Shown here piece by piece: positions 1 through 64,000 of a DNA stretch of 64,000 nucleotides; position 1 is the stretch's first letter; every line of letters starts with the position of its first letter. The notes beneath the pieces are model-generated. The model saw nothing but the letters and a program-made list of their open reading frames with translations. It made no database searches and was not told the origin of the DNA. Source of the DNA: Promethearchaeota archaeon (GTDB lineage: Archaea; Asgardarchaeota; Lokiarchaeia; Sigyniarchaeales; SOKP01); NCBI GenBank assembly GCA_019058295.1, contig JAHPZI010000006.1, forward strand, positions 79,916 to 143,915, written 5' to 3'. Position numbers and translations under genes: made by a program.

Positions 1-1
1 G

Positions 2-346
2 GACGATAAAATAGATAAGCTTAGGATAATGCTATCGAATCCCTTAATCTTTAAAATTTTGGAAGAAATTTCAAAAGATAATACTATATCCATATCAAAG
101 ATAGGAGACAATATAGATTATTATTCGGGAACAGTTCAGTATCATTTTAAAAAATTAAAAAAATTAGATTTATTAAAAATAAGTAAAGATAAAGAGGGTA
201 GAAAGACTCATATAATAAACAAATCGATTATAAAAAAATATAAAAATATCTACAAAGAACCAGACTTCTCTAAAATACTTCTCTTATACATCTCACTAAT
301 TTTTGGTCTTTTTAATATGATATTCTTTTTATCTATAATTATTTGA
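2..346 (+). CDS. Winged helix-turn-helix protein, 5'-truncated by window edge
   Basis: Frame is open from base 2. HTH pattern ISISKIGDNIDYYSGTVQYHFKKLKKLDLL. Confidence 0.6.
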   Translation, partial: DDKIDKLRIMLSNPLIFKILEEISKDNTISISKIGDNIDYYSGTVQYHFKKLKKLDLLKISKDKEGRKTHIINKSIIKKYKNIYKEPDFSKILLLYISLIFGLFNMIFFLSIII

Positions 347-522
347 TTTTTCTTTGTATCAATTAAGAACGAGTATATTGAAAATCATTCAGGGAAATAA
401 ATACATATATTAAACATAGAGCTGCTAAAGAAATACAACAAGATATTTAAATAACCAGATTTTTATAAATTTTTAGAAGGGTTTTAATTGATATTAAATG
501 AAATATCATTTGGAATTCTGTA

Positions 523-1917
523 TTATTTCGATTTATCAATTAACCCCCTCAAATTTTCTTTCTTTTTTAGAAATTCACGTATTGAATTGAGGTCTTTGTT
601 TATCATTCTCGCAGATCGTATATTAAATGGATTTCCTTCAAGCTTCAAGAAGAATTGTCGTAAATTTTTCAATTTCCTAATAATTCTAGGTATAGTAATG
701 AAATCATTATGCCTTAAGTCCAATTCTTCGAGTGATTTTAAGTTTCCAATAGAATCTGGGAGTGAAGTCAATTGATTATTTCTTAAATCTAATATTCTAA
801 GAGATTTAAGATTTCCAATAGAATTCGGAAGTGAAGTCAATTGATTATTAACTAAAAATATTTGTTGGAGCAATTTAAGGTTGCCAAATGAGTTTGGCAG
901 TGTTTCTATCTGATTATTTTCAAGAAATAACTGTTTAAGAGATTTAAGATTTCCAAATGATTTTGGAAGGCTTTTTAATTCATTATTTTCAGCATATAAT
1001 CGTTCCAAATTTGATAAATTAAGGACTGGCTTAGGAAATTCCTTAAAGTTATTTTTACTTATATCTAATGATTGTAATGATTTTAATTTTCCAAACGTTT
1101 TAGGGAGATCTTTTAAATGATTATCTCTTAATCTTAATACTTTTAATTTAGTTAAATTCTCTATAGATTCAGGAATAGATTTTAATAGATTATGGCTAAA
1201 ACCTAATACAAGTAGCGAATTTAACCTGAATAAAGGTTCAAGAATCTTATCTGGTAAAACTTTTAAAGAATTGCCTGCTAAAGAGAGAATTCGAAGATTT
1301 TTTAAACTGCATATATTATCGGGAAGAGTCGATATCCTATTATAATCTAAATATAATCCTTCAAGCGATTTTAAATTACAAACAGCCTTAGGGATTTGTG
1401 TAAATTTATTTTTGCTTAAATATAATTCTTTCAGTGAATTAAGGTTACTAAAAGATTCTGGAAGCGATTTAAATTGATTATTTCGTAAGATTAATTGTTG
1501 AAGCATGCTTAAATTTGCAAAAGATTCTGGTAGAGTTGTTAATTTATTTGTATCTAATTCTAATTCTTCTAGTAATTCAAAGTCTCCGAAAGTTTTTGGG
1601 AGAGCAGTTAAAGAGTTCCATCTTAAATTTAATTTTTCTAGCAATTGTAATTTACCAAATGATTCTGGGAGAATAGTCAATGAATTATAACCTAAGTACA
1701 ATTCTCTGATAGTATCTAGGTTCAAAATTTGTTTTGGAAGTTCTTTTAGACCACAACGTTCAAGCCATAAACTAACAACATTGTCATCATCAATTTTAAC
1801 TCCAAAAGAAGGTATTCCACGTTCATCAAGACAAGGAATTTTTTTACCGATTATCTTATTCAAATCGTTTAATGCTTCTGCTTGTTTGGGTTTAACGTTG
1901 TATTCTTCACTTTTCAT
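523..1917 (-). CDS. Leucine-rich repeat protein (about 16 repeats of 23 aa)
   Basis: Repeated LxxLxLxxNxLxxLPxxF/IxxL units. Confidence 0.95.
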   Translation of the reverse strand: MKSEEYNVKPKQAEALNDLNKIIGKKIPCLDERGIPSFGVKIDDDNVVSLWLERCGLKELPKQILNLDTIRELYLGYNSLTILPESFGKLQLLEKLNLRWNSLTALPKTFGDFELLEELELDTNKLTTLPESFANLSMLQQLILRNNQFKSLPESFSNLNSLKELYLSKNKFTQIPKAVCNLKSLEGLYLDYNRISTLPDNICSLKNLRILSLAGNSLKVLPDKILEPLFRLNSLLVLGFSHNLLKSIPESIENLTKLKVLRLRDNHLKDLPKTFGKLKSLQSLDISKNNFKEFPKPVLNLSNLERLYAENNELKSLPKSFGNLKSLKQLFLENNQIETLPNSFGNLKLLQQIFLVNNQLTSLPNSIGNLKSLRILDLRNNQLTSLPDSIGNLKSLEELDLRHNDFITIPRIIRKLKNLRQFFLKLEGNPFNIRSARMINKDLNSIREFLKKKENLRGLIDKSK

Positions 1918-1980
1918 ACTATTATTCTTTTTCCTTTTTTAGCTGATTAAATTATCCTTTATAATATATAAATTATTATC

Positions 1981-2868
1981 TCACTTTAAAGCAGCTTTGA
2001 TTTTTGGTAAAGAACTAATTAACATATTAATTGCATTATTAATCCCTTTCTCAAGATTAGGATGAATCTCATTCGTTTTAAATATATCATATTTAGAGGA
2101 CGGCATATCAGATACGGATAGAATTGAGGCAGTTTTTATATTAAATAATTTTCCTAATAGAAATAAAATTGAATTTTCCATATCAATTCCTAAGACATTT
2201 ATTGATTTTAATGAGTTGATAAACTCGTCGGTCTCACAAAACAGGGCGTCAGTTGTCCAAAAATCAACCTCTTTAACTTGATTAGGATTTTTAGATTTAG
2301 CTTCGTTAAATAATAATTCCCTTAATTGATTGTTTGGCTTGGTAATGAATACCATTTGATTACCCGCTTTAATATCTTTAATTTTCGAAATGGGATTTGA
2401 TATTGATTCTAATTGATTAATCAACTCGGGATACTTAAGAATATAATGAGGAGATGTCCCATCGCCACAATAAGCAAGTTTGGGGATTAAAATATCACCC
2501 ACGTTAATTTTATTATTCTGGTTATCAATACCTCCACAAAAATCAACTCTTAGAATTACTTTTGTATTACATCTTTTCAAGCATTCCATAGCAGTAGCAC
2601 AGTTAGGACACCCAACTAAAGAACGGATTACACTTACCTTAACTCCATTTAGCAATCCATTATAAACTCTACCGCGAACTCTTTTGTTTTGAAGTTTGCT
2701 AATCAATTTTTTCATTACAAATTTGACTGCTGGTAGGATAACAATGTCGGGATTTACACTTTTAGAAGAGGTCTCTAAAAATAATCTTACAATTTTCTCA
2801 TCTACACTCATAAATTTTAATCCAACGTTTATCAAATCTGACTTTATTCTATTTAACATTTTAAACAA
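1981..2868 (-). CDS. Nucleoside phosphorylase family protein (PNP/UDP type)
   Basis: GDILIP, GDGTS, WTTDALFCET, IDMEN and VSD motifs. Confidence 0.8.
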   Translation of the reverse strand: MFKMLNRIKSDLINVGLKFMSVDEKIVRLFLETSSKSVNPDIVILPAVKFVMKKLISKLQNKRVRGRVYNGLLNGVKVSVIRSLVGCPNCATAMECLKRCNTKVILRVDFCGGIDNQNNKINVGDILIPKLAYCGDGTSPHYILKYPELINQLESISNPISKIKDIKAGNQMVFITKPNNQLRELLFNEAKSKNPNQVKEVDFWTTDALFCETDEFINSLKSINVLGIDMENSILFLLGKLFNIKTASILSVSDMPSSKYDIFKTNEIHPNLEKGINNAINMLISSLPKIKAALK

Positions 2869-3014
2869 TTTTTTTTATAATTTATAACTACCACATTAAT
2901 TACTTCAAAACTTATAATTATTAATCGTTTTTTTTTTTTATTTACTTACATTAAATACATTTATTAATAGATATTAAATCATCAGAAAAATACAGTGAAG
3001 CTTGGTTAACTTTG

Positions 3015-4310
3015 ATGGGAAATAGATATATCATCGATAATAAAATTACAAATAAATTTGTTGAAATATATACGAAAACAACTTATAGAATTATCGGAAA
3101 TAATAAACACTCTGCTATTAAACCTTGTCATTGGCTCGAACAGAAATTAATGACAGGTAGAGAAAATAGAAATTGTTATAAGAGCATTTTTGGAATTCAA
3201 AGTCATAAGTGTCTTCAGAATAGTCCCTCTTTCCCCTTTTGCAATCATCAGTGTGTTTTTTGCTGGCGAGATATTGAAAATGGAGATCTAGGAAGCGATT
3301 TTATCGTTGAGCCAGACGAACCCAGAGATTTAGTTAATGAGATGATCCGACATCATCAAGACATTATCCAAAATCATTTACCCTTAAGAAGATATTTGGA
3401 TAACTATGAAATTATGAATGAAATCCTTTATTACATGCTCAAAAATGGAGAGCACTGTGATATCAATCAGTTATCTAATATTATTCACGTTAGTCGAAAT
3501 AAAATTGAACGAGCATTGATTTTACTAAAAAATCAAAAATTTATACACTCTATCGATAATACTTATAAAAATTTTAAACTTGAAGAAGATATTAAAAGTT
3601 GTATTAATTCAAAAGAAGAGATTCAAAGCTTAATCCATAGTGAACTTACAACTCCAGATGAAATTATGCAAACACATTCCGAAGCTATCTATCCAAATCA
3701 CGCAGCTATTTCTCTTGATGGAGAACCGTTATTGTATCCTAAAATATCTGAACTCGTTGAAGAATTTAAAACTCGAAAGATGACTACATTTATCGTGACA
3801 AATAGTACTTTACCAGAAAAGATTGAATCTTTAGATTCGTTACCTTCACAATTATATCTTACTCTGCCAGCTTCAAATGAAGAAGTTTACAAAAAAACTT
3901 GCCGTCCAATGATTAAAAATGGGTGGAAAAAAATTGAAGCCTCTTTAGATATGATTGAATCGCTATCCTGTAGAACTCTCGTAAGATTAACTGCTGTTAA
4001 ATCCCTTAATGTTAAGCTGGACGAAAGTCTAATAAAAAATTATGTTAAAATTATTGAAAAAGCAAATCCTAACTTTTTCGAAATTAAAGGTTTTACATTA
4101 CAAGCAAAGGCTTTATTAATAAAAGAACGATTAAAAAGCGATAACCCAGTCAATTATTACTTTCCAGAATATGATTATTTAGAACAAATCGCTTTAAAAT
4201 TTGAGGAGTTGGGAAATTTTCCCTTGATTTATACAAATAAAGATAGCAGAGATTTCTTGTTTGCTGTGAACTGGGATAAAAATAAAGATCCTAAATTAAG
4301 AAAACCCTAA
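3015..4310 (+). CDS. taw1: tRNA 4-demethylwyosine synthase Taw1/TYW1 (radical SAM) with wHTH insertion
   Basis: HSAIKPCHW, CYK, SHKCLQ, CNHQCVFCWR and HAAISLDGEP motifs. Confidence 0.92.
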   Translation: MGNRYIIDNKITNKFVEIYTKTTYRIIGNNKHSAIKPCHWLEQKLMTGRENRNCYKSIFGIQSHKCLQNSPSFPFCNHQCVFCWRDIENGDLGSDFIVEPDEPRDLVNEMIRHHQDIIQNHLPLRRYLDNYEIMNEILYYMLKNGEHCDINQLSNIIHVSRNKIERALILLKNQKFIHSIDNTYKNFKLEEDIKSCINSKEEIQSLIHSELTTPDEIMQTHSEAIYPNHAAISLDGEPLLYPKISELVEEFKTRKMTTFIVTNSTLPEKIESLDSLPSQLYLTLPASNEEVYKKTCRPMIKNGWKKIEASLDMIESLSCRTLVRLTAVKSLNVKLDESLIKNYVKIIEKANPNFFEIKGFTLQAKALLIKERLKSDNPVNYYFPEYDYLEQIALKFEELGNFPLIYTNKDSRDFLFAVNWDKNKDPKLRKP

Positions 4311-5525
4311 TCAGTTATTTAAAATAAGTTTCATGAATTCTTCTCCATTCTCAATTAAACCATACTCACCTTTTTCACCAGTGTTTTCAGAATATTCTCG
4401 CTGAGATTTTGATAGCTTTTTAGGATTATAAATAACAAAAGGTATTGGATCACTAGTATGTGTACGTTTTTTGCATGGAGTTGGATGATCTGGTAGAACT
4501 ACAATAACTAATTCATTATTAAATTCTTTTTCTGCTTCAATAAATGGTTTTACAATCTTTAAATCAAAATCTTCTAACGCAGCTATTTTCTTTTTGGGAT
4601 CTCCTGTATGGCCCATCTCATCTATAGCTTCTATATGTAAATATACAAAATCTTTTTCTCTTAATTGTTTTAAGGCAGCCTCTACTTTGCCCTCATAATT
4701 TGTATCTGGTAAACCAGTAGCACCCTCAACTCGAATGGGTTTGAGTCCTGCAGCAATTCCGATACCAAATATTAGATCGACAGCAGAAATAACAGCGCCC
4801 TCTTTTCCGTATTTTTCTTTAAAAGATTTAATATTTGGTCTTTTACCAACCCCCCATGGCCAAATGTGGGTCGCAACTACTTTTCCCTCTTTTTTCCTCT
4901 CTTGATTAATCCTATCATTCCTAAGTGGTTCCTGACTCTCTTCAATAAGTTTATTTATATAACTTGCAGTTTTTATTGCTTTTTCGTCATTAGGATCTTT
5001 AGGTATTGTTAAGTAATCTTTATATGGTTTTCCAAGATGATCATGTGGAGGATATTGATGGATATTAGCGGAATAATTATTTCCATCAAGCTTTAAAATG
5101 TGGCGATATTGTACACCAGCAGAAAATTCTGCACCAGTAGTATATGTTAGGTTATCAATTAAATGCTTAGCTTCGCCAGTAGTTATATGACCTGAAGAAT
5201 AATCATAAATAAATCCATCTTTAATATTTATTAAATTAACTCTAAACACAATATCATTCTCTTTTAATTTTACTCCAGCACTTAAAGCTTCAAATGGTCC
5301 ACGACCACTATAGTCATTTTCAGGGGCATAACCTAAGATAGTCATATTTGCAACTCCACTATCCGCAGGCATATCGTCAGGAATTGTCTTTAACATCCCC
5401 ATCTGACCATGACTGGCAAGCCAATCTAAGTTAGGAGTTTTTGCTGCTTCGAAGACAGTTTTATGCCCCAATTCCTCAATCGGCCAATCCGCTGCCCCAT
5501 CACAAATTAATATGATATACTTCAT
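4311..5525 (-). CDS. apgM: 2,3-BPG-independent phosphoglycerate mutase
   Basis: DGAAD, TPNLD, GRGPFEA, DEMGH and DHPTP motifs. Confidence 0.93.
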   Translation of the reverse strand: MKYIILICDGAADWPIEELGHKTVFEAAKTPNLDWLASHGQMGMLKTIPDDMPADSGVANMTILGYAPENDYSGRGPFEALSAGVKLKENDIVFRVNLINIKDGFIYDYSSGHITTGEAKHLIDNLTYTTGAEFSAGVQYRHILKLDGNNYSANIHQYPPHDHLGKPYKDYLTIPKDPNDEKAIKTASYINKLIEESQEPLRNDRINQERKKEGKVVATHIWPWGVGKRPNIKSFKEKYGKEGAVISAVDLIFGIGIAAGLKPIRVEGATGLPDTNYEGKVEAALKQLREKDFVYLHIEAIDEMGHTGDPKKKIAALEDFDLKIVKPFIEAEKEFNNELVIVVLPDHPTPCKKRTHTSDPIPFVIYNPKKLSKSQREYSENTGEKGEYGLIENGEEFMKLILNN

Positions 5526-5570
5526 GAACTAATTATCGAGTGATAATAATTATTTTAAAATGATATTACC

Positions 5571-6212
5571 TTAAACTTTTTTGATGTCTTTTTGATATTT
5601 ATGAATTATCTTTCTGAGTTTCTCTAAGTTGGTTTTTTTCAATGCAGAAAATTCTAGAAAAGGAATCTCAGCTTCTTTACCATACTTAAAATTGTCTAAA
5701 TGGATAAAAGACAAACCATATTCTTTTGCTGATTCAAGAAATAAATTAATAATACTTCTTTTATCGATATGTGAAACTTTATCAATTTTATTTATAAGAA
5801 TTAAGAGTGGAATGCTATATTCTTTCAGAAAATTGATTAATTCAAAACTTAATGGAATTGACTCCCTATTTTGAATAAAATATTTATTAATTTCATCTTC
5901 AATTCTTAGAGCATTTAAAACGACTAATCCAAGAAAATAATCTTTATTGCACTTTTCAATGTGAATTATTATTTGTTTTTTAATGTGTTCTTCTCTCCTA
6001 CGACTCGAATGTTTCATATAACCGAATCCAGGTAAATCGACAATTTGATAGGGTAAATTAGGTTGCGAAATTGGTTTTATTAGCATTGTACTACCAGGTT
6101 TTTTACCTGCTTTTCCCTTGAATTTGCTTGGATTTGGTAATAATAACCGAGTTATAGAACTCTTTCCGACATTAGAATTTCCAATAATTAACAAGGATGA
6201 TTTTTTCTTCAT
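5571..6212 (-). CDS. engB: GTP-binding protein EngB/YihA family
   Basis: GNSNVGKSS, PGST, DLPGFGY, NKID and SA motifs. Confidence 0.88.
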   Translation of the reverse strand: MKKKSSLLIIGNSNVGKSSITRLLLPNPSKFKGKAGKKPGSTMLIKPISQPNLPYQIVDLPGFGYMKHSSRRREEHIKKQIIIHIEKCNKDYFLGLVVLNALRIEDEINKYFIQNRESIPLSFELINFLKEYSIPLLILINKIDKVSHIDKRSIINLFLESAKEYGLSFIHLDNFKYGKEAEIPFLEFSALKKTNLEKLRKIIHKYQKDIKKV

Positions 6213-6231
6213 TTTACTATAATTAAAAAGC

Positions 6232-7080
6232 TTAAATATCTAAGAAATCGTCTTTGAGGAAGTCCCTAAACATTTCTTTTTTCTTTCCTTCTTCGATAAC
6301 GGGTCTTGTGCTAATAGGCTTTCCTGCTTTTTCTAGAATCTCTTTTAAATCTTCAATATTAACTTTAGGATTAACTTTAAATTTACCACTCATGTATCGG
6401 ATAATTTTTTCATTCTTTAACGATAATCTTAAAATATAGCCGAGTCCAAAATAAAATTGAGGTTCTGGTATTGGATCGATTGCACTTTTACTAGTTATTT
6501 CTTTTAAAATATCATATAATAAAGATTTACTCGCAGTATGATCTTCTACTTCGAAGACCAAATAATAAAGCGAATGGTACCATATTTTTTCGCGCTTTTG
6601 TTTAACATACTCTAAAAATTTTTCAGGTGTAATTATTTCCTTTTCTTCTTTTTTTTTTTTTTCTAACAATTCCAGTTTAATTCTTTCTTCTAACTCTCCA
6701 GAAATCTCTTGAGTAGGTTTAGGCTCAACTTCACCTTCAGAAAGGCTGTGTAATTCCTCTTTTTTAACGCTTTCAATTGCTTGTTTCATTTCTTTTAATT
6801 CATCAAAATCAATTTGTTCTATATCTGAAAAATCTGAGATTAAATCCTCTTTTTGTTGTATATAATCACTTATTTCATTTTCACTCTCAGGAATCTCTGT
6901 ATCTTCACTCTTTATATCTTCTTCTTTAACTTTAGCTATTGCTTCTTGCATTTCCTGAATCTCTTCGAATTCTAAATCATCTAAATCTGAAAAATCTGTT
7001 TCAAGAAGTTCCATATCTTTTAAATAATCTTGTAAATCGTCTTCGTTTAATTCATCTTTTTCTTCATGATTTTCGTTCAT
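6232..7080 (-). CDS. Hypothetical protein with acidic repeated N-terminus
   Basis: 282-aa ORF co-oriented between EF-2 and engB. Confidence 0.75.
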   Translation of the reverse strand: MNENHEEKDELNEDDLQDYLKDMELLETDFSDLDDLEFEEIQEMQEAIAKVKEEDIKSEDTEIPESENEISDYIQQKEDLISDFSDIEQIDFDELKEMKQAIESVKKEELHSLSEGEVEPKPTQEISGELEERIKLELLEKKKKEEKEIITPEKFLEYVKQKREKIWYHSLYYLVFEVEDHTASKSLLYDILKEITSKSAIDPIPEPQFYFGLGYILRLSLKNEKIIRYMSGKFKVNPKVNIEDLKEILEKAGKPISTRPVIEEGKKKEMFRDFLKDDFLDI

Positions 7081-7196
7081 ATTTTAATCATTAATAAAAT
7101 ATTTTCGCTTTTTATCAATAAAATTATAGTTTTTTAATACTTTAAATATTAATAATCTGGAAAAAATAAAAATAAGCAATAAAAATATTATATTCT

Positions 7197-9449
7197 TTAA
7201 GTTCTCTTGTAGATGAATCTCTCCCAGGATTTTGCGGATGGCATTGATTCTGGCATTCCTTTGCGTTTTCTTATCTCTAAAATAACATCTTCTTCTAACG
7301 AACTAGGAACTTTTTCAAAACCAAGAAATTCATAGCCAAAGAAAGCACGGCCCTGAGTAGTGCTTCGAATCTCATCTGCAATTCCAATTATTTCCGCTGC
7401 GGGAATTTGTCCTTGAACTCTCACATATTCTCCTTCAGGAATAACATTATGAATCCGGCCTCGATGTTTGAGTATTATTGAATTAACACCCCCTTCGGTT
7501 CCTTGAGGGGTTTTTACATCAATCTTCTGAATGGGTTCGAAAAGATGAGGTCCAGCTTCTAACATTGCCAATGATAAAGCAGAATATGCCATGCTGGCGG
7601 TTTGTGCAAATTGAGTGTGTCTAGGGTCCTCATGGATAACCATGTCTGTAAAAGTTGCTCTAATTCCCATGGCAGGTTCCTTCGCTATAATACACTCTTC
7701 AAGCCAATTTCTAAAGGAGCTCACTAAGTCATTTTTGACACGATCAAATCGCTGTAATCCAGATGTTCCATTAACAAGGATATTTCCTTTATAAACATCA
7801 ACGATACGTCTTGCTTCTTTCGCATCCCATCCTGCTTCTTCTCTTAGGATTTGAGCCCGCTCTTTTTCATTTTGCAAATCGGTAATTTTACCTAAATCTA
7901 TTAATTCCTCGGTTTTATTATCTAAAGGTTCAACATATAATAATAACCGATTATGCGCATTTGATGATTTAGTGTGATATTCTTTGCTTTTCTTACTAAT
8001 TTTTTCTCTATACACTATGATGGGTTCTCCTATTTCAATATTAACTTGATTATTTATCCTTTTGGTCAAGATTTCAATTTGCAATGGGTCAATCCCGCTT
8101 AAGATATACTCCATTGACTCTTTATTGAGTCGGAATTCAGCCGTAGGATCCGCTTGCAACCATTTCCCTACGACTTCTCCTAATTTTGCTAGATCATGAG
8201 GATCTTTGGGTTTAATACTTCTCGATACAACTGCTCTACAGGCGTAATTTATTTTTTCAAACGATGGAAGATTTGCTGCTTCATCTTTATCCTTAGGTAT
8301 TTTATCAGATGCTAAAAAAGTCTCTCCTGAAGGGCAAATAAATCCATATAATGCAAAAAGATTCCCTGCGGGAATACTTGAAATATCTAATATATCTGTA
8401 ATCTCCATAACACCTAATCTTTTTACTCGATTACTAGTTTTGCTATTAACCAGATATAATGAGTCGGTTTGGTCAAAAGTACCTGAGAATACTCGACCGA
8501 TTAAAGTTGCTTGATAATTTTTCTTAGGATCAAGGAATATTTTAGTAATCATACCATAGAGAGGTCCTTTCGGATCACTTTTTTGTAAGGCTTGACCAAG
8601 TTCAGAATTAAGATCGCCCCCCCAAATATGAGGTATTCTATATTTTGCGGCAGAAATAGGATTGGGTAAATGATCAACAACCATTCGTAGTATTGGCTCA
8701 TCAAGAGGTAAGTTTTCTCTTAACCACATGATATCTCCTTCGTTATATTTCGCAAAAACATCTTGAGGTTTTAATTTCTTCTCCAGCAAAATTTCATAAG
8801 TAAAACCCCATCCATGTTTTGCTGAACCGACTGCTACACTATTTTTAGCAAAGTCAATTGACCAATCTGATCCTTCAGGTCTTACCTTCTTAATTAGATC
8901 ATTAACATCTCGCGTAATTTTATCTATTTTTGCGAAAGTGTCTTTTGGACTTAATTTTAATTCGCTAATCAATCTGTCAACTTTATTAATGAACAAAACT
9001 GGTTTGCAGAACTCTTCGCCTACAGCAAGTCTGATGTTCGTTTCCGTCTGAGTCATTATTCCTTCTAACGCATCAACTAATATGATGGCCCCGTCACTTC
9101 CTCGAAGGGCACGAGAAACTTCACCAGTGAAAGATATATGCCCAGGTGTATCATTTAGCTGAAAAATATAAGGTTCATCATCATCAGGGTGTCTTGGATC
9201 TTGAAAAGCGAGCAATACGACACTTGTGAAAATTGTAATGCCACGTTCTTGTTCCTCATCGTCGCTGTCAGTCATTTGTAACTGACCTGCGTCTTCAGGT
9301 CTCATAAGTCCAGCCCGTCTTAATAGATAATCAGTCGCTGTGGTTTTACCATGATCAATATGAGCTGTAATACTGAAAATTCTTTTTTTCTCGTATGAGC
9401 CAGAAGTAACAAGTTTAGCAATTTCTTCCGGATTCTTTACTTTAACCAT
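7197..9449 (-). CDS. fusA: Translation elongation factor 2 (aEF-2 family, non-canonical diphthamide loop)
   Basis: AHIDHGKTT, ERGITI, DTPGH, NKVDR motifs; HEDPRH loop; EIRKRKG. Confidence 0.93.
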   Translation of the reverse strand: MVKVKNPEEIAKLVTSGSYEKKRIFSITAHIDHGKTTATDYLLRRAGLMRPEDAGQLQMTDSDDEEQERGITIFTSVVLLAFQDPRHPDDDEPYIFQLNDTPGHISFTGEVSRALRGSDGAIILVDALEGIMTQTETNIRLAVGEEFCKPVLFINKVDRLISELKLSPKDTFAKIDKITRDVNDLIKKVRPEGSDWSIDFAKNSVAVGSAKHGWGFTYEILLEKKLKPQDVFAKYNEGDIMWLRENLPLDEPILRMVVDHLPNPISAAKYRIPHIWGGDLNSELGQALQKSDPKGPLYGMITKIFLDPKKNYQATLIGRVFSGTFDQTDSLYLVNSKTSNRVKRLGVMEITDILDISSIPAGNLFALYGFICPSGETFLASDKIPKDKDEAANLPSFEKINYACRAVVSRSIKPKDPHDLAKLGEVVGKWLQADPTAEFRLNKESMEYILSGIDPLQIEILTKRINNQVNIEIGEPIIVYREKISKKSKEYHTKSSNAHNRLLLYVEPLDNKTEELIDLGKITDLQNEKERAQILREEAGWDAKEARRIVDVYKGNILVNGTSGLQRFDRVKNDLVSSFRNWLEECIIAKEPAMGIRATFTDMVIHEDPRHTQFAQTASMAYSALSLAMLEAGPHLFEPIQKIDVKTPQGTEGGVNSIILKHRGRIHNVIPEGEYVRVQGQIPAAEIIGIADEIRSTTQGRAFFGYEFLGFEKVPSSLEEDVILEIRKRKGMPESMPSAKSWERFIYKRT

Positions 9450-9589
9450 ATCTTTTCACATTATTTCAATTTTTGAGGTATTATATCACAAAAAAATATG
9501 GGAAAACATAAAAATTTTGTGAAACAAGGCTATAAATCCTTAATTTTAGACAGTTTCATATTAAAAAAGATTAGTCGTTATTTCTTTTA

Positions 9590-11047
9590 TTATAAATAAA
9601 ATGGCAAAACCATCTCCTTTAAGACATATATTACCCTTTTTCCCGTAACTGTCTTACAACCAAACGAGTTTGAAATATTTATAATGTTTAAATTATCAGG
9701 AATTTTATTTCTGATGAAGTCTTTTAAAAATTCTAAAAATATTGTAAATTTTCTCTCCGTTTCAATCCATAAATATCCTTTTTCTTCGAAAAATTTAGGA
9801 TTTTTCTCTTTAAATTGACGGGCATGAAATTTATCTTTCACTGGTGGACCTTTGCGTATATAAGTGGGAGAAATTATAGGTTTTTCGCAAAATATCGCTA
9901 CATTATATTCATTAAGTTCTACTTCAAAATATAATTCAAAAACTATATTTTCAAATCTTTTTGCATGAGAAAACTCTTTTTCTCCGTTTGCTTTGATGCT
10001 ATGGCATAATGAATATAATTTATCTCTATTAATCGTATAATGGACATCATCATTAACATTTTTAAATTCTAAAACATAAATTTTTGAAATTAAAGGATCT
10101 TCAGAATTAGATAAGTCCACTTTAGGGATTGGTTTTATTCTAAAAAAGTTAATATTTGGATTTTTTAAGAAAGCTTTAACTATTTTATTACAATATTTAT
10201 ATGCCTTCTCGGATATCGCCGATGCTACATTCCTATTTTTATCAATAGGATCTGTAATAATAAGAAAATCGTTTTGGAAATGAATTATCTTCTCTAATTC
10301 TTTTTTACTTCTATTAAAATAGTCTAAAGGATTTTCTTTTAAATCATTAAAGTTTTCAAAAACTTTTTGAATCGTTCCAAAATGATATATTAATAATTCA
10401 GCGCTATATCCAATGAAACCAACCTTTCCAACTGCGCTCTTGTCACCATAACTATGGCAAGATTTAAAAAATTGTTTTAAAAGCCTAACATCATTTTTTT
10501 GATTGTTTGAGAGATTATCCCTAACAAACCATCCATGCCATGGTGACCTATCAACTGCAGTTATAGGTCCATTTTCTCTTATAAATTCAAGGTCCAAATC
10601 AAAATAAAGAACGATATTAAACTCAATTTTTGTATCCTGAGTAATATAATCTACAGTTACATAAGGATGTTCAGCATATAATAGGCGGGCATTTTGAAAT
10701 TCTTTTAAATTTAAGACTTTTAGGATCCACTCATTACACAATTTTAAAAAATCTTTTTTCGATGCTTTCTTTAATTTATTTTTACTTAATCCCCTATATC
10801 TTGGTTCATATGATTCGTAATTTAATCCAATAAATAAATCAATATCAAAATCGTTTTTTAACTGAGTTTGTTTAATTCCAGTGGACCCTTGAGGTTCGAT
10901 TTTAGTATATTCAATATTTAATTCCTTCGCTTTATTTTCTAATAAGGACTTTAAATTCTTAGTAACTCTTTCAATGATAGCTAATTCTTGATCGGTTGGT
11001 ATAATTTCCTTTAATCCTTTATTTAGGATATCATTTATTGAGTTCAT
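9590..11047 (-). CDS. cca: Class I CCA-adding tRNA nucleotidyltransferase
   Basis: GS...DFDIDLF, YAEHPYV, TAVDRSPWH and DPIDKNRNVA motifs. Confidence 0.9.
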   Translation of the reverse strand: MNSINDILNKGLKEIIPTDQELAIIERVTKNLKSLLENKAKELNIEYTKIEPQGSTGIKQTQLKNDFDIDLFIGLNYESYEPRYRGLSKNKLKKASKKDFLKLCNEWILKVLNLKEFQNARLLYAEHPYVTVDYITQDTKIEFNIVLYFDLDLEFIRENGPITAVDRSPWHGWFVRDNLSNNQKNDVRLLKQFFKSCHSYGDKSAVGKVGFIGYSAELLIYHFGTIQKVFENFNDLKENPLDYFNRSKKELEKIIHFQNDFLIITDPIDKNRNVASAISEKAYKYCNKIVKAFLKNPNINFFRIKPIPKVDLSNSEDPLISKIYVLEFKNVNDDVHYTINRDKLYSLCHSIKANGEKEFSHAKRFENIVFELYFEVELNEYNVAIFCEKPIISPTYIRKGPPVKDKFHARQFKEKNPKFFEEKGYLWIETERKFTIFLEFLKDFIRNKIPDNLNIINISNSFGCKTVTGKRVIYVLKEMVLPFYL

Positions 11048-11128
11048 ACAATTTTAGTTTTAATTCAGTAATTAAAGTGAATAACTTAACTGTTTTATAT
11101 TGAAATTCTGATATTTTTAATCACCCGA

Positions 11129-12934
11129 TCACATCCCCCACCAGGGGTGTTCCTTTTCTCTCTTTAACTGAATATATTCTCTCAATGCTTCTTTTTGATC
11201 GCTTGTTAATTCGTTTAGAAATTTTGCCATTAACTGTCTTACATGGGATTCTGGAACGTTAACAAATAGCGTTTCGTCTTTCCCAATATCACGTCCGATT
11301 TCAATACCTCGAACAGATATTGCCACTTCCTTATCTTTATCAGCTTTATCTAAAGATTGACCTTTATCTTGTATTTGATGAACTCTTCCAATTAGTTTGC
11401 CCTTATCAGTTATTAAAGGAACTTTTGATTTTAAAGTGCCTCCTTCGACACTTACACCAAAAACCGCCGGATTTGAATTTCTGAAAATGTACTCTGGGAA
11501 CATTTTAATTTTAGCTGGCAAAATTAATTCTCCCAATTCTTTTGCGGTATCTTCAGCTCGTCTAGTCTCTGCATATTCTATATAATCCTCTAATAAGCGA
11601 TATATAACATTATTAGTAAAAATTCTAATATTATCAATGTAAGCTTGCTCCTTCGCTTCAGGCAAAATAGGCACATTAAAGCCTAAAACCACTGCCGAAT
11701 ATGGATCAAACTCATTAACGATATTAGCGTTCATAATATCTTCTTTTTTAATTGGCCCTACATCTGCGATAGAAATACTTATGCCATTTTTAGTTAAATG
11801 ATTCTCTAAAGCTTCAAGAGATCCTAGAGTATCTGTTTTCAAAACAATACCAGCTTTTTCTGTTTTTATTTTAATACTTTCAACTTCGGCTTCAATTTCA
11901 CTATATACGCTTTCTTCTTCGGAAGGGTCTGCAATTATCCTAAAAGGAGAACCAGCCACTACATCTTCAATATTTGGAGCGAGTATTTTAAGACCAGCAG
12001 CTGCACTTATTAAATCCTTGTTATCAAATTTTTGTCTCGGATCCCTAATCTCATCTAAAGGTTTTGGCACCAATAATGCTCTAACTTTTGATTTAATCGG
12101 TTTTTCTAAACCTCCAACGATAAAATTATCGCCTTTTCTAATGATTCCATCATATATTAAAAGATCTATTGTTTTTCCATATCCTTTTTCTTTTTTAACT
12201 TCTAATACGACGCCCTTTGCAGGTCCTTCAGAAAATTTCAAATTCTGAGTTAGGAATTGTTGGACTAATCCCATTAGTACCATTAAAAGAGTAGAAATTC
12301 CTTCTCCAGATTTAGCACTGGTGGGAATGATTGCAATTTTTTTTGTAAAGTCTTTTATTTTATCATATCGATCAATTCCTTTAAAACCTTCTTCCAAAAA
12401 ACTACCTACGATTTGAAGAATCTTCTCGTCTAAAAAATCTTTCACATGTGGTTTCTGTTTATTATAGGAATCCAAGAAGTCAGCGTCTTTTATTGATTTC
12501 CAACCTGAAATTCTATCGATTTTATTAGCAGAGATTATAAATGGCGTTTTTTTCTCTCGAAGAATTCGCACAGATTCCCATGTAATTGGCATGGTACCAG
12601 CAGTTACATCAATGACTAAAATCGCGATATCTGCAACAGCACCGCCTCTTTTCCTTAAATTCATAAAAGCAGCGTGACCAGGAGTATCAACAACCAAGAT
12701 TCCCGGAAGCTTGATATCTTTCTCTGCAAATTCTTTCTTTGATTTTGCTAAGAAATCTTTAATGTTCTCAGTTGGAAAATAAGATGCACCTATATGTTGT
12801 GTAATTCCTGCGGCCTCTCTTTTTTGAACTATAGTCCCACGGATATAATCCAAAAGGGACGTTTTTCCATGATCTATGTGCCCCAAAATACACGCTATTG
12901 GTGCTCTTATTATTTTCTTTTCTTGCTCAGCCAT
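11129..12934 (-). CDS. infB: Translation initiation factor aIF5B/IF-2
   Basis: GHIDHGKT, GITQHIGA, DTPGH, LRKRGG and KTDTLGSLEAL motifs. Confidence 0.96.
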   Translation of the reverse strand: MAEQEKKIIRAPIACILGHIDHGKTSLLDYIRGTIVQKREAAGITQHIGASYFPTENIKDFLAKSKKEFAEKDIKLPGILVVDTPGHAAFMNLRKRGGAVADIAILVIDVTAGTMPITWESVRILREKKTPFIISANKIDRISGWKSIKDADFLDSYNKQKPHVKDFLDEKILQIVGSFLEEGFKGIDRYDKIKDFTKKIAIIPTSAKSGEGISTLLMVLMGLVQQFLTQNLKFSEGPAKGVVLEVKKEKGYGKTIDLLIYDGIIRKGDNFIVGGLEKPIKSKVRALLVPKPLDEIRDPRQKFDNKDLISAAAGLKILAPNIEDVVAGSPFRIIADPSEEESVYSEIEAEVESIKIKTEKAGIVLKTDTLGSLEALENHLTKNGISISIADVGPIKKEDIMNANIVNEFDPYSAVVLGFNVPILPEAKEQAYIDNIRIFTNNVIYRLLEDYIEYAETRRAEDTAKELGELILPAKIKMFPEYIFRNSNPAVFGVSVEGGTLKSKVPLITDKGKLIGRVHQIQDKGQSLDKADKDKEVAISVRGIEIGRDIGKDETLFVNVPESHVRQLMAKFLNELTSDQKEALREYIQLKREKEHPWWGM

Positions 12935-13163
12935 TTTTTTAATGCTTGCTGGAAATAATTATCTATATGGAATAAAAAATGAATCTAAAGATTAGAATTT
13001 TATTAATGATTTAAAAGTTGAAATTTATATATAATGATTTTTTTTAAACAACATAGTGAGTAAATAGAGTTGGTTAATTATGATATTTTTTTATTGGATT
13101 GGAAAAAATCTCACTAAAATTAAAAAAAATCGATGAAAATTATATCTAATTATTATATTTGAC

Positions 13164-14012
13164 ATGCCAAAAATTGAAATTAGATGCCCAGCTTGTAATA
13201 AAAAAGGATATATGGAAGTAGATGGAGTCATTTTAGAAAGGAAAATGGAACGGGGCATTATGACTATAAATTTAGGAAAAGATCAAATATGTGAGCATAC
13301 ATTCGTAGCCTATATTGATAATAATCTCCAAGTGAGAGATTGTTTTATAACCGATTTTCAAATCGAAATTCCAGAATTAGCTCCATCTGAAATAGTTTTA
13401 GAAACAAAAATTCCCAGTTCTGAAGAGCTTAATGTAGATTTGATCAAAATGAACTTCTATCCCCTTACACTAACTTTTATTATAAGAGGAGGTTTTTTAA
13501 ACAAAAAAATATTAGTTTTGAGTGAAGATGAATTTTTAAATAATTTTCTCAAGAATTTCTTCGAATTTATTTATAAAAATTCCTTTAATTTAGATATTAT
13601 CATTTTGTCAATGGAAAAATATAAAAAAAATAAGAAGAATTATGAAGACTTCTTAATTATTAAAGACAAAAAGATTATAAGAGATAAGGATAAAATACTT
13701 GATGTTAAAAAACTAAAAATAGAAAGTTTAATTATTCAAAGGTTTTATTCTGAATATATAGCAAATTCTAGCTTACTTTTTCTGAAAAATGAAATTTATA
13801 AAACTTATTTATTATCAAAAAGCATTGTAGATTTTATTAAAGAATTTAAAGGAGAAGAATTACTTTCAAAAAATATCCTTGATAATTTAGAAAAAGTTCA
13901 TAATGTTAAAATACAAATACCATATTTGGATTTCTTACTTGAAATTGTTAAAAATTATTTTAAAGTGGAAGTGCCAAAAACATCTAAAATTTCAGATTTC
14001 CTAAAATTTTAA
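13164..14012 (+). CDS. Hypothetical protein with N-terminal CxxC...CxH zinc-binding domain
   Basis: CPAC...ICEHTFVAYIDNNLQVR; paralogous domain in 58747..59274. Confidence 0.75.
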   Translation: MPKIEIRCPACNKKGYMEVDGVILERKMERGIMTINLGKDQICEHTFVAYIDNNLQVRDCFITDFQIEIPELAPSEIVLETKIPSSEELNVDLIKMNFYPLTLTFIIRGGFLNKKILVLSEDEFLNNFLKNFFEFIYKNSFNLDIIILSMEKYKKNKKNYEDFLIIKDKKIIRDKDKILDVKKLKIESLIIQRFYSEYIANSSLLFLKNEIYKTYLLSKSIVDFIKEFKGEELLSKNILDNLEKVHNVKIQIPYLDFLLEIVKNYFKVEVPKTSKISDFLKF

Positions 14013-14095
14013 CATGAATTTTATATATAAGAGCATTGATTTATATTATAAATAAAAATATATCATAAAAATATAGAAAAAGTTGAAATCTGCCT

Positions 14096-14830
14096 ATGGC
14101 GTTATATATATTACCAACTGAACAATTAATTAGTGGATTATTCAGCCTTTTTTTTGTGATAATCTCATTAATTATTGGATTAATGTTAATCTCGAAATAT
14201 TTCAGATATAAACAAAGTAACTTTTTATTAGTTGGTTTGACGTGGATTGGAATGGTTTCAATATGGTATCCTAGCGCAATCAATGTAATATATTTTTCCA
14301 TTACAGGTAAGAGTATATCGGATTTATTATTTATGGCAATTGGAAATGGTTTAATTCCAATTACCGCATTTATTTGGATGATTACGTTTACAGATCTTTT
14401 ATATAAAGAGAAACAAAAAATAATTCTTATAATATTTGGGATTTTAAGCATTTTAACTGAAATCATATTCTTCTATTTTCTCTTTACAGAACCATCTGTT
14501 CTTGGAAAAGTAGTATCCCCTGTAGACGCTATAACGACATTACCGGTTATAATTTATCATATATCCATATTACTCATGATCTTAATAACAGGGATATTAA
14601 TATGGAGAGAATCTTTAAAATCCACTGATCCAGAAGTTAATTTAAAAGGAAAATTACTTCTTACAGCAGTTTTATCTTTTATCACTGGGGCCATTTTTGA
14701 AATTTTTAGCGATTTATCAATTATTATAATAATTATAGGTAGATTAATATTGATTTCCTCGAGTCTCGAATTTTATATGGGCTGGATACTTCCATCGTTT
14801 ATCAAAAATCGATTATTAAAAGAGAGTTAA
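14096..14830 (+). CDS. Multi-pass (about 7 TM) membrane protein
   Basis: About seven hydrophobic segments in 244 aa. Confidence 0.75.
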   Translation: MALYILPTEQLISGLFSLFFVIISLIIGLMLISKYFRYKQSNFLLVGLTWIGMVSIWYPSAINVIYFSITGKSISDLLFMAIGNGLIPITAFIWMITFTDLLYKEKQKIILIIFGILSILTEIIFFYFLFTEPSVLGKVVSPVDAITTLPVIIYHISILLMILITGILIWRESLKSTDPEVNLKGKLLLTAVLSFITGAIFEIFSDLSIIIIIIGRLILISSSLEFYMGWILPSFIKNRLLKES

Positions 14831-14864
14831 TTTAAAATTAACTTATTATTTTTTTTTTAATCTT

Positions 14865-17738
14865 TCAGTTAGAAAAATTCAGAGATTTTTTTAAATATTT
14901 AGCTGTATATGATCTTTCATTTCTAATAATCTCTTCCGGACTTCCCATAACAACAATTTCACCCCCTTCATCACCACCTTCTGGACCTAAATCAATAATA
15001 TAATCCACAGATTTTATAATTTCCATATTATGCTCAATAATTATTACGGTATTGCCTTTATCGACTAATCTTTGAAGGACTTTTAACAAAATCTTTATAT
15101 CATAAGCACTTAATCCTGTTGTTGGTTCATCTAGAATATAGAGAGTATTGCCTGTACTCGTTTTTCTTAATTCCCTAGCAATTTTTAGCCTTTGAGATTC
15201 TCCTCCACTTAAAGTTGTTGATGATTGTCCCAATTCTAGGTAACCTAAGCCAACATCCACAACAGTTTTTAGCGTTCTTTTTAGGTTTGGAAAACTATCA
15301 AAGAATTGTAAAGCGTGATCAAAAGTCATGTCCAGAACGTCTGAAATTGTTTTTTTCTTAAATTTAATTTCAAGAGTTTCCGCATTATATCGCTTTCCTT
15401 TACATAAATCACATCTAATATAAACATCAGGAAGAAAATACATTTCCTTAAGGATGTAGCCTGTGCCTCTACATTTTCTACAATGACCTGCCTTTGTATT
15501 AAAGCTGAATCTCCCTTTTTTATATCCTCTTTCTCTAGATTCCTGTAATGCAGCAAATATATCTCTAATATAATCCATAGCTTTAGAATAAGTTGCGGGA
15601 ACTGACCTTGGTGTCTTTCCTATTGGTGATTGATCAATATTAATGATTTTATCAATGTTCTCAAATCCATTTATTTCATCAAAATCACCTGTCCTTAATT
15701 TAGAGCTTCGAATATTAACAAGATTATGTAATCCTTTATAAAGACATTCAATAAACAAACTAGTTTTACCAGCTCCTGAAACTCCTGTTACACACGTAAA
15801 TATTTCTAATGGAATTTTTACATTTACATTTTTTAAATTGTTTTCTCTAGCGCCTTTAATCTCAATAAAGTCATCTCCAATATTTCTTCTTTTTTTAGGG
15901 ATTGCAATTTTCTCTTTTCCAGATAAATATTTTCCAGTTAAACTATTTGCTTTTATTATGTCTTCGACTGGCCCTTCTGCAACTATTTCTCCACCGTGTT
16001 CTCCTGCCATTGGTCCTAAATCAATGATATGGTCAGCATTTCTAATTACAGCATCATCATGTTCTACAACTAATACAGTATTTCCTAAATTTCTCAATTT
16101 CTTTAGCATATTAACTAATCGAGAGATATCTCTCTGGTGTAAACCTACTGTAGGTTCATCTAAGACATATAAAACACCCACTAAAGTTGAACCTAATTGA
16201 GTTGCTAATCTTATTCTCTCTGCTTCTCCAACAGATAATGTATCTGATCTTCGACTTAATTGAATATAGTCTAATCCAACATTATTCAAGAATGAGAGTC
16301 TATCCTTAATCTCTTTTAATACATCTTTTACAATAGTTTTCTGAATATCATCAATGCCTAAACTTTCAAAAAATTTTATAGAGTCTTTTACGGGTAGATT
16401 TGTTAATTCAGCGATATTTAAGTCATTAATTGTAACAGCTAAACTTTCAGGCTTTAATTTTTGCCCATTACATTTAGGACAATCAATTCGATTCATAAAG
16501 CTCTCATAGACTTCACGAGCTCCTTCTGACGTGGTCTCCATATACCTCCGATGTAGCATAGGAATTAAACCTTCAAATGGTCGAGCCGTTTTCCAGGATG
16601 TAAAAGATTCATTATTAGAATTCCTATAGTCATTTCTATCACTAACAAAATGAAAATTTATATTTTCATCCCCTGAACCAAATAATAATTTTTGCAATTT
16701 ATTGGGATCAATTTCTTTAATTGGTGTTTCATCAATATCGAAATCATAATGTTCTGACACTTGATTTATCATTTGCCATGAATAGCCTGTTGAAGATCTA
16801 AATCCTGGTATATTTCTTATACCACTTTCTGCCAGTGGAACAAAAACATTATTTCCCAATATTAAACTATAATCAAATTCCATTACAGTGCCCAATCCAT
16901 TACAATATTTGCAACTACCATGGGGTATATTAAATGAAAACATTTTATGGTCAAGAGGAGGTAAAGAAATTTGGCAATCTAAACATGCATAGTGTTCGGA
17001 ATATATTTGCTCATTTTTTCCTATTAATTCAACAAGAACAATTCCTTCAGTTAATTCCAATGCTGTTTCTATAGAATCAGCAAGCCGAGTTTTAATGTCC
17101 TCTTTCATAACAAGCCTATCGATTATAACATTAATATTGTGTTTCACATGTTTTTCCATTGGAATTTCTTCATCAAGAGTATATTGAATCCCATCAACTT
17201 CTACACGAACATATCCTTGTTTTTTTAGATCTTGTAAAAGTTCTTTATACTCACCTTTTCGATCTCGTATTAAAGGTGCTTTAATTATGAATTTTTGATT
17301 CTCTTTTAGAGACTTTAGAATTTGATTTATAATTTGTTGAGGTGTTTGAGGTTTGATCTCTTTTCCGCAATTTGGACAATGCGGTATCCCTATATTTGCG
17401 AATAATAGTCTGTAATAATCGTAAATTTCAGTTACAGTTCCTACGGTACTTCGAGGATTTTTTGAAAGAGGTTTTTGCTCAATTGCGATAGCAGGTGATA
17501 ACCCCTCAATAGAATCGACATCTGGTTTGTCCATCTCTCCTAGAAACTGTCTTGCATAGCTTGAGAGAGACTCCAAAAATCTTCTTTGACCCTCAGCAAA
17601 TAGAGTATCAATAACTAATGAACTCTTACCACTTCCAGAAACGCCAGTAACAACTACGAGCTTATTTCTGGGAATATTTACGTCAATATTCTTTAAATTA
17701 TGCTGTCTAGCTCCCTTGATTATTATATAATCATTCAT
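14865..17738 (-). CDS. uvrA: Excinuclease ABC subunit A
   Basis: GARQHNLKN, two Walker A motifs (GVSGSGKS, GVSGAGKT), zinc fingers, LSGGE signature. Confidence 0.98.
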   Translation of the reverse strand: MNDYIIIKGARQHNLKNIDVNIPRNKLVVVTGVSGSGKSSLVIDTLFAEGQRRFLESLSSYARQFLGEMDKPDVDSIEGLSPAIAIEQKPLSKNPRSTVGTVTEIYDYYRLLFANIGIPHCPNCGKEIKPQTPQQIINQILKSLKENQKFIIKAPLIRDRKGEYKELLQDLKKQGYVRVEVDGIQYTLDEEIPMEKHVKHNINVIIDRLVMKEDIKTRLADSIETALELTEGIVLVELIGKNEQIYSEHYACLDCQISLPPLDHKMFSFNIPHGSCKYCNGLGTVMEFDYSLILGNNVFVPLAESGIRNIPGFRSSTGYSWQMINQVSEHYDFDIDETPIKEIDPNKLQKLLFGSGDENINFHFVSDRNDYRNSNNESFTSWKTARPFEGLIPMLHRRYMETTSEGAREVYESFMNRIDCPKCNGQKLKPESLAVTINDLNIAELTNLPVKDSIKFFESLGIDDIQKTIVKDVLKEIKDRLSFLNNVGLDYIQLSRRSDTLSVGEAERIRLATQLGSTLVGVLYVLDEPTVGLHQRDISRLVNMLKKLRNLGNTVLVVEHDDAVIRNADHIIDLGPMAGEHGGEIVAEGPVEDIIKANSLTGKYLSGKEKIAIPKKRRNIGDDFIEIKGARENNLKNVNVKIPLEIFTCVTGVSGAGKTSLFIECLYKGLHNLVNIRSSKLRTGDFDEINGFENIDKIINIDQSPIGKTPRSVPATYSKAMDYIRDIFAALQESRERGYKKGRFSFNTKAGHCRKCRGTGYILKEMYFLPDVYIRCDLCKGKRYNAETLEIKFKKKTISDVLDMTFDHALQFFDSFPNLKRTLKTVVDVGLGYLELGQSSTTLSGGESQRLKIARELRKTSTGNTLYILDEPTTGLSAYDIKILLKVLQRLVDKGNTVIIIEHNMEIIKSVDYIIDLGPEGGDEGGEIVVMGSPEEIIRNERSYTAKYLKKSLNFSN

Positions 17739-17771
17739 AAATAATTGCTTATAGTAAAGTAAAATTTGAGA

Positions 17772-17898
17772 TTAATAAAGCACATCTTCTAGGTTACTTA
17801 AAAGATCGGTTCTTGGTAAACTTTATGAAAAACGTAAACTCTTAAGATTTCTTTTTCTGAGACTTAACCATGATAGAAAGTCATTCTTCTTTTTGTAT
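17772..17898 (-). pseudogene. Frameshifted remnant continuing the LRR gene
   Basis: Removing one T after PPPWGY gives KYKKKNDFLSWLSLRKRNLKSLRFS*SLPRTDLLSNLEDV, which is LRR-like. Confidence 0.45.
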
Positions 17899-18621
17899 TT
17901 AATACCCCCAAGGAGGCGGATCGAATATAGTACCATCTCCTATTAAGTCTTCATCAGCATCATCAAACTCTTCATCTTCATAATAACTTGTTTTTATAGA
18001 TCTGAAATATGAAGGGAGTTCCTTAAAGAATTTATTTGGCATATATAATACTTCAAGTGATTTAAGATTAATAAATGATTTAGGAAGCGATTTTAGCTTA
18101 TTATCAAGTATATTTAATTTTCTAAGATTTCTTAAATTACCTAAAGAATCTGGAAGGTATTTGAGTTTAGTATGAAATAAATTAAGATCTATCAAGGATT
18201 GTAATTCTCCTATCGGCTCGGGAATCACTTTTAATGAATTTCTACTTAAATCTAATACCTCAAGCATCTCTAAATCAAATATCTGCTTCGGAAATAATTT
18301 AAACTTGTTTTCTTTCAGACTTAGGTATTGAAGCGATGCAAGGTTGGTGATTGATTCGGGAAGAGCTTTTAACTTGTTTTTCTCTAAATCTAATTCTTTT
18401 AAGAACTTAAGTTCACAAATAGTCTTAGGTAAGAATTTTAATTTACAATTAGATAAACCTAATTTTGTTATATTCTTCCCATCAGATTCAAATCCAAACT
18501 CAAAGAATCCTTTTCCATAGGTTCGAGTAATAGGTCTTTTTATGAGTTGCTCTAATTCTGTTAATGCCTTAGCTTCGGATTTCGGGATTTCTGCGCCTCT
18601 AAAGGAAAATAATTTACTCAT
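17899..18621 (-). CDS. Leucine-rich repeat protein (probably truncated)
   Basis: About 6 LRR units; N-cap shared with 523..1917. Confidence 0.9.
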   Translation of the reverse strand: MSKLFSFRGAEIPKSEAKALTELEQLIKRPITRTYGKGFFEFGFESDGKNITKLGLSNCKLKFLPKTICELKFLKELDLEKNKLKALPESITNLASLQYLSLKENKFKLFPKQIFDLEMLEVLDLSRNSLKVIPEPIGELQSLIDLNLFHTKLKYLPDSLGNLRNLRKLNILDNKLKSLPKSFINLKSLEVLYMPNKFFKELPSYFRSIKTSYYEDEEFDDADEDLIGDGTIFDPPPWGY

Positions 18622-18673
18622 AATTTAATCTCTTTTTAGCTTATTCAAGATAAAATGTCAAATTTGTTGTCAT

Positions 18674-19213
18674 TTAAGGTATTCCTTGTTTGTATTTCAA
18701 GATTAATCGCTCGGTTTCTTTATACTCAGTAACCCATTGATCGCTTATAATATATGGGTCTTGATTCTTAATATAAATATAAATAAACCAAAATAACCCT
18801 TTGGAAAGACCTTTTTTGTTTTTGACTGTCTTTCTTTCTGATTTAGAATTTGTTATTATATCAAATGGAATGAAAATGCGTTTTAAGGGAATTAATGGAT
18901 TAAATTTTTCAGCTAAAATATGATCTTTTCGATATTCAATTTTTCTGACTAATACCCCATTTTCATAAATGACAACATAGGTTAAGAAAAACCGAATAAT
19001 CCAAAAAATAAAAAACATCCCTGAAATCAAAATAAGAGCACTAATTATTAATTTAAACACATCAAATGTATTTAGAATATTCAAGAAATTTAAGTAAAAT
19101 CCGAGCAGTCCAATGGAGGTAAAAAAAAAACCCATAAAGCATAGAATAACAATTCCAAACCAAGGTCTATGTGCTTTACTTTTAAATAATAATTTACCTC
19201 TTTTAGCTTTCAT
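18674..19213 (-). CDS. Two-TM membrane protein with possible PH-like cytoplasmic domain
   Basis: Two hydrophobic helices followed by YVVIYENGVLV and a beta-rich region. Confidence 0.6.
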   Translation of the reverse strand: MKAKRGKLLFKSKAHRPWFGIVILCFMGFFFTSIGLLGFYLNFLNILNTFDVFKLIISALILISGMFFIFWIIRFFLTYVVIYENGVLVRKIEYRKDHILAEKFNPLIPLKRIFIPFDIITNSKSERKTVKNKKGLSKGLFWFIYIYIKNQDPYIISDQWVTEYKETERLILKYKQGIP

Positions 19214-19249
19214 AAGAATTGTCTTCTATGTTTTTTTTATTAGGAATAA

Positions 19250-19885
19250 TTATGTAAGATTTAGATTCTCCAAAGTTTTTTTTGCTATTTCCTTGTCTTC
19301 TTTTGAAAGAGAATCTAAAAAAAAATTAATTTCATCTTTTATGAGAAAAATTATATCCTCAAAAGCAAATCTAGTAAAAAATCTTGATATTTTTTCACAT
19401 AATACTTTTTGTGCTTCATTCTTTAATCTCGCTACAAAATATTTTTCAAGACTTCCAGTAAAAAATTCATAGGGTATCAGAAATAGATTTTTAAAGTCTA
19501 ATAATTTGGGTTCCTTAAATAACTCAATCTCGTCAGAAGGGGGAAAATAATGTATTCTAGTATCATCTCTTATAATACTCTTTATTCCTTTGATCCTTTT
19601 CTCTAAGTTGCTCGGAGAAAGTTTATCTTTTGGTAATTTTTTTAGTTCAGCAAATAAAATTGAAGAATTTGGTCTTATATCACAAGATTGTGATAAAATA
19701 ACACCCGTAGTTAAAAAAGGTCTGACATTATAACTAGCTTTTTTTGGTAATTTGTCTGAATTTAAAGACTTTAACCATTCTTCCTTTATCTTGCTAAAAT
19801 CAATTTGATTTGGAGTAATTTTCGGGAGATTTTGTAAAATATCTCCTTGATTGAGATAATCAGGGATTTCTTTTATGTAAATCAT
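19250..19885 (-). CDS. Putative PemK/MazF-like fold toxin
   Basis: LNQGDIL...GVILSQSCDI...LLDFK...FFTR pattern; fold call is inference. Confidence 0.45.
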   Translation of the reverse strand: MIYIKEIPDYLNQGDILQNLPKITPNQIDFSKIKEEWLKSLNSDKLPKKASYNVRPFLTTGVILSQSCDIRPNSSILFAELKKLPKDKLSPSNLEKRIKGIKSIIRDDTRIHYFPPSDEIELFKEPKLLDFKNLFLIPYEFFTGSLEKYFVARLKNEAQKVLCEKISRFFTRFAFEDIIFLIKDEINFFLDSLSKEDKEIAKKTLENLNLT

Positions 19886-19900
19886 TTAAATTCAGTATAA

Positions 19901-20524
19901 CTAATAATTTAATATTCTAGATACATCTTCTTCAAATCTAATATGATTTTCCGTTTCTTTTTCTAACATTTTCAAACAATCAATTAAATCTTTTATAGTA
20001 TCAATATACTCCAGAGGAGTATTGGATAATAATGAATTTTTATAAGATTCTAGAAAATTTAGATCAATCCAATAAGTCGGACAAATTTTCCATTGAAGAG
20101 CAGCATTTATTTTATCAAATGTCTCAGAATTTATCATATCGAGACCAAATAATTGAAATATCTCGAAAATTTGTCCAAATGTAAAAAAAATCTGCTTTTT
20201 TGTTTTTTTTGAATCTAAAAGAATATTTTCTATAAATTTATCGAAAATTTGAGGTAATATTTCTTTAAAGCCAAAATAAATTTTCTTTAAAGCCAATATT
20301 ATTTTATTTAATATTTCATAAAGGAAATTAAAAAATCGTACAATAAAACTTTCACTCTCTTCAATAGCAAGGGTTGGAGCTGTGGTAATTTCTGTGCTTT
20401 CATATTTTTCAATATCCTCGAATTCTTCGAAATTTCTATAAGCATTAAATAAACTTTCTGATAAATTTTTGATAATATCTTCATTATATAACGCAGATTG
20501 AACTTCAGTCATTTTTTTTAACAC
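19901..20524 (-). CDS. Hypothetical protein (middle gene of three-gene module)
   Basis: ORF overlaps the end of the upstream gene and stops 15 nt before the next. Confidence 0.6.
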   Translation of the reverse strand: MLKKMTEVQSALYNEDIIKNLSESLFNAYRNFEEFEDIEKYESTEITTAPTLAIEESESFIVRFFNFLYEILNKIILALKKIYFGFKEILPQIFDKFIENILLDSKKTKKQIFFTFGQIFEIFQLFGLDMINSETFDKINAALQWKICPTYWIDLNFLESYKNSLLSNTPLEYIDTIKDLIDCLKMLEKETENHIRFEEDVSRILNY

Positions 20525-21239
20525 CTAAAGTTTGCCTTAAATTTTCACTCATTATATTGAAGAAATAATCAATAATGGTATCATGAACATAATTTAAATC
20601 ATCAATTAAGATCTGTTCATCATCAATTGAGAATTCTTTCTGCTTTAAATAAATACTTTCTAATCGAAATAGAAAAGATTCAATTTCTTTTATTGGTATT
20701 CCACGTAATCTAATTATAAATGTATCATTTTCCAGAGTATTTATTTTAATACCGGTATGAAAATCATTAAAGTCAATGCTCCACTTTTCTGGTTTATTAA
20801 TAGACAAATTAAAATAATTGCCTAGATCAAAATTCTTTTTTGGAAAAGTAAATTCATCAATATATTCCATTCTAAATTGCTCAATTTTATCTATTTCTAG
20901 GATCTTGCATGAATTTAATACCAATTTGACTATTTCCCCTTTTATTTCATTCCAATGCGTATATTCCGTGAAAATAAATATTAGACCATCTGAAAAAAAC
21001 TGAATTTGTCCACTTTTTTCTTTATTTAAAAATCTAATAGGTCCTATTTGAATTGGGACTTTTGCCTTTATTTTAACATCATAAGGATATTCTATAATAT
21101 CTAAACTAGGAGCATTAGGATAATCTTTTTTAAGAAGCTCTTCAACTTTGGACATCATTTCAAATGATATTTTCTCAGGCTTTTTAAATTTAAAATCTAT
21201 CCTAAAAGTTTTAAGAGGTGGCTTTTCTATTGTTAGCAT
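20505..21239 (-). CDS. TIGR04255-like protein
   Basis: N-terminal KPPL, YTHW, FRMEYIDEF, C-terminal H..I...F...MSE pattern. Confidence 0.65.
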   Translation of the reverse strand: MLTIEKPPLKTFRIDFKFKKPEKISFEMMSKVEELLKKDYPNAPSLDIIEYPYDVKIKAKVPIQIGPIRFLNKEKSGQIQFFSDGLIFIFTEYTHWNEIKGEIVKLVLNSCKILEIDKIEQFRMEYIDEFTFPKKNFDLGNYFNLSINKPEKWSIDFNDFHTGIKINTLENDTFIIRLRGIPIKEIESFLFRLESIYLKQKEFSIDDEQILIDDLNYVHDTIIDYFFNIMSENLRQTLGVKKND

Positions 21240-21417
21240 TGTTTTTTTCTAATATTATTTATGAATATATTGTCATTTACCAATAAATTTTTTATGTTTA
21301 TAAAATCCTTGAAAAAGAAACTAAAAAACGCCAAGAGAGAACTAATATTAGAAAGTTGAAATAGAATGTAAGGGAGAAGGGATAAAAGAGAATCCAATAA
21401 TTATTGAATCCGTATCA

Positions 21418-21555
21418 CTAATAGGTTTTTCTTTTGTTCGATTTTTCATCTCTCCTTGATTTACTTGATTGAAGGAAATGATTAATAAGGTAAATAATAG
21501 CGGAAACAAATCCAATAATTGCTGTTGCTAGATTAATCAAATCTGAGATATTCAT
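21418..21555 (-). CDS. Small single-TM peptide, 45 aa (not in ORF track)
   Basis: MNISDLINLATAIIGFVSAIIYLINHFLQSSKSRRDEKSNKRKTY*. Confidence 0.55.
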   Translation of the reverse strand: MNISDLINLATAIIGFVSAIIYLINHFLQSSKSRRDEKSNKRKTY

Positions 21556-21610
21556 TTTACTTTTTTATGAAAATAATATTTTTATTTTGTTAATACTTAA
21601 ATAGAAAGAT

Positions 21611-21656
21611 TGACTTATTTTATTTATGGTGACTAGAATGGTCAACATTGACTATT
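21611..21656. promoter_or_regulatory. Candidate operator (three TGACT motifs plus palindrome)
   Basis: TGACT at 21611, 21630 and 21649; AATGGTCAA-CA-TTGACTATT near-palindrome. Confidence 0.35.
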
Positions 21657-21692
21657 TAATATTAAAACATAATCAATAATAACTTTAAGAAA

Positions 21693-22724
21693 ATGATTAA
21701 TAAAGCAAATATCTATAGCATTTCTCTTATCATAGAGTATCTGTGGTATAATCCTCGTCGTAAAATGGAGGATTTAATTAAAAATAAAGTAAGAAGTAAG
21801 AATACTTTAAAACGCTATTTATATGGTCAGAGATATGGATATAGTGACGACGAAAGCTTAATAGATAATGGAATTTTAATTGCTCATTCTACAACAAAGA
21901 AAAAAAGTAGAAAAACTGGTAAAATAAAATCTTACCCTGATGAATTTGAAGTTAATCAAGATTGGTTAATTTCGAATATTAATAAATTTCCTAATATAAA
22001 AAAAGTAATCCGTTTTGGTAATGAGGATTTTGGATATGAATTCTATACTGTTGATGAAGCACGAAAAAAAATCGAAGAAGATAAGGGATATAGAGAAATG
22101 GATGCAATTTATCAAATTTATGAGAGTATCTTTGCAAATTCTATTTCTCATGAAATAAAACAAAATCCCAATTCAAAGTCATTTTATTTCTCTGAAGAAC
22201 AAAGAATTGCAAAAAGCTGGTTGATATATGGATTATTACTTATTTCTTTCGCATATAACCCAGATTTATGGAATTCATTAGAAAAAGTGGATGATTTTAA
22301 TTTTGAAATGACAATTAAAATAGATATTCCAAAAGAATATCAAAATGATTTCTTTAATGCTTTTCAAAAAGTAAGGGATTTTTGCATGAAAAAAAAACAG
22401 TTACCTTCTTCCTTAAAATTTCCCTTAGAAAAAAGTTTAGCACATATTCGTAGAATGAGTAAAGGACTTCTTATTAAAAATCCACCAAAGACGTCAAAGG
22501 AGGATAAAAAAGAAATACCATTCCATAATGATCTTGATGTGTTTGAGGCTGTCGCATATATGCAACAAGGAACTTATGAGGAAAATAAAAATAAGATTAA
22601 TGCTGAAAATAAAAAGGATTTAAGAGAACTCATCGAACTTTTAAAAATATCAAAACCTTACTACCAAGGAAGCCAAGAATTAAAATCGATTAATAAGCAA
22701 TTGAAAAAAGTAAAAAAAAAATAA
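21693..22724 (+). CDS. Hypothetical protein, possible N-terminal wHTH
   Basis: 343-aa ORF; basic N-terminal region with HTH-like spacing. Confidence 0.6.
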   Translation: MINKANIYSISLIIEYLWYNPRRKMEDLIKNKVRSKNTLKRYLYGQRYGYSDDESLIDNGILIAHSTTKKKSRKTGKIKSYPDEFEVNQDWLISNINKFPNIKKVIRFGNEDFGYEFYTVDEARKKIEEDKGYREMDAIYQIYESIFANSISHEIKQNPNSKSFYFSEEQRIAKSWLIYGLLLISFAYNPDLWNSLEKVDDFNFEMTIKIDIPKEYQNDFFNAFQKVRDFCMKKKQLPSSLKFPLEKSLAHIRRMSKGLLIKNPPKTSKEDKKEIPFHNDLDVFEAVAYMQQGTYEENKNKINAENKKDLRELIELLKISKPYYQGSQELKSINKQLKKVKKK

Positions 22725-22789
22725 TTTCTATCAAATTTTAACCAAAAATATAAAAGCTGTTATTTCTTAAATAATAGAGAAGGAACTTA

Positions 22790-23461
22790 TTAGGGAAACA
22801 TTTTAAAAAAATTTCTTAATCCAATAATCATAATCTTTACTTCCTCTTCAGAATAATTATTATAATTACCATGTGCTGCATCATTCCTTATGCCTAACCA
22901 AGCTGTCACTTGTTTCATCTGAGTTTTTGAGTAAACATTTTCCCCTTTCAAATCTGAATTCATCTGATCAGCTTTTTTAGGTTTTACTCTCCCAGATGTC
23001 GTAATTTCTATATCAATGCCATTTTTTTCACATAGCTTTCTTAGATGTTCTTCTAAGGTACTTCCTGCTATAACAGCAGAAGCATCTTTATATTTCTCAT
23101 CTAAAAGATATTGTGCCATATCTAAATAATCAGAAAAAATATCTCCATGTATTAATTCTGATACTGTCTTAAGGTAATCTTGTTGCAAATCCTTATATAA
23201 TGCAATTAAGGCTCCTTTAACAAATTTAAAGCGATTTACAATTAATTTATCACTTTCAAAATATTCTTCAATTCTTATATAATATTCTGATTTTTTACCT
23301 GCAATCCTATCTATCACTGATAATGCTCTTGTAATACAAGTACTTAAAAATTCTCTACTTTTATTTACTGAACCAGCATATTGACCATTCTTCACACTAT
23401 TAATATCACTTAAAATTTCTTCAATTTGTTTAATAAAAACCTTATTTAATTCTTCTACTAT
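22790..23461 (-). CDS. HEPN-domain protein (DUF4145-like putative RNase); probable ATA start
   Basis: ASAVIAGSTLEEHLR and RNDAAH (RxxxxH) motifs; GGTGA Shine-Dalgarno 6 nt before ATA at 23461. Confidence 0.8.
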   Translation of the reverse strand: MVEELNKVFIKQIEEILSDINSVKNGQYAGSVNKSREFLSTCITRALSVIDRIAGKKSEYYIRIEEYFESDKLIVNRFKFVKGALIALYKDLQQDYLKTVSELIHGDIFSDYLDMAQYLLDEKYKDASAVIAGSTLEEHLRKLCEKNGIDIEITTSGRVKPKKADQMNSDLKGENVYSKTQMKQVTAWLGIRNDAAHGNYNNYSEEEVKIMIIGLRNFFKMFP

Positions 23462-23555
23462 TGGATATCACCTGAATTTTTATTAATTAATATAAGCCAT
23501 TCATATAATAAGTAATTTGATATGACAATTTATTATAAATAACAAAGAAAGAATT

Positions 23556-23678
23556 TTATAAGTTCCCACCCCCACTTACCCCCATAATCACAACTAATTT
23601 ATTTCTGGGAATAATTACATTAATATTCTTTAAATTGTTCTGCCTAGCCCCTTTAATTATAATGGGATTATCAGTCAT
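23556..23678 (-). pseudogene. uvrA: Truncated uvrA 5' fragment (40 codons)
   Basis: [40 protein letters not shown] versus intact [39 protein letters not shown]. Confidence 0.92.
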
Positions 23679-23745
23679 CTCTTATCAATGATTATTGAAT
23701 TAATCAAAAATGAAAAATTCTACGATTTTATTTTATAAGAATTCT

Positions 23746-25737
23746 TTAAATCTTTAATTTTAACTTAAGTTCTTTGATTCTATCCCTCAAATACGCAGCA
23801 TCTTCAAATCTTAATTCTTTTGCTGCTAAAAACATTTTATTCTCAAGATATTGTATAATCATCTCATTATCACCTAATTCTTCCATTTTATCCTCGATTG
23901 TTCTTTTCAACCTCTTGCTTTCTTTCTCCTTGAATTCTTTTTCTTCTGAAAGTGATTCTAAGATATTCTTTTTGACTGTTTGAGGTGTAATATTATTAAC
24001 TTCATTATATGAGATTTGTTTAGCTCTCCTTCTGTTTGTCTCATCAATTGCAGCTTTCATCGCAGGAGATGTTTTATCAGCATATAATATAGCCCTCCCG
24101 TTAATGTTTCTTGATGCCCTTCCTATAGTTTGGATTAATGAGCGAGTATCTCTCAAAAAGCCAAGTTTATCTGCATCGAGTATAGCCACTAATTGAACTT
24201 CTGGTAAATCAAGACCTTCACGTAGGAGATTTATACCTACAACGCTGTCGAAGGTTCCATCTCTTAGTTTTCTTAAAATTTCAAACCTTTCTACAGTATC
24301 AACTTCGGAATGTAAGTATGCAATTTTAATTCCCAATTCTGCATAATATTCTGCAATATCTTCAGCCATTCTTTTAGTTAATGTAGTAATCAAAATCCTT
24401 CCTTTATTATTTATAACTTTGCGGAGTTCCCCTAGTAAATCATCTATTTGGTTTTCAGCTGACCTAACTTCAATCTGAGGATCGACTAATCCAGTAGGGC
24501 GAATGATTTGTTCTGCCGAAATTCCACCACTTTTCTTTAATTCATAATCTCCTGGAGTAGCACTCATAAAAATAATATATTTAATTTTGCTTTCCCATTC
24601 TTCAAAAGTTAATGGTCTATTATCGTAAGCGCTTGGAAGCCGCCACCCATATTCTATCAGATTTTTCTTACGTGCTTTGTCACCGCCTATCATACCACGG
24701 ATTTGCGGAACCGTAACGTGAGATTCGTCTACTACAATCAAAAAATCTTGTGGGAAATAGTCAATCAAATTCATTGGGGGTTTTCCTGGAGGTCGCCCAT
24801 CCAAATGTCTTGAATAATTTTCAATTCCCTTACAATAGCCCATCTCTCTCATCATTTCTAAATCAAATTTTACTCTCCTTTCAATACGTTGAGCTTCTGC
24901 GTACTTTTTTTCATTTTTAAAGAATGCAATCTGTTTCTTTAATTCCATTTTTATGGATTCTAATGCTTTTATTTTATTTTCTTCTGGAATAATAAAATGG
25001 GTAGCTGGAAAAATTCGACAATTGGGTAATTCTTTAAGAACTTGATTAGAAAGCGGATGGATTTCTTGAATTGATTCAATCTCGTCTCCAAATAACGATA
25101 TTCTTATAGCTGTATCTAAGTATGCTGGAAAAATATCAACAATATCTCCTTTCACTCTAACAACGCCCCTTTTAAATTCAATGTTTTTTCGTTCGTAATT
25201 CATTTTGATTACGCGTTTCAATATATCAGATCTTTTAATAGTTTGTCCTACTTCTAAATCCAATGAAACAGCAACCCATTCATCAGGATTTCCAATTCCA
25301 TAAATGCATGAAACGCTAGCGACTATTATTACGTCCTCTCTAGTTTTTATCGCATGGGTAGACGCCAATCTTAATTTTTCAATTTCCTCGTTTACGCTAA
25401 AATCTTTTTCAATATACAAACCAGTAATCGGCATATAAGCTTCAGGTTGATAATAATCATAATATGAGACGAAATAATGAACTGCATTATGAGGAAAGAG
25501 TTCTTTAAGTTCATTATATAATTGTGCCGCTAAAGTTTTATTTGGAGCCATTACTAATGTAGGTTTCTGGACTTCTTGAATTATATTAGCAATTGTAAAA
25601 GTCTTTCCTGTTCCGGTCGCACCTAATAATGTTTGAAAGCTTTTACCATTTTTAATATTTTTAACAAGATTTTTAATTGCTTGAGGTTGATCTCCTCGTG
25701 CCGTAAATTCAGACTCTATTTTGAATTTTTTACTCAT
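23746..25737 (-). CDS. uvrB: Excinuclease ABC subunit B
   Basis: GDQP, GATGTGKT, YYDYYQPEAY, DESH and C-terminal UVR motif. Confidence 0.98.
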   Translation of the reverse strand: MSKKFKIESEFTARGDQPQAIKNLVKNIKNGKSFQTLLGATGTGKTFTIANIIQEVQKPTLVMAPNKTLAAQLYNELKELFPHNAVHYFVSYYDYYQPEAYMPITGLYIEKDFSVNEEIEKLRLASTHAIKTREDVIIVASVSCIYGIGNPDEWVAVSLDLEVGQTIKRSDILKRVIKMNYERKNIEFKRGVVRVKGDIVDIFPAYLDTAIRISLFGDEIESIQEIHPLSNQVLKELPNCRIFPATHFIIPEENKIKALESIKMELKKQIAFFKNEKKYAEAQRIERRVKFDLEMMREMGYCKGIENYSRHLDGRPPGKPPMNLIDYFPQDFLIVVDESHVTVPQIRGMIGGDKARKKNLIEYGWRLPSAYDNRPLTFEEWESKIKYIIFMSATPGDYELKKSGGISAEQIIRPTGLVDPQIEVRSAENQIDDLLGELRKVINNKGRILITTLTKRMAEDIAEYYAELGIKIAYLHSEVDTVERFEILRKLRDGTFDSVVGINLLREGLDLPEVQLVAILDADKLGFLRDTRSLIQTIGRASRNINGRAILYADKTSPAMKAAIDETNRRRAKQISYNEVNNITPQTVKKNILESLSEEKEFKEKESKRLKRTIEDKMEELGDNEMIIQYLENKMFLAAKELRFEDAAYLRDRIKELKLKLKI

Positions 25738-25863
25738 ATGAATTAAATATTGTTTTAATGAAAAATTTAAGATTTAAATATATATAAACGATTAGACTAA
25801 ACTATTTTAATGAATAATGGCTTAAGATTTTTATGATGTTAAGTAAAAATTAATGTCTATAAT

Positions 25864-28800
25864 TTAATCTATATCTAAAATTTTTATATCTTCGGCGCCT
25901 TCTTTCGTGCGAACTAAAACTTCTAATTCATGACTTGTAGTAAGTGTTGGAATTCCTAATTCAATTGATAATGTGTTATTAACATATGACATAGCAATCG
26001 TTAATGTAACTGAATCTAAGGGTTCTAGATCTAATGATTCTCCTACTCCTAAGCTGAAATCGTTGGGGTTGAAATAGGTGCCATTAATGTAAATTGAATC
26101 TACATTGAGATCTCGAGTGCCACCATTAGTGTTTGTTATTACCAAATCACCAGAGCCACTAAGATCTGCATCCGGTTCAGTTGAACTTATTGTAATATTA
26201 TAAAGATTACTATCAACTATTGCATTAAATGTATGAATTGTTGTTGCGGTAGTATTGGTTGTAATATTTACTCTAACTTCATTTGATTTATTTATTTTTA
26301 AAGTATCAATATCAAAAGAGATTAATGCGCATTCTTGTACTTCTAAGGTGGCATCTCCATAGAGAAAGTTTACGTCATTAGCAACTGAGATAGGTGTTGT
26401 ATCATTAAGAGTCACATTAATTAAAGTGATAGGCTCATCTCCAGTATTTTTTATTAATATTCTTCCTGTTTCATTAGCAGCAATATACGATGTTGTTAAA
26501 CCATCAATTTTATCGATAATTGATATATTAGCCTCGTTCTTAATTGCATGAAATACACCGATATCTGAAGCTACTGGGTTATCTAATTCATATCCTTTAG
26601 CCGCAATAGCAATAATTAATTCTTCATTTAAATTTATATCAGGTAATATTGATTGGATGTCTGAAGGTTCTATTACAATTGTGTTTTCATCGTTTGGGTT
26701 CAATATTAAATTGTGATTAATAGTATCAATATTTTCAGGATCAAGAGCATTTGCAATTGTTAAATCAAAAGTATTTCCATTCCTAACAGAATCCGCTTTA
26801 GCAACATAAACTGAATCTAATCCCAAAACTTTACTTCCGCTATTTTTTACACGAATTTTAATGTTTCCATCAGTGTAGGCATAAGTATCTATGTTATTAT
26901 AATCAATTGGTATGTGATATTTATAAGTATTTTTACTGTTTACTGCTAAAAGTTCAGGTGAAAGAGTTCTCTCATCATTAAGGATCGAAAGTTGGTAGTT
27001 TTTAGTATTATATGACAACAGGGTTTCATCTTTTGCACCTTGTGAAGTATTTACTCCAACTAAATTACCTGTTATACCTGAAAGAAGAGGGTTAAATTCA
27101 CCGGTAACATTTTCTATATAGGCTTTCGCTTTTTCTCCTGGCCTTAATACTGAGGATCCACTTATATAGCTTGTAGCATCATATGCATTTTGTTCACTAT
27201 TAATATAAAATTTATTTAAATTAACAGGAGAAGTTCCAACATTTTCCACTTCAAGAAAAACATCAGCCAATTCGCCTTTTTGCTCAATCTTACTATTCTC
27301 TCGATTAATTTTTATTTCTCCTGGTTCAGCTTCAGAAACAAAGAAATTATCTGTGCTTTCATCAAAATTATATTTAGTTCCCTCTAACGCATCTGCTTCA
27401 GCTGAAACAGTTATATTCACTACATCATCCTCTTTATAAGGAATGTTCAAATCAACCCAAACTATATCTTCCTCATTTATATTCAATATTTTATCATAAT
27501 TTGATCGACCCATTGTAAAATTGTATTCTATATTGTTAATTTTTACATTTTTAATTGTTAAATCTCTCGTTCCTGTGTTTTTTAAACTAAATGTAGAGCT
27601 CCCGATATCAAATACTTTAGGATCAATTATTGAAAAGCTAGAATCCAAGGCAGTATAGTCGACTTGAAATAATTTTACCATACCATTTTGAGAGAAATAT
27701 GCTGGTTTAAATACTTTAAAGTCATACTCCCCATTAGTAGGTATGTGATCTGCCCATTCATTTCCATTATCGTCTTCTCTCGCTTTAATATTGTACGATG
27801 GATTTCCGCCAATCTGAGAAGCGTAATACCATTTTAAATAGTCTGTATTAGGATTAACATTTGAAGGATTTGTAGGTTCCCCATAAAACATTAACTTAAC
27901 TAATTGACTTTGAAACCAAGAATCTTCATATTTACCACTTGTTTCATTGATATAATCACTCTCAAGAAAAACGCTATCTTCAGCCCAATTATCTTCTTCC
28001 AATCCCTTTTTTTCATATTTTGCATAATTGTCGTTACAAATTCTCAACATCCATGGCCATTTACCCTCATCGCCTCCCATTCCACTAATTAAAAATCCAA
28101 AATACACTAAGACATAATCCGCTTCTAATTCCCTAAGTATTTTAGCACTATATATTTCATTCGTTTGCATAAATGCCATTCCTGTCATTCCTATTCTAGA
28201 ACCATCATGTGTATTGTTATCATTAACCGTAGTTACATTTCCAACGGGAGTGAGCCAATAACCATAATCCCACCAACTTACAACAACATCGGTCCCAGCT
28301 AAATTATTTTTCATCCAAGTCAATGCATCTTCCCAATCATGAAATTGTCCTCCAGCTACCATTTGGCTATAAGATAATTGATTAATAGAAATATCAGTTG
28401 CATGATAAACTTGAGCTATGCATAATATTCCAACCAAAGCATAGACCGCAAAAACTTCCGACCTCCCTACAGGTTTTCTTATTTGTCTTCTCCGTTTCCT
28501 GCTCACGCTAAGCTTTCTTTCTCCAACAAAACCCCCATAGATTTTCAAAACGTTTACTAACCCATAAGCACCCATTAATGATGCCGCAGGTGCAAATAAT
28601 AAAATTATTCGAATCATACTTCCTGTAAAATAAAATAATGTCAATAAAAATATCATTAAAAATACATCCGCAAAATTTAACCTCTTAAAACAAAAAAATA
28701 TTCCAAGAGGTAAAAGGAGCATTGGAATTAAAGTGTTATAATAAAAAATGGACCAAGCACTAGGCATATGTTCTGCAACTGAAGCTACAAGATGCATTTG

Positions 28801-29862
28801 ATCACGTAATAAAGGACTAAGAACACTATTTAATCTGCTTCCAATGCCCAAAGGTACTAATTTTGGGTTAACCCATATGATTACTGCAATAATAATTATG
28901 AGAGGAATTGCTAACCATTTTATTGAATTTAATAAAATATTATAAAATCTAGGATAATTATTCCTTTTTGAGTGAATCATATGAAATAGGATCAAAATTA
29001 AGGTAAAAAAAAATACCCCTGCAAAGGATAAATTAGTAAAAAAATCGCTAGGTTCAAAAGCAAGAAATAACGAATGTATCATAAATCCCGTCCCTATGGT
29101 TCCACTATAAGCAATTAATATATTCTCATCATATTTATTTAATAAAATCATAATAGTACATACAAGTGGTATAATAAAGAAAACAAATTGATAACCGCCC
29201 CAACTTAAGGATAAATAGCCTAAGAAAAAACCTCCCATTATCGAATGCGTAAATTTGCCCGTTTTAACTGCTTTTAAGAAAAATAAAAATGTCATGAGGG
29301 TCGCAAACACACCTATGGTTTCATTATCGAAAAAACCAGCCATTGTACGCTGCATATGTCCAGTATTGAATGCTAAGAAAAAAGCCGCAAATAACCCACA
29401 TTCCCGATTGTAAACCTCTTTTCCAAGAAAATACATAGCCAATACAGTAAGTCCACCCATAATAGCTGGAAGATAATAACAAACTTCATATATAGAAACT
29501 GGGATTCCAATAAAATTCAAAATCATCCATACAGCAACTGCCGTAAAGGGTAAGCCAGGTCTTGTCCTTGCTCGTGGAATACCCTCAGGATACCAACTCT
29601 TTTTATCTACCCAATGAAAGTACTCATAAAGAGAGTGCTCGCTGATATATTTAGCATTATAATATTGTATCCATGGATCAAATGCTTTAATTAAAGTTTG
29701 TCCTCTAAGAACGGGCGTTAGCCTTATCATTATCGCTAGAATTACGATTAATGTAATCGCTAAAAAAAAGACAATATTTTGCTTTTTTGCCCCCACAACT
29801 GAGCTGCGGATCCGGTCTTTAAAACCACTTAGGGAGTTGCCAATCCTACGTAAAACAGGCAT
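25864..29862 (-). CDS. aglB: Oligosaccharyltransferase AglB/STT3 with long Ig-like C-terminal extension
   Basis: FDPW, DNE, SVAEH, WWDYG and DNNT motifs; multi-TM N-terminal half. Confidence 0.93.
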   Translation of the reverse strand: MPVLRRIGNSLSGFKDRIRSSVVGAKKQNIVFFLAITLIVILAIMIRLTPVLRGQTLIKAFDPWIQYYNAKYISEHSLYEYFHWVDKKSWYPEGIPRARTRPGLPFTAVAVWMILNFIGIPVSIYEVCYYLPAIMGGLTVLAMYFLGKEVYNRECGLFAAFFLAFNTGHMQRTMAGFFDNETIGVFATLMTFLFFLKAVKTGKFTHSIMGGFFLGYLSLSWGGYQFVFFIIPLVCTIMILLNKYDENILIAYSGTIGTGFMIHSLFLAFEPSDFFTNLSFAGVFFFTLILILFHMIHSKRNNYPRFYNILLNSIKWLAIPLIIIIAVIIWVNPKLVPLGIGSRLNSVLSPLLRDQMHLVASVAEHMPSAWSIFYYNTLIPMLLLPLGIFFCFKRLNFADVFLMIFLLTLFYFTGSMIRIILLFAPAASLMGAYGLVNVLKIYGGFVGERKLSVSRKRRRQIRKPVGRSEVFAVYALVGILCIAQVYHATDISINQLSYSQMVAGGQFHDWEDALTWMKNNLAGTDVVVSWWDYGYWLTPVGNVTTVNDNNTHDGSRIGMTGMAFMQTNEIYSAKILRELEADYVLVYFGFLISGMGGDEGKWPWMLRICNDNYAKYEKKGLEEDNWAEDSVFLESDYINETSGKYEDSWFQSQLVKLMFYGEPTNPSNVNPNTDYLKWYYASQIGGNPSYNIKAREDDNGNEWADHIPTNGEYDFKVFKPAYFSQNGMVKLFQVDYTALDSSFSIIDPKVFDIGSSTFSLKNTGTRDLTIKNVKINNIEYNFTMGRSNYDKILNINEEDIVWVDLNIPYKEDDVVNITVSAEADALEGTKYNFDESTDNFFVSEAEPGEIKINRENSKIEQKGELADVFLEVENVGTSPVNLNKFYINSEQNAYDATSYISGSSVLRPGEKAKAYIENVTGEFNPLLSGITGNLVGVNTSQGAKDETLLSYNTKNYQLSILNDERTLSPELLAVNSKNTYKYHIPIDYNNIDTYAYTDGNIKIRVKNSGSKVLGLDSVYVAKADSVRNGNTFDLTIANALDPENIDTINHNLILNPNDENTIVIEPSDIQSILPDINLNEELIIAIAAKGYELDNPVASDIGVFHAIKNEANISIIDKIDGLTTSYIAANETGRILIKNTGDEPITLINVTLNDTTPISVANDVNFLYGDATLEVQECALISFDIDTLKINKSNEVRVNITTNTTATTIHTFNAIVDSNLYNITISSTEPDADLSGSGDLVITNTNGGTRDLNVDSIYINGTYFNPNDFSLGVGESLDLEPLDSVTLTIAMSYVNNTLSIELGIPTLTTSHELEVLVRTKEGAEDIKILDID

Positions 29863-30139
29863 CCATGATCTAAATCTTATTTACTATGAAAATCTAATAA
29901 AATCTATTTAGATTATAAAAAATACTAAATCTTATAAAATTTTTTATTATAGGTGTGTAAATATATGGAAATACGCATTTAATTGTATAAATAAATTTAA
30001 ATTTATCTGCGTTGAAATGATAACGAGAGATAATAATATTGATAATTTTTTGAATATTATATTTCATGTTATAATATTTTATTATCATGTTTCTTTACTA
30101 TTTAGAATTGAAATATATAATATATTGATAGGAATTTAG

Positions 30140-30985
30140 ATGGAAAGCAGAAGGTATCTCTTAAAATTTTATTATATAGGAAGAAAAAAGTTTCATGGTT
30201 CACAAAGGCAAAAAAGTTTTTTAACTATTGAAGAATGTTTAATTAACGCTTTAAATGAAAAGAATTACATAAAAGATGCTGAAAGTTCTGGATTTGAAGT
30301 AGCAAGTAGAACAGATCGATTTGTTTCTGCCCGAGCCGCTGTATTTTCGTTCATTACTACAAAAAAACCCATTTTGATGGAAATAAATTCAGAATTGCCT
30401 GAAGAAATAGGGCTTTGGGCTTATACAGAAGTATCTATTGATTTTTTATCTAGATTTAATGCATTATATCGCCATTACAAATATATAGTTCCTGAATCTC
30501 TTAGTTTTCTTCAAAAAAATAGCAAATTTAACTTTAATATTATTAAAAAAGCTTGTACGGAATTGGAAGGTAAACATAACTTTATAAATTTCTCTAAACC
30601 AGGGAAAGTGGAGGAAAAAACAGTAAGAGATATGGATTCAGTCAAGATTTCTATTAATAACGACTTTTTAATCTTTGATTTTAAAAGTAGGGCTTTTTTG
30701 AGACAACAAATTCGAAGAATGGTTAAAAAAATTTTAGAATTAGGGACAGGTGAAATAGAATATGATGATTTTCTAAAATTATTCGATGTAACAAAACAAT
30801 TTTTTTATCAGCCAGCCGATCCTTCAGGTTTAATTTTATGGGATATCAAATTTGATGATAATATTAAATTTGAAGTAGATATAAAATCTAAAAAAAGAAT
30901 GGAAACCTATTTTCTAAATCAAGAATTAAAATTCTGCTTAAAAAAGCAATTATTCAGAATTTTGCAGCAAGACGATTTTAGCTAA
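30140..30985 (+). CDS. truA: tRNA pseudouridine(38-40) synthase
   Basis: FHGSQRQ, ASRTDRFVSA, RHYKY, GKHNF and FLRQQIRRM motifs. Confidence 0.92.
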   Translation: MESRRYLLKFYYIGRKKFHGSQRQKSFLTIEECLINALNEKNYIKDAESSGFEVASRTDRFVSARAAVFSFITTKKPILMEINSELPEEIGLWAYTEVSIDFLSRFNALYRHYKYIVPESLSFLQKNSKFNFNIIKKACTELEGKHNFINFSKPGKVEEKTVRDMDSVKISINNDFLIFDFKSRAFLRQQIRRMVKKILELGTGEIEYDDFLKLFDVTKQFFYQPADPSGLILWDIKFDDNIKFEVDIKSKKRMETYFLNQELKFCLKKQLFRILQQDDFS

Positions 30986-31921
30986 TAAAGATTGCAATTG
31001 AATTTCTTCTGTTCCTCCTTGACTTAAACGGTATTCAAATTCTGCAAGTAATTTTGAGAGCTCGATTTTTAAATTTTCGGATATATTTAAATCATAAATC
31101 TCTCTGTGTATATCTCTAATGATATTTCTACCTGAGATGCCATAATCTTTAATTAATTCATTCAATAGTTTAATCGATAATTGTAATTGTCCTTCTAGAG
31201 CATTCTGAAGGATAATTTTAATTTTATCTGGTGGCACTTCACCAGCTACTCTAAATACTATCTCTTGGTCTATTTTTTTTGATATTGTTCCACATGATTG
31301 TAAATAATTTATAGCTCTTCGACAATCTCCGCGTGAAACATCTACTAAGGCATTTAAACCATTTGCAGCTAAATTTAGCTCCTCTTTAGAAGCAATTAGT
31401 TTAATTCTGTTTTTAATATCATCTTTATTTAAAGGAGAAAACCTAAACACAACGCATCTTGATTGAATCGGCGGGATTATTTTATTTGAATAATTACATA
31501 TTAAAATCATTCTACAGTTTTTTGTATATTTTTCCATTGTTCTTCTTAATGCTTGTTGAGCTGGAGCAGTCATATTATCTGCTTCATCAAGAATTAATAT
31601 TTTAAAGGGAACATCAATTGGTGGTATTGCTTTAGCAAAATCTTTAATATATGTTCTAATCACATCGATACCTCGGGCATCACTAGCATTCAATTCTAAA
31701 TAAGTATTGTTTAACGACATTTTCTTGCCGTATAAATCTCTTACCATTGCTAAAGCAGAAGTTGTTTTTCCTGTTCCTGCTGGACCAGCAAAGATTAAAT
31801 GAGGCATAGATTCATCTATAATAAATTGTTTTAAACGTTTTATAATGGCATTTTGGTTAACAACATCGTTTAAAGAACGCGGACGATACTTTTCGACCCA
31901 AGGACGATTTTCTACTGACAT
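30950..31921 (-). CDS. rfcS: Replication factor C small subunit
   Basis: PWVEKYRP, GPAGTGKT, LNASD, DEAD and SRC motifs. Confidence 0.97.
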   Translation of the reverse strand: MSVENRPWVEKYRPRSLNDVVNQNAIIKRLKQFIIDESMPHLIFAGPAGTGKTTSALAMVRDLYGKKMSLNNTYLELNASDARGIDVIRTYIKDFAKAIPPIDVPFKILILDEADNMTAPAQQALRRTMEKYTKNCRMILICNYSNKIIPPIQSRCVVFRFSPLNKDDIKNRIKLIASKEELNLAANGLNALVDVSRGDCRRAINYLQSCGTISKKIDQEIVFRVAGEVPPDKIKIILQNALEGQLQLSIKLLNELIKDYGISGRNIIRDIHREIYDLNISENLKIELSKLLAEFEYRLSQGGTEEIQLQSLLAKIVLLQNSE

Positions 31922-32028
31922 TACAACTCTTAAAAATATATACTAATATAATAGAAGAAAATATTAAGATTAAATTTTCTTAATTCTTAATTAATAAATA
32001 TTATTAAAAAAAAAGAGAGTAAATATTT

Positions 32029-33336
32029 ATGGTTGATTTTAAAATAAAAAAAATTAAATCTAGGTGGATTTTAGATTCTCGTGGAAATCCCACCGTAGAA
32101 ACTGAAGTATACGCTGAAGATGATTTTGGAAGAGCTGCAGTACCTTCAGGAGCTTCGACAGGAGTTTTAGAAGCACTTGAATTAAGAGATGGGGGAAAAG
32201 CTTTTCTAGGAAAACATGTTACCAAGGCTGTTTCTAATGTAAACAACATAATAGCAAACAAATTAGTAGGATTTGATGTCAGGGATCAGAAAAAAATTGA
32301 CGAGGAATTGATAGCTATTGATGGAACTGAAAATAAAAGTAAATTGGGTGCTAATGCGATATTATCAGTTTCTTTAGCAGTTGCGAAAATAGCAGCAAAA
32401 TTATCCGATAAACCTTTATTTGCACATTTGTATGAATTAAGCTATGGTAAAAATAGAGAAGATTATCTTCTGCCTCTGCCGTGTTCTAATGTCTTAAATG
32501 GAGGCGAACACGCAGGAAATAATTTAGCAATCCAAGAATTTATGATATTACCGATCGGAGCGAAATCGTTTTCTGGGGCGATACAAAATGTTGCTGAAGT
32601 TTATCAAACGCTTAAAGCCCTTTTATCTAAGAAATATGGTAGACCATCTGTTAATGTTGGCGACGAAGGAGGATTTGCCCCAAATTTATCTTTAACTAGA
32701 GATGCTATTGATATAATCATTGATGGAATCGAAGAGGCAGGATTTATGATGGGAACCGATTTTGTATTAGGAATAGATGCTGCTGCTAGTGAATTTTATG
32801 AAGATGATGAATATTATAATATTGATGGAAAAAAATTAACAGAAGAAGAGTTATTACAATATTATTTGGATTTAACTCACGATTACCCTTTAAACTCAAT
32901 TGAAGACCCATTTGACGAAAAAGCATTTAGTGGTTTTACACACTTAACTGCTAAAGTTGGAAAATCAATCCAAATTGTAGATGACGACATTACTGTTACT
33001 AATATTAAAATTCTCGAAAGGGCAATTACTGAAAAAGCAGGAAATGCATTGCTACTTAAAGTTAACCAAATTGGAAGTTTAACTGAAGCAATTAAAGCTG
33101 CTAAAATGTCTTTTGAGCATGGATTTAATGTAATGGTATCTCATCGTTCTGGTGAAACTGAAGATACTTTTATTGCTGATTTGGCTGTTGGGCTCTGCAC
33201 AGGTCAATTAAAGACTGGAGCCCCTTGCAGAAGCGATAGAAATTGTAAATTTAATCAGCTTCTTAGAATTGAAGAGATTTTAGGAGAAAACGCAAAGTAT
33301 CCTAAGAATTTCGGTTCTTGGAAGAATTTTCAGTAA
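32029..33336 (+). CDS. eno: Enolase
   Basis: DSRGNPTVE, VPSGASTG, GDEGGFAP, LLKVNQIG and SHRSGETED motifs. Confidence 0.98.
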   Translation: MVDFKIKKIKSRWILDSRGNPTVETEVYAEDDFGRAAVPSGASTGVLEALELRDGGKAFLGKHVTKAVSNVNNIIANKLVGFDVRDQKKIDEELIAIDGTENKSKLGANAILSVSLAVAKIAAKLSDKPLFAHLYELSYGKNREDYLLPLPCSNVLNGGEHAGNNLAIQEFMILPIGAKSFSGAIQNVAEVYQTLKALLSKKYGRPSVNVGDEGGFAPNLSLTRDAIDIIIDGIEEAGFMMGTDFVLGIDAAASEFYEDDEYYNIDGKKLTEEELLQYYLDLTHDYPLNSIEDPFDEKAFSGFTHLTAKVGKSIQIVDDDITVTNIKILERAITEKAGNALLLKVNQIGSLTEAIKAAKMSFEHGFNVMVSHRSGETEDTFIADLAVGLCTGQLKTGAPCRSDRNCKFNQLLRIEEILGENAKYPKNFGSWKNFQ

Positions 33337-33361
33337 ATTCTAATATCATTTACTTCCCATC

Positions 33362-34000
33362 TTATTGCTTTAAGAACCTATAAATATTCACATCTATTTT
33401 CTTTATTTTTTGAGTATGAAATTTGAATGATTTTTCTAAAATCATATTAAACGGAAGAACATTATCAACTTTCCAATTGAATTTTTTTATAAAATTGAGA
33501 ATAAATTTATGAACCTTTTCACTTGCTAGGTGAATCGAGTAAATTACATCTGAGAATGAAAATGCTTTCTCCAAAAATATTCTATCAGCTGTTTTATGTT
33601 GAACTCCAAAAGGAGGATTCATAATTGTTGTTATTTTCAGATTTTTAGGTATCAATAATTTAGAAAATTCAAGATATTTTACTTCAGCGCATATGGGAAA
33701 AATAATATGGTCAAGATCAAGGTTTTTTATATTATTTTTTAATATACATAAAGCTTTCCAATCCTTATCTATACTTAAGATGCAACTAGCTCTCATTAAG
33801 GCACTTGCTATTGATAATCTCCCCGTTCCGGCACCAAGATCAAAAATTAATTTATTTTTTATATCGTTGAATTCGAAACCAGCAAAAAATATAAGATCTA
33901 CAGCACATGTAGCGTCTATAGTATACTGTTCTAATTTTATTTTTGGCTCAATAAATGTTTGGGTGTTTTGGATTATAGAGATTAAATGCTTTTTGTTAAT
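33362..34000 (-). CDS. METTL5-like rRNA adenine N6-methyltransferase; probable ATT start
   Basis: In-frame extension upstream of the tracked ORF supplies PKIKLEQY and DLGAGTG; NPPFG lies downstream. Confidence 0.88.
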   Translation of the reverse strand: MNKKHLISIIQNTQTFIEPKIKLEQYTIDATCAVDLIFFAGFEFNDIKNKLIFDLGAGTGRLSIASALMRASCILSIDKDWKALCILKNNIKNLDLDHIIFPICAEVKYLEFSKLLIPKNLKITTIMNPPFGVQHKTADRIFLEKAFSFSDVIYSIHLASEKVHKFILNFIKKFNWKVDNVLPFNMILEKSFKFHTQKIKKIDVNIYRFLKQ

Positions 34001-34095
34001 TTTAAAATCCGCTCTATTACAATTAATTATGAATAAATTTATTTACATTATAACATAATATTTACTTAAAATAAAGATCTATTGTTATTTTTTAT

Positions 34096-34698
34096 ATGCC
34101 AAATAGAGAACAAATTAAAAATAAGGATATCGCTGTCACAGGACAATATCTAGGGGTTATAGAAGAGTATATCAGTAATGAGCAATCTACATACGTTAAA
34201 GAAGGTCAAATTTTTGCGACTAAGACTGGCATGATTTCAATAGACGATAAAAAACGACAAATTGAAATAGAAACACATCAAGAAAAAGATAGAAAAACAG
34301 TTGAAATCGGAGATATTGTTATCGGGACCGTCGTTTTTTTGCGGAAATTTTCCATAGGAATTACTTTTAATACTATCAATCAAAAGATTCATTTTAATTC
34401 TTCTTATTTTGGTAATACTCATGTTTCTCAAATATCTAATAAATATATAGAAAAAATTAACGATGCTTTTCAAATTACGGATATCATTAGGGCCAAGGTT
34501 ACTAAAAAAAATGCAAATGAGTATACTTTAAGTACAGTAGGGAAAAATTTTGGAGTAATACATGCTGATTGTTCGATCTGTGGAACAAAACTTAATAAAA
34601 TCGGATATGATAAATTAAAATGCGACTTTTGTGGGAACATTGAAAAAAGAAAACTTGCTATAGATTATGGAGATATAGCTCATAAATTAAGGTTCTAA
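34096..34698 (+). CDS. csl4: Exosome RNA-binding protein Csl4
   Basis: GQYLGVIEE, S1 domain, CSIC/CDFC zinc ribbon, EKRKLA..YG. Confidence 0.9.
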   Translation: MPNREQIKNKDIAVTGQYLGVIEEYISNEQSTYVKEGQIFATKTGMISIDDKKRQIEIETHQEKDRKTVEIGDIVIGTVVFLRKFSIGITFNTINQKIHFNSSYFGNTHVSQISNKYIEKINDAFQITDIIRAKVTKKNANEYTLSTVGKNFGVIHADCSICGTKLNKIGYDKLKCDFCGNIEKRKLAIDYGDIAHKLRF

Positions 34699-34764
34699 TT
34701 TTTTTTCTAATTATCTATCAATAAATTTATTGTTTTTGAATTATTAAGTAGGTGTTTACAATTA

Positions 34765-34986
34765 TTGCCTAGATCTGGTAAAAAAGTTATTCATTTTTAT
34801 AATTCAAGTGGAAATTTGGAAAATACAATAAAATTTCTTGAAAAAATTCAAGAAAAAGTAAATTACATTAATTTAAATGCAACAGTTTCTGGTAAGAGTA
34901 TTAAGATCACAATATATGGATCTAGGGATCTTCAATATTTGGCTTGTGAAAGATTACGCAATTTAGCAGAAATATATTTGTGTTAA
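34765..34986 (+). CDS. Small alpha/beta protein (DUF2067 N-terminal-like or Pcc1-like)
   Basis: AGGTG SD with TTG start; lies between csl4 and rpo11. Confidence 0.5.
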   Translation: MPRSGKKVIHFYNSSGNLENTIKFLEKIQEKVNYINLNATVSGKSIKITIYGSRDLQYLACERLRNLAEIYLC

Positions 34987-35073
34987 TTTCATTTCAATAC
35001 TAAAAAATACCATAAAACATTTATTTTATTTTTCATTAGGATTGATAAGTTCGAATAGTTTAAAGTTATCATA

Positions 35074-35577
35074 ATGGCAAAGAAAAGAATTAAAAAAGAA
35101 TCAGAAGAAGAATTAGAAGACGATATAGGAGATTTAGAGGAGGAAGAAGTTGAGATTGAACTTCCTAAAATAACTAAAAAATCGCGTAAAGACGAAAAAG
35201 AACTTGAGGACACTTTTTCAATAACTTCAGAGTTAGGAGAAGAGGAGGATGAAGAGGAGTTAGAATTTGAGCTTGAAAAAAAGCCTGAATTTCCTGACTA
35301 TAAATATCTTGATCTAAAGATTTATGAAGTAACAGAAAATAATTATGAAATTGAAATTATTGGACAATCGCATGGATTTTGTAATATTCTTGTTAAACAT
35401 CTCTTAAATATCGAAGGTGTGAACATAGCGGCATATAAAATGACTGGTTTAGAACCCCCTAAAATTTATTTAAGTCTCAAAAATGGTCATAAAATTAAAG
35501 AGATATTACATAAAGGGATTGAATCGCTTAGAGAAGAAGTTCTAGAGGTCAAAAAACATTTTCAAAAACTCATGTAA
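35074..35577 (+). CDS. rpoL: RNA polymerase subunit Rpo11 (RpoL) with acidic N-terminal extension
   Basis: EIEIIGQSHGFCNIL...VNIAAY motif; csl4 context. Confidence 0.85.
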   Translation: MAKKRIKKESEEELEDDIGDLEEEEVEIELPKITKKSRKDEKELEDTFSITSELGEEEDEEELEFELEKKPEFPDYKYLDLKIYEVTENNYEIEIIGQSHGFCNILVKHLLNIEGVNIAAYKMTGLEPPKIYLSLKNGHKIKEILHKGIESLREEVLEVKKHFQKLM

Positions 35578-35635
35578 ACATATCAATGCTTTTTTTATGA
35601 AAAATTTTTAAGAAGTTAAAATTCTACTTACTATA

Positions 35636-36088
35636 ATGGTTTATGAGTTTTTAATTAACGATTTAAACAAGATTAAAACGCAAAAAAGTATTGGAACTGA
35701 TAAAGGATTAGCTAAAATAGGAGATGGGATAGTTAATCTAGCATATTCAGTGGCAAAATCAATTTATTTAACAAGAAACAACTCAAATAAAGAAGTAGTG
35801 CGTACCGGATTAAAAGTAAGTAAAAAAATTTTATCTAACGCTTTAAAAAATGCAAATATGAAAAATTTTGCTAAAAATAGGGCTGATGCTCATGATCTTG
35901 CAAATACCGTAGAGGCTATTGTAGCTTATGTTTGGCTAAATAATAAAATGTCTTTAAAAGAAATTATTGATTTTTTAACCGAAAATTTTTCTGGAAATCT
36001 ACAAGGTAGAATTGATGAGATAAATAATGCCATAAATGCCTTTACAACTCTTTTGAATTACACAAAAAAATTCTTACCCGAAAATTAA
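35636..36088 (+). CDS. Archaeal mini-RNase III family protein
   Basis: LAKIGDGIVN and ANTVEAIVAY motifs. Confidence 0.75.
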   Translation: MVYEFLINDLNKIKTQKSIGTDKGLAKIGDGIVNLAYSVAKSIYLTRNNSNKEVVRTGLKVSKKILSNALKNANMKNFAKNRADAHDLANTVEAIVAYVWLNNKMSLKEIIDFLTENFSGNLQGRIDEINNAINAFTTLLNYTKKFLPEN

Positions 36089-36091
36089 AAT

Positions 36092-36655
36092 ATGAAAGAA
36101 AATCCTATTACAATCGGATTTGATGATGCCCCTTTTAAGCTAAAATCGACTGAGAGAAAAATAACTCAGTTAATAGGTGTAGTTTGTCAAGGGACAAGAA
36201 TGGTCAATGTAGTTAGAAGAGAAATTGAGATCGATGGCTATGACGCGACTGAAGCTTTAATTGAACTCACAAAACAAAATGAACTTCATGTGCAATATAT
36301 TTTAACTGATACGATAACATTTGGTGGGTTTAATATTGTTGATTTAAATGAAATTTATAATAAAACAAAAAAACCAATAATTGCTATTACTGAAAAAGAA
36401 GTTAATCTGGAATCTGTAAAAGATGCATTAATAAAGAAATTTCCACAGAATTATGATTTAAAAATTCAAAAAATAATTAATGCGGGAAATTTATACGAGA
36501 CAGATATTGAGACAGCCGGAGGTTTATCAAGGATTTATTTTCATTCTAAAGGAATTGATCCTGATGAGGTTGAATTGTTATTGCAAAAAATATGTATTGA
36601 TTCAAAACTTCCCGAGCCGGTTCGTCTCGCACATATAATAGGAAAAGTATTTTGA
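36092..36655 (+). CDS. DUF99 family (endonuclease V-like) protein
   Basis: IGFDD, DGYDAT, TFGGFNIVD and PEPVRLAH motifs. Confidence 0.88.
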   Translation: MKENPITIGFDDAPFKLKSTERKITQLIGVVCQGTRMVNVVRREIEIDGYDATEALIELTKQNELHVQYILTDTITFGGFNIVDLNEIYNKTKKPIIAITEKEVNLESVKDALIKKFPQNYDLKIQKIINAGNLYETDIETAGGLSRIYFHSKGIDPDEVELLLQKICIDSKLPEPVRLAHIIGKVF

Positions 36656-36672
36656 GAAGAAAAAATAAAAGT

Positions 36673-37149
36673 TTAATCTGTTCTCATCTCAAATTCTAAA
36701 ATAGCTTTCATTCTTTGACGTAGTTCAGGACGAATTGCGCTCATTCCATAAGTTTTTACTCCTAATCTCTTTTCTACTTCATCTTCGGTAAGAACATTCG
36801 GAAGATCTTGTTTATTCGCTATGACAATAATTTTTGATCTTATATGACGGGAGAATCTTTCAAAGATTTCTTTACACTTAGAAATATTCTTTTCTGTGGA
36901 ATCTGTAACTAATACAGCTAAACCTGCACCTCTCAAAAAGTCTTTCCACATGAATCTAAATCTATTTTGGCCTCCAAAATCCCATATGGATACTTTACCG
37001 TAAGAGCCCAAGATCCTTGTATTAATATTTAATCCAATAGTTGGGGATCTTTCATTCGAAACCTCTTCTCCTGACAATAATTTTAGTAAACTAGACTTCC
37101 CGACTCCACTCTCCCCAATAATTGCTATTTTATTCTTAATGTGGATCAT
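36673..37149 (-). CDS. Small GTPase, Arf/Rab-like (eukaryotic signature protein)
   Basis: GESGVGKS, PTIG, WDFGGQ, NKQD and SAI motifs. Confidence 0.92.
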   Translation of the reverse strand: MIHIKNKIAIIGESGVGKSSLLKLLSGEEVSNERSPTIGLNINTRILGSYGKVSIWDFGGQNRFRFMWKDFLRGAGLAVLVTDSTEKNISKCKEIFERFSRHIRSKIIVIANKQDLPNVLTEDEVEKRLGVKTYGMSAIRPELRQRMKAILEFEMRTD

Positions 37150-37335
37150 TTTCAATCAAGTCTTCAATTATTTAATTTGTTATTTAGAAGATGAAAATTA
37201 TATCTCAAAAAATAGAATAATATGGCGGTATTACCTTTCAAATAAATTTAAATAATTGACTAAATTAACTTTAAAATGAAATCTAAATAAATAAAAATTG
37301 ATAGAATGATATAAAAAAATTAGAGGTAAGACTTT

Positions 37336-38445
37336 ATGAACAGAAAAAAAGTTTTTTATTTTCTTTTTTTATGGGGATTATTTCTCTTACCACTTGTAAA
37401 TTTTGCTGTAGCTCAACCGAGTTATGTCGGAATTGATGAGGAAGATTCCTATGAGTGGAATACATCTTTCCATAAAAGTCCTCTTGAAGATTATTGGATT
37501 GATCTTGGTTATTCTGTAACATATGCTGAAAATATTACTGATTTTTTTTTTAATGCGTTAGATATAGATACAGACGTTGATGGTTGGAGAGTTTATATTA
37601 CAGAAATTGAGAGTGAAGATGATTATTCTTATGCTGGGAATGAGATTGGTGGAGTTCACTATATATACAATTTTTACGTAAGAGAGGATGGAGGAGATTG
37701 GAAAAGAAAAGAACATAATGGTAGAGCAGAGATTATGGAATATGATATATATTTATATCTAGCTTTTACTTGGGCGGATATGGGATTCTTCCCTACTTGG
37801 CTTAATCCTTTAGACTTGAAAGAATTGTTTCCTTTTGACATGAAATTATGGTTTACTCCTACTAACACGAATTGGCGTCGCATAGCTGACAATGTTGACT
37901 ATTTGTATCAACATTATCATGGGGATGGAGAAGCAAACACTGAATACTGTACTTCTTACTTTATCCAAGAAGATTGTGGAATGTCTACTTCATGGAATCC
38001 CGAATATAATAGTCAGATAGAGGAGTTTGGATCTGTGGTAAGATACACTAGTGATGGCGTTCTTTTGCATTATGAATTTACATATGATGGACGCATTATT
38101 ATGGAAATTGATTTAGAACAATCTTTTCTCTACGAAAATTCTTGGTGGTTAATTCCTTTAATAGTAATAGTCATTGTATTAGTTATAATTCCAGTTACTA
38201 TCGTTAGTATTGTAAAGGTAAGAAAGAAACATAGAGTAAAAAAAGAAAAAATTGCTCCACCCAAAGAAGAGAAAAAACCAGAAGTTTCAGCACCAGCTGC
38301 CGTTACTCCAGCTGTCGTTACTCCAGCTGCCGTTACATCACCGGTCGAAACTCAGGAAGAGGTATTTTTTTGCCCAATGTGTGGAAACCAAGTTAAAGCT
38401 GGTAAAAATTTTTGCCAAGAGTGTGGTGCTAATTTAAAGGAGTAA
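37336..38445 (+). CDS. Single-pass membrane protein with signal peptide and cytoplasmic zinc ribbon
   Basis: N-terminal signal, one TM, CPMCG...CQECG at C-terminus. Confidence 0.8.
   Translation: MNRKKVFYFLFLWGLFLLPLVNFAVAQPSYVGIDEEDSYEWNTSFHKSPLEDYWIDLGYSVTYAENITDFFFNALDIDTDVDGWRVYITEIESEDDYSYAGNEIGGVHYIYNFYVREDGGDWKRKEHNGRAEIMEYDIYLYLAFTWADMGFFPTWLNPLDLKELFPFDMKLWFTPTNTNWRRIADNVDYLYQHYHGDGEANTEYCTSYFIQEDCGMSTSWNPEYNSQIEEFGSVVRYTSDGVLLHYEFTYDGRIIMEIDLEQSFLYENSWWLIPLIVIVIVLVIIPVTIVSIVKVRKKHRVKKEKIAPPKEEKKPEVSAPAAVTPAVVTPAAVTSPVETQEEVFFCPMCGNQVKAGKNFCQECGANLKE
38293..38337 (+). repeat. 15-nt coding tandem repeat x3 (PAAVT/PAVVT)
   Basis: ccagctgYcgttacW three times. Confidence 0.85.
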
Positions 38446-38631
38446 AAAATCAATATTTAAGTCATTTTTTTCCTTTTTTTTATTTAATAAATAATAAATC
38501 GATATCTCCTTGATGAGTGAAATATAATGAAAATAGAATAATAATTATTCTATAATATAAAAGGCGATAACAAAAATACAGAAACTAAAAAAAATAACCA
38601 AAAATAAAAATAAGCTAAAAAAAATAAATTC

Positions 38632-39930
38632 TTATGCTCCTGTGTCGATATCCTTGACAATACCTACGGCGACAGTTCTACCCATATCGCGTACCGCGAA
38701 TCGGCCCATCTCAGGAATTTCAGTATATTTCTCAATACATAGTTTCTTTATTGGGGCTAATTCTACGATTGCAGCTTCATTTCTTTTGAGAAATTTAGGA
38801 TTGTCTTCGATTACTGCTCCTGTTTTCTGATCTAATTTTTTCATAAGACTGTTAAATTTTGCTGCAACTTGAGCTGTATGTGCATGAACAACAGGAGTAT
38901 ATCCTTGAGCGATAGCGGTTGGATGCCAAATGACAATAATTTGTCCCGTCCATTTTCCCTTTGGAGTTATAACTGTTGGGGGATTATCAGGATGACCTAA
39001 ACAATCACCTCTACCAGCATCTTGCATACTAATTCCTCTGATACTAAATCCAACATTATCACCAGGCTCGGCTTGAGGTATTTCTTCGTGATGCATTTCA
39101 ATAGTTCTTATTTCTCCTTTAAAGCCAGTTGGCATAATTATGATTTTATCTCCTTTTTTCAAAACTCCCGTTTCTACTCTACCAACTGGAACAACTCCTG
39201 TACCTTTAATCTGATAAGAGTCTTGGATTGGAAGTCTCAATGGTTTGTCTGTTGGCTTTGCAGGAATTTCAAATTTATCAATTGCATCAATTAAGGTTGG
39301 GCCCTTATACCAAGGCATTTTATCGCTAGCTTTTGCTAGATTCTCCATCGCCATACCGCTAGTTGGGATGAAAGGAATTTTTTTCACAGGGAATCCAATA
39401 TTACTAAGAAGGTCAGACACATTTTCTACACATTCGTTAAATCTGTCTTCATTATAATCCCAAACATCAGCTTTATTTATGGCTACTACTAATTGCTTAA
39501 CACCAAGAGTTTGTGCAAGGTAAGCATGTTCCCTAGTTTGCCCATTTGCTGCAATACCCACTTCCATTTCTCCTTTTTTACCAGAAACGACTAGGATTGC
39601 AGCATCTGCTTGAGATGCACCTGTAATCATGTTTTTTACAAAATCAGCGTGTCCGGGAGCATCAATGATTGTAAAGTATCGATTTGGAGTCTCAAATTTT
39701 CTAAATGCAAGATCGATTGTAATCCCTCGCTGACGTTCTTCCTTCAATCTATCAAAAACAAAAGCGTAGGACCATGATTCTCGATCATATTCTTTTGCGA
39801 GTTTTTCAAGCTCTCTTGCTTCTCTTTCTGATACTGAGCCTGTTTCTATAAGTAAGGCACCCATCATTGTTGATTTGCCGTGATCTATATGACCTATGAT
39901 TACGAGATTTAAATGTTGCTTGTCAACCAT
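38632..39930 (-). CDS. tuf: Elongation factor 1-alpha
   Basis: GHIDHGKST, RGITID, DAPGH, KNMITGASQAD and GRFAVRDMG motifs. Confidence 0.98.
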   Translation of the reverse strand: MVDKQHLNLVIIGHIDHGKSTMMGALLIETGSVSEREARELEKLAKEYDRESWSYAFVFDRLKEERQRGITIDLAFRKFETPNRYFTIIDAPGHADFVKNMITGASQADAAILVVSGKKGEMEVGIAANGQTREHAYLAQTLGVKQLVVAINKADVWDYNEDRFNECVENVSDLLSNIGFPVKKIPFIPTSGMAMENLAKASDKMPWYKGPTLIDAIDKFEIPAKPTDKPLRLPIQDSYQIKGTGVVPVGRVETGVLKKGDKIIIMPTGFKGEIRTIEMHHEEIPQAEPGDNVGFSIRGISMQDAGRGDCLGHPDNPPTVITPKGKWTGQIIVIWHPTAIAQGYTPVVHAHTAQVAAKFNSLMKKLDQKTGAVIEDNPKFLKRNEAAIVELAPIKKLCIEKYTEIPEMGRFAVRDMGRTVAVGIVKDIDTGA

Positions 39931-40287
39931 ATTTCAATCAATTTCCATATTTAATTTATATATACAATTAATTTACTTAATTTTTAATTGTCAATAATAA
40001 TATTAATTATTAATTGATAATGAATTTTAATGTTAAGGAATTTATATTCTTTTCTATAAAGGATTCTCTAGGGGAAATAAATGGGATATTTATATAATAA
40101 GTCAATAAATTTTCTTTTTAAGTAAATACTTACCTTTAGGATCCTCAAATAATTTTCGATTATTATAATAATTAAAAAATTACTTAGAATTAACATTTAG
40201 ATAATAAATATAAAAAAACATAGAACTTTAATTTACATTAAGGAATATACAAAATTTAAGTAATAAATCTATCCTCAATTAAAAACA

Positions 40288-41106
40288 ATGGTTCGTTCAA
40301 GAGAAAAATTTCCAAAGGAAGGAGAATTCATAGTCGGAAAAGTGACTGATATTCACGATCAACATGTTTATGTAGATTTAATAGATTACGAGGGTTTAAA
40401 TACGGAGGACATCGCAAGAGGTATGATTCATGTTAGTGAAATATCAAGCCGATGGGTAAAAAATATAAGAAATCACGTAAGAGTTGGTCAGAGAATTGTT
40501 TTAAGAGTTCTGCATGTGGATCCGACAAAGGGACACGTTGATTTATCATTAAGAAGGGTAAATTCAGCTCAAAGAGAAGTTCGAATGAAGGAATGGAAAT
40601 ATGCTTTAAAATACGAAAATTTATTACAATTTCTTGTAGATGCTACGGATTTGTCTCTTGATGATGCTTACAAACTAATTGGATTTCCAATCTTGGATAA
40701 ATTTGATTCTTACCAAGAAACTATTGAAGAACTTAAAGAAAATGGCAAGGACATTTTAAAGAATATAAAAAATGTTTCCGAAGATGTAAAAAAAGCTTTT
40801 CTGCGGGTGATTGACGAGAATGTAGAAATATCGACTATTAACATAGTAGGAAAAATTAAAATTTCTTATAATGCTGAAAATGGGATAGATTTAGTAAAAG
40901 AATCATTAAATGAAGCAAAAAAGGTCATAAAAAATCCTAAAGAGACCAGAAAATTAAGCATTAGTTATATCGCAGCTCCGCTTTACCGTCTCGAAATCGT
41001 CTCTAAGGATTATTTAGATGCTGAAAACATACTTTCTGAGGTTTTAGAGGTTATTGAAGCTAAAACAAATAAATATGAGGGTAGGTTCGATTTTATTCGA
41101 GATTAA
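40288..41106 (+). CDS. eif2a: Translation initiation factor 2 alpha subunit
   Basis: S1 domain HVSEISSRWVKNIR, KGHVDLSLRRV, AAPLYR. Confidence 0.95.
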   Translation: MVRSREKFPKEGEFIVGKVTDIHDQHVYVDLIDYEGLNTEDIARGMIHVSEISSRWVKNIRNHVRVGQRIVLRVLHVDPTKGHVDLSLRRVNSAQREVRMKEWKYALKYENLLQFLVDATDLSLDDAYKLIGFPILDKFDSYQETIEELKENGKDILKNIKNVSEDVKKAFLRVIDENVEISTINIVGKIKISYNAENGIDLVKESLNEAKKVIKNPKETRKLSISYIAAPLYRLEIVSKDYLDAENILSEVLEVIEAKTNKYEGRFDFIRD

Positions 41107-41140
41107 ATTAATTGTAATAATCTTATTTTAATATATAAGC

Positions 41141-41329
41141 ATGACAAAATATCTTCAAAAATGTAAAAAGTGTGGTAGATACGGATTAGCTAATCCAGAA
41201 TTAAAGTGTCGATACTGCGGTGGTCAATTAATAAATCCAAAGCCACCAAAATTTTCATTAATCGATAAGTATGGAAAATACAGATTAAAATATTTTAAAG
41301 AAGAATTTGAGGAAAAATTTACTAAATGA
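41141..41329 (+). CDS. nop10: H/ACA RNP protein Nop10
   Basis: CKKCGRY...CRYCGG...PPKFSLIDKYGKYR; follows aIF2a. Confidence 0.92.
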   Translation: MTKYLQKCKKCGRYGLANPELKCRYCGGQLINPKPPKFSLIDKYGKYRLKYFKEEFEEKFTK

Positions 41330-41335
41330 TTTGTA

Positions 41336-42013
41336 TTAAGTGTTAATTTCGATTTTTTCTGCAAATTTCTCGTTAAGAACTATTTCTGCGTTTTTAGAAG
41401 GCATGCACGCAATTTCACCTTTTTTAAATGGCCCATAATTGATAAGATCAATACCCACTAAAGGAGGGGTTTCTTTTAAAAATCTGATTATAACATAATC
41501 GAATTCTTCACCCTTAGATTTGAAAGATTTTTTAAGATCTTCAACTCTAATTTCTTTGAAAGATTCTTCAACTTTACCTATTTCTGTGCTTCCATTTTCC
41601 TTCAATTCAAACGTTTTTTTAATTTCTTCATCTTTAACTCCTTCATAAAGCGCCATTGCTTTTACTTTTTCAAATCCTTTAATATCGCTGACTAAATTTC
41701 GATAAAATAATTTTTCAGCCTCCAAAAGATCATCTAAATTAATTTCTTGTAAGGCTAAGGCAAAATTTAAAATTTTAATTTCCCGCATTTTTAAAAAGTC
41801 GTTAAATAGAAATTCAAAATTTTCTTTATAAGAATCTAATATCTCGGTTTTTATTTTATTATTTTCTAAATCATTTAATTTTGTATTATTAAGAATTTGA
41901 AGATTTTCTTTAAATTCTTTAAACAGCTCTTTAGTTAATTGAGTCAAATCTTTATTCTTAAATTCATTAAGCCAATATTGATATAACTTCTCGTATTCGT
42001 TTTTAATATCCAT
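41336..42013 (-). CDS. GINS complex subunit (Gins15/51 type)
   Basis: Helical A domain with MREIKI; C-terminal B domain VGIDLINYGPFKKGEIA; follows priS. Confidence 0.82.
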   Translation of the reverse strand: MDIKNEYEKLYQYWLNEFKNKDLTQLTKELFKEFKENLQILNNTKLNDLENNKIKTEILDSYKENFEFLFNDFLKMREIKILNFALALQEINLDDLLEAEKLFYRNLVSDIKGFEKVKAMALYEGVKDEEIKKTFELKENGSTEIGKVEESFKEIRVEDLKKSFKSKGEEFDYVIIRFLKETPPLVGIDLINYGPFKKGEIACMPSKNAEIVLNEKFAEKIEINT

Positions 42014-42074
42014 AAATTAAGAAAATTTTTTTATTCTTAAAAAAGAAAAAGTAGAGAAAGAATTTATTATTAAC

Positions 42075-43325
42075 TTAAGCAGTCTTAGCAACCCCCCTAC
42101 AAAGCAAAAATACAGCAATATGATGTGGAACCTCGATTATCTCTCCTTGAGAGAAAGGCCCATAAGTTTGACCTTTTATTTTTGTAGCAGGTACCTTAGG
42201 CTCTAAAATTTCGATTTTTTGCATAATATCACTCTGGAATACTATTGGATCCAGATTTTTATTACTTTCATCGAGGGGATTAAAAGTATCTAGTTCTTTA
42301 ATTGATAATTCTTGAACTTTAAATCCTGTTTTCCCATGTAAAGACCCTGGATATCGAATAAGTCTATGGATGTCAATTGATACAGGGTCATCAATTCTGA
42401 TTCCAATTTCCTTGATTATTCCATATAAAAAGGTCTCCCATTTTTTTGGACCGAATCCCTCTATATTCCATAATATTTCCAGAAAATTTTGCTTATTATT
42501 CAGAATAAATTCTATAGTGTCATTACTCAATCCAAATTGCTTACCCTTAAAGAGTTTAATTATTATATCATTAGAATAATTTTTTAAGACTTCTTCAATT
42601 TTTAAAATAATTTTTTTAGACCAGCCGATATTATCTCTTAACAAACTTAAATTCAAGCTTAAATTTTTAAGACCCAAAATTTCAAGAGAAATATTACTTC
42701 CAGTAATATAATCGACAATTTCTCTTCTGTCTCCACTAGATAATCCTCTCATTTTTTTATTTTCGACCTTTAAGTGATACCCACGATGCCCTGAAAAAGC
42801 AATTTTCAAATCTTTTTCATCAATCCCAAAATCTGGAAAGAGAAAATCGTAAATTAAACTAATTATATCTCTTTTAGCAATATCTAAACAAATATCACAA
42901 ATCCAATTTAAATTTCTTAGCTTACGTTTACCACATTTAGGACATTTATTCATCATCCCTTTTCCACTTTTTCCACACTCAACACAATACCAATAGTCGT
43001 GATTAGTTTTACAGGGGGTTTCAAAATGGTCTACATCAATATCAATAACTAAATCACAGCCTTGATATTGCTTATTATTCATATTTAAATTATCTGGTTG
43101 AAGATATAGTGTTCCACTTGAATATACATGTCTTGATCCATTATCGGCTAAATATTTTTTTAGAAGTTCAACATTTTTAAATGCCATATGCCTAATCATA
43201 ATTTGTTTATCCCACGGAATAAATCCGAATTCCCGATGTTCTAGCAAATCAACAATAGGGATTTTAGACTTATTTTCGCGATAGTACGCTTGAAATAGCT
43301 TTTTTAATAGTTTATTTTCGCTCAT
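42075..43325 (-). CDS. priS: DNA primase small subunit
   Basis: REFGF, DLVIDIDVD, FSGHRGYH and RLIRYPGSLHGKTG motifs. Confidence 0.95.
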   Translation of the reverse strand: MSENKLLKKLFQAYYRENKSKIPIVDLLEHREFGFIPWDKQIMIRHMAFKNVELLKKYLADNGSRHVYSSGTLYLQPDNLNMNNKQYQGCDLVIDIDVDHFETPCKTNHDYWYCVECGKSGKGMMNKCPKCGKRKLRNLNWICDICLDIAKRDIISLIYDFLFPDFGIDEKDLKIAFSGHRGYHLKVENKKMRGLSSGDRREIVDYITGSNISLEILGLKNLSLNLSLLRDNIGWSKKIILKIEEVLKNYSNDIIIKLFKGKQFGLSNDTIEFILNNKQNFLEILWNIEGFGPKKWETFLYGIIKEIGIRIDDPVSIDIHRLIRYPGSLHGKTGFKVQELSIKELDTFNPLDESNKNLDPIVFQSDIMQKIEILEPKVPATKIKGQTYGPFSQGEIIEVPHHIAVFLLCRGVAKTA

Positions 43326-44499
43326 TATTATTTTTTAAATTATTATTAGGATGGTTTTCTTTTCTGGAAGCTCGAAATTGTTTTAATTGTACATAAAATA
43401 GGGGGTGTTTTATCTTTTTTTGAGCATCCTGTTTTTTTGAATAATACCCCTCTAAACAAATTTTATCCTTATACTTAGCTGCCATGCATAAATTTAACGA
43501 TTTTAGAGTAGTACATTTATGAGGTGTGTAGCCTTTTTTTTTAGCAAAATTTACTTGATAGGCAGTCTTATCTCTAGCAAAATCTGGCATAGTTGAAAAT
43601 ATGTCAATAATTTTATCTACTGGGTAGTTGAGAGCGTGTAAAAAAAACACTAAAAATAACCTCTCTATATGAATCAGATTTTGACCTTCTTGAGATTTCG
43701 AGAGTATTTCATTTATACATGGAGGAAAAGTATTTGAAATATCAGCCCCTTCTTTAAAACTAATATCAAAAGAATATTCAAAAACTTCCTTTTTTAGTTC
43801 CCATTGGCTTAAAATATTTTCATATAATTCTTTAAATTCTTGTAAATTTAATAATTCCTTTTTAAGAGATTCTAAAGAAGCTTTATCTTCTTTTACTTCA
43901 AATTTATTACGAATGTACTCTTGTATAAGGCGAATTAAACTTCGTTTTTGAATAAACACATATCCATTGGAGAGAGCATTATTCACAAGTTTACGATACT
44001 CATCATGCAAATTAGATATTAACTTTAAATAATCTGTATAATAAATTCGAAAACTAGTTTTAAGTAGTTCTCTCTGGTCTTTTAAAATATTTACCCCATA
44101 TTCCATTGGATCACTATAAAGAATATCTAATTTTAAATCTTCACAAATAGAATAAATGTTGTAGTCATTTTCTTTAATTAGATCGTTATAATTTATTTTC
44201 GAATATAAGTTAGCGATTTTATTTGTAATTATTTTGTTATCCAGAACAACCATTAAGATTTTTAACAATAAATACAGATATACATTTACCTTATCAAGTT
44301 TATAATATGAGACATTTTCTAAATTATCAAAAGCGGCTTTAAAAATTTCAAACAATCTTTCTTGTATTTCTTCACTAAAAGTTTCTGAAAAAATAGTTGA
44401 AATAAATTCTGAAGGTGGTTTAGAAGCGATGTCAGAAAAAAATTCTTTTAACGATGGAAGCCAAGGATAACGGTAAATCAATTCAATTGGAACGGTCAA
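43312..44499 (-). CDS. priL: DNA primase large subunit
   Basis: RYPW, FPPCI, HIER, PDF, Fe-S cysteines, HPL motif. Confidence 0.92.
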   Translation of the reverse strand: MTVPIELIYRYPWLPSLKEFFSDIASKPPSEFISTIFSETFSEEIQERLFEIFKAAFDNLENVSYYKLDKVNVYLYLLLKILMVVLDNKIITNKIANLYSKINYNDLIKENDYNIYSICEDLKLDILYSDPMEYGVNILKDQRELLKTSFRIYYTDYLKLISNLHDEYRKLVNNALSNGYVFIQKRSLIRLIQEYIRNKFEVKEDKASLESLKKELLNLQEFKELYENILSQWELKKEVFEYSFDISFKEGADISNTFPPCINEILSKSQEGQNLIHIERLFLVFFLHALNYPVDKIIDIFSTMPDFARDKTAYQVNFAKKKGYTPHKCTTLKSLNLCMAAKYKDKICLEGYYSKKQDAQKKIKHPLFYVQLKQFRASRKENHPNNNLKNNNERK

Positions 44500-44631
44500 G
44501 GCGTTAAATTCTCCTTTTTCAAAATTATTAATTCTCTATATAAAATGATCATTTGAAGTTTTAATAAACAAGGAGCACATTGATTTATTAATAATTATAT
44601 TTGAAAAGAGATAAGAAGTTAAAATAATTGA

Positions 44632-45435
44632 TTAAAATTCATCCATGTCCTCATCTTCATCGAAATCAGCCTCTTCCACCCTTGGGGCAAGAAAATAGAA
44701 TAATTCACCACCTTCAAGGAGATTAAACATCATTTTTAAGGGATGGTCCGTTTTGAGTGAGATCTCTAACTTTTCTGTAATTGAAGAAATTTTTAAGATT
44801 GCTTTTAAAAAAGTTAGAGAGTATGCGCCACTACTAGTGCCAGAAATATCTGTTTCAATCAATTCATCTAGTTCAAGCTCATAATTCATCTCTCCAATTT
44901 GTCCGGTAGAACTAAAAACTAAACCCTGGTCTTCTATGGACTTCATATTTAAAATTTCGGAATAAATCTCAGCATCTTTGATCGCCTCAACTAAGAAATC
45001 CGGATCTATTACCCATTTTGAAGAATATTCAATATTTAGTAAATTTTCCATGGGAATTTCTTCAATATCGATGTCCAGTAAAGCTAAACTAAAGGTTCTA
45101 GTGCGAGAAGTTCCCTCTCTCTGCATTTTAATTTTAATTTTTTGATCCTTCTCATTAAAATCAATTTCCACAGCATCATTAGCAGCACATCGTTTCAAAA
45201 TCTTATCTAGATCATCTAGATTTAATCCTACTTTAGATTCTTTACTGCATTTATAATCATCAAAATTATCTTTCTTGATAGAAAGTTTTAACAAACAAAT
45301 TCGACTTGGGTCCATTGCTGAGATTGTGAACTCTTTTGGAGTTACTCTAAACTCAGTTTCATCAATAATACTAGCAAGAGTTTCTACTATGCCTTTTAAA
45401 ATCCGACTATTTTCTAGTTTTAACGTAAAACTCAT
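44632..45435 (-). CDS. pcn: PCNA sliding clamp
   Basis: AMDPSRI and YFLAPR motifs. Confidence 0.96.
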   Translation of the reverse strand: MSFTLKLENSRILKGIVETLASIIDETEFRVTPKEFTISAMDPSRICLLKLSIKKDNFDDYKCSKESKVGLNLDDLDKILKRCAANDAVEIDFNEKDQKIKIKMQREGTSRTRTFSLALLDIDIEEIPMENLLNIEYSSKWVIDPDFLVEAIKDAEIYSEILNMKSIEDQGLVFSSTGQIGEMNYELELDELIETDISGTSSGAYSLTFLKAILKISSITEKLEISLKTDHPLKMMFNLLEGGELFYFLAPRVEEADFDEDEDMDEF

Positions 45436-45695
45436 ATCTCATTAACTCTTTTATTTATAACTTATTGCGTTAGCTTTCACAATATATTAATATTGGTTTA
45501 TTGCCTTTCTTTATTAAATTTAATATTAGTGTTTTAATAATAACTAATTTTACTTCTCGATTAAATTATTTATAGTTATTTAAAAATTCTATAATATGAA
45601 TATATAAAAATAAAAAAATTACTTAATGAATTAATTATTTATATTTGCCTAAAACTTTCAAAATTATAAGTTATGTTTTAAGGATGGTGGTTTAA

Positions 45696-46025
45696 GTGGA
45701 AAAGCTATATGCGAAACAGAGGATAATAAGGGATGTGAAAAATGAAGATGAGCGAATTCAAATTACTGGTTATGTAAAAAATTTAGTTGAAAATGACCAT
45801 ATTATATTAGAAGACAAATCTGGCAATATTAAAGTAAGTATTAAAAACATTGATTTTAATTTTAAAGAAAAAAATTTAATCAACATTATGGGGAGTTTAA
45901 TGATAAAAACTGATGGTGAAAAAATCATAGATGCTGATATTGTACAGGATATGAACAATTTAAATTTCGAATATTACTGCAAATTATATGAGTTAAAAAA
46001 AGAATTGGATGAAAAGGAAAAATAA
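45696..46025 (+). CDS. Single OB-fold protein (RPA small-subunit-like)
   Basis: IQITGYV...ILEDKSGNIKV...INIMG OB pattern with C-terminal helix; next to PCNA. Confidence 0.65.
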   Translation: MEKLYAKQRIIRDVKNEDERIQITGYVKNLVENDHIILEDKSGNIKVSIKNIDFNFKEKNLINIMGSLMIKTDGEKIIDADIVQDMNNLNFEYYCKLYELKKELDEKEK

Positions 46026-46081
46026 TTGATTACTACTCAGATTTACATTAAAAAAATTAGATATAAGTTAAAAATATTGCC

Positions 46082-46288
46082 TTAAGAAAGAACTTCTAAA
46101 ATTTTTGTAAGAATACGAGCCTTCCCGCCTGTTGATTGAAGTAGTATTTTCCCGCATACCAAACATTCGACATCAGTGGCAGAACACCCAAAAATTATTT
46201 GTTGATTTCCACAATTTAAGCATTTTACGCGCAAGAAACGACTTTTAGGTTGGGGGATCAATTCTTTTGATTTTTTATTTCTACCCAT
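46082..46288 (-). CDS. rps27e: Ribosomal protein eS27
   Basis: [11 protein letters not shown]...C..CG..L..STGGKA. Confidence 0.96.
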
Positions 46289-46309
46289 TGTTAGTATCCT
46301 AATTTTTAA

Positions 46310-46591
46310 TTAAACTTCTTGCAATTCAAATTTTTTTACGCGATAGGCCTTTGAATAGTACTTTTTACCACATTCAGAACATTCAAGTAAAGGAGTTGTT
46401 TTTTTATTTATTTTTGCGTTTTTATGAAAAATTTCTTTTGGAAAAGAACCATAACCTTTTTTCTTTTTTTCAAATCTTCTTTTTCCTTGAGCTTGGGTGT
46501 TTTCTTTTCCTTTTTTATAAATTGAGACGTTATGCTTGGTATGCGTTCTGCATTGCGGACAATATCTGTTTAATGTTCTAGGATATTTCAA
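46310..46591 (-). CDS. rpl44e: Ribosomal protein eL42 (L44e), TTG start
   Basis: YCPQCRTHTKH...GYG...CSECGK. Confidence 0.95.
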   Translation of the reverse strand: MKYPRTLNRYCPQCRTHTKHNVSIYKKGKENTQAQGKRRFEKKKKGYGSFPKEIFHKNAKINKKTTPLLECSECGKKYYSKAYRVKKFELQEV

Positions 46592-46773
46592 TTTTCAAAA
46601 ACCTAAATTAAAATAATGATATAATTAATTATTAATAAATTTTAAATTTTATTAGTTCCGCTAAATTTTAGCTCATTTAAAACTCTTTACTTATTGAACG
46701 GATATAACCTAAATAGCAAATAATTTAAGCAACTTTTACATAAAAATAATAATAACCTTTGGAAAAGAATAAA

Positions 46774-47691
46774 ATGTTTAAAGAGAAATTTGGCGAAGGT
46801 ATAATAAGTGCTAAGCAATTTAATAGAGAAGATATTGAATATATCTTGAAAAAGGGTAAAGAAATGATTTCTTCCACAAATTCTAATCTTCTCAAAGGTA
46901 AAATACTTGCAACATTATTTTTTGAACCTTCTACCCGAACTCGACTCAGCTTTGAATCCGCGATGTATAGATTGGGAGGAAATGTTATTGGTTTTCAATC
47001 AGGAGAAGTATCTTCAATTAAAAAAGGAGAAAGCCTTGCTGATACGATAAGAACTGTGGAAAATTATTGTGATTGTATAGTTATAAGACACTCTATGGAG
47101 GGGGCTGCTAAACTGGCTTCTCGATTTTCAAAAGTTCCAATCATTAACGCAGGGTCAGGTAGCGGTGAACATCCTACTCAAGCATTATTGGATTTATTGA
47201 CAATCAAAGAAGAATGTGGTAAATTAGATGGATTAAACATAGGAATCATGGGAGACCTAAAGTATGGTCGAACTGTACATAGTTTAGCTGTATTATTTTC
47301 AAATTTTGATGCAAACCTTTATTTTATAAGTCCAAAAGAATTAACAATTAGGACTCAAGAAAAAGAGTTTTTAATTCAGCGGCAGCTCAAATTTAAAGAA
47401 GTACTTCAATATAGGAGTCTATTAAATCTACTTGATGTTCTTTATATGACAAGAATTCAAAGAGAAAGATTTGTTGATGAGGAAGAATATGAAAAAGTGA
47501 AAAATGTCTATATTTTTAAAGAAGAAGATCTCATAAACACGAAGGACACATTTATCCTTATGCACCCTCTTCCAAGAATAACAGAAATCTCTCCAGATGT
47601 AGATAGTTCGACAAAGGCAATATATTTCAAACAAACATCTTATGGATTAATGATGAGAAAGGCAATTCTAGCGGAATTATTAGCCGATTGA
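46774..47691 (+). CDS. pyrB: Aspartate carbamoyltransferase catalytic subunit
   Basis: FFEPSTRT, HPTQ, GDLKYGRTVHSL, TRIQRER and HPLP motifs. Confidence 0.97.
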   Translation: MFKEKFGEGIISAKQFNREDIEYILKKGKEMISSTNSNLLKGKILATLFFEPSTRTRLSFESAMYRLGGNVIGFQSGEVSSIKKGESLADTIRTVENYCDCIVIRHSMEGAAKLASRFSKVPIINAGSGSGEHPTQALLDLLTIKEECGKLDGLNIGIMGDLKYGRTVHSLAVLFSNFDANLYFISPKELTIRTQEKEFLIQRQLKFKEVLQYRSLLNLLDVLYMTRIQRERFVDEEEYEKVKNVYIFKEEDLINTKDTFILMHPLPRITEISPDVDSSTKAIYFKQTSYGLMMRKAILAELLAD

Positions 47692-47692
47692 A

Positions 47693-49696
47693 TCAATCGG
47701 TTATTGAAAATGCTTTTAATTTAGATTCCATTAAAATTTTTAAACTTTCTTTCTTTGAAATATTATTAGAACTAAATGTGTTATTGAATTTCGTTCCACC
47801 TTCAATTACTGTCTCAAATTTTTTGAAAATGGAAATCTTTTCTTGTAGAGATAATTTGGAGTTTTTTCTTATTATTCTTGGGGAATAATAATAGTTCTTT
47901 TTATTAAATTTCTTAATCTTATTATTTATAGATAGCGCAATATATCTATCACGATGAGGCTGACTCAAAACAAAAGATTCATTTTCGTTTTCATTTTTTT
48001 CATTGATTAGATCTTTTAAAAGGGATAAAATTTTAAGGGCAAAAGATTGACTTGCGACTACTCTATCGAGCTCTAAACCACAATGGTTAATAATAGATTC
48101 ATTCAATCCAATAAAACTTATTGATTTTAACGAATATTTACTCCAATTTCTTAAATCTTCTCCAAAAAAATCTGATACTAACGTTTCCCAATTTTTTAAA
48201 GAATTTAATTTCCTATTAATTAAAGATTCTTTATAGCTAAAAAATTCAAAAACTGAATTCAATTTATTTTGTAATAAATCACAAAAAACATCATCATTCT
48301 GATTTGCTTCTGATGATATTGAGTTTAAATTAATCAAAATTTTGTCTAAAATAATTCTAGCCCTTAAAAATTTATTTTCATCAGAATTCATAATTTTAAT
48401 AATGTTTGAATTTAACAAATGTGATTTATTATCATAAAAGATAAAATTTTTTCCTAAATTTGATAAATTAAAGTCGTTTAAAACAAAGCTTTCTATTTCT
48501 TGAAAATCAAATTTTGAATAATCAAAAAGGATTAAAGGATTGATGTAATTTTGATTATGATTTATTCCGTTGTTAAGTTTTTCTAAAAATAATTTATCAT
48601 TTTGAAATTGAAATCTTTTTTTTCCATTTAAATGGTTATTATCATCATAACAAAATTCTAAAGATAAATGGCTTCGACTATCGTTAATTTCTTTGTTATA
48701 TCTTGAAATTTGAGAAATTAAGATTTTATGAAAATGTGAGTTTTTATCCTTACTAAGAAAATTAAAAAGCGAAAGGAATTTATTGTTGAAATCACCTAAT
48801 ACGAGGTCTTCAGAAAAATACGGTTTTATTTGATAAATTAAATCTATTAAACTTAATAGAAGATTAAGTAAATCTTTCGAATTATCAACATTTTTAGATA
48901 AATTTGAATATCTTTTGAACATTATATCCAATAACGTCTCTGTATTCACATAGATACTTATTGGTCTTAAACTCCAATAGTTTAGATGGCATAAAGCTAT
49001 TTCTCCTGATAAATAAAGATCAGCCAAGTGTTTAGGTAACAGATTTAGTAATAAAAATTGCTCAGAAACTTCTGAACCTAATATCTGGATAAAATTTTCT
49101 GGTAAGATTTCATTATTTTTAAATAATTTAAGGGCTTCATAAGGGGGCGTGCCTAAGCGTGTTAACTTATGTCTCACATCTTCTAGACCTTCTTCTAAAA
49201 GTATAGCATTTATAAATTCTCGCATTAAAGGAGATGTTAAATATTTTACATTTATCTTAGAAAGGCGTTCTTTAACTTCACGGGCGATTTTTTTTGCCAA
49301 GTATCTTTCTAATTCACCCTCTTTAATCAAATAATCTTCAATTTTTTTAAAATCAAAAACTTCTTTAGAGTACTTTGAGGTCCTAATCATTGTAATCTTG
49401 TTTTGATTGTCAAGAAACTGTTCCATTGATAAAACTATTTTTAAAATTTTCTTGCCAAGTGATGAAATGAAATAACCATCCTCAGAACTCGATATTAAAC
49501 CAACTTTTTCTAATGCTTTTATATGATAGGAAAAATTAAGAGAATTTTGATTCGTATCTAAAATTTCTTTTTGAAGCTTGGAAAAGGATAATACTAATTC
49601 ACTATTTTTCAACTTTTTCAAGATGTCTATTCTAATCTTTTGGCCTAAGGTTTTTAGCAGTTTCTCTATATCATTTCTATTTTTGTCGGGGCTCAT
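47693..49696 (-). CDS. ArsR-type wHTH + ATP-cone + degenerate class III ribonucleotide reductase (NrdD-like) fusion
   Basis: IRIDILKKL...FSYHIKALEKVGLI; IRTS...FDFKKI...LTSPLMRE...TRLG; LPKHLADLYLSGEI. Confidence 0.75.
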   Translation of the reverse strand: MSPDKNRNDIEKLLKTLGQKIRIDILKKLKNSELVLSFSKLQKEILDTNQNSLNFSYHIKALEKVGLISSSEDGYFISSLGKKILKIVLSMEQFLDNQNKITMIRTSKYSKEVFDFKKIEDYLIKEGELERYLAKKIAREVKERLSKINVKYLTSPLMREFINAILLEEGLEDVRHKLTRLGTPPYEALKLFKNNEILPENFIQILGSEVSEQFLLLNLLPKHLADLYLSGEIALCHLNYWSLRPISIYVNTETLLDIMFKRYSNLSKNVDNSKDLLNLLLSLIDLIYQIKPYFSEDLVLGDFNNKFLSLFNFLSKDKNSHFHKILISQISRYNKEINDSRSHLSLEFCYDDNNHLNGKKRFQFQNDKLFLEKLNNGINHNQNYINPLILFDYSKFDFQEIESFVLNDFNLSNLGKNFIFYDNKSHLLNSNIIKIMNSDENKFLRARIILDKILINLNSISSEANQNDDVFCDLLQNKLNSVFEFFSYKESLINRKLNSLKNWETLVSDFFGEDLRNWSKYSLKSISFIGLNESIINHCGLELDRVVASQSFALKILSLLKDLINEKNENENESFVLSQPHRDRYIALSINNKIKKFNKKNYYYSPRIIRKNSKLSLQEKISIFKKFETVIEGGTKFNNTFSSNNISKKESLKILMESKLKAFSITD

Positions 49697-49832
49697 CGCA
49701 ATATTATCAGATTTACTTAGATCTTCTTGATAAATAATATGGTTAACAAATATATAAATATAATCGAATTCTGATAATATAGGCGTGATATAAAATCTAA
49801 AAAGAGAAATATTTTAAAATCATTAGAATAGT

Positions 49833-50450
49833 TTACCGTGCAGAGATGGCAATTCTTTCGATTTCATCTTTTCTTTTTACTGCTAGTGATTCTTGTGAGT
49901 TTTTTGACGCATTGATAAGTTCTTGTGCAATACATTCTTCAAAGTTTCTTAAACTCCCGCTACTTCGTGAAGCAATCGCTTGGGTTAAATATTTAATTGC
50001 TAAATCAACTCTTCGTTGAGGGGCAATATCTACTGCTGATGCGTAGGAAATGCCTCCCATCGCAATCCGAGTAGTTTCTTCTCTTGGAGCGGTGTTCACT
50101 ATAGCATCAACTAATACTTGAAGTGGATTTAATTCTGTGATATGTTCGATCAATATGAATGCAGTTTTTATGCCTTTAATTATTTTATTTTTTTTCCCTG
50201 AATTATGAGAGCTTTTATGACCCTTAATTTTTCCAGCTATAAATCCAGGGGATAATAATCTATTGGCAAACCGTTCAACTACGGAAACCTTTGAAGTCTT
50301 CCAGAACCTTTTATGTTCATGTTTTCCGCATGAATGGGGGATAATAATAGGTCTTAAATTAATATAATTAACTATAGTATAATCATTTACCTCTATATCA
50401 TTAAAAGACCAGATATTAAATAATTTTATTTCAGGTTTGCTTTTACTCAT
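49833..50450 (-). CDS. rps7: Ribosomal protein uS7
   Basis: NPLQVLVDAIVN, PREETTRI, VDIAPQRRVD motifs. Confidence 0.97.
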   Translation of the reverse strand: MSKSKPEIKLFNIWSFNDIEVNDYTIVNYINLRPIIIPHSCGKHEHKRFWKTSKVSVVERFANRLLSPGFIAGKIKGHKSSHNSGKKNKIIKGIKTAFILIEHITELNPLQVLVDAIVNTAPREETTRIAMGGISYASAVDIAPQRRVDLAIKYLTQAIASRSSGSLRNFEECIAQELINASKNSQESLAVKRKDEIERIAISAR

Positions 50451-50455
50451 AGTTT

Positions 50456-50890
50456 TTACCTCAATGGCTTTTCTTTCCGCCCGGTTAGTAACGCTTCTAA
50501 AGATACTCCATTAACCTTAACAACACTCCATCTCACTCCAGGTAAATCACCAACCGCTCTGCCTTTAGCACCTCCAATACCCTCAACAATTACTTGATCA
50601 TGTTCCTCTACAAAGTTTAATGCCCCATCACCAGGTAAAAAAGCGGTAATACTTTTTCCGTTTTTCTTGAGTTGAACTCTTACGCATTTGCGTATTGCTG
50701 AGTTCGGTTGCTTGCTTTCTCTTCCGACTTTCTGCAAAACAATACCCAAAGCTTGAGGTGCTCCTTCGAGTGGATCTGCTTTTTGTTTTAATTTGAGTTT
50801 TTTTCTTTTATATTTTGTTTTGGACCATCTGAATTTTTTACGATTTTTCTTTAACTGTCGTGCAGCATATAATCCTTTAGGTTTGCCGAT
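50456..50890 (-). CDS. rps12: Ribosomal protein uS12 (144 aa; ATC start)
   Basis: (I)[12 protein letters not shown]...[15 protein letters not shown]; AAGGTG SD upstream of ATC. Confidence 0.95.
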
Positions 50891-50999
50891 TATAAAACAC
50901 CTTACTTTTCAATTAATAAAATAATTACAATACAAAAAGAAATATTTTCTTAAACTTAAAATTTTCGTACTAGTTCAAAATAAAAAAGAGTTTCTTCCA

Positions 51000-51062
51000 C
51001 TAGAGATTTCGAATAATGGTAGAACCCGACGCAGAAGATTGTTCTTGCGGTTGAAAAACCGC
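51000..51062 (-). promoter_or_regulatory. Structured nusA-rps12 intergenic element
   Basis: Perfect hairpin GCGGTT-TTTC-AACCGC immediately after the nusA stop, plus an overlapping alternative stem. Confidence 0.4.
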
Positions 51063-51536
51063 TTAGTTTTTAGTATTTATTATCACATTGTCCACATCAA
51101 AATGCCTAAGGACTAATTCTTTTATCTTCCTTATCATAGACCCATCCTTACCAATAGCTTTACCTCGGTCTTGAGGACGAACAGTGATAATTACAGTTTT
51201 CTTTTGATTTTTTGAGGATTTTATTTCGATATTTTGTACCTTAATGGAGTTTTTTGTAGTGTTTAAAATAAATTGAATGAATTCTTCAAGTTTTTCTGAA
51301 AAAGGAATTACATCAATCTTCTTTTGAAGTTTTGACATTAGATCTTTAACATGCTCTCCATTTTTTCCAATTGCTTTTCCAACATCTTGCTTTTTTACTA
51401 AGAAAATTATAATTTCCCCATAATTTTCTGGAGATTTAAACACCAAACAATCTTTTATTATTGCACCAGATATATTATTAAACAGAGAGATAAGTTCCAT
51501 TGAATCCCTATCAATCTTAATATTTTTCTTTAACAT
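51063..51536 (-). CDS. nusA: Archaeal NusA (two KH domains)
   Basis: GKAIGKNG and GKAIGKDG; position between eL30 and uS12. Confidence 0.93.
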   Translation of the reverse strand: MLKKNIKIDRDSMELISLFNNISGAIIKDCLVFKSPENYGEIIIFLVKKQDVGKAIGKNGEHVKDLMSKLQKKIDVIPFSEKLEEFIQFILNTTKNSIKVQNIEIKSSKNQKKTVIITVRPQDRGKAIGKDGSMIRKIKELVLRHFDVDNVIINTKN

Positions 51537-51564
51537 TTTTTAAATTTCAAGTGTTACATTATTT

Positions 51565-51939
51565 TCAATTTGCTCTTAAGCTTAATAAATCAGAATCTCC
51601 AGAATCAATTACACCTATTACTGAAATCATATAGGGTTTAGCACATGCTAATCCCAGGTCCCAACTAGAACCTTTGTATTTATAAATGAAAAGTTTATTT
51701 TTCATTAAAGAATTATAGTAGTTTAATTGATTTTCTAATTCTTTAGGACAATTATTGGCAATTATTAACATTTTAAATGGATTTTGCCTTAATTCTTTTA
51801 ATACCTGCTTTTTACCATAAATTATTTTACCAGTCTTATAAGCTACTTTGATATTTGTATCGATATCGAATTCTTTTTTCTTTTTTCGTGAAGTGTCTAT
51901 AGAGCTCATAGCTGATTGGCTTCTCTTTTTAGGTACCAT
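51565..51939 (-). CDS. rpl30e: Ribosomal protein eL30
   Basis: KTGKIIYG, IIANNCP, GSSWDLGLACAKP and DSGDS motifs. Confidence 0.95.
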   Translation of the reverse strand: MVPKKRSQSAMSSIDTSRKKKKEFDIDTNIKVAYKTGKIIYGKKQVLKELRQNPFKMLIIANNCPKELENQLNYYNSLMKNKLFIYKYKGSSWDLGLACAKPYMISVIGVIDSGDSDLLSLRAN

Positions 51940-52045
51940 CAATATTTGCCAAATACTGTCAATTTATTATACATTAAAAAGTAAGTTAAAAAATATCTTA
52001 TTATTATTAATTTTTTTTGAATATTTAGGATATTTCTTTATAAAT

Positions 52046-53239
52046 TTATTTTTTCTTTTTTAAAATTTCTAAATTAGCGTCAAGATCGAACATAATTCTT
52101 GTTCTTCCCGTCCCAATAGGTGTTATTTGCCCTATAATAACATTTTCTGGTATTCCGAGGAGTCTTTCCTCTTCACCATAAAGCCCTGCGTCGAGTAATT
52201 GATTTACAGTAACTTCAAACGCTGCTCGAGCAAAAACACTCGACTTTGAGCCTGAAATGCCATGCCTACCGATTGATTGAATAGTGCCGGTAGTGCACAT
52301 TAAATCAGAAAGGATTAATAGGTGTCTTGTGTCCACATCAAGTCCTTGCTGTTCAAGTACTTTTTGAGACTCTCTAATAATCATATTTCGAGCAGCTTCT
52401 ATGCCATACAATTTCTCAACTTCATGTATATGATTCGAAACCGTCCTTGATACATCTACACCTTCAATTTGGGTCACACCTTGAAGGTTTGTCCCTTCTG
52501 TCTTAATTATCCATTCTTGATTATCATCAGAAGGAGTTAATAATCCTCTTTTTACCCCTCTAATCCCCTTAACCACCTTTTTAAGGATTTTCTCCCGCAT
52601 TTTTTGGAGGCTTTGTAAGTCTTCTATCCCAGGGTCAATTATAACTGAATTTTTTTCTTGTCTAATTGTACCTTTCTTTTTGTATCGCTTTAGGATATCA
52701 GGAATCTCATCTATATCTATTCCTTTCTTCTCACATATCTCAGGGATTAAATTTACCACGATATTCCAATTAACGAAGTCTAGGTCTACATCTGAAATTA
52801 TTTGTTCCATTCTAATTTGCTCAATTCGATTATGAACCTTGATTGCTGTTTCTTCAGATTCAGCATAACCAGGTTCTAAATATACTTCCATCTGCGGCGT
52901 GCTAGGAAAACGTCTGGCATCAACAATCTCAATGAGACGAGGAAGCCCTTGTGTGACGGAAAACTCTTCAACTCCTGCGTAATGAAAGGTTCTCAAGGTC
53001 ATTTGAGTCCCTGGTTCGCCTATTGATTGAGCAGCAACGGTTCCAACAGGTTCGGATGCTTCTACAATCGCATTGTTATAATTAATATAAATCTTGTTTA
53101 ATAAGTATTCTAATTGTTCCTCTTCTAACACTTCGTCTTTTATTTTATCTCTAATTTTCTCAATTAAATCATTTGGTAGTCCATCATCTTCTAATTCTTT
53201 CAATTTTACTTCTAACATTTTTGGAGTTATTTTTGTCAT
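52046..53239 (-). CDS. rpoA2: RNA polymerase subunit Rpo1C (A'')
   Basis: [25 protein letters not shown] and ARAAFE motifs. Confidence 0.97.
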
Positions 53240-53265
53240 TATTGATAGCCTCAATTATTTTTTTT

Positions 53266-56200
53266 CTATTTGCCAATTTTTTCTTTTTTCCATTCTTTGA
53301 ATATTTTAGTTTCTTTACCCCGCCAAATCGCATTTTTTCCAGTTTCTTTTTCAAACTGTTCTTGTAAGGCTTCATTATCTTCACCTTCTTGAGATTCCTT
53401 TTGAGAGCTCTTTTTCTCGGATGCTTTCTTTGCAGGTGCTTTTTTTGCTGGTGCCTTCTTTGCAAGTGCTTCCTTTGCAGGTGCTTCCTTTGCAGGTGCT
53501 TCCTTTGCAGGTGCTTTCTTTATAGGTGCTTTTTTTGCAGGTGCCTCTTTTGCAGGTGCCTTCTTTGCAGGTGATTTTTTTGCTGGAAAACTCTTGATTT
53601 CTTCTCGAATTTTGTCAACATCAAGCGATTTTGCTTTTAATAATAGTACGTCTAAATTAACTGCATTGCCATGATCAGTATGCATTGGATCTATACCGTC
53701 ATCGCCGAATAGAAATTCTATTACATTTTTATCCGAATTACGGACAGTACCATCGTTTTCGATGACCAGATCTTGAAGAGCGTTTACCAGCCTCCTTTGC
53801 ATATATCCGGACGTGCTTGTGCGGACGGCAGTGTCTACCAGCCCCTCTCGACCCCCCATACTATGGTAAAAGAACTCTACTGGATTTAAACCATTCCTAT
53901 ATGAAGAGGCTACAAATCCACGGGACTTTGGGCTAAGATCATTCATTTTGAAATGAGGCAATGTTCTTTGAGTATATCCTCGATTAATTCTTTCACCTCT
54001 TATAGCTTGTTGTCCAACTACGGCAGACATTTGTCCTAAATTTAGGATATTCCCTCGAGCCCCAGATTTTGTCATTATAACAGAATGAGCCTCATCACCT
54101 ATATAAAAAGCGGCAGCTTCATTAGCTTGACTTCGAGCTTCATTTAAGACTTGTCTGATTCTTAATTCTAAAGTTTCTCTCATGGAACGTCCAGGAGCTC
54201 TTTTCAATATGTTTGTATCATTTTCATAGTAAGCTTTAATGAGTTTTTCTGATTCTTTATTCGCATGACTAATAATTTCTTGTATTTTTTCAAAAGCTTC
54301 TCCTTTGACATAAACTTCATCTAAACCCATTGTTATCCCGTTTTTGCGAATGACATATAGAAGCATTTTAGTTGCATTGTCTAAAAATTCTCGTCCTCTA
54401 GCATTACCGTGATCTTTTATGATTCTTTGTAGAATACTATTTGATTGCATAGCCCCAAATGAATTCTCATCAATTGTCCCTGTAACCAATTCACCATTTT
54501 TTATTGTTACATAAGCGTCATAAGGGCAATCTAATTCTTGACAGACATCACACTTCTTACAAAATTTTGATTTCACTCGAATATTTAAATCATTTGGAAA
54601 AAGCGTACTAAAAATTTGTTTCCCTGAATATAATGGCTCAGGATCTGTTGTGAGGGGTTTTAAATTATCTAAAGTGAAATTGGGATTACTTTCAAAAATC
54701 CCTCCTTTATAAAGCAATTTTAGAGTCTCTTTTCTATTATATTTCGATTCTTTACTAGTGAATTGAAAAACACTGGAAATAAAATCTTGGATACCCCCTA
54801 ATATAGGTCCACCGAATCGCGGAGATAAAATATGTTCTTGAACTTTAAGTAGTAGTTCTGCTTCTGTTCGCGCTTCTTCACTTTGAGGAACATGTAAATT
54901 CATTTCATCACCATCGAAATCAGCATTGTATGGCGGGCAAACAGTTAAATTTAGCCTAAAAGTTCTTCCATCCATTATTTTTACTTCATGAGCCATTATT
55001 GACATTCTATGGAGAGATGGTTGTCGATTGAATAAGACTAAATCTCCATTATTTAAATGTCGTTCGACTGTAAATCCTGGAGCAATCATGTCAGCAATTA
55101 ATTTTCTATTTTTGACATAGCGGAGATCAATTCTTCTACGATCGTTCCTAATTATATAATTTGCTCCTGGATGTCTAATAGGACCATTTAATATTAATTG
55201 TTTCATTTCTTCGATATTCCAATCGTTTACATTAGTTGGAATTGTTAAAATTTTTGCTACATCTTGAGGTACACCAACTTCATTAATGCTTATATAAGGA
55301 TTTGGAGATATAACGCTTCTTGCTGAAAAATCAACTCTTTTCCCACTAAGATTACTTCTAAATCTTCCTTCTTTACCTTTCAATCTTTGAGTCAAGGTTC
55401 TTAACGCTCGACCCGAACGATGCCTAGCCGGCGGTATTCCTGAAACTTGATTATCGAAATATGTAGTAATATGATATTGCAGTAGTTCCCATAAATCTTC
55501 GACTATCAGATGGGGAGCACCAGCATCAATATTCTCTCTTAATCGTTGATTAATTCGAATAACATCAACAAGTTTATGGGTTAAATCATCCTCAGATCGA
55601 ATTCCGCTATCTAAAGTAATCGATGGTCTTGCACATACAGGTGGTATAGGTAATACAACAAAAATGACCCATTCAAGTCGAGCATTTTCAGGCGAAATTC
55701 CTAAGATCCTAAGATCAGTATCATTTATTTTTTTTAGTCGTTCTATAATCTCAATAGGAGTTAATCTGCGGGAACCCTTATTCTCCTCTTCTTCATAGAA
55801 AGTGGTTGGCTTTTCAATTATTATTTTTTTCTTAGTTGCCCCACAGTAAGGACAAATTTTTGTTTTCCTTGCCCTTTTGAATACAATTTTTGTAAAATCT
55901 TCATCTCCTTCAAAAAACATCTTTCGATGTTTTGTCTGTTTTTCCCCAAATCGTGTCTTATCCTCTTCTGTGAGCATAAGTTTCGAACATTCTGGACAGA
56001 TTGATCTTAGAACTTTCAATACCTTTTTAGCATAACCCACATGAATTACAGGTCGAGCTAACTCTATATGGCCGAAGTGCCCCATACAATTGGATACAAG
56101 GTTTCCGCAAGTTTGACATCTTTGACCAGGTTCTATTGTTCCTAATCGTTGATCCATCAATCCAGACGGAATAGGTAAACCATCTTCATCATAAGTGTCT

Positions 56201-56304
56201 GCCGTAATTATACGGGCAGCAGACATCTTTCTGATCTCGTCAGGACTTAAAAGTCCAAACTTGATCTTTTCAATCATTTTTGTACGACTAAATGAATAAC
56301 TCAT
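53266..56304 (-). CDS. rpoA1: RNA polymerase subunit Rpo1N (A') with repetitive C-terminal tail
   Basis: NADFDGD catalytic motif, FNRQPSLH, GGREGLVDTA. Confidence 0.98.
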   Translation of the reverse strand: MSYSFSRTKMIEKIKFGLLSPDEIRKMSAARIITADTYDEDGLPIPSGLMDQRLGTIEPGQRCQTCGNLVSNCMGHFGHIELARPVIHVGYAKKVLKVLRSICPECSKLMLTEEDKTRFGEKQTKHRKMFFEGDEDFTKIVFKRARKTKICPYCGATKKKIIIEKPTTFYEEEENKGSRRLTPIEIIERLKKINDTDLRILGISPENARLEWVIFVVLPIPPVCARPSITLDSGIRSEDDLTHKLVDVIRINQRLRENIDAGAPHLIVEDLWELLQYHITTYFDNQVSGIPPARHRSGRALRTLTQRLKGKEGRFRSNLSGKRVDFSARSVISPNPYISINEVGVPQDVAKILTIPTNVNDWNIEEMKQLILNGPIRHPGANYIIRNDRRRIDLRYVKNRKLIADMIAPGFTVERHLNNGDLVLFNRQPSLHRMSIMAHEVKIMDGRTFRLNLTVCPPYNADFDGDEMNLHVPQSEEARTEAELLLKVQEHILSPRFGGPILGGIQDFISSVFQFTSKESKYNRKETLKLLYKGGIFESNPNFTLDNLKPLTTDPEPLYSGKQIFSTLFPNDLNIRVKSKFCKKCDVCQELDCPYDAYVTIKNGELVTGTIDENSFGAMQSNSILQRIIKDHGNARGREFLDNATKMLLYVIRKNGITMGLDEVYVKGEAFEKIQEIISHANKESEKLIKAYYENDTNILKRAPGRSMRETLELRIRQVLNEARSQANEAAAFYIGDEAHSVIMTKSGARGNILNLGQMSAVVGQQAIRGERINRGYTQRTLPHFKMNDLSPKSRGFVASSYRNGLNPVEFFYHSMGGREGLVDTAVRTSTSGYMQRRLVNALQDLVIENDGTVRNSDKNVIEFLFGDDGIDPMHTDHGNAVNLDVLLLKAKSLDVDKIREEIKSFPAKKSPAKKAPAKEAPAKKAPIKKAPAKEAPAKEAPAKEALAKKAPAKKAPAKKASEKKSSQKESQEGEDNEALQEQFEKETGKNAIWRGKETKIFKEWKKEKIGK
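53422..53586 (-). repeat. 15-nt coding tandem repeat x11, (PAK[KE]A)n
   Basis: PAKKS PAKKA PAKEA PAKKA PIKKA PAKEA PAKEA PAKEA LAKKA PAKKA PAKKA. Confidence 0.95.
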
Positions 56305-56583
56305 AGGACGAAAATCTCCATTTTACTTAAAAATTCTGTTGATTTTAAACAAAATACCTTATAATTCATTGGAGAAAACACTCTCTAATAATTTTGAAAC
56401 ATGATATTTTAAAGAATAAGTCAATAAAATCTCCACTGTGAGATGAATAGTACTTTCAAAAATAAAAAATTTACGGTTTTCGTAAAGTTACTCATCAATA
56501 ATTCAACAAAAAAATTCTTTTCTTTTTTTTTAATTTAATAAAAGATCAGTTTTATTTGTTCTAATTAATTGTTCTAACTTATA

Positions 56584-57183
56584 ATGGATAAAATGTCAAT
56601 CTTTAAATTGAAAATAATGAATTTCATTATTCAGTTTTTAATTTTAAGCTTATTAATATATCTCTTTGATTATAGATTTAAGATAGTCTTTGATAATGAT
56701 ATCTCAGGTGCGCGTAAAATTATTATTCAATTTATTGCCAATTATATTTTATTTGATCCAAATAATATAACGGATCTATATTTTATTTATTTTTCATGGA
56801 CGATCGTTTCTCTAATTCCTATTGTTATCTTTAACGATTATAAAAAGGCTTATTCCATGAATTTAACAACATTTTTCTTTCCAAATTTCTTTTTTTATGT
56901 GTTTTTATATAGATATTCACCTAATTATTTTCACTCATATTTTCAAATACTTTTTTTCCAAACGGTTATATTGGGGATTTTTATTGTGTTTTTTTCATTA
57001 GGTCTTTCCTTAATATTAAAGAAAATTAGAAAACCTAAAGAAGAGGCTCTGTATGAAAATTTAAAGGCAATTGAACAAGAAATAAATACAAAATGCCCCC
57101 ATTGTGGAACAGAGTTTAATTCAAGACCTAAATATTGCTACAACTGTTCAAATAAATTAATCACAGAGGAGATACATGAGTAA
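56584..57183 (+). CDS. Multi-TM membrane protein with C-terminal zinc ribbon
   Basis: About 4 TM segments; CPHCG...YCYNC. Confidence 0.75.
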   Translation: MDKMSIFKLKIMNFIIQFLILSLLIYLFDYRFKIVFDNDISGARKIIIQFIANYILFDPNNITDLYFIYFSWTIVSLIPIVIFNDYKKAYSMNLTTFFFPNFFFYVFLYRYSPNYFHSYFQILFFQTVILGIFIVFFSLGLSLILKKIRKPKEEALYENLKAIEQEINTKCPHCGTEFNSRPKYCYNCSNKLITEEIHE

Positions 57184-58645
57184 AACTAATCATAATTCAT
57201 TAGATCATTTATTTAAACCAAAAACAGTAGCAATTTTTGGTGCTACTGAAAAATCCAAACATTTTATGGGAGGATTGGAAATCCAAGGATTTGATAAAAG
57301 TAAAATTTATTTAATTAATCCATCAAGAGACGAATTATTTGGCTTAAAAGTATATAAATCTCTTAAAGATATTCCAGAAGATACAATCGATCATCTGATA
57401 TTAACAATTAGAAGAGAAAAATTAGTAGAAAGTTTAAAAATAATTTTTTCGGAAAAAAAAATTAACACTATCCATATTTTTACAGCGGGAACAGGAGAAT
57501 TCGATGATGAAGGAATTAAAATTGAGAAGGAAATTTTAAATCTTCTTAACGATGAGAAAATTAACACTAGGATTATTGGACCTAATTGTATGGGGTGTTA
57601 TTGCCCAAGAGGACATATTGCTTATTTAAAAAGCTTTCCTCAAGAACCTGGAAATATAGGGTTGATCTCTCAATCTGGAGATTTACACTCACGATTAATT
57701 AAATTTGGAAATCTAAGATATGGTCTTAGGTTTTCAAAAGGAGTTAGCATTGGAAATTGTGTTGATCTTCAAATATCAGAGGTTTTAGATTATTTAAATA
57801 AAGATGATGACACCGACATAATAGGGGTATATTTTGAAGGCTTTTCTAATTTCCATCCATACGAAGGTAAAAAATTACTAAAAGTTTTAAAAACTATTAA
57901 GAAACCGGTTCTTTTTATGAGAGGGGGTGAAACAAGACGGGGGCAAACAGCAGTGCTAACGCACACGGGAACCATTGGAACTGATGAAAGGATTTGGGAT
58001 GCTGTTTACAAACAATCATCTATTATTAAAGTACCAACTTCTTTAGACTCAATTTTAGATTATATTTATATATTTTACACGTATATTAATCGTTTTAAGA
58101 AACAAGGATTGAACATTGATGAAATTCAATATCCTAAAGGGAAAAATACTCTCGTTGTTCTTTGGAGCGGGGGATTCGGCATATTAGCTACAGACACCTT
58201 AATAAAGTTAGGCATGGAGATGCCAACTTTTAAAGGTAAAACTTTAGAAAAATTGAAAAAAATATATCCTATTAAAATTGGTAGCTTATCTAATCCCTTA
58301 GATTTACCTTGGATAGAACAAACTAAAGAATATCTAGAAATATGTAAAGCTGCTATTTCAGAAAATATAGACCTTGTTATAATTGAAACAGATGCAGCCT
58401 CAAATTTAGAATCTAAAGGATTCCAGGCTTATTACTCTAATATATTAAAAATAAAAGAATATGTGGAATCTCAAAATAAATTATTAATATTAGTATTATA
58501 TCAATATCCCAGTGAAAGTCGCAAAGCTTATTATAATATGCTTATTAAAGATGGATTTATTGTATATCCTACGCTTCCAAAAGCCGCAAAATCTTTTCTA
58601 GCATTATATAATTATGGAATGAAATCAAAAGCCTTTAAACATTGA
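57176..58645 (+). CDS. Acyl-CoA synthetase (NDP-forming) alpha subunit-like
   Basis: PKTVAIFGA, GPNCMG, ISQSG, SIGN, THTG (phospho-His) and NPLDL motifs. Confidence 0.88.
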   Translation: MSKTNHNSLDHLFKPKTVAIFGATEKSKHFMGGLEIQGFDKSKIYLINPSRDELFGLKVYKSLKDIPEDTIDHLILTIRREKLVESLKIIFSEKKINTIHIFTAGTGEFDDEGIKIEKEILNLLNDEKINTRIIGPNCMGCYCPRGHIAYLKSFPQEPGNIGLISQSGDLHSRLIKFGNLRYGLRFSKGVSIGNCVDLQISEVLDYLNKDDDTDIIGVYFEGFSNFHPYEGKKLLKVLKTIKKPVLFMRGGETRRGQTAVLTHTGTIGTDERIWDAVYKQSSIIKVPTSLDSILDYIYIFYTYINRFKKQGLNIDEIQYPKGKNTLVVLWSGGFGILATDTLIKLGMEMPTFKGKTLEKLKKIYPIKIGSLSNPLDLPWIEQTKEYLEICKAAISENIDLVIIETDAASNLESKGFQAYYSNILKIKEYVESQNKLLILVLYQYPSESRKAYYNMLIKDGFIVYPTLPKAAKSFLALYNYGMKSKAFKH

Positions 58646-58746
58646 AAGTAAATAGCTATTTTTTTTTTTCAATAATTTCTCAGGGTCTTAAATTATATAT
58701 GAACTATCCCTTTTATTTTAGTAAATTTACTTAGGTGTATATAAAA

Positions 58747-59274
58747 GTGGCAATAATCAACAAAAAAGAAGATGGTAATTCAGATAAATCGAGTAATTTA
58801 ATATCAGAATCAGTTCAATTTATTTGTCCAATATGTAAATCGAGCAAAGTATTAAAGATTTCTAAGTCCGTTATTAAACAAGCTAATTCCTTAACCTCTG
58901 TATCTATACCCTCAGGTTTAATATGCAAGCATAGTTTTCAAGCTTTTGTTGATAAGCAATTTAAAGTACGAGGGTATCAAAAAGTAGATTTTGAATTTGA
59001 TTACAATCCTAATAAAGTTAAACAAGAGATCATTCATAAATTCTATAAAGATAACGAAGAGCTTTTTAAAAATTTAATAATTAAAGGGAATAACCTTAAT
59101 TATAATCCTAACAACTCAAAAGAATATAAAGAACCAAAGCAAGAGAAAGAAGAAAAACATCAACAAAAGAAAGAAATGAGCCTTGAAGAAATATACGAAG
59201 AATTTTGGGAATTTATCGATGGCGATAACTTAGAATTTAAAGAATTCATTATTAATGACTCAAGAAGGCATTAA
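58747..59274 (+). CDS. Hypothetical protein with CxxC...CxH zinc-binding domain
   Basis: CPIC...ICKHSFQAFVDKQFKVRGY. Confidence 0.72.
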   Translation: MAIINKKEDGNSDKSSNLISESVQFICPICKSSKVLKISKSVIKQANSLTSVSIPSGLICKHSFQAFVDKQFKVRGYQKVDFEFDYNPNKVKQEIIHKFYKDNEELFKNLIIKGNNLNYNPNNSKEYKEPKQEKEEKHQQKKEMSLEEIYEEFWEFIDGDNLEFKEFIINDSRRH

Positions 59275-59302
59275 TTATGGAATTATATGTATAAGCAGAA
59301 AT

Positions 59303-59342
59303 TAAAAAAAAAAAAAGAAATTTTGATGGTGAAAAACGCCAT
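59303..59342 (-). terminator. Hairpin plus long U-tract after histone gene
   Basis: ATGGCG-TTTTT-CACCAT followed by a long T run on the minus strand. Confidence 0.55.
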
Positions 59343-59354
59343 TTAGTAATTAAT

Positions 59355-59561
59355 TTAGATTAAACCAATAGCGATTTTCATATCTTGCTGAGTTACTTTC
59401 TTACGACCAGAGTGTTTCGCAATGTCAAGCGCGCAAGCTGTTAGGCTTTTAGCATATTCTTCTAACCAATCCATTAATTTGTCAACTGCGGCACGACTTA
59501 CGATCTCAGCTCCAGCTTTTTTCATTAGAGCCCTTAAAGGACTCCATGCAAATGCAGCCAT
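59355..59561 (-). CDS. Archaeal histone (HMf-like, tailless)
   Basis: PLRALMKKAGAEIVS...AKHSGRKKVTQQDM histone fold. Confidence 0.93.
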   Translation of the reverse strand: MAAFAWSPLRALMKKAGAEIVSRAAVDKLMDWLEEYAKSLTACALDIAKHSGRKKVTQQDMKIAIGLI

Positions 59562-59736
59562 TTTAATATTCCTCCACTAATTATTTTTTTTATTTTGTTG
59601 ATTTTTATTAATTTTGAGACTTAACTATATTTTAATTAGAATTTCTTATATATAAATGTGTTGGTTGGTATTGTATAATTCGATTAATATTTTCATTCAA
59701 TTTTGGTCGACAAAAAAAATTGAAAAAAATTTTTTA

Positions 59737-59785
59737 ATTAATATTTAATTGTGAAATTGAGATCTATTCTATGATCAAAATCTGA
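59737..59785 (+). repeat. 49-bp imperfect direct repeat, copy 1
   Basis: 42/49 identical to 61946..61994. Confidence 0.85.
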
Positions 59786-60170
59786 GGAAAAATTGTACAG
59801 TTATTGAATTTTTTTTTTTACTTCAAAATAATATAATGCAATCTGTCAATGATACCATATTAAATAATGTATGAAGTAAAAGGAAAAATCTTTATTTCTT
59901 ATTTCACCTACTTGATAAGAAAATAGTTTTAATAAGAATTTACATATAATCAAATAATCAGAGAATAGGAAAATTAAATATATATATAGGCTCTGACAAT
60001 AGTATATAACAATTGGGTATATAAGGTAATTCTTTAAATAACTAAGCATCCTAAACTTTAAGATTTTGATAATTTTGAGCTTTTTTATATAGATTATCTT
60101 TTGGGAAAGAAATAAGATTGCCGATTTAATTTAAGACTAAATTAATATAAAAAGAAAAAAAAATATATTA

Positions 60171-61808
60171 TTACTTTTTAAGAATTGCTTTTCGCTTTAT
60201 GATCACAATTAAAGAGATTATGGCAATAACAACAAATAGCAGATAATAATTTCCAAATGGAATTGTTTCATCATCATCATCATTAGCATCATCATCATCG
60301 TCAGCATAATATAAGGGTGTTGTCTTAGAAATTGAATGTTCAAAAATCCAGAGATCGTTTAAAAATCCTAGTGCCCCCGTATCAGGATAACCCGAACCTC
60401 CAAATAAGTAGAATTCACCATCAGCTCCAGTCCAAAAAGCAGACCCAGATCTAGCTCCTGGGGAGTTTGCACTATCAGGAATTCCCATAGTGCCATAAAC
60501 ACCATTCTGATCAAGAGTTTTATACCCCGATGTCCACGTCCACTCATGGGAAGTGATATCAAATTTCCAAAGGTCATTCAACGAACCATACGATCCCGTC
60601 TCAGGATAACCCACTCCTCCAAATACCCAGATATCTCCATTAGTATCGGCCCAAATAACAGCAGAGTATCTTCCTCCTGGGTAGTTAGCGCTATTAGGAG
60701 CTCCCTTCGTGCCATAAACACCATTTAAATTGTTAGTCTGGCTACCCGACATCCATGTCCACTCATAGGAAGTCATATTTAGCCTCCAGAGTTCATTCAT
60801 CCGATTTTCCCCTCCTATTTCAGCATGACCCCCAAATATCCAGAGATTTCCATTAGTATCAGTGCAATAACCAGTATAACGTCTAGCTCCAGGATAGTTT
60901 GCACTGTCAGGATCTCCCTCGGTGCCATAAACCCCAATTGCATTGTTAGTCTTATTACCCGATATCCATGTCCACTCAGAGGAAGTGATATTATATCTCC
61001 AAACATCATTCAACCTCCCATACGATCCCGACTCAGTATGGCCCCATCCTCCAAATAACCAGAGATTTCCATTAGTATCATTCCAGGAAACACTATCATA
61101 TCTACTTCCGGGGTAATTCGCACTGTCAGGATCTCCCTTGGTGCCGTAAACCCCATCTACATTTATAAACTTACTACCCGCCATCCATGTCCACTCAGAA
61201 GAAGTGATATTAAATCTCCAGAGATCAGTCAACCGACCTGAAGTTGTTTCATTTAAACCAAGTCCTCCAAATAGCCAGAAATTTCCCTCTTTATCTATCC
61301 AGGAAACAGCTAAATCTCTACCTCCTGGGTAATTTGCACTGTCAGGATCTCCCTTGGTGCCATAAACCCCAAATTCATAAGTTGTTTTATTACCTGATAT
61401 CCATGTCCATTCCTGAGATGTTTTATTGAATAACCAGAGGTCATTCAAGAAATCAGATGCCCCTGTTGTGGCTAAACCCACTCCTCCAAATAACCATAAA
61501 TTTCCATTTATATCAGTACTGGAAGTAGCACCATATCTGCCTCCTGGGAAATTTGCGCTGTCAGGAACTCCCTTGGTGCCATAATCACCATATGCATCAG
61601 CAGTCTTATTCCCCATCATCCAGGTCCACTCCACAACAACACCACTACTTTTTGGTGTGATTATTGGAACCTCTGCTTCAGAATCTGATTTATTCTCATT
61701 AGTCATCAAAGTTGAAGAGAAGAAAGATGTATAAAATATGATAGAAATCAATATTATACTAAAACTAATTGTAATCGGTTTGATTTTCATTATTTTTAAA
61801 TTTGTCAT
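60171..61808 (-). CDS. Kelch/galactose-oxidase-type beta-propeller surface protein with C-terminal anchor
   Basis: Six ~72-aa repeats PGxR...GNLWLFGG...LNDLW...EWTW; poly-D linker, IPFGN + TM + basic tail. Confidence 0.9.
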   Translation of the reverse strand: MTNLKIMKIKPITISFSIILISIIFYTSFFSSTLMTNENKSDSEAEVPIITPKSSGVVVEWTWMMGNKTADAYGDYGTKGVPDSANFPGGRYGATSSTDINGNLWLFGGVGLATTGASDFLNDLWLFNKTSQEWTWISGNKTTYEFGVYGTKGDPDSANYPGGRDLAVSWIDKEGNFWLFGGLGLNETTSGRLTDLWRFNITSSEWTWMAGSKFINVDGVYGTKGDPDSANYPGSRYDSVSWNDTNGNLWLFGGWGHTESGSYGRLNDVWRYNITSSEWTWISGNKTNNAIGVYGTEGDPDSANYPGARRYTGYCTDTNGNLWIFGGHAEIGGENRMNELWRLNMTSYEWTWMSGSQTNNLNGVYGTKGAPNSANYPGGRYSAVIWADTNGDIWVFGGVGYPETGSYGSLNDLWKFDITSHEWTWTSGYKTLDQNGVYGTMGIPDSANSPGARSGSAFWTGADGEFYLFGGSGYPDTGALGFLNDLWIFEHSISKTTPLYYADDDDDANDDDDETIPFGNYYLLFVVIAIISLIVIIKRKAILKK

Positions 61809-61945
61809 TATTTGACCAAAATATAATTATCTTTATAATGATGATTATTATATTTTTAAGGTTCTTATTACCAGTTTTCTCGAGTAAAATACCCCTCACT
61901 TCAGTATAAATTTCTTATTTTCTGAAATTAAAAGATACCTTAGTT

Positions 61946-61994
61946 ATTAATATTTATTTGTGAAATTGATACTCATCCTATGATCAAAATTTGA
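61946..61994 (+). repeat. 49-bp imperfect direct repeat, copy 2
   Basis: 42/49 identical to 59737..59785. Confidence 0.85.
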
Positions 61995-62165
61995 TAACTT
62001 ATTAGTCGGTTTACTCGCGCCGAATTAAGCATTCAATATAGGTTTATTGAGATTATTGACCAAAGATGATAAATTGAGATAGCTAATAATTTTTTGAATT
62101 ATATAACGGGTTATTATTTTAGCGTTGAACGCTTTTGAGCTCTCAATTGTAGGAAATAATTTTTA

Positions 62166-62825
62166 TTACAGCTCTATTAATTCAGTTTTGTTTGCTTGGT
62201 TAATTGCTTCTTTTAATCTATGTTGCCATGCATGGATTTTATCAATTTGATCAAATACATTTCGCTCTTCTATACCATAATCAACTATCTCTTCTACATT
62301 ATAGTAATCAATATATTCTTCTTCAATCTTATGACCTTGCTCGCTGAGTGATTGTTTTTGTTTGTATAATGGATAAATAGTTCGCCATTTGGTGTAGGCA
62401 TCTGTTTTTTCTATTACTTCAACACCAACAGCTTTTTTTGGTACAGCTTGTGCAGCTTCTTCCAATTTTGGAGCTATATCATTCTTTAAAACTAATAATT
62501 CTGGAATTGTAAGTTCAACTTCATTGCCTTCTAAATCAACCAATCTTGCTTTCGCTTTTTGGTTTGTCAATGATATTCTTAAGGCAATTTTTCTGTCTTC
62601 CTCTATTAGCTGTTTGATCTTTTCTTGACATTCTTCAATTGTATAGGTTCTTTTAAAATCTTTTTCAGAGCCCGGGATTTTAATAAATTTTTTCTCTCCT
62701 TCAATTTCTTTTGTCTGATACTTAATACTATCTTTTCCAGCAAGTCTTAGTCTATTTATCCAATTGTTAAGCTCAGACTCTATTTGCTTACGACGGGAAA
62801 ATGCGTCGCCCAATGTAAATACCAT
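62166..62825 (-). CDS. DIP1984-like (septicolysin-annotated family) coiled-coil protein
   Basis: TLGDAFSRRKQI, RISLTN...LTIPELL, LKEAINQANKTEL match the family layout from memory; AAGGTGA SD. Confidence 0.6.
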   Translation of the reverse strand: MVFTLGDAFSRRKQIESELNNWINRLRLAGKDSIKYQTKEIEGEKKFIKIPGSEKDFKRTYTIEECQEKIKQLIEEDRKIALRISLTNQKAKARLVDLEGNEVELTIPELLVLKNDIAPKLEEAAQAVPKKAVGVEVIEKTDAYTKWRTIYPLYKQKQSLSEQGHKIEEEYIDYYNVEEIVDYGIEERNVFDQIDKIHAWQHRLKEAINQANKTELIEL

Positions 62826-62861
62826 TTATTTCTTCACCTTTAATTTTATTTTTTGATTTAT

Positions 62862-63060
62862 TGGGTGCCAGCACGGTTGTCAAGGCTTGAAGGAGCCTTG
62901 TAAATGTATGATACCGATATATTCTATTATATTATGGGATATAGATCTAAATTTTTACTATATACGTCCAAAGCGTGACGTGCGCTTAGGTAGACAGCCT
63001 AAGTTTTGATAGATGTAATATTATAAAGTTTACAACCTTCATATTTGATCCGTGCTGGCT
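62862..63060 (-). ncRNA. Candidate structured non-coding RNA / 5' leader (~195 nt)
   Basis: Perfect 10-bp closing stem 63050-63059 / 62867-62876 enclosing five hairpins. Confidence 0.7.
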
Positions 63061-63081
63061 TGATTATAAAGGTTTAAGTCT

Positions 63082-63089
63082 TATTTAAA
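63082..63089 (-). promoter_or_regulatory. TATA box for the candidate RNA
   Basis: TTTAAATA ends 22 nt upstream of the 5' arm of the closing stem. Confidence 0.5.
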
Positions 63090-63139
63090 TATTGCTATGA
63101 AATTAAATTTCTATAAAAAAAAATAATATTTTTTATATA

Positions 63140-63337
63140 CTAACTCAAAACCATGGATATAAGATATAACATATCAAGGGTCATTTGGAATATAAGAACA
63201 GCTACAACCGACCAGACAGCTATGGAGAGAATCATATGATTACATTTTTGATCCTTTTTTGACAATTCCTGTCCACAGTTTTGACAATAGTTTATTGCGC
63301 CTTCCAAATGATAACCACATTTTTTACATAGAATCAT
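63140..63337 (-). CDS. Small zinc-ribbon protein with C-terminal TM
   Basis: CKKCG...YCQNCG; GGTGA SD. Confidence 0.7.
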   Translation of the reverse strand: MILCKKCGYHLEGAINYCQNCGQELSKKDQKCNHMILSIAVWSVVAVLIFQMTLDMLYLISMVLS

Positions 63338-63381
63338 TATTTTTATCACCCTTCTATTTTAGAATTATATTTTATTTCATT

Positions 63382-63714
63382 TTATTCTTCTGAATATGCT
63401 TTTGCTTTGCGAACTCTTAATATTTTTGAACCAAAAAGTTCTAAATTTTTTATTTGCTTTAATTTTTCTGAAAAATAAGTAATTTTACCATCAGGGCCCT
63501 TTCTATTATCAACCATTTTTACAAAAAAATATTTATGAAGATATTTGCCAATACACCAAGTAATGACGGTTCTCGGTTTTTTTCTTTGAGAGCTAAAACA
63601 CCACCAATCTTTACAACGTTTAGAGCAAAATATATGCGTCGAAGGAGTTTGAAGTTTGTTTACTAATAGCACCGGTTTTTTATTTATAGCCCTTCTGCAA
63701 TATTCACATATCAT
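63382..63714 (-). CDS. TRASH/MYM-type zinc-finger protein
   Basis: CEYC...HIFCSKRC. Confidence 0.65.
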   Translation of the reverse strand: MICEYCRRAINKKPVLLVNKLQTPSTHIFCSKRCKDWWCFSSQRKKPRTVITWCIGKYLHKYFFVKMVDNRKGPDGKITYFSEKLKQIKNLELFGSKILRVRKAKAYSEE

Positions 63715-63732
63715 GAGTCTTTTTTACAATTT

Positions 63733-63870
63733 CTATAAAATTTCTAAAATTTGTCTATTATTAAATTCTCTGAGAGAATTTTTAATCATTTCTCCTTCAA
63801 TATCTGAAAACTCATCATCTTCTCCATCAATTAGAATACTATTTAGTATTTCTTCTATTCTTTCTGACAT
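63733..63870 (-). CDS. Small acidic protein, 45 aa (not in ORF track)
   Basis: GGTGA SD then MSERIEEILNSILIDGEDDEFSDIEGEMIKNSLREFNNRQILEIL*. Confidence 0.5.
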   Translation of the reverse strand: MSERIEEILNSILIDGEDDEFSDIEGEMIKNSLREFNNRQILEIL

Positions 63871-64000
63871 TTTATCACCATTTTAAAATTTATGATTATA
63901 GAGATTATACACAAGTTTTATTATCGTTATATTTAAAGAAAAAAATTAGATTGGGTACCAAATTCAGTGATGATTCGATGATTTAATCATAATTTGTGTA

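What the first reader, a model, noticed from the sequence alone, without database searches (positions are those of the whole stretch)
62166..63090. Structured ~195-nt RNA with its own promoter coupled to a DIP1984-like coiled-coil gene: candidate new RNP or riboregulatory system
Seen: in AT-rich intergenic DNA, a TATA box (63082-63089, minus strand) is followed 22 nt later by GCCAGCACGG (63059-63050), which pairs perfectly with CCGUGCUGGC (62876-62867). Inside are hairpins AAGGUU/AACUUU, CUUAGG/CCUAAG (63003-62985), ACGUC/GACGU (62981-62964), AUAUAG/CUAUAU and CAAGGCU/AGCCUUG (62900-62881), separated by A/U-rich single-stranded linkers. The AAGGUU stem needs a G-U pair that works only on the minus strand. 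About 40 nt after the closing stem come an AAGGTGA SD and the ORF. Knowledge: the protein layout resembles the DIP1984-like helical family, whose function is unclear. The RNA does not resemble tRNA, SRP RNA or RNase P RNA. Inference: a discrete end-paired RNA (Y-RNA-like architecture) bound by the oligomeric protein, or an autoregulatory leader.
Basis: partly seen in the sequence, partly recalled or inferred. Interest (0 to 1): 0.82.

Follow-up and report, generated by a model that had tools for sequence, protein, structure and literature searches.

The report
New pseudoknotted RNA partnering unknown protein
The folded RNA is real: it belongs to an uncatalogued, pseudoknotted RNA family that always sits beside the same unknown 219-residue protein gene in Asgard archaea and in several bacterial phyla, which points to an undescribed RNA-protein particle and not to a simple mRNA leader.

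Summary
Observation confirmed. Every element is at the stated coordinates, and the 193-nt RNA (63059..62867, minus strand) folds far better than shuffles (z -4.9).

It is a conserved RNA family with no Rfam match. Covariation supports the closing stem P1, the last hairpin P5, and a pseudoknot between UGAAGG (63041-63036) and the P5 loop.

A TTTAAATA-like box lies 20-24 nt before P1 in 22 of 24 archaeal copies.

The RNA and the 219-aa gene (a distant DUF7873/DIP1984-like relative) travel together:
- In Asgard the RNA is upstream on the same strand, with no terminator in between.
- In bacteria it is directly downstream, on the same strand or convergent.
- Orphan and tandem RNA copies carry their own promoter and T-tract.

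The RNA carries GUA/GYA triplets phased every 7 nt, up to 8 in a row in bacteria.

Best reading: a dedicated partner RNA of an oligomeric protein. The RNA-protein particle is inferred, and binding is untested. Its function is unknown. A pure leader or riboswitch role is disfavoured.

The scan had already noted this family on another genome (e1-5382936).

The parts
63082..63089 (-). TATA box TTTAAATA, the promoter of the RNA
   Evidence: A TTTAAATA-like box (2 mismatches or fewer) lies 20-24 nt upstream of the first P1 base in 22 of 24 archaeal copies.
62867..63059 (-). The structured RNA, 193 nt from the first to the last base of P1
   Evidence: Fold z -4.87. CM R1 scores 179 bits here and finds homologues beside the gene in 20+ Asgard loci. 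There is no Rfam match. Metatranscriptome contigs of 169 and 171 nt from two studies cover only 62869-63040.
63050..63059 (-). P1, 5' strand (GCCAGCACGG)
   Evidence: 17-24 of 25 distinct sequences are paired at each position, with many compensatory changes, for example CUGGAGUUGG/CCAACUCCAG.
62867..62876 (-). P1, 3' strand (CCGUGCUGGC)
63043..63049 (-). Conserved single-stranded junction AUCAAAU (family consensus AUCRAAU; bacteria C-N-R-A-A-G). It resembles a tRNA T-loop heptamer.
   Evidence: Near-invariant columns in A2 and A4. The T-loop likeness is by eye only.
63036..63041 (-). Pseudoknot PK1, 5' strand (UGAAGG)
   Evidence: It pairs with the P5 loop. 21-25 of 25 distinct sequences are paired at each of the 6 positions, with AU/UA/GC/CG/GU types. 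The test was on an alignment whose model did not contain this helix. On the MAFFT alignment it is 90.8% paired, and 6 of 6 pairs show double changes.
62888..62893 (-). Pseudoknot PK1, 3' strand (CCUUCA), which is the loop of P5
63004..63033 (-). 5' single-stranded 'rail'. It starts with the conserved GUAA (63033-63030) and is A/U-rich here.
   Evidence: GUAA is near-invariant. In bacteria this stretch holds 3-4 phased GYA heptads.
62985..63003 (-). P3 hairpin (CUUAGG / CCUAAG) with the conserved loop motif GUCUA
   Evidence: The stem is only moderately supported: 14-19 of 25 are paired, with few double changes. The GUCUAYC motif is shared with the bacterial RNAs.
62972..62986 (-). P4 hairpin AGCG...CGCU. 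It may form a small pseudoknot with ACGUC/GACGU at 62981-62964.
   Evidence: P4: 20-23 of 25 paired, with GC/CG/UA/AU covariation. The ACGUC/GACGU helix is paired in only 6-20 of 25, so it is inconclusive.
62901..62965 (-). 3' 'rail'. It begins with two phased units, GUAUAUA GUAAAAA (62965-62952), and has a conserved GUAU at 62914-62911. The rest is A/U-rich and variable.
   Evidence: In 22 archaeal RNAs, 32 of 54 GUA-GUA spacings of 28 nt or less are multiples of 7, against 6.1 +/- 2.5 in shuffles. Bacterial relatives have up to 8 consecutive GYANNNN units here.
62881..62900 (-). P5 hairpin (CAAGGCU / AGCCUUG)
   Evidence: The six inner stem pairs are paired in 20-25 of 25; the outermost pair in 14 of 25. 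CG/UA/UG and AU/UA/GC covariation is seen.
62863..62866 (-). Conserved 3' tail ACCC (ACC in most Loki-type copies)
   Evidence: It is also present in the tandem upstream copy of L032, which has no gene or SD after it. Its role is unexplained.
62834..62840 (-). Shine-Dalgarno-like AAGGUGA. There is no T-tract between the RNA and the ORF.
   Evidence: No T5+ tract follows any gene-linked RNA copy, whereas orphan and distal copies have one. No terminator-like site was found.
62166..62825 (-). Partner protein gene, 219 aa: a distant DUF7873/DIP1984-like relative with four long helices plus a beta-sheet.
   Evidence: 333 homologues at 50-96% identity. AF2 model pLDDT 88. Atlas fold and feature neighbours are DUF7873, DUF6847 and phage clusters. 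Bacterial orthologues are borderline DUF7873 hits.

Best explanation
The 193-nt element is a genuine non-coding RNA of an undescribed family. It is the dedicated partner of the protein encoded next to it.

Shown:
- The RNA has a compact core. Closing stem P1, hairpin P5, and a pseudoknot between the segment just after P1 and the P5 loop bring the two ends together.
- This core encloses two largely single-stranded stretches that carry GUA (in bacteria G-Y-A) triplets phased every 7 nt. A central pair of small hairpins carries a conserved GUCUAYC motif.
- A TATA box is kept at a fixed distance, so transcription should start at P1.
- In this genome no terminator separates the RNA from the ORF, so RNA and mRNA are made as one unit.
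- RNA and gene co-occur strictly, and stay adjacent in three different arrangements across two domains.

Inferred:
- The RNA accumulates as a discrete species, either by processing or because its folded, end-paired structure is stable.
- Several copies of the protein bind the phased triplets as an oligomer, one triplet per subunit. HutP binds UAG-N4 repeats in this way.
- The result is a defined RNA-protein particle.
- In Asgard, placing the RNA in front of the ORF additionally couples the amounts of RNA and protein, and could allow autoregulation.

The cellular role of the particle is not known.
For: Structure:
- Fold z -4.87.
- Covariation score 0.454 against 0.182 +/- 0.015 in shuffles, with 0 of 500 shuffles reaching it. 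Slid controls give 0.09-0.13.
- PK1 is paired in 21-25 of 25 distinct sequences at every position, on an alignment whose model lacked PK1.

Promoter: a TATA-like box lies 20-24 nt before P1 in 22 of 24 copies.

Linkage:
- All 21 distinct Asgard loci with intact upstream DNA carry the RNA 25-45 nt before the start codon.
- Among 151 Asgard genomes the RNA was found in 7. All 7 are among the 9 of 201 genomes that hold the gene.
- There is no conserved gene neighbourhood.

Independence from a leader role:
- About 60 bacterial loci carry a 190-220-nt P1-closed RNA directly downstream of the gene. It is on the same strand in most groups and on the opposite strand in the Myxococcota group.
- The archaeal model R1 hits these elements at exactly that place: L098 E 5e-12, L116 7e-7, L096/L097/L048 0.03-0.06.
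- An orphan copy in the own genome (contig C12:944-1141) and a syntenic one in a sister species have a TATA box and a T-tract but no gene.
- A tandem distal copy in a Helarchaeota MAG has its own TATA box and T-tract.

Discrete species: RNA-library contigs of 169 and 171 nt from two studies lie wholly inside the RNA and stop at 62869/62870, the P1 3' end.

Heptads: in-phase GYA pairs are 172/284, 115/192 and 130/180 in three bacterial groups, against 27, 15 and 10 in shuffles. Archaeal GUA pairs are 32/54 against 6.

Precedent: HutP recognises UAG-N4-UAG-N4-UAG (PMC2425495).
Against: - No binding, expression level or RNA ends have been measured. The contig evidence is weak, because contigs cannot show true ends.
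- In the window's own RNA only a few heptad units keep GUA, and the rest of the rails is generic A/U-rich sequence.
- The protein is mildly acidic (pI 5.7) and has no recognised RNA-binding domain.
- Homology between the bacterial and archaeal RNAs rests on shared architecture and motifs, plus one-directional CM hits. The bacterial model R2 does not find the archaeal RNAs significantly (best E 0.43).
- In gene-linked Asgard copies the RNA is physically the 5' leader, so a cis role there cannot be excluded.
Confidence: 0.6

Rival explanations
1. A purely cis-acting leader. The RNA would be a riboswitch-like or protein-binding 5' UTR element that controls translation of the downstream ORF, for example through the ACC tail pairing with the GGUG Shine-Dalgarno. 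It would have no function as a free RNA.
For: - In all gene-linked Asgard copies the RNA lies 25-45 nt before the start codon with no T-tract in between.
- The tail after P1 (CACC) is complementary to the SD in several loci (sequence).
- A P1-closed multi-helix pseudoknotted fold is typical of aptamers.
Against: - In bacteria the homologous RNA is downstream of the gene or convergent to it, and the gene itself looks leaderless.
- Orphan and tandem-distal Asgard copies have their own promoter and terminator and no ORF.
- The ACC tail is kept in the L032 distal copy, which has no SD after it.
- RNA-only contigs turn up in two metatranscriptome studies.
- The element is tied to one gene family only, which is unlike metabolite riboswitches.
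Confidence: 0.12
2. A two-component toxin-antitoxin or defence-type module, in which the RNA neutralises or licenses the protein. This would be analogous to type III toxin-antitoxin pairs.
For: - It is a stand-alone gene-plus-RNA cassette without conserved neighbours.
- Its distribution is patchy: 9 of 201 Asgard genomes.
- It is present in two domains and several bacterial phyla.
- Relatives by fold and by features include phage protein clusters.
- A TIR-domain gene lies next to it in one locus.
Against: - There are no tandem 30-40-nt repeats, and no PADLOC family beyond noise.
- There is no nuclease-like fold or domain.
- No phage or plasmid copies of this subfamily were found.
- The protein tree shows one clean archaeal/bacterial split and very high sequence conservation, not the rapid turnover usual for defence genes.
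Confidence: 0.12
3. A tRNA-like or Y-RNA-like RNA used by other machinery (RNA repair or quality control). It would sit next to the gene only because the two are co-regulated, and the encoded protein would not bind it.
For: - The junction AUCRAAU resembles a T-loop heptamer, and an ACC tail follows a long terminal helix.
- One metagenomic ORF fuses an RtcB N-terminus to this protein.
- Earlier scan notes report tRNA-mimic RNAs beside DUF7873 genes. These are unverified leads.
Against: - No tRNA.
- No Y_RNA, YrlA or other Rfam hit even at E 10.
- No Ro60/TROVE or RtcB gene is nearby in the loci inspected.
- Strict co-occurrence and adjacency with this one gene in three arrangements is most simply explained by direct partnership.
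Confidence: 0.06
4. Not a functional RNA: a chance fold, a MITE, or a relic of a mobile element with terminal inverted repeats.
For: It has 10-bp perfect terminal inverted repeats around an A/T-rich ~170-nt interior.
Against: - It is single-copy by BLAST in the own genome, with one divergent paralogue by CM.
- Compensatory covariation is seen in P1, PK1 and P5 across orders of Asgard archaea.
- The promoter distance is conserved.
Confidence: 0.01

Closest known systems
HutP and its binding sites in the Bacillus subtilis hut terminator RNA (PMC2425495)
   Same: Short triplets are repeated with exactly 4 spacer bases (7-nt period), in two clusters on one RNA. In HutP each triplet is read by one subunit of an oligomer. 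Here, GUA/GYA-N4 units occur in two clusters.
   Different: - The triplet is GUA/GYA, not UAG.
- The protein has no HutP domain and a different predicted fold.
- The RNA is a 190-240-nt pseudoknotted, end-paired molecule, not a terminator hairpin.
- It lies downstream of, or convergent to, the gene in bacteria, so it is not an attenuator.
TRAP and the trp leader (11 G/UAG repeats wrapped round an 11-mer ring). This comparison is from general knowledge.
   Same: An oligomeric protein reading phased triplets on single-stranded RNA, with a similar number of units (about 11-12 in the bacterial RNAs).
   Different: TRAP spacers are 2-3 nt. It belongs to a different protein family and is a cis-regulatory leader. 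Here the RNA has a structured core, and its position relative to the gene varies.
Ro60/Rsr with Y RNAs (YrlA, Rfam RF02553)
   Same: A ~100-200-nt RNA with paired 5' and 3' ends, encoded next to its protein partner, with a T-loop-like sequence.
   Different: No TROVE protein, and no Rfam Y_RNA or YrlA hit at E 10. The fold is pseudoknot-based, with heptad rails.
DIP1984 family / Pfam DUF6847 (PDB 3kdq) and Pfam DUF7873
   Same: - The predicted fold resembles a DIP1984/DUF6847 model cluster (TM 0.49 by query, 0.73 by target, 128 residues).
- 3kdq aligns with Z 5.8 and rmsd 1.1 over 55 residues.
- The nearest Atlas cluster by features is 26% DUF7873.
- Bacterial orthologues score 29-31 bits on DUF7873, whose cutoff is 27.
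   Different: - The window protein itself hits neither Pfam model at E 1.
- A profile of the family reaches only 56 clusters in 1.84 billion representatives and no wider family.
- No function is known for any of these families, and no paper mentions DUF7873.
Type III toxin-antitoxin systems (ToxIN). This comparison is from general knowledge.
   Same: A protein gene with an adjacent dedicated structured, pseudoknotted RNA, forming a stand-alone cassette.
   Different: There is no tandem array of ~36-nt repeats and no endoribonuclease-like protein. Gene order is variable. No PADLOC hit.

Membership tests
Any Rfam 15 family | Covariance-model match at or near the gathering score | tested here: not met
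   Window 61500-64000 at E up to 10 gives only sub-threshold snoRNA noise elsewhere and nothing on the RNA. Bacterial homologues have no hit at gathering score or at E up to 1.
tRNA / tmRNA | Cloverleaf detected by ARAGORN | tested here: not met
   0 genes in the whole window.
SRP RNA / RNase P RNA (divergent copy) | It would have to be the genome's only candidate for that RNA | tested here: not met
   The SRP RNA is on contig C10 and the RNase P RNA on contig C7 of the same genome.
MITE / dispersed repeat | Many copies in the genome | tested here: not met
   Only itself by BLAST. One divergent paralogue by CM.
HutP-type system | Triplets repeated with 4-nt spacers (7-nt period) | tested here: met
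   GUA/GYA in-phase spacings lie far above shuffles in archaeal and bacterial RNAs. The HutP motif was read in PMC2425495.
HutP-type system | The triplet is UAG, the protein has the HutP fold or domain, and the RNA is an upstream terminator/antiterminator | tested here: not met
   The triplet is GUA/GYA. There is no HutP Pfam hit. The RNA is downstream or convergent in bacteria.
Ro60-Y RNA | A TROVE-domain protein partner and a Y RNA/YrlA model match | tested here: not met
   Pfam shows no TROVE domain on the partner or its neighbours. There is no Rfam hit.
Type III toxin-antitoxin | A tandem-repeat antitoxin RNA upstream of an endoribonuclease toxin | tested here: not met
   TRF finds no repeat. 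PADLOC gives only noise. Gene order varies.
Pfam DUF7873 (PF25283) | Score at or above the 27-bit gathering cutoff | tested here: inconclusive
   The window protein has no hit at E 1. 2 of 14 family members and 2 of 6 bacterial orthologues score 27.5-31 bits.
DIP1984 / Pfam DUF6847 (PF20935) | A sequence-model match or clear fold identity with 3kdq | tested here: inconclusive
   No Pfam or NCBIfam hit. Atlas TM 0.49/0.73 over 128 residues. 3kdq gives Z 5.8 over only 55 residues.
Riboswitch / cis-regulatory leader | A constant position in the 5' UTR of the regulated gene | tested here: not met
   This holds in Asgard but not in bacteria or in the orphan and tandem copies.

The most novel reading that the evidence does not exclude
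This is a previously unknown ribonucleoprotein particle shared by Asgard archaea and several bacterial phyla. A pseudoknot-closed scaffold RNA displays two rails of 7-nt-phased GUA/GYA units, and an oligomer of a DUF7873/DIP1984-like protein assembles on them. It would be one branch of a wider, undescribed superfamily of 'protein plus dedicated structured RNA' modules that also occurs in phages.
Probability: 0.45. Interest if true: 0.9.

Novelty: categorically new. Interest (0 to 1): 0.8.

Why it matters
If the pairing is a true RNP, it adds a new RNA family and gives a first functional handle on DUF7873/DIP1984-like proteins. No paper in the library searched mentions DUF7873 or DIP1984, and the related name 'septicolysin' occurs there only as an annotation label.

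The module is conserved at 45-55% protein identity between Asgard archaea and bacteria, and the RNA core is kept while gene order changes. Conservation of this kind is usually seen only for functionally obligate RNA-protein partners.

The phased 7-nt units give a concrete, testable binding model. Asgard archaea are the closest known relatives of eukaryotes, so any new RNP in them is of evolutionary interest.

Tried and rejected
- Known RNAs: Rfam, at relaxed E on the window and on bacterial homologues, gave nothing. ARAGORN gave nothing. A divergent SRP or RNase P RNA is rejected because both are elsewhere in the genome.
- MITE: rejected by copy number.
- Protein domains and folds: Pfam, NCBIfam, PADLOC and PHROGs gave no informative domain. 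A PDB sequence profile gave nothing. Foldseek PDB and VIA wide gave only generic helical hairpins.
- Phage and plasmid collections: no tblastn match.
- Gene neighbourhood: nothing conserved.
- Bacterial model R2 against the archaeal loci: not significant (best E 0.43, at the right place in L035). Cross-domain RNA homology therefore rests on R1 hits plus shared architecture.
- Alignment-free PK1 test by duplex energy: significant (1 of 2000 permutations) but noisy, because the anchor motif was mislocated in some sequences.
- ACGUC/GACGU as the second stem of a small pseudoknot: inconclusive.
- Bulge-helix-bulge excision: considered by eye, not by a tool. It is unlikely here, because the 5' end of P1 coincides with the predicted transcription start, so there is no upstream strand to form the motif.
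- Anti-SD role of the ACC tail: weakened because the L032 distal copy keeps the tail without any SD.
- Sequencing runs: only small shares of the query were held and only contigs were available. No transcript ends, strand or level can be read from them, and parts without cover mean nothing.
- Literature: searches for DUF7873, DIP1984, DUF6847, and Asgard plus riboswitch found nothing relevant.
Full report
**1. The observation**

On the minus strand, the sequence shows the following:
- TTTAAATA at 63089-63082.
- Twenty-two bases later, GCCAGCACGG (63059-63050), whose perfect complement CCGTGCTGGC lies at 62876-62867.
- AAGGTGA at 62840-62834.
- A 219-codon ORF at 62825-62166.

The 206-nt stretch folds at -52.7 kcal/mol, against -32.7 +/- 4.1 for dinucleotide shuffles (z -4.87). 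The closing-stem 10-mer is found only at these two sites in the window. BLAST finds no other copy in the 3.2-Mb genome, so this is not a MITE. ARAGORN finds no tRNA, and Rfam at E up to 10 gives nothing on the element. The genome's SRP RNA and RNase P RNA are on other contigs.

**2. A conserved, pseudoknotted RNA**

The protein has 333 homologues at 50-96% identity, named by their sources as Loki-/Promethearchaeota, Heimdall-, Hod-, Odin- and Sigynarchaeota. I fetched loci from relatives, GTDB genomes and metagenomes. In every Asgard locus with intact upstream DNA (21 distinct loci), a homologous element lies 25-45 nt before the start codon.

The closing stem covaries freely. Examples are GUCAGUUAGG/CCUAACUGAC, CUGGAGUUGG/CCAACUCCAG, GCCGGAGCGGG/CCCGCUCCGG and GUCGAAAUAGG/CCUAUUUCGAC.

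On a MAFFT alignment of 20 RNAs, RNAalifold found a long-range pairing: the six bases after the conserved junction (UGAAGG, 63041-63036) pair with the loop of the last hairpin (CCUUCA, 62893-62888). Counting my full model on that alignment gave:
- 78.7% of cells paired, against 62.6% in column shuffles.
- 121 double-change cells, against 43.
- Covariation score 0.454, against 0.182 +/- 0.015 (0 of 500 shuffles reach it) and 0.09-0.13 for slid partners.

The pseudoknot is the best helix: 90.8% paired, with 6 of 6 pairs showing compensatory changes. On a CM-derived alignment whose model did not contain the pseudoknot, 21-25 of 25 distinct sequences pair at each of its six positions, using AU, UA, GC, CG and GU.

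Support for each proposed helix:
- P5 (62900-62881) and a small hairpin AGCG/CGCU (62986-62972): supported.
- CUUAGG/CCUAAG: moderately supported.
- ACGUC/GACGU: inconclusive.
- AAGGUU/AACUUU and AUAUAG/CUAUAU: not conserved. The first is replaced by the pseudoknot.

A first-stage note on this same window (e1-5519118) had already pointed to the UGAAGG/CCUUCA complementarity. The covariation confirms it.

**3. Transcription signals**

A TTTAAATA-like box (2 mismatches or fewer) lies 20-24 nt upstream of the first P1 base in 22 of 24 archaeal copies. That is the spacing expected for an archaeal start at P1 (general knowledge of archaeal promoters).

No run of five or more T follows any gene-linked copy, and no terminator-like site lies between RNA and ORF here. 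RNA and ORF are therefore one transcription unit.

The three copies that are not followed by the gene each have a T-tract 15-25 nt after P1:
- an orphan copy on contig C12:944-1141 of the window's own genome (73 bits);
- its syntenic counterpart in a sister species;
- the distal copy of a tandem pair in a Helarchaeota MAG.

No remnant of the protein gene lies beside the orphans. The two orphans keep the pseudoknot through a compensatory change.

In two wetland metatranscriptome studies, contigs of 169 and 171 nt lie wholly within the RNA (62869-63037 and 62870-63040). They stop at the 3' end of P1. This is a weak hint of a discrete species.

**4. Linkage to the protein**

- The gene was found in 9 of 201 Asgard genomes.
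- The RNA model found the RNA in 7 of 151 genomes, and all 7 are among the gene holders.
- Flanking genes differ from locus to locus.
- The protein family is small and tight. A profile reaches only 56 clusters, mostly fragments, among 1.84 billion representatives.

**5. Bacteria have the same pair in other arrangements**

The gene also occurs, at 44-53% identity, in MAGs labelled Myxococcota, Planctomycetota, Actinomycetota and Armatimonadota, and in soil metagenome contigs. There the gene looks leaderless, with a -10-like hexamer 6-7 nt before the ATG, and no RNA lies upstream.

The archaeal model R1 hit the DNA immediately downstream of the gene instead: L098 at 61 bits (E 5e-12), L116 at E 7e-7, and L096, L097 and L048 at E 0.03-0.06. 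Nearly every bacterial locus has a 190-220-nt element closed by a 9-26-bp stem within about 10-50 nt of the stop codon.

These elements share the archaeal layout:
- P1;
- a C-N-R-A-A-G junction;
- a 5' segment complementary to the loop of the last hairpin (for example GGAUGG/CCAUCC, GUGCGC/GCGCAC);
- a GUCUAYC motif.

A model built from them (R2) finds the RNA in all remaining bacterial loci. It lies on the gene's strand in some and on the opposite strand, convergent, in the Myxococcota group. In many same-strand cases P1 is followed by a U-run, so it doubles as an intrinsic terminator (sequence). Rfam has no match for these RNAs.

In the protein tree, the bacterial sequences form one clade (support 100/100, long branch) apart from the Asgard ones. 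The L098 protein sits among the Asgard rows on a long, unreliable branch.

Adjacency is thus kept in three arrangements: upstream on the same strand, downstream on the same strand, and downstream convergent. This argues that the conserved function is a partnership, not cis regulation.

Caveat: R2 does not detect the archaeal RNAs significantly (best E 0.43, at the right place). Cross-domain homology of the RNA therefore rests on R1 hits and shared architecture.

**6. Phased heptads**

The bacterial RNAs carry G-Y-A triplets every 7 nt. Up to 8 units occur in a row, for example GUAACAG GUACUGC GUACCAC ... in L097 and GCAGCAA GCAAUGG ... in L050. A further 3-4 units follow the pseudoknot strand.

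In-phase spacings compared with dinucleotide shuffles:

| Bacterial group | Observed in-phase pairs | Shuffle mean |
|---|---|---|
| 'act' (high-GC soil metagenome group, taxon not determined) | 172/284 | 27 +/- 5 |
| Myxococcota group | 115/192 | 15 +/- 4 |
| other phyla | 130/180 | 10 +/- 4 |

In 22 archaeal RNAs, 32 of 54 GUA-GUA spacings of 28 nt or less are multiples of 7, against 6.1 +/- 2.5. Distance 7 occurs 18 times and distance 14 occurs 9 times.

In the window's RNA the clear units are GUAA at 63033, GUAUAUA-GUAAAAA at 62965-62952, and GUAU at 62914. The rest of the two 'rails' is A/U-rich.

The sequences are related, so these counts overstate independence. The signal nevertheless recurs in groups with quite different sequences.

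**7. The protein**

- AlphaFold2 gives a confident model (pLDDT 88, pTM 0.77): four long helices packed with a beta-sheet.
- PDB searches give only generic helical matches.
- 3kdq, the DIP1984 crystal structure, aligns with Z 5.8 over 55 residues.
- Among predicted models, the neighbours are a DUF7873 cluster, a DIP1984/DUF6847 cluster (TM 0.49/0.73) and two phage clusters. Language-model features agree with this.
- The window protein hits no Pfam or NCBIfam model. Some orthologues just pass the DUF7873 cutoff.
- Invariant residues include many Arg, Lys, Trp, Tyr, Asn and Gln, but the protein is mildly acidic.

'DIP1984-like' is therefore plausible as a distant fold relationship and no more.

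**8. Mechanism and rivals**

Best reading (0.6): a dedicated partner RNA whose P1/PK1/P5 core closes the molecule and presents two single-stranded rails of phased triplets to an oligomer of the protein. In Asgard the RNA is made as the 5' part of the gene's transcript.

Shown: the structure, the promoter spacing, the linkage, the three arrangements and the periodicity. Inferred: binding, oligomerisation, release of the RNA from the mRNA, and any cellular role.

Rivals:
- A purely cis leader or riboswitch (0.12). This is contradicted by the bacterial arrangements and by the orphan and tandem copies.
- A toxin-antitoxin or defence-like module (0.12). The cassette-like, patchy distribution fits, but there are no repeats, no nuclease and no defence-model hit.
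- A tRNA/Y-RNA-like RNA used by other machinery (0.06).
- Chance or a MITE (0.01).

**9. Comparison with known systems**

The closest working analogy is HutP, whose hexamer reads UAG-N4-UAG-N4-UAG in two clusters (PMC2425495), followed by TRAP. The triplet, the protein fold, the RNA architecture and the genomic placement all differ, so this RNA is not a member of either system. Ro60/Y RNA and type III toxin-antitoxin pairs share only the 'protein plus adjacent dedicated RNA' logic.

**10. Novelty**

There is no Rfam family, and no paper was found.

The scan's own earlier, unchecked notes describe the same family on another genome (e1-5382936). They also describe heptad-bearing or tRNA-mimic RNAs beside other DIP1984/DUF7873 genes (e1-5044955, e1-5370490, e1-3443960). 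I had reached the arrangement and heptad results before reading those notes, and they agree with my results.

I rate the module as lying outside known kinds of system, with the function still open.

Noticed in passing
own genome, contig C12:944-1141 (-), locus L132; syntenic copy L131:1501-1700 (-): A second, divergent copy of the RNA (73-75 bits) with its own TATA-like box and a T-tract. It has no partner gene downstream, and its 3' end overlaps the end of a convergent membrane-protein ORF. It is conserved at the same place in a sister species, and the pseudoknot is kept by a compensatory change.
   Followed up: partly
L032:5427-5626 and 5750-5955 (Helarchaeota MAG): Two tandem RNA copies lie upstream of one protein gene. 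The distal copy has its own TATA box and is followed by T-tracts, so it is an independent RNA gene.
   Followed up: partly
window 62863-62866 (-) and the same place in most Loki-type copies: A conserved ACC(C/U/A) tail lies right after the closing stem. It recalls a tRNA 3' end or an anti-Shine-Dalgarno sequence. It is kept even in a copy with no ORF behind it. Its role is unexplained.
   Followed up: partly
L098:3671-3899 and L116:257-474 (A/T-rich metagenome contigs): Here the RNA scores well with the archaeal model but lies downstream of the gene, as in bacteria. The L098 protein sits among the Asgard sequences on a long branch. The organisms were not identified.
   Followed up: partly
L074 (metagenome contig) / protein P0104: A 265-aa ORF joins an RtcB (tRNA ligase) N-terminus to residues 57-219 of this protein. 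It could be a real fusion or an assembly chimera. There is only one instance.
   Followed up: no
L040:8276-8487: In one deltaproteobacterial MAG the RNA (149 bits with R2) lies about 1.6 kb downstream of the gene, with other coding sequence in between. This is the only locus seen where the pair is not adjacent.
   Followed up: no
own genome, contig C10:19378-19615 (L016): The SRP RNA matches Rfam Archaea_SRP only over model positions 67-307 and scores 59.8 bits, below the 96.5-bit gathering score. The 5' domain may be divergent in this lineage.
   Followed up: no
window 60171-61808 (-): A 545-aa Kelch-repeat beta-propeller protein with an N-terminal hydrophobic segment, an acidic D-rich stretch and a C-terminal hydrophobic anchor. 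It lies directly downstream of the RNA-protein module.
   Followed up: no
window 63140-63349 (-) and 63382-63714 (-): Two small zinc-ribbon / FCS-type zinc-finger ORFs lie upstream of the RNA promoter. The first has a C-terminal hydrophobic segment.
   Followed up: no
window 59355-59561 (-): A 68-aa ORF that looks like an archaeal histone by eye. It was not checked with a tool.
   Followed up: no
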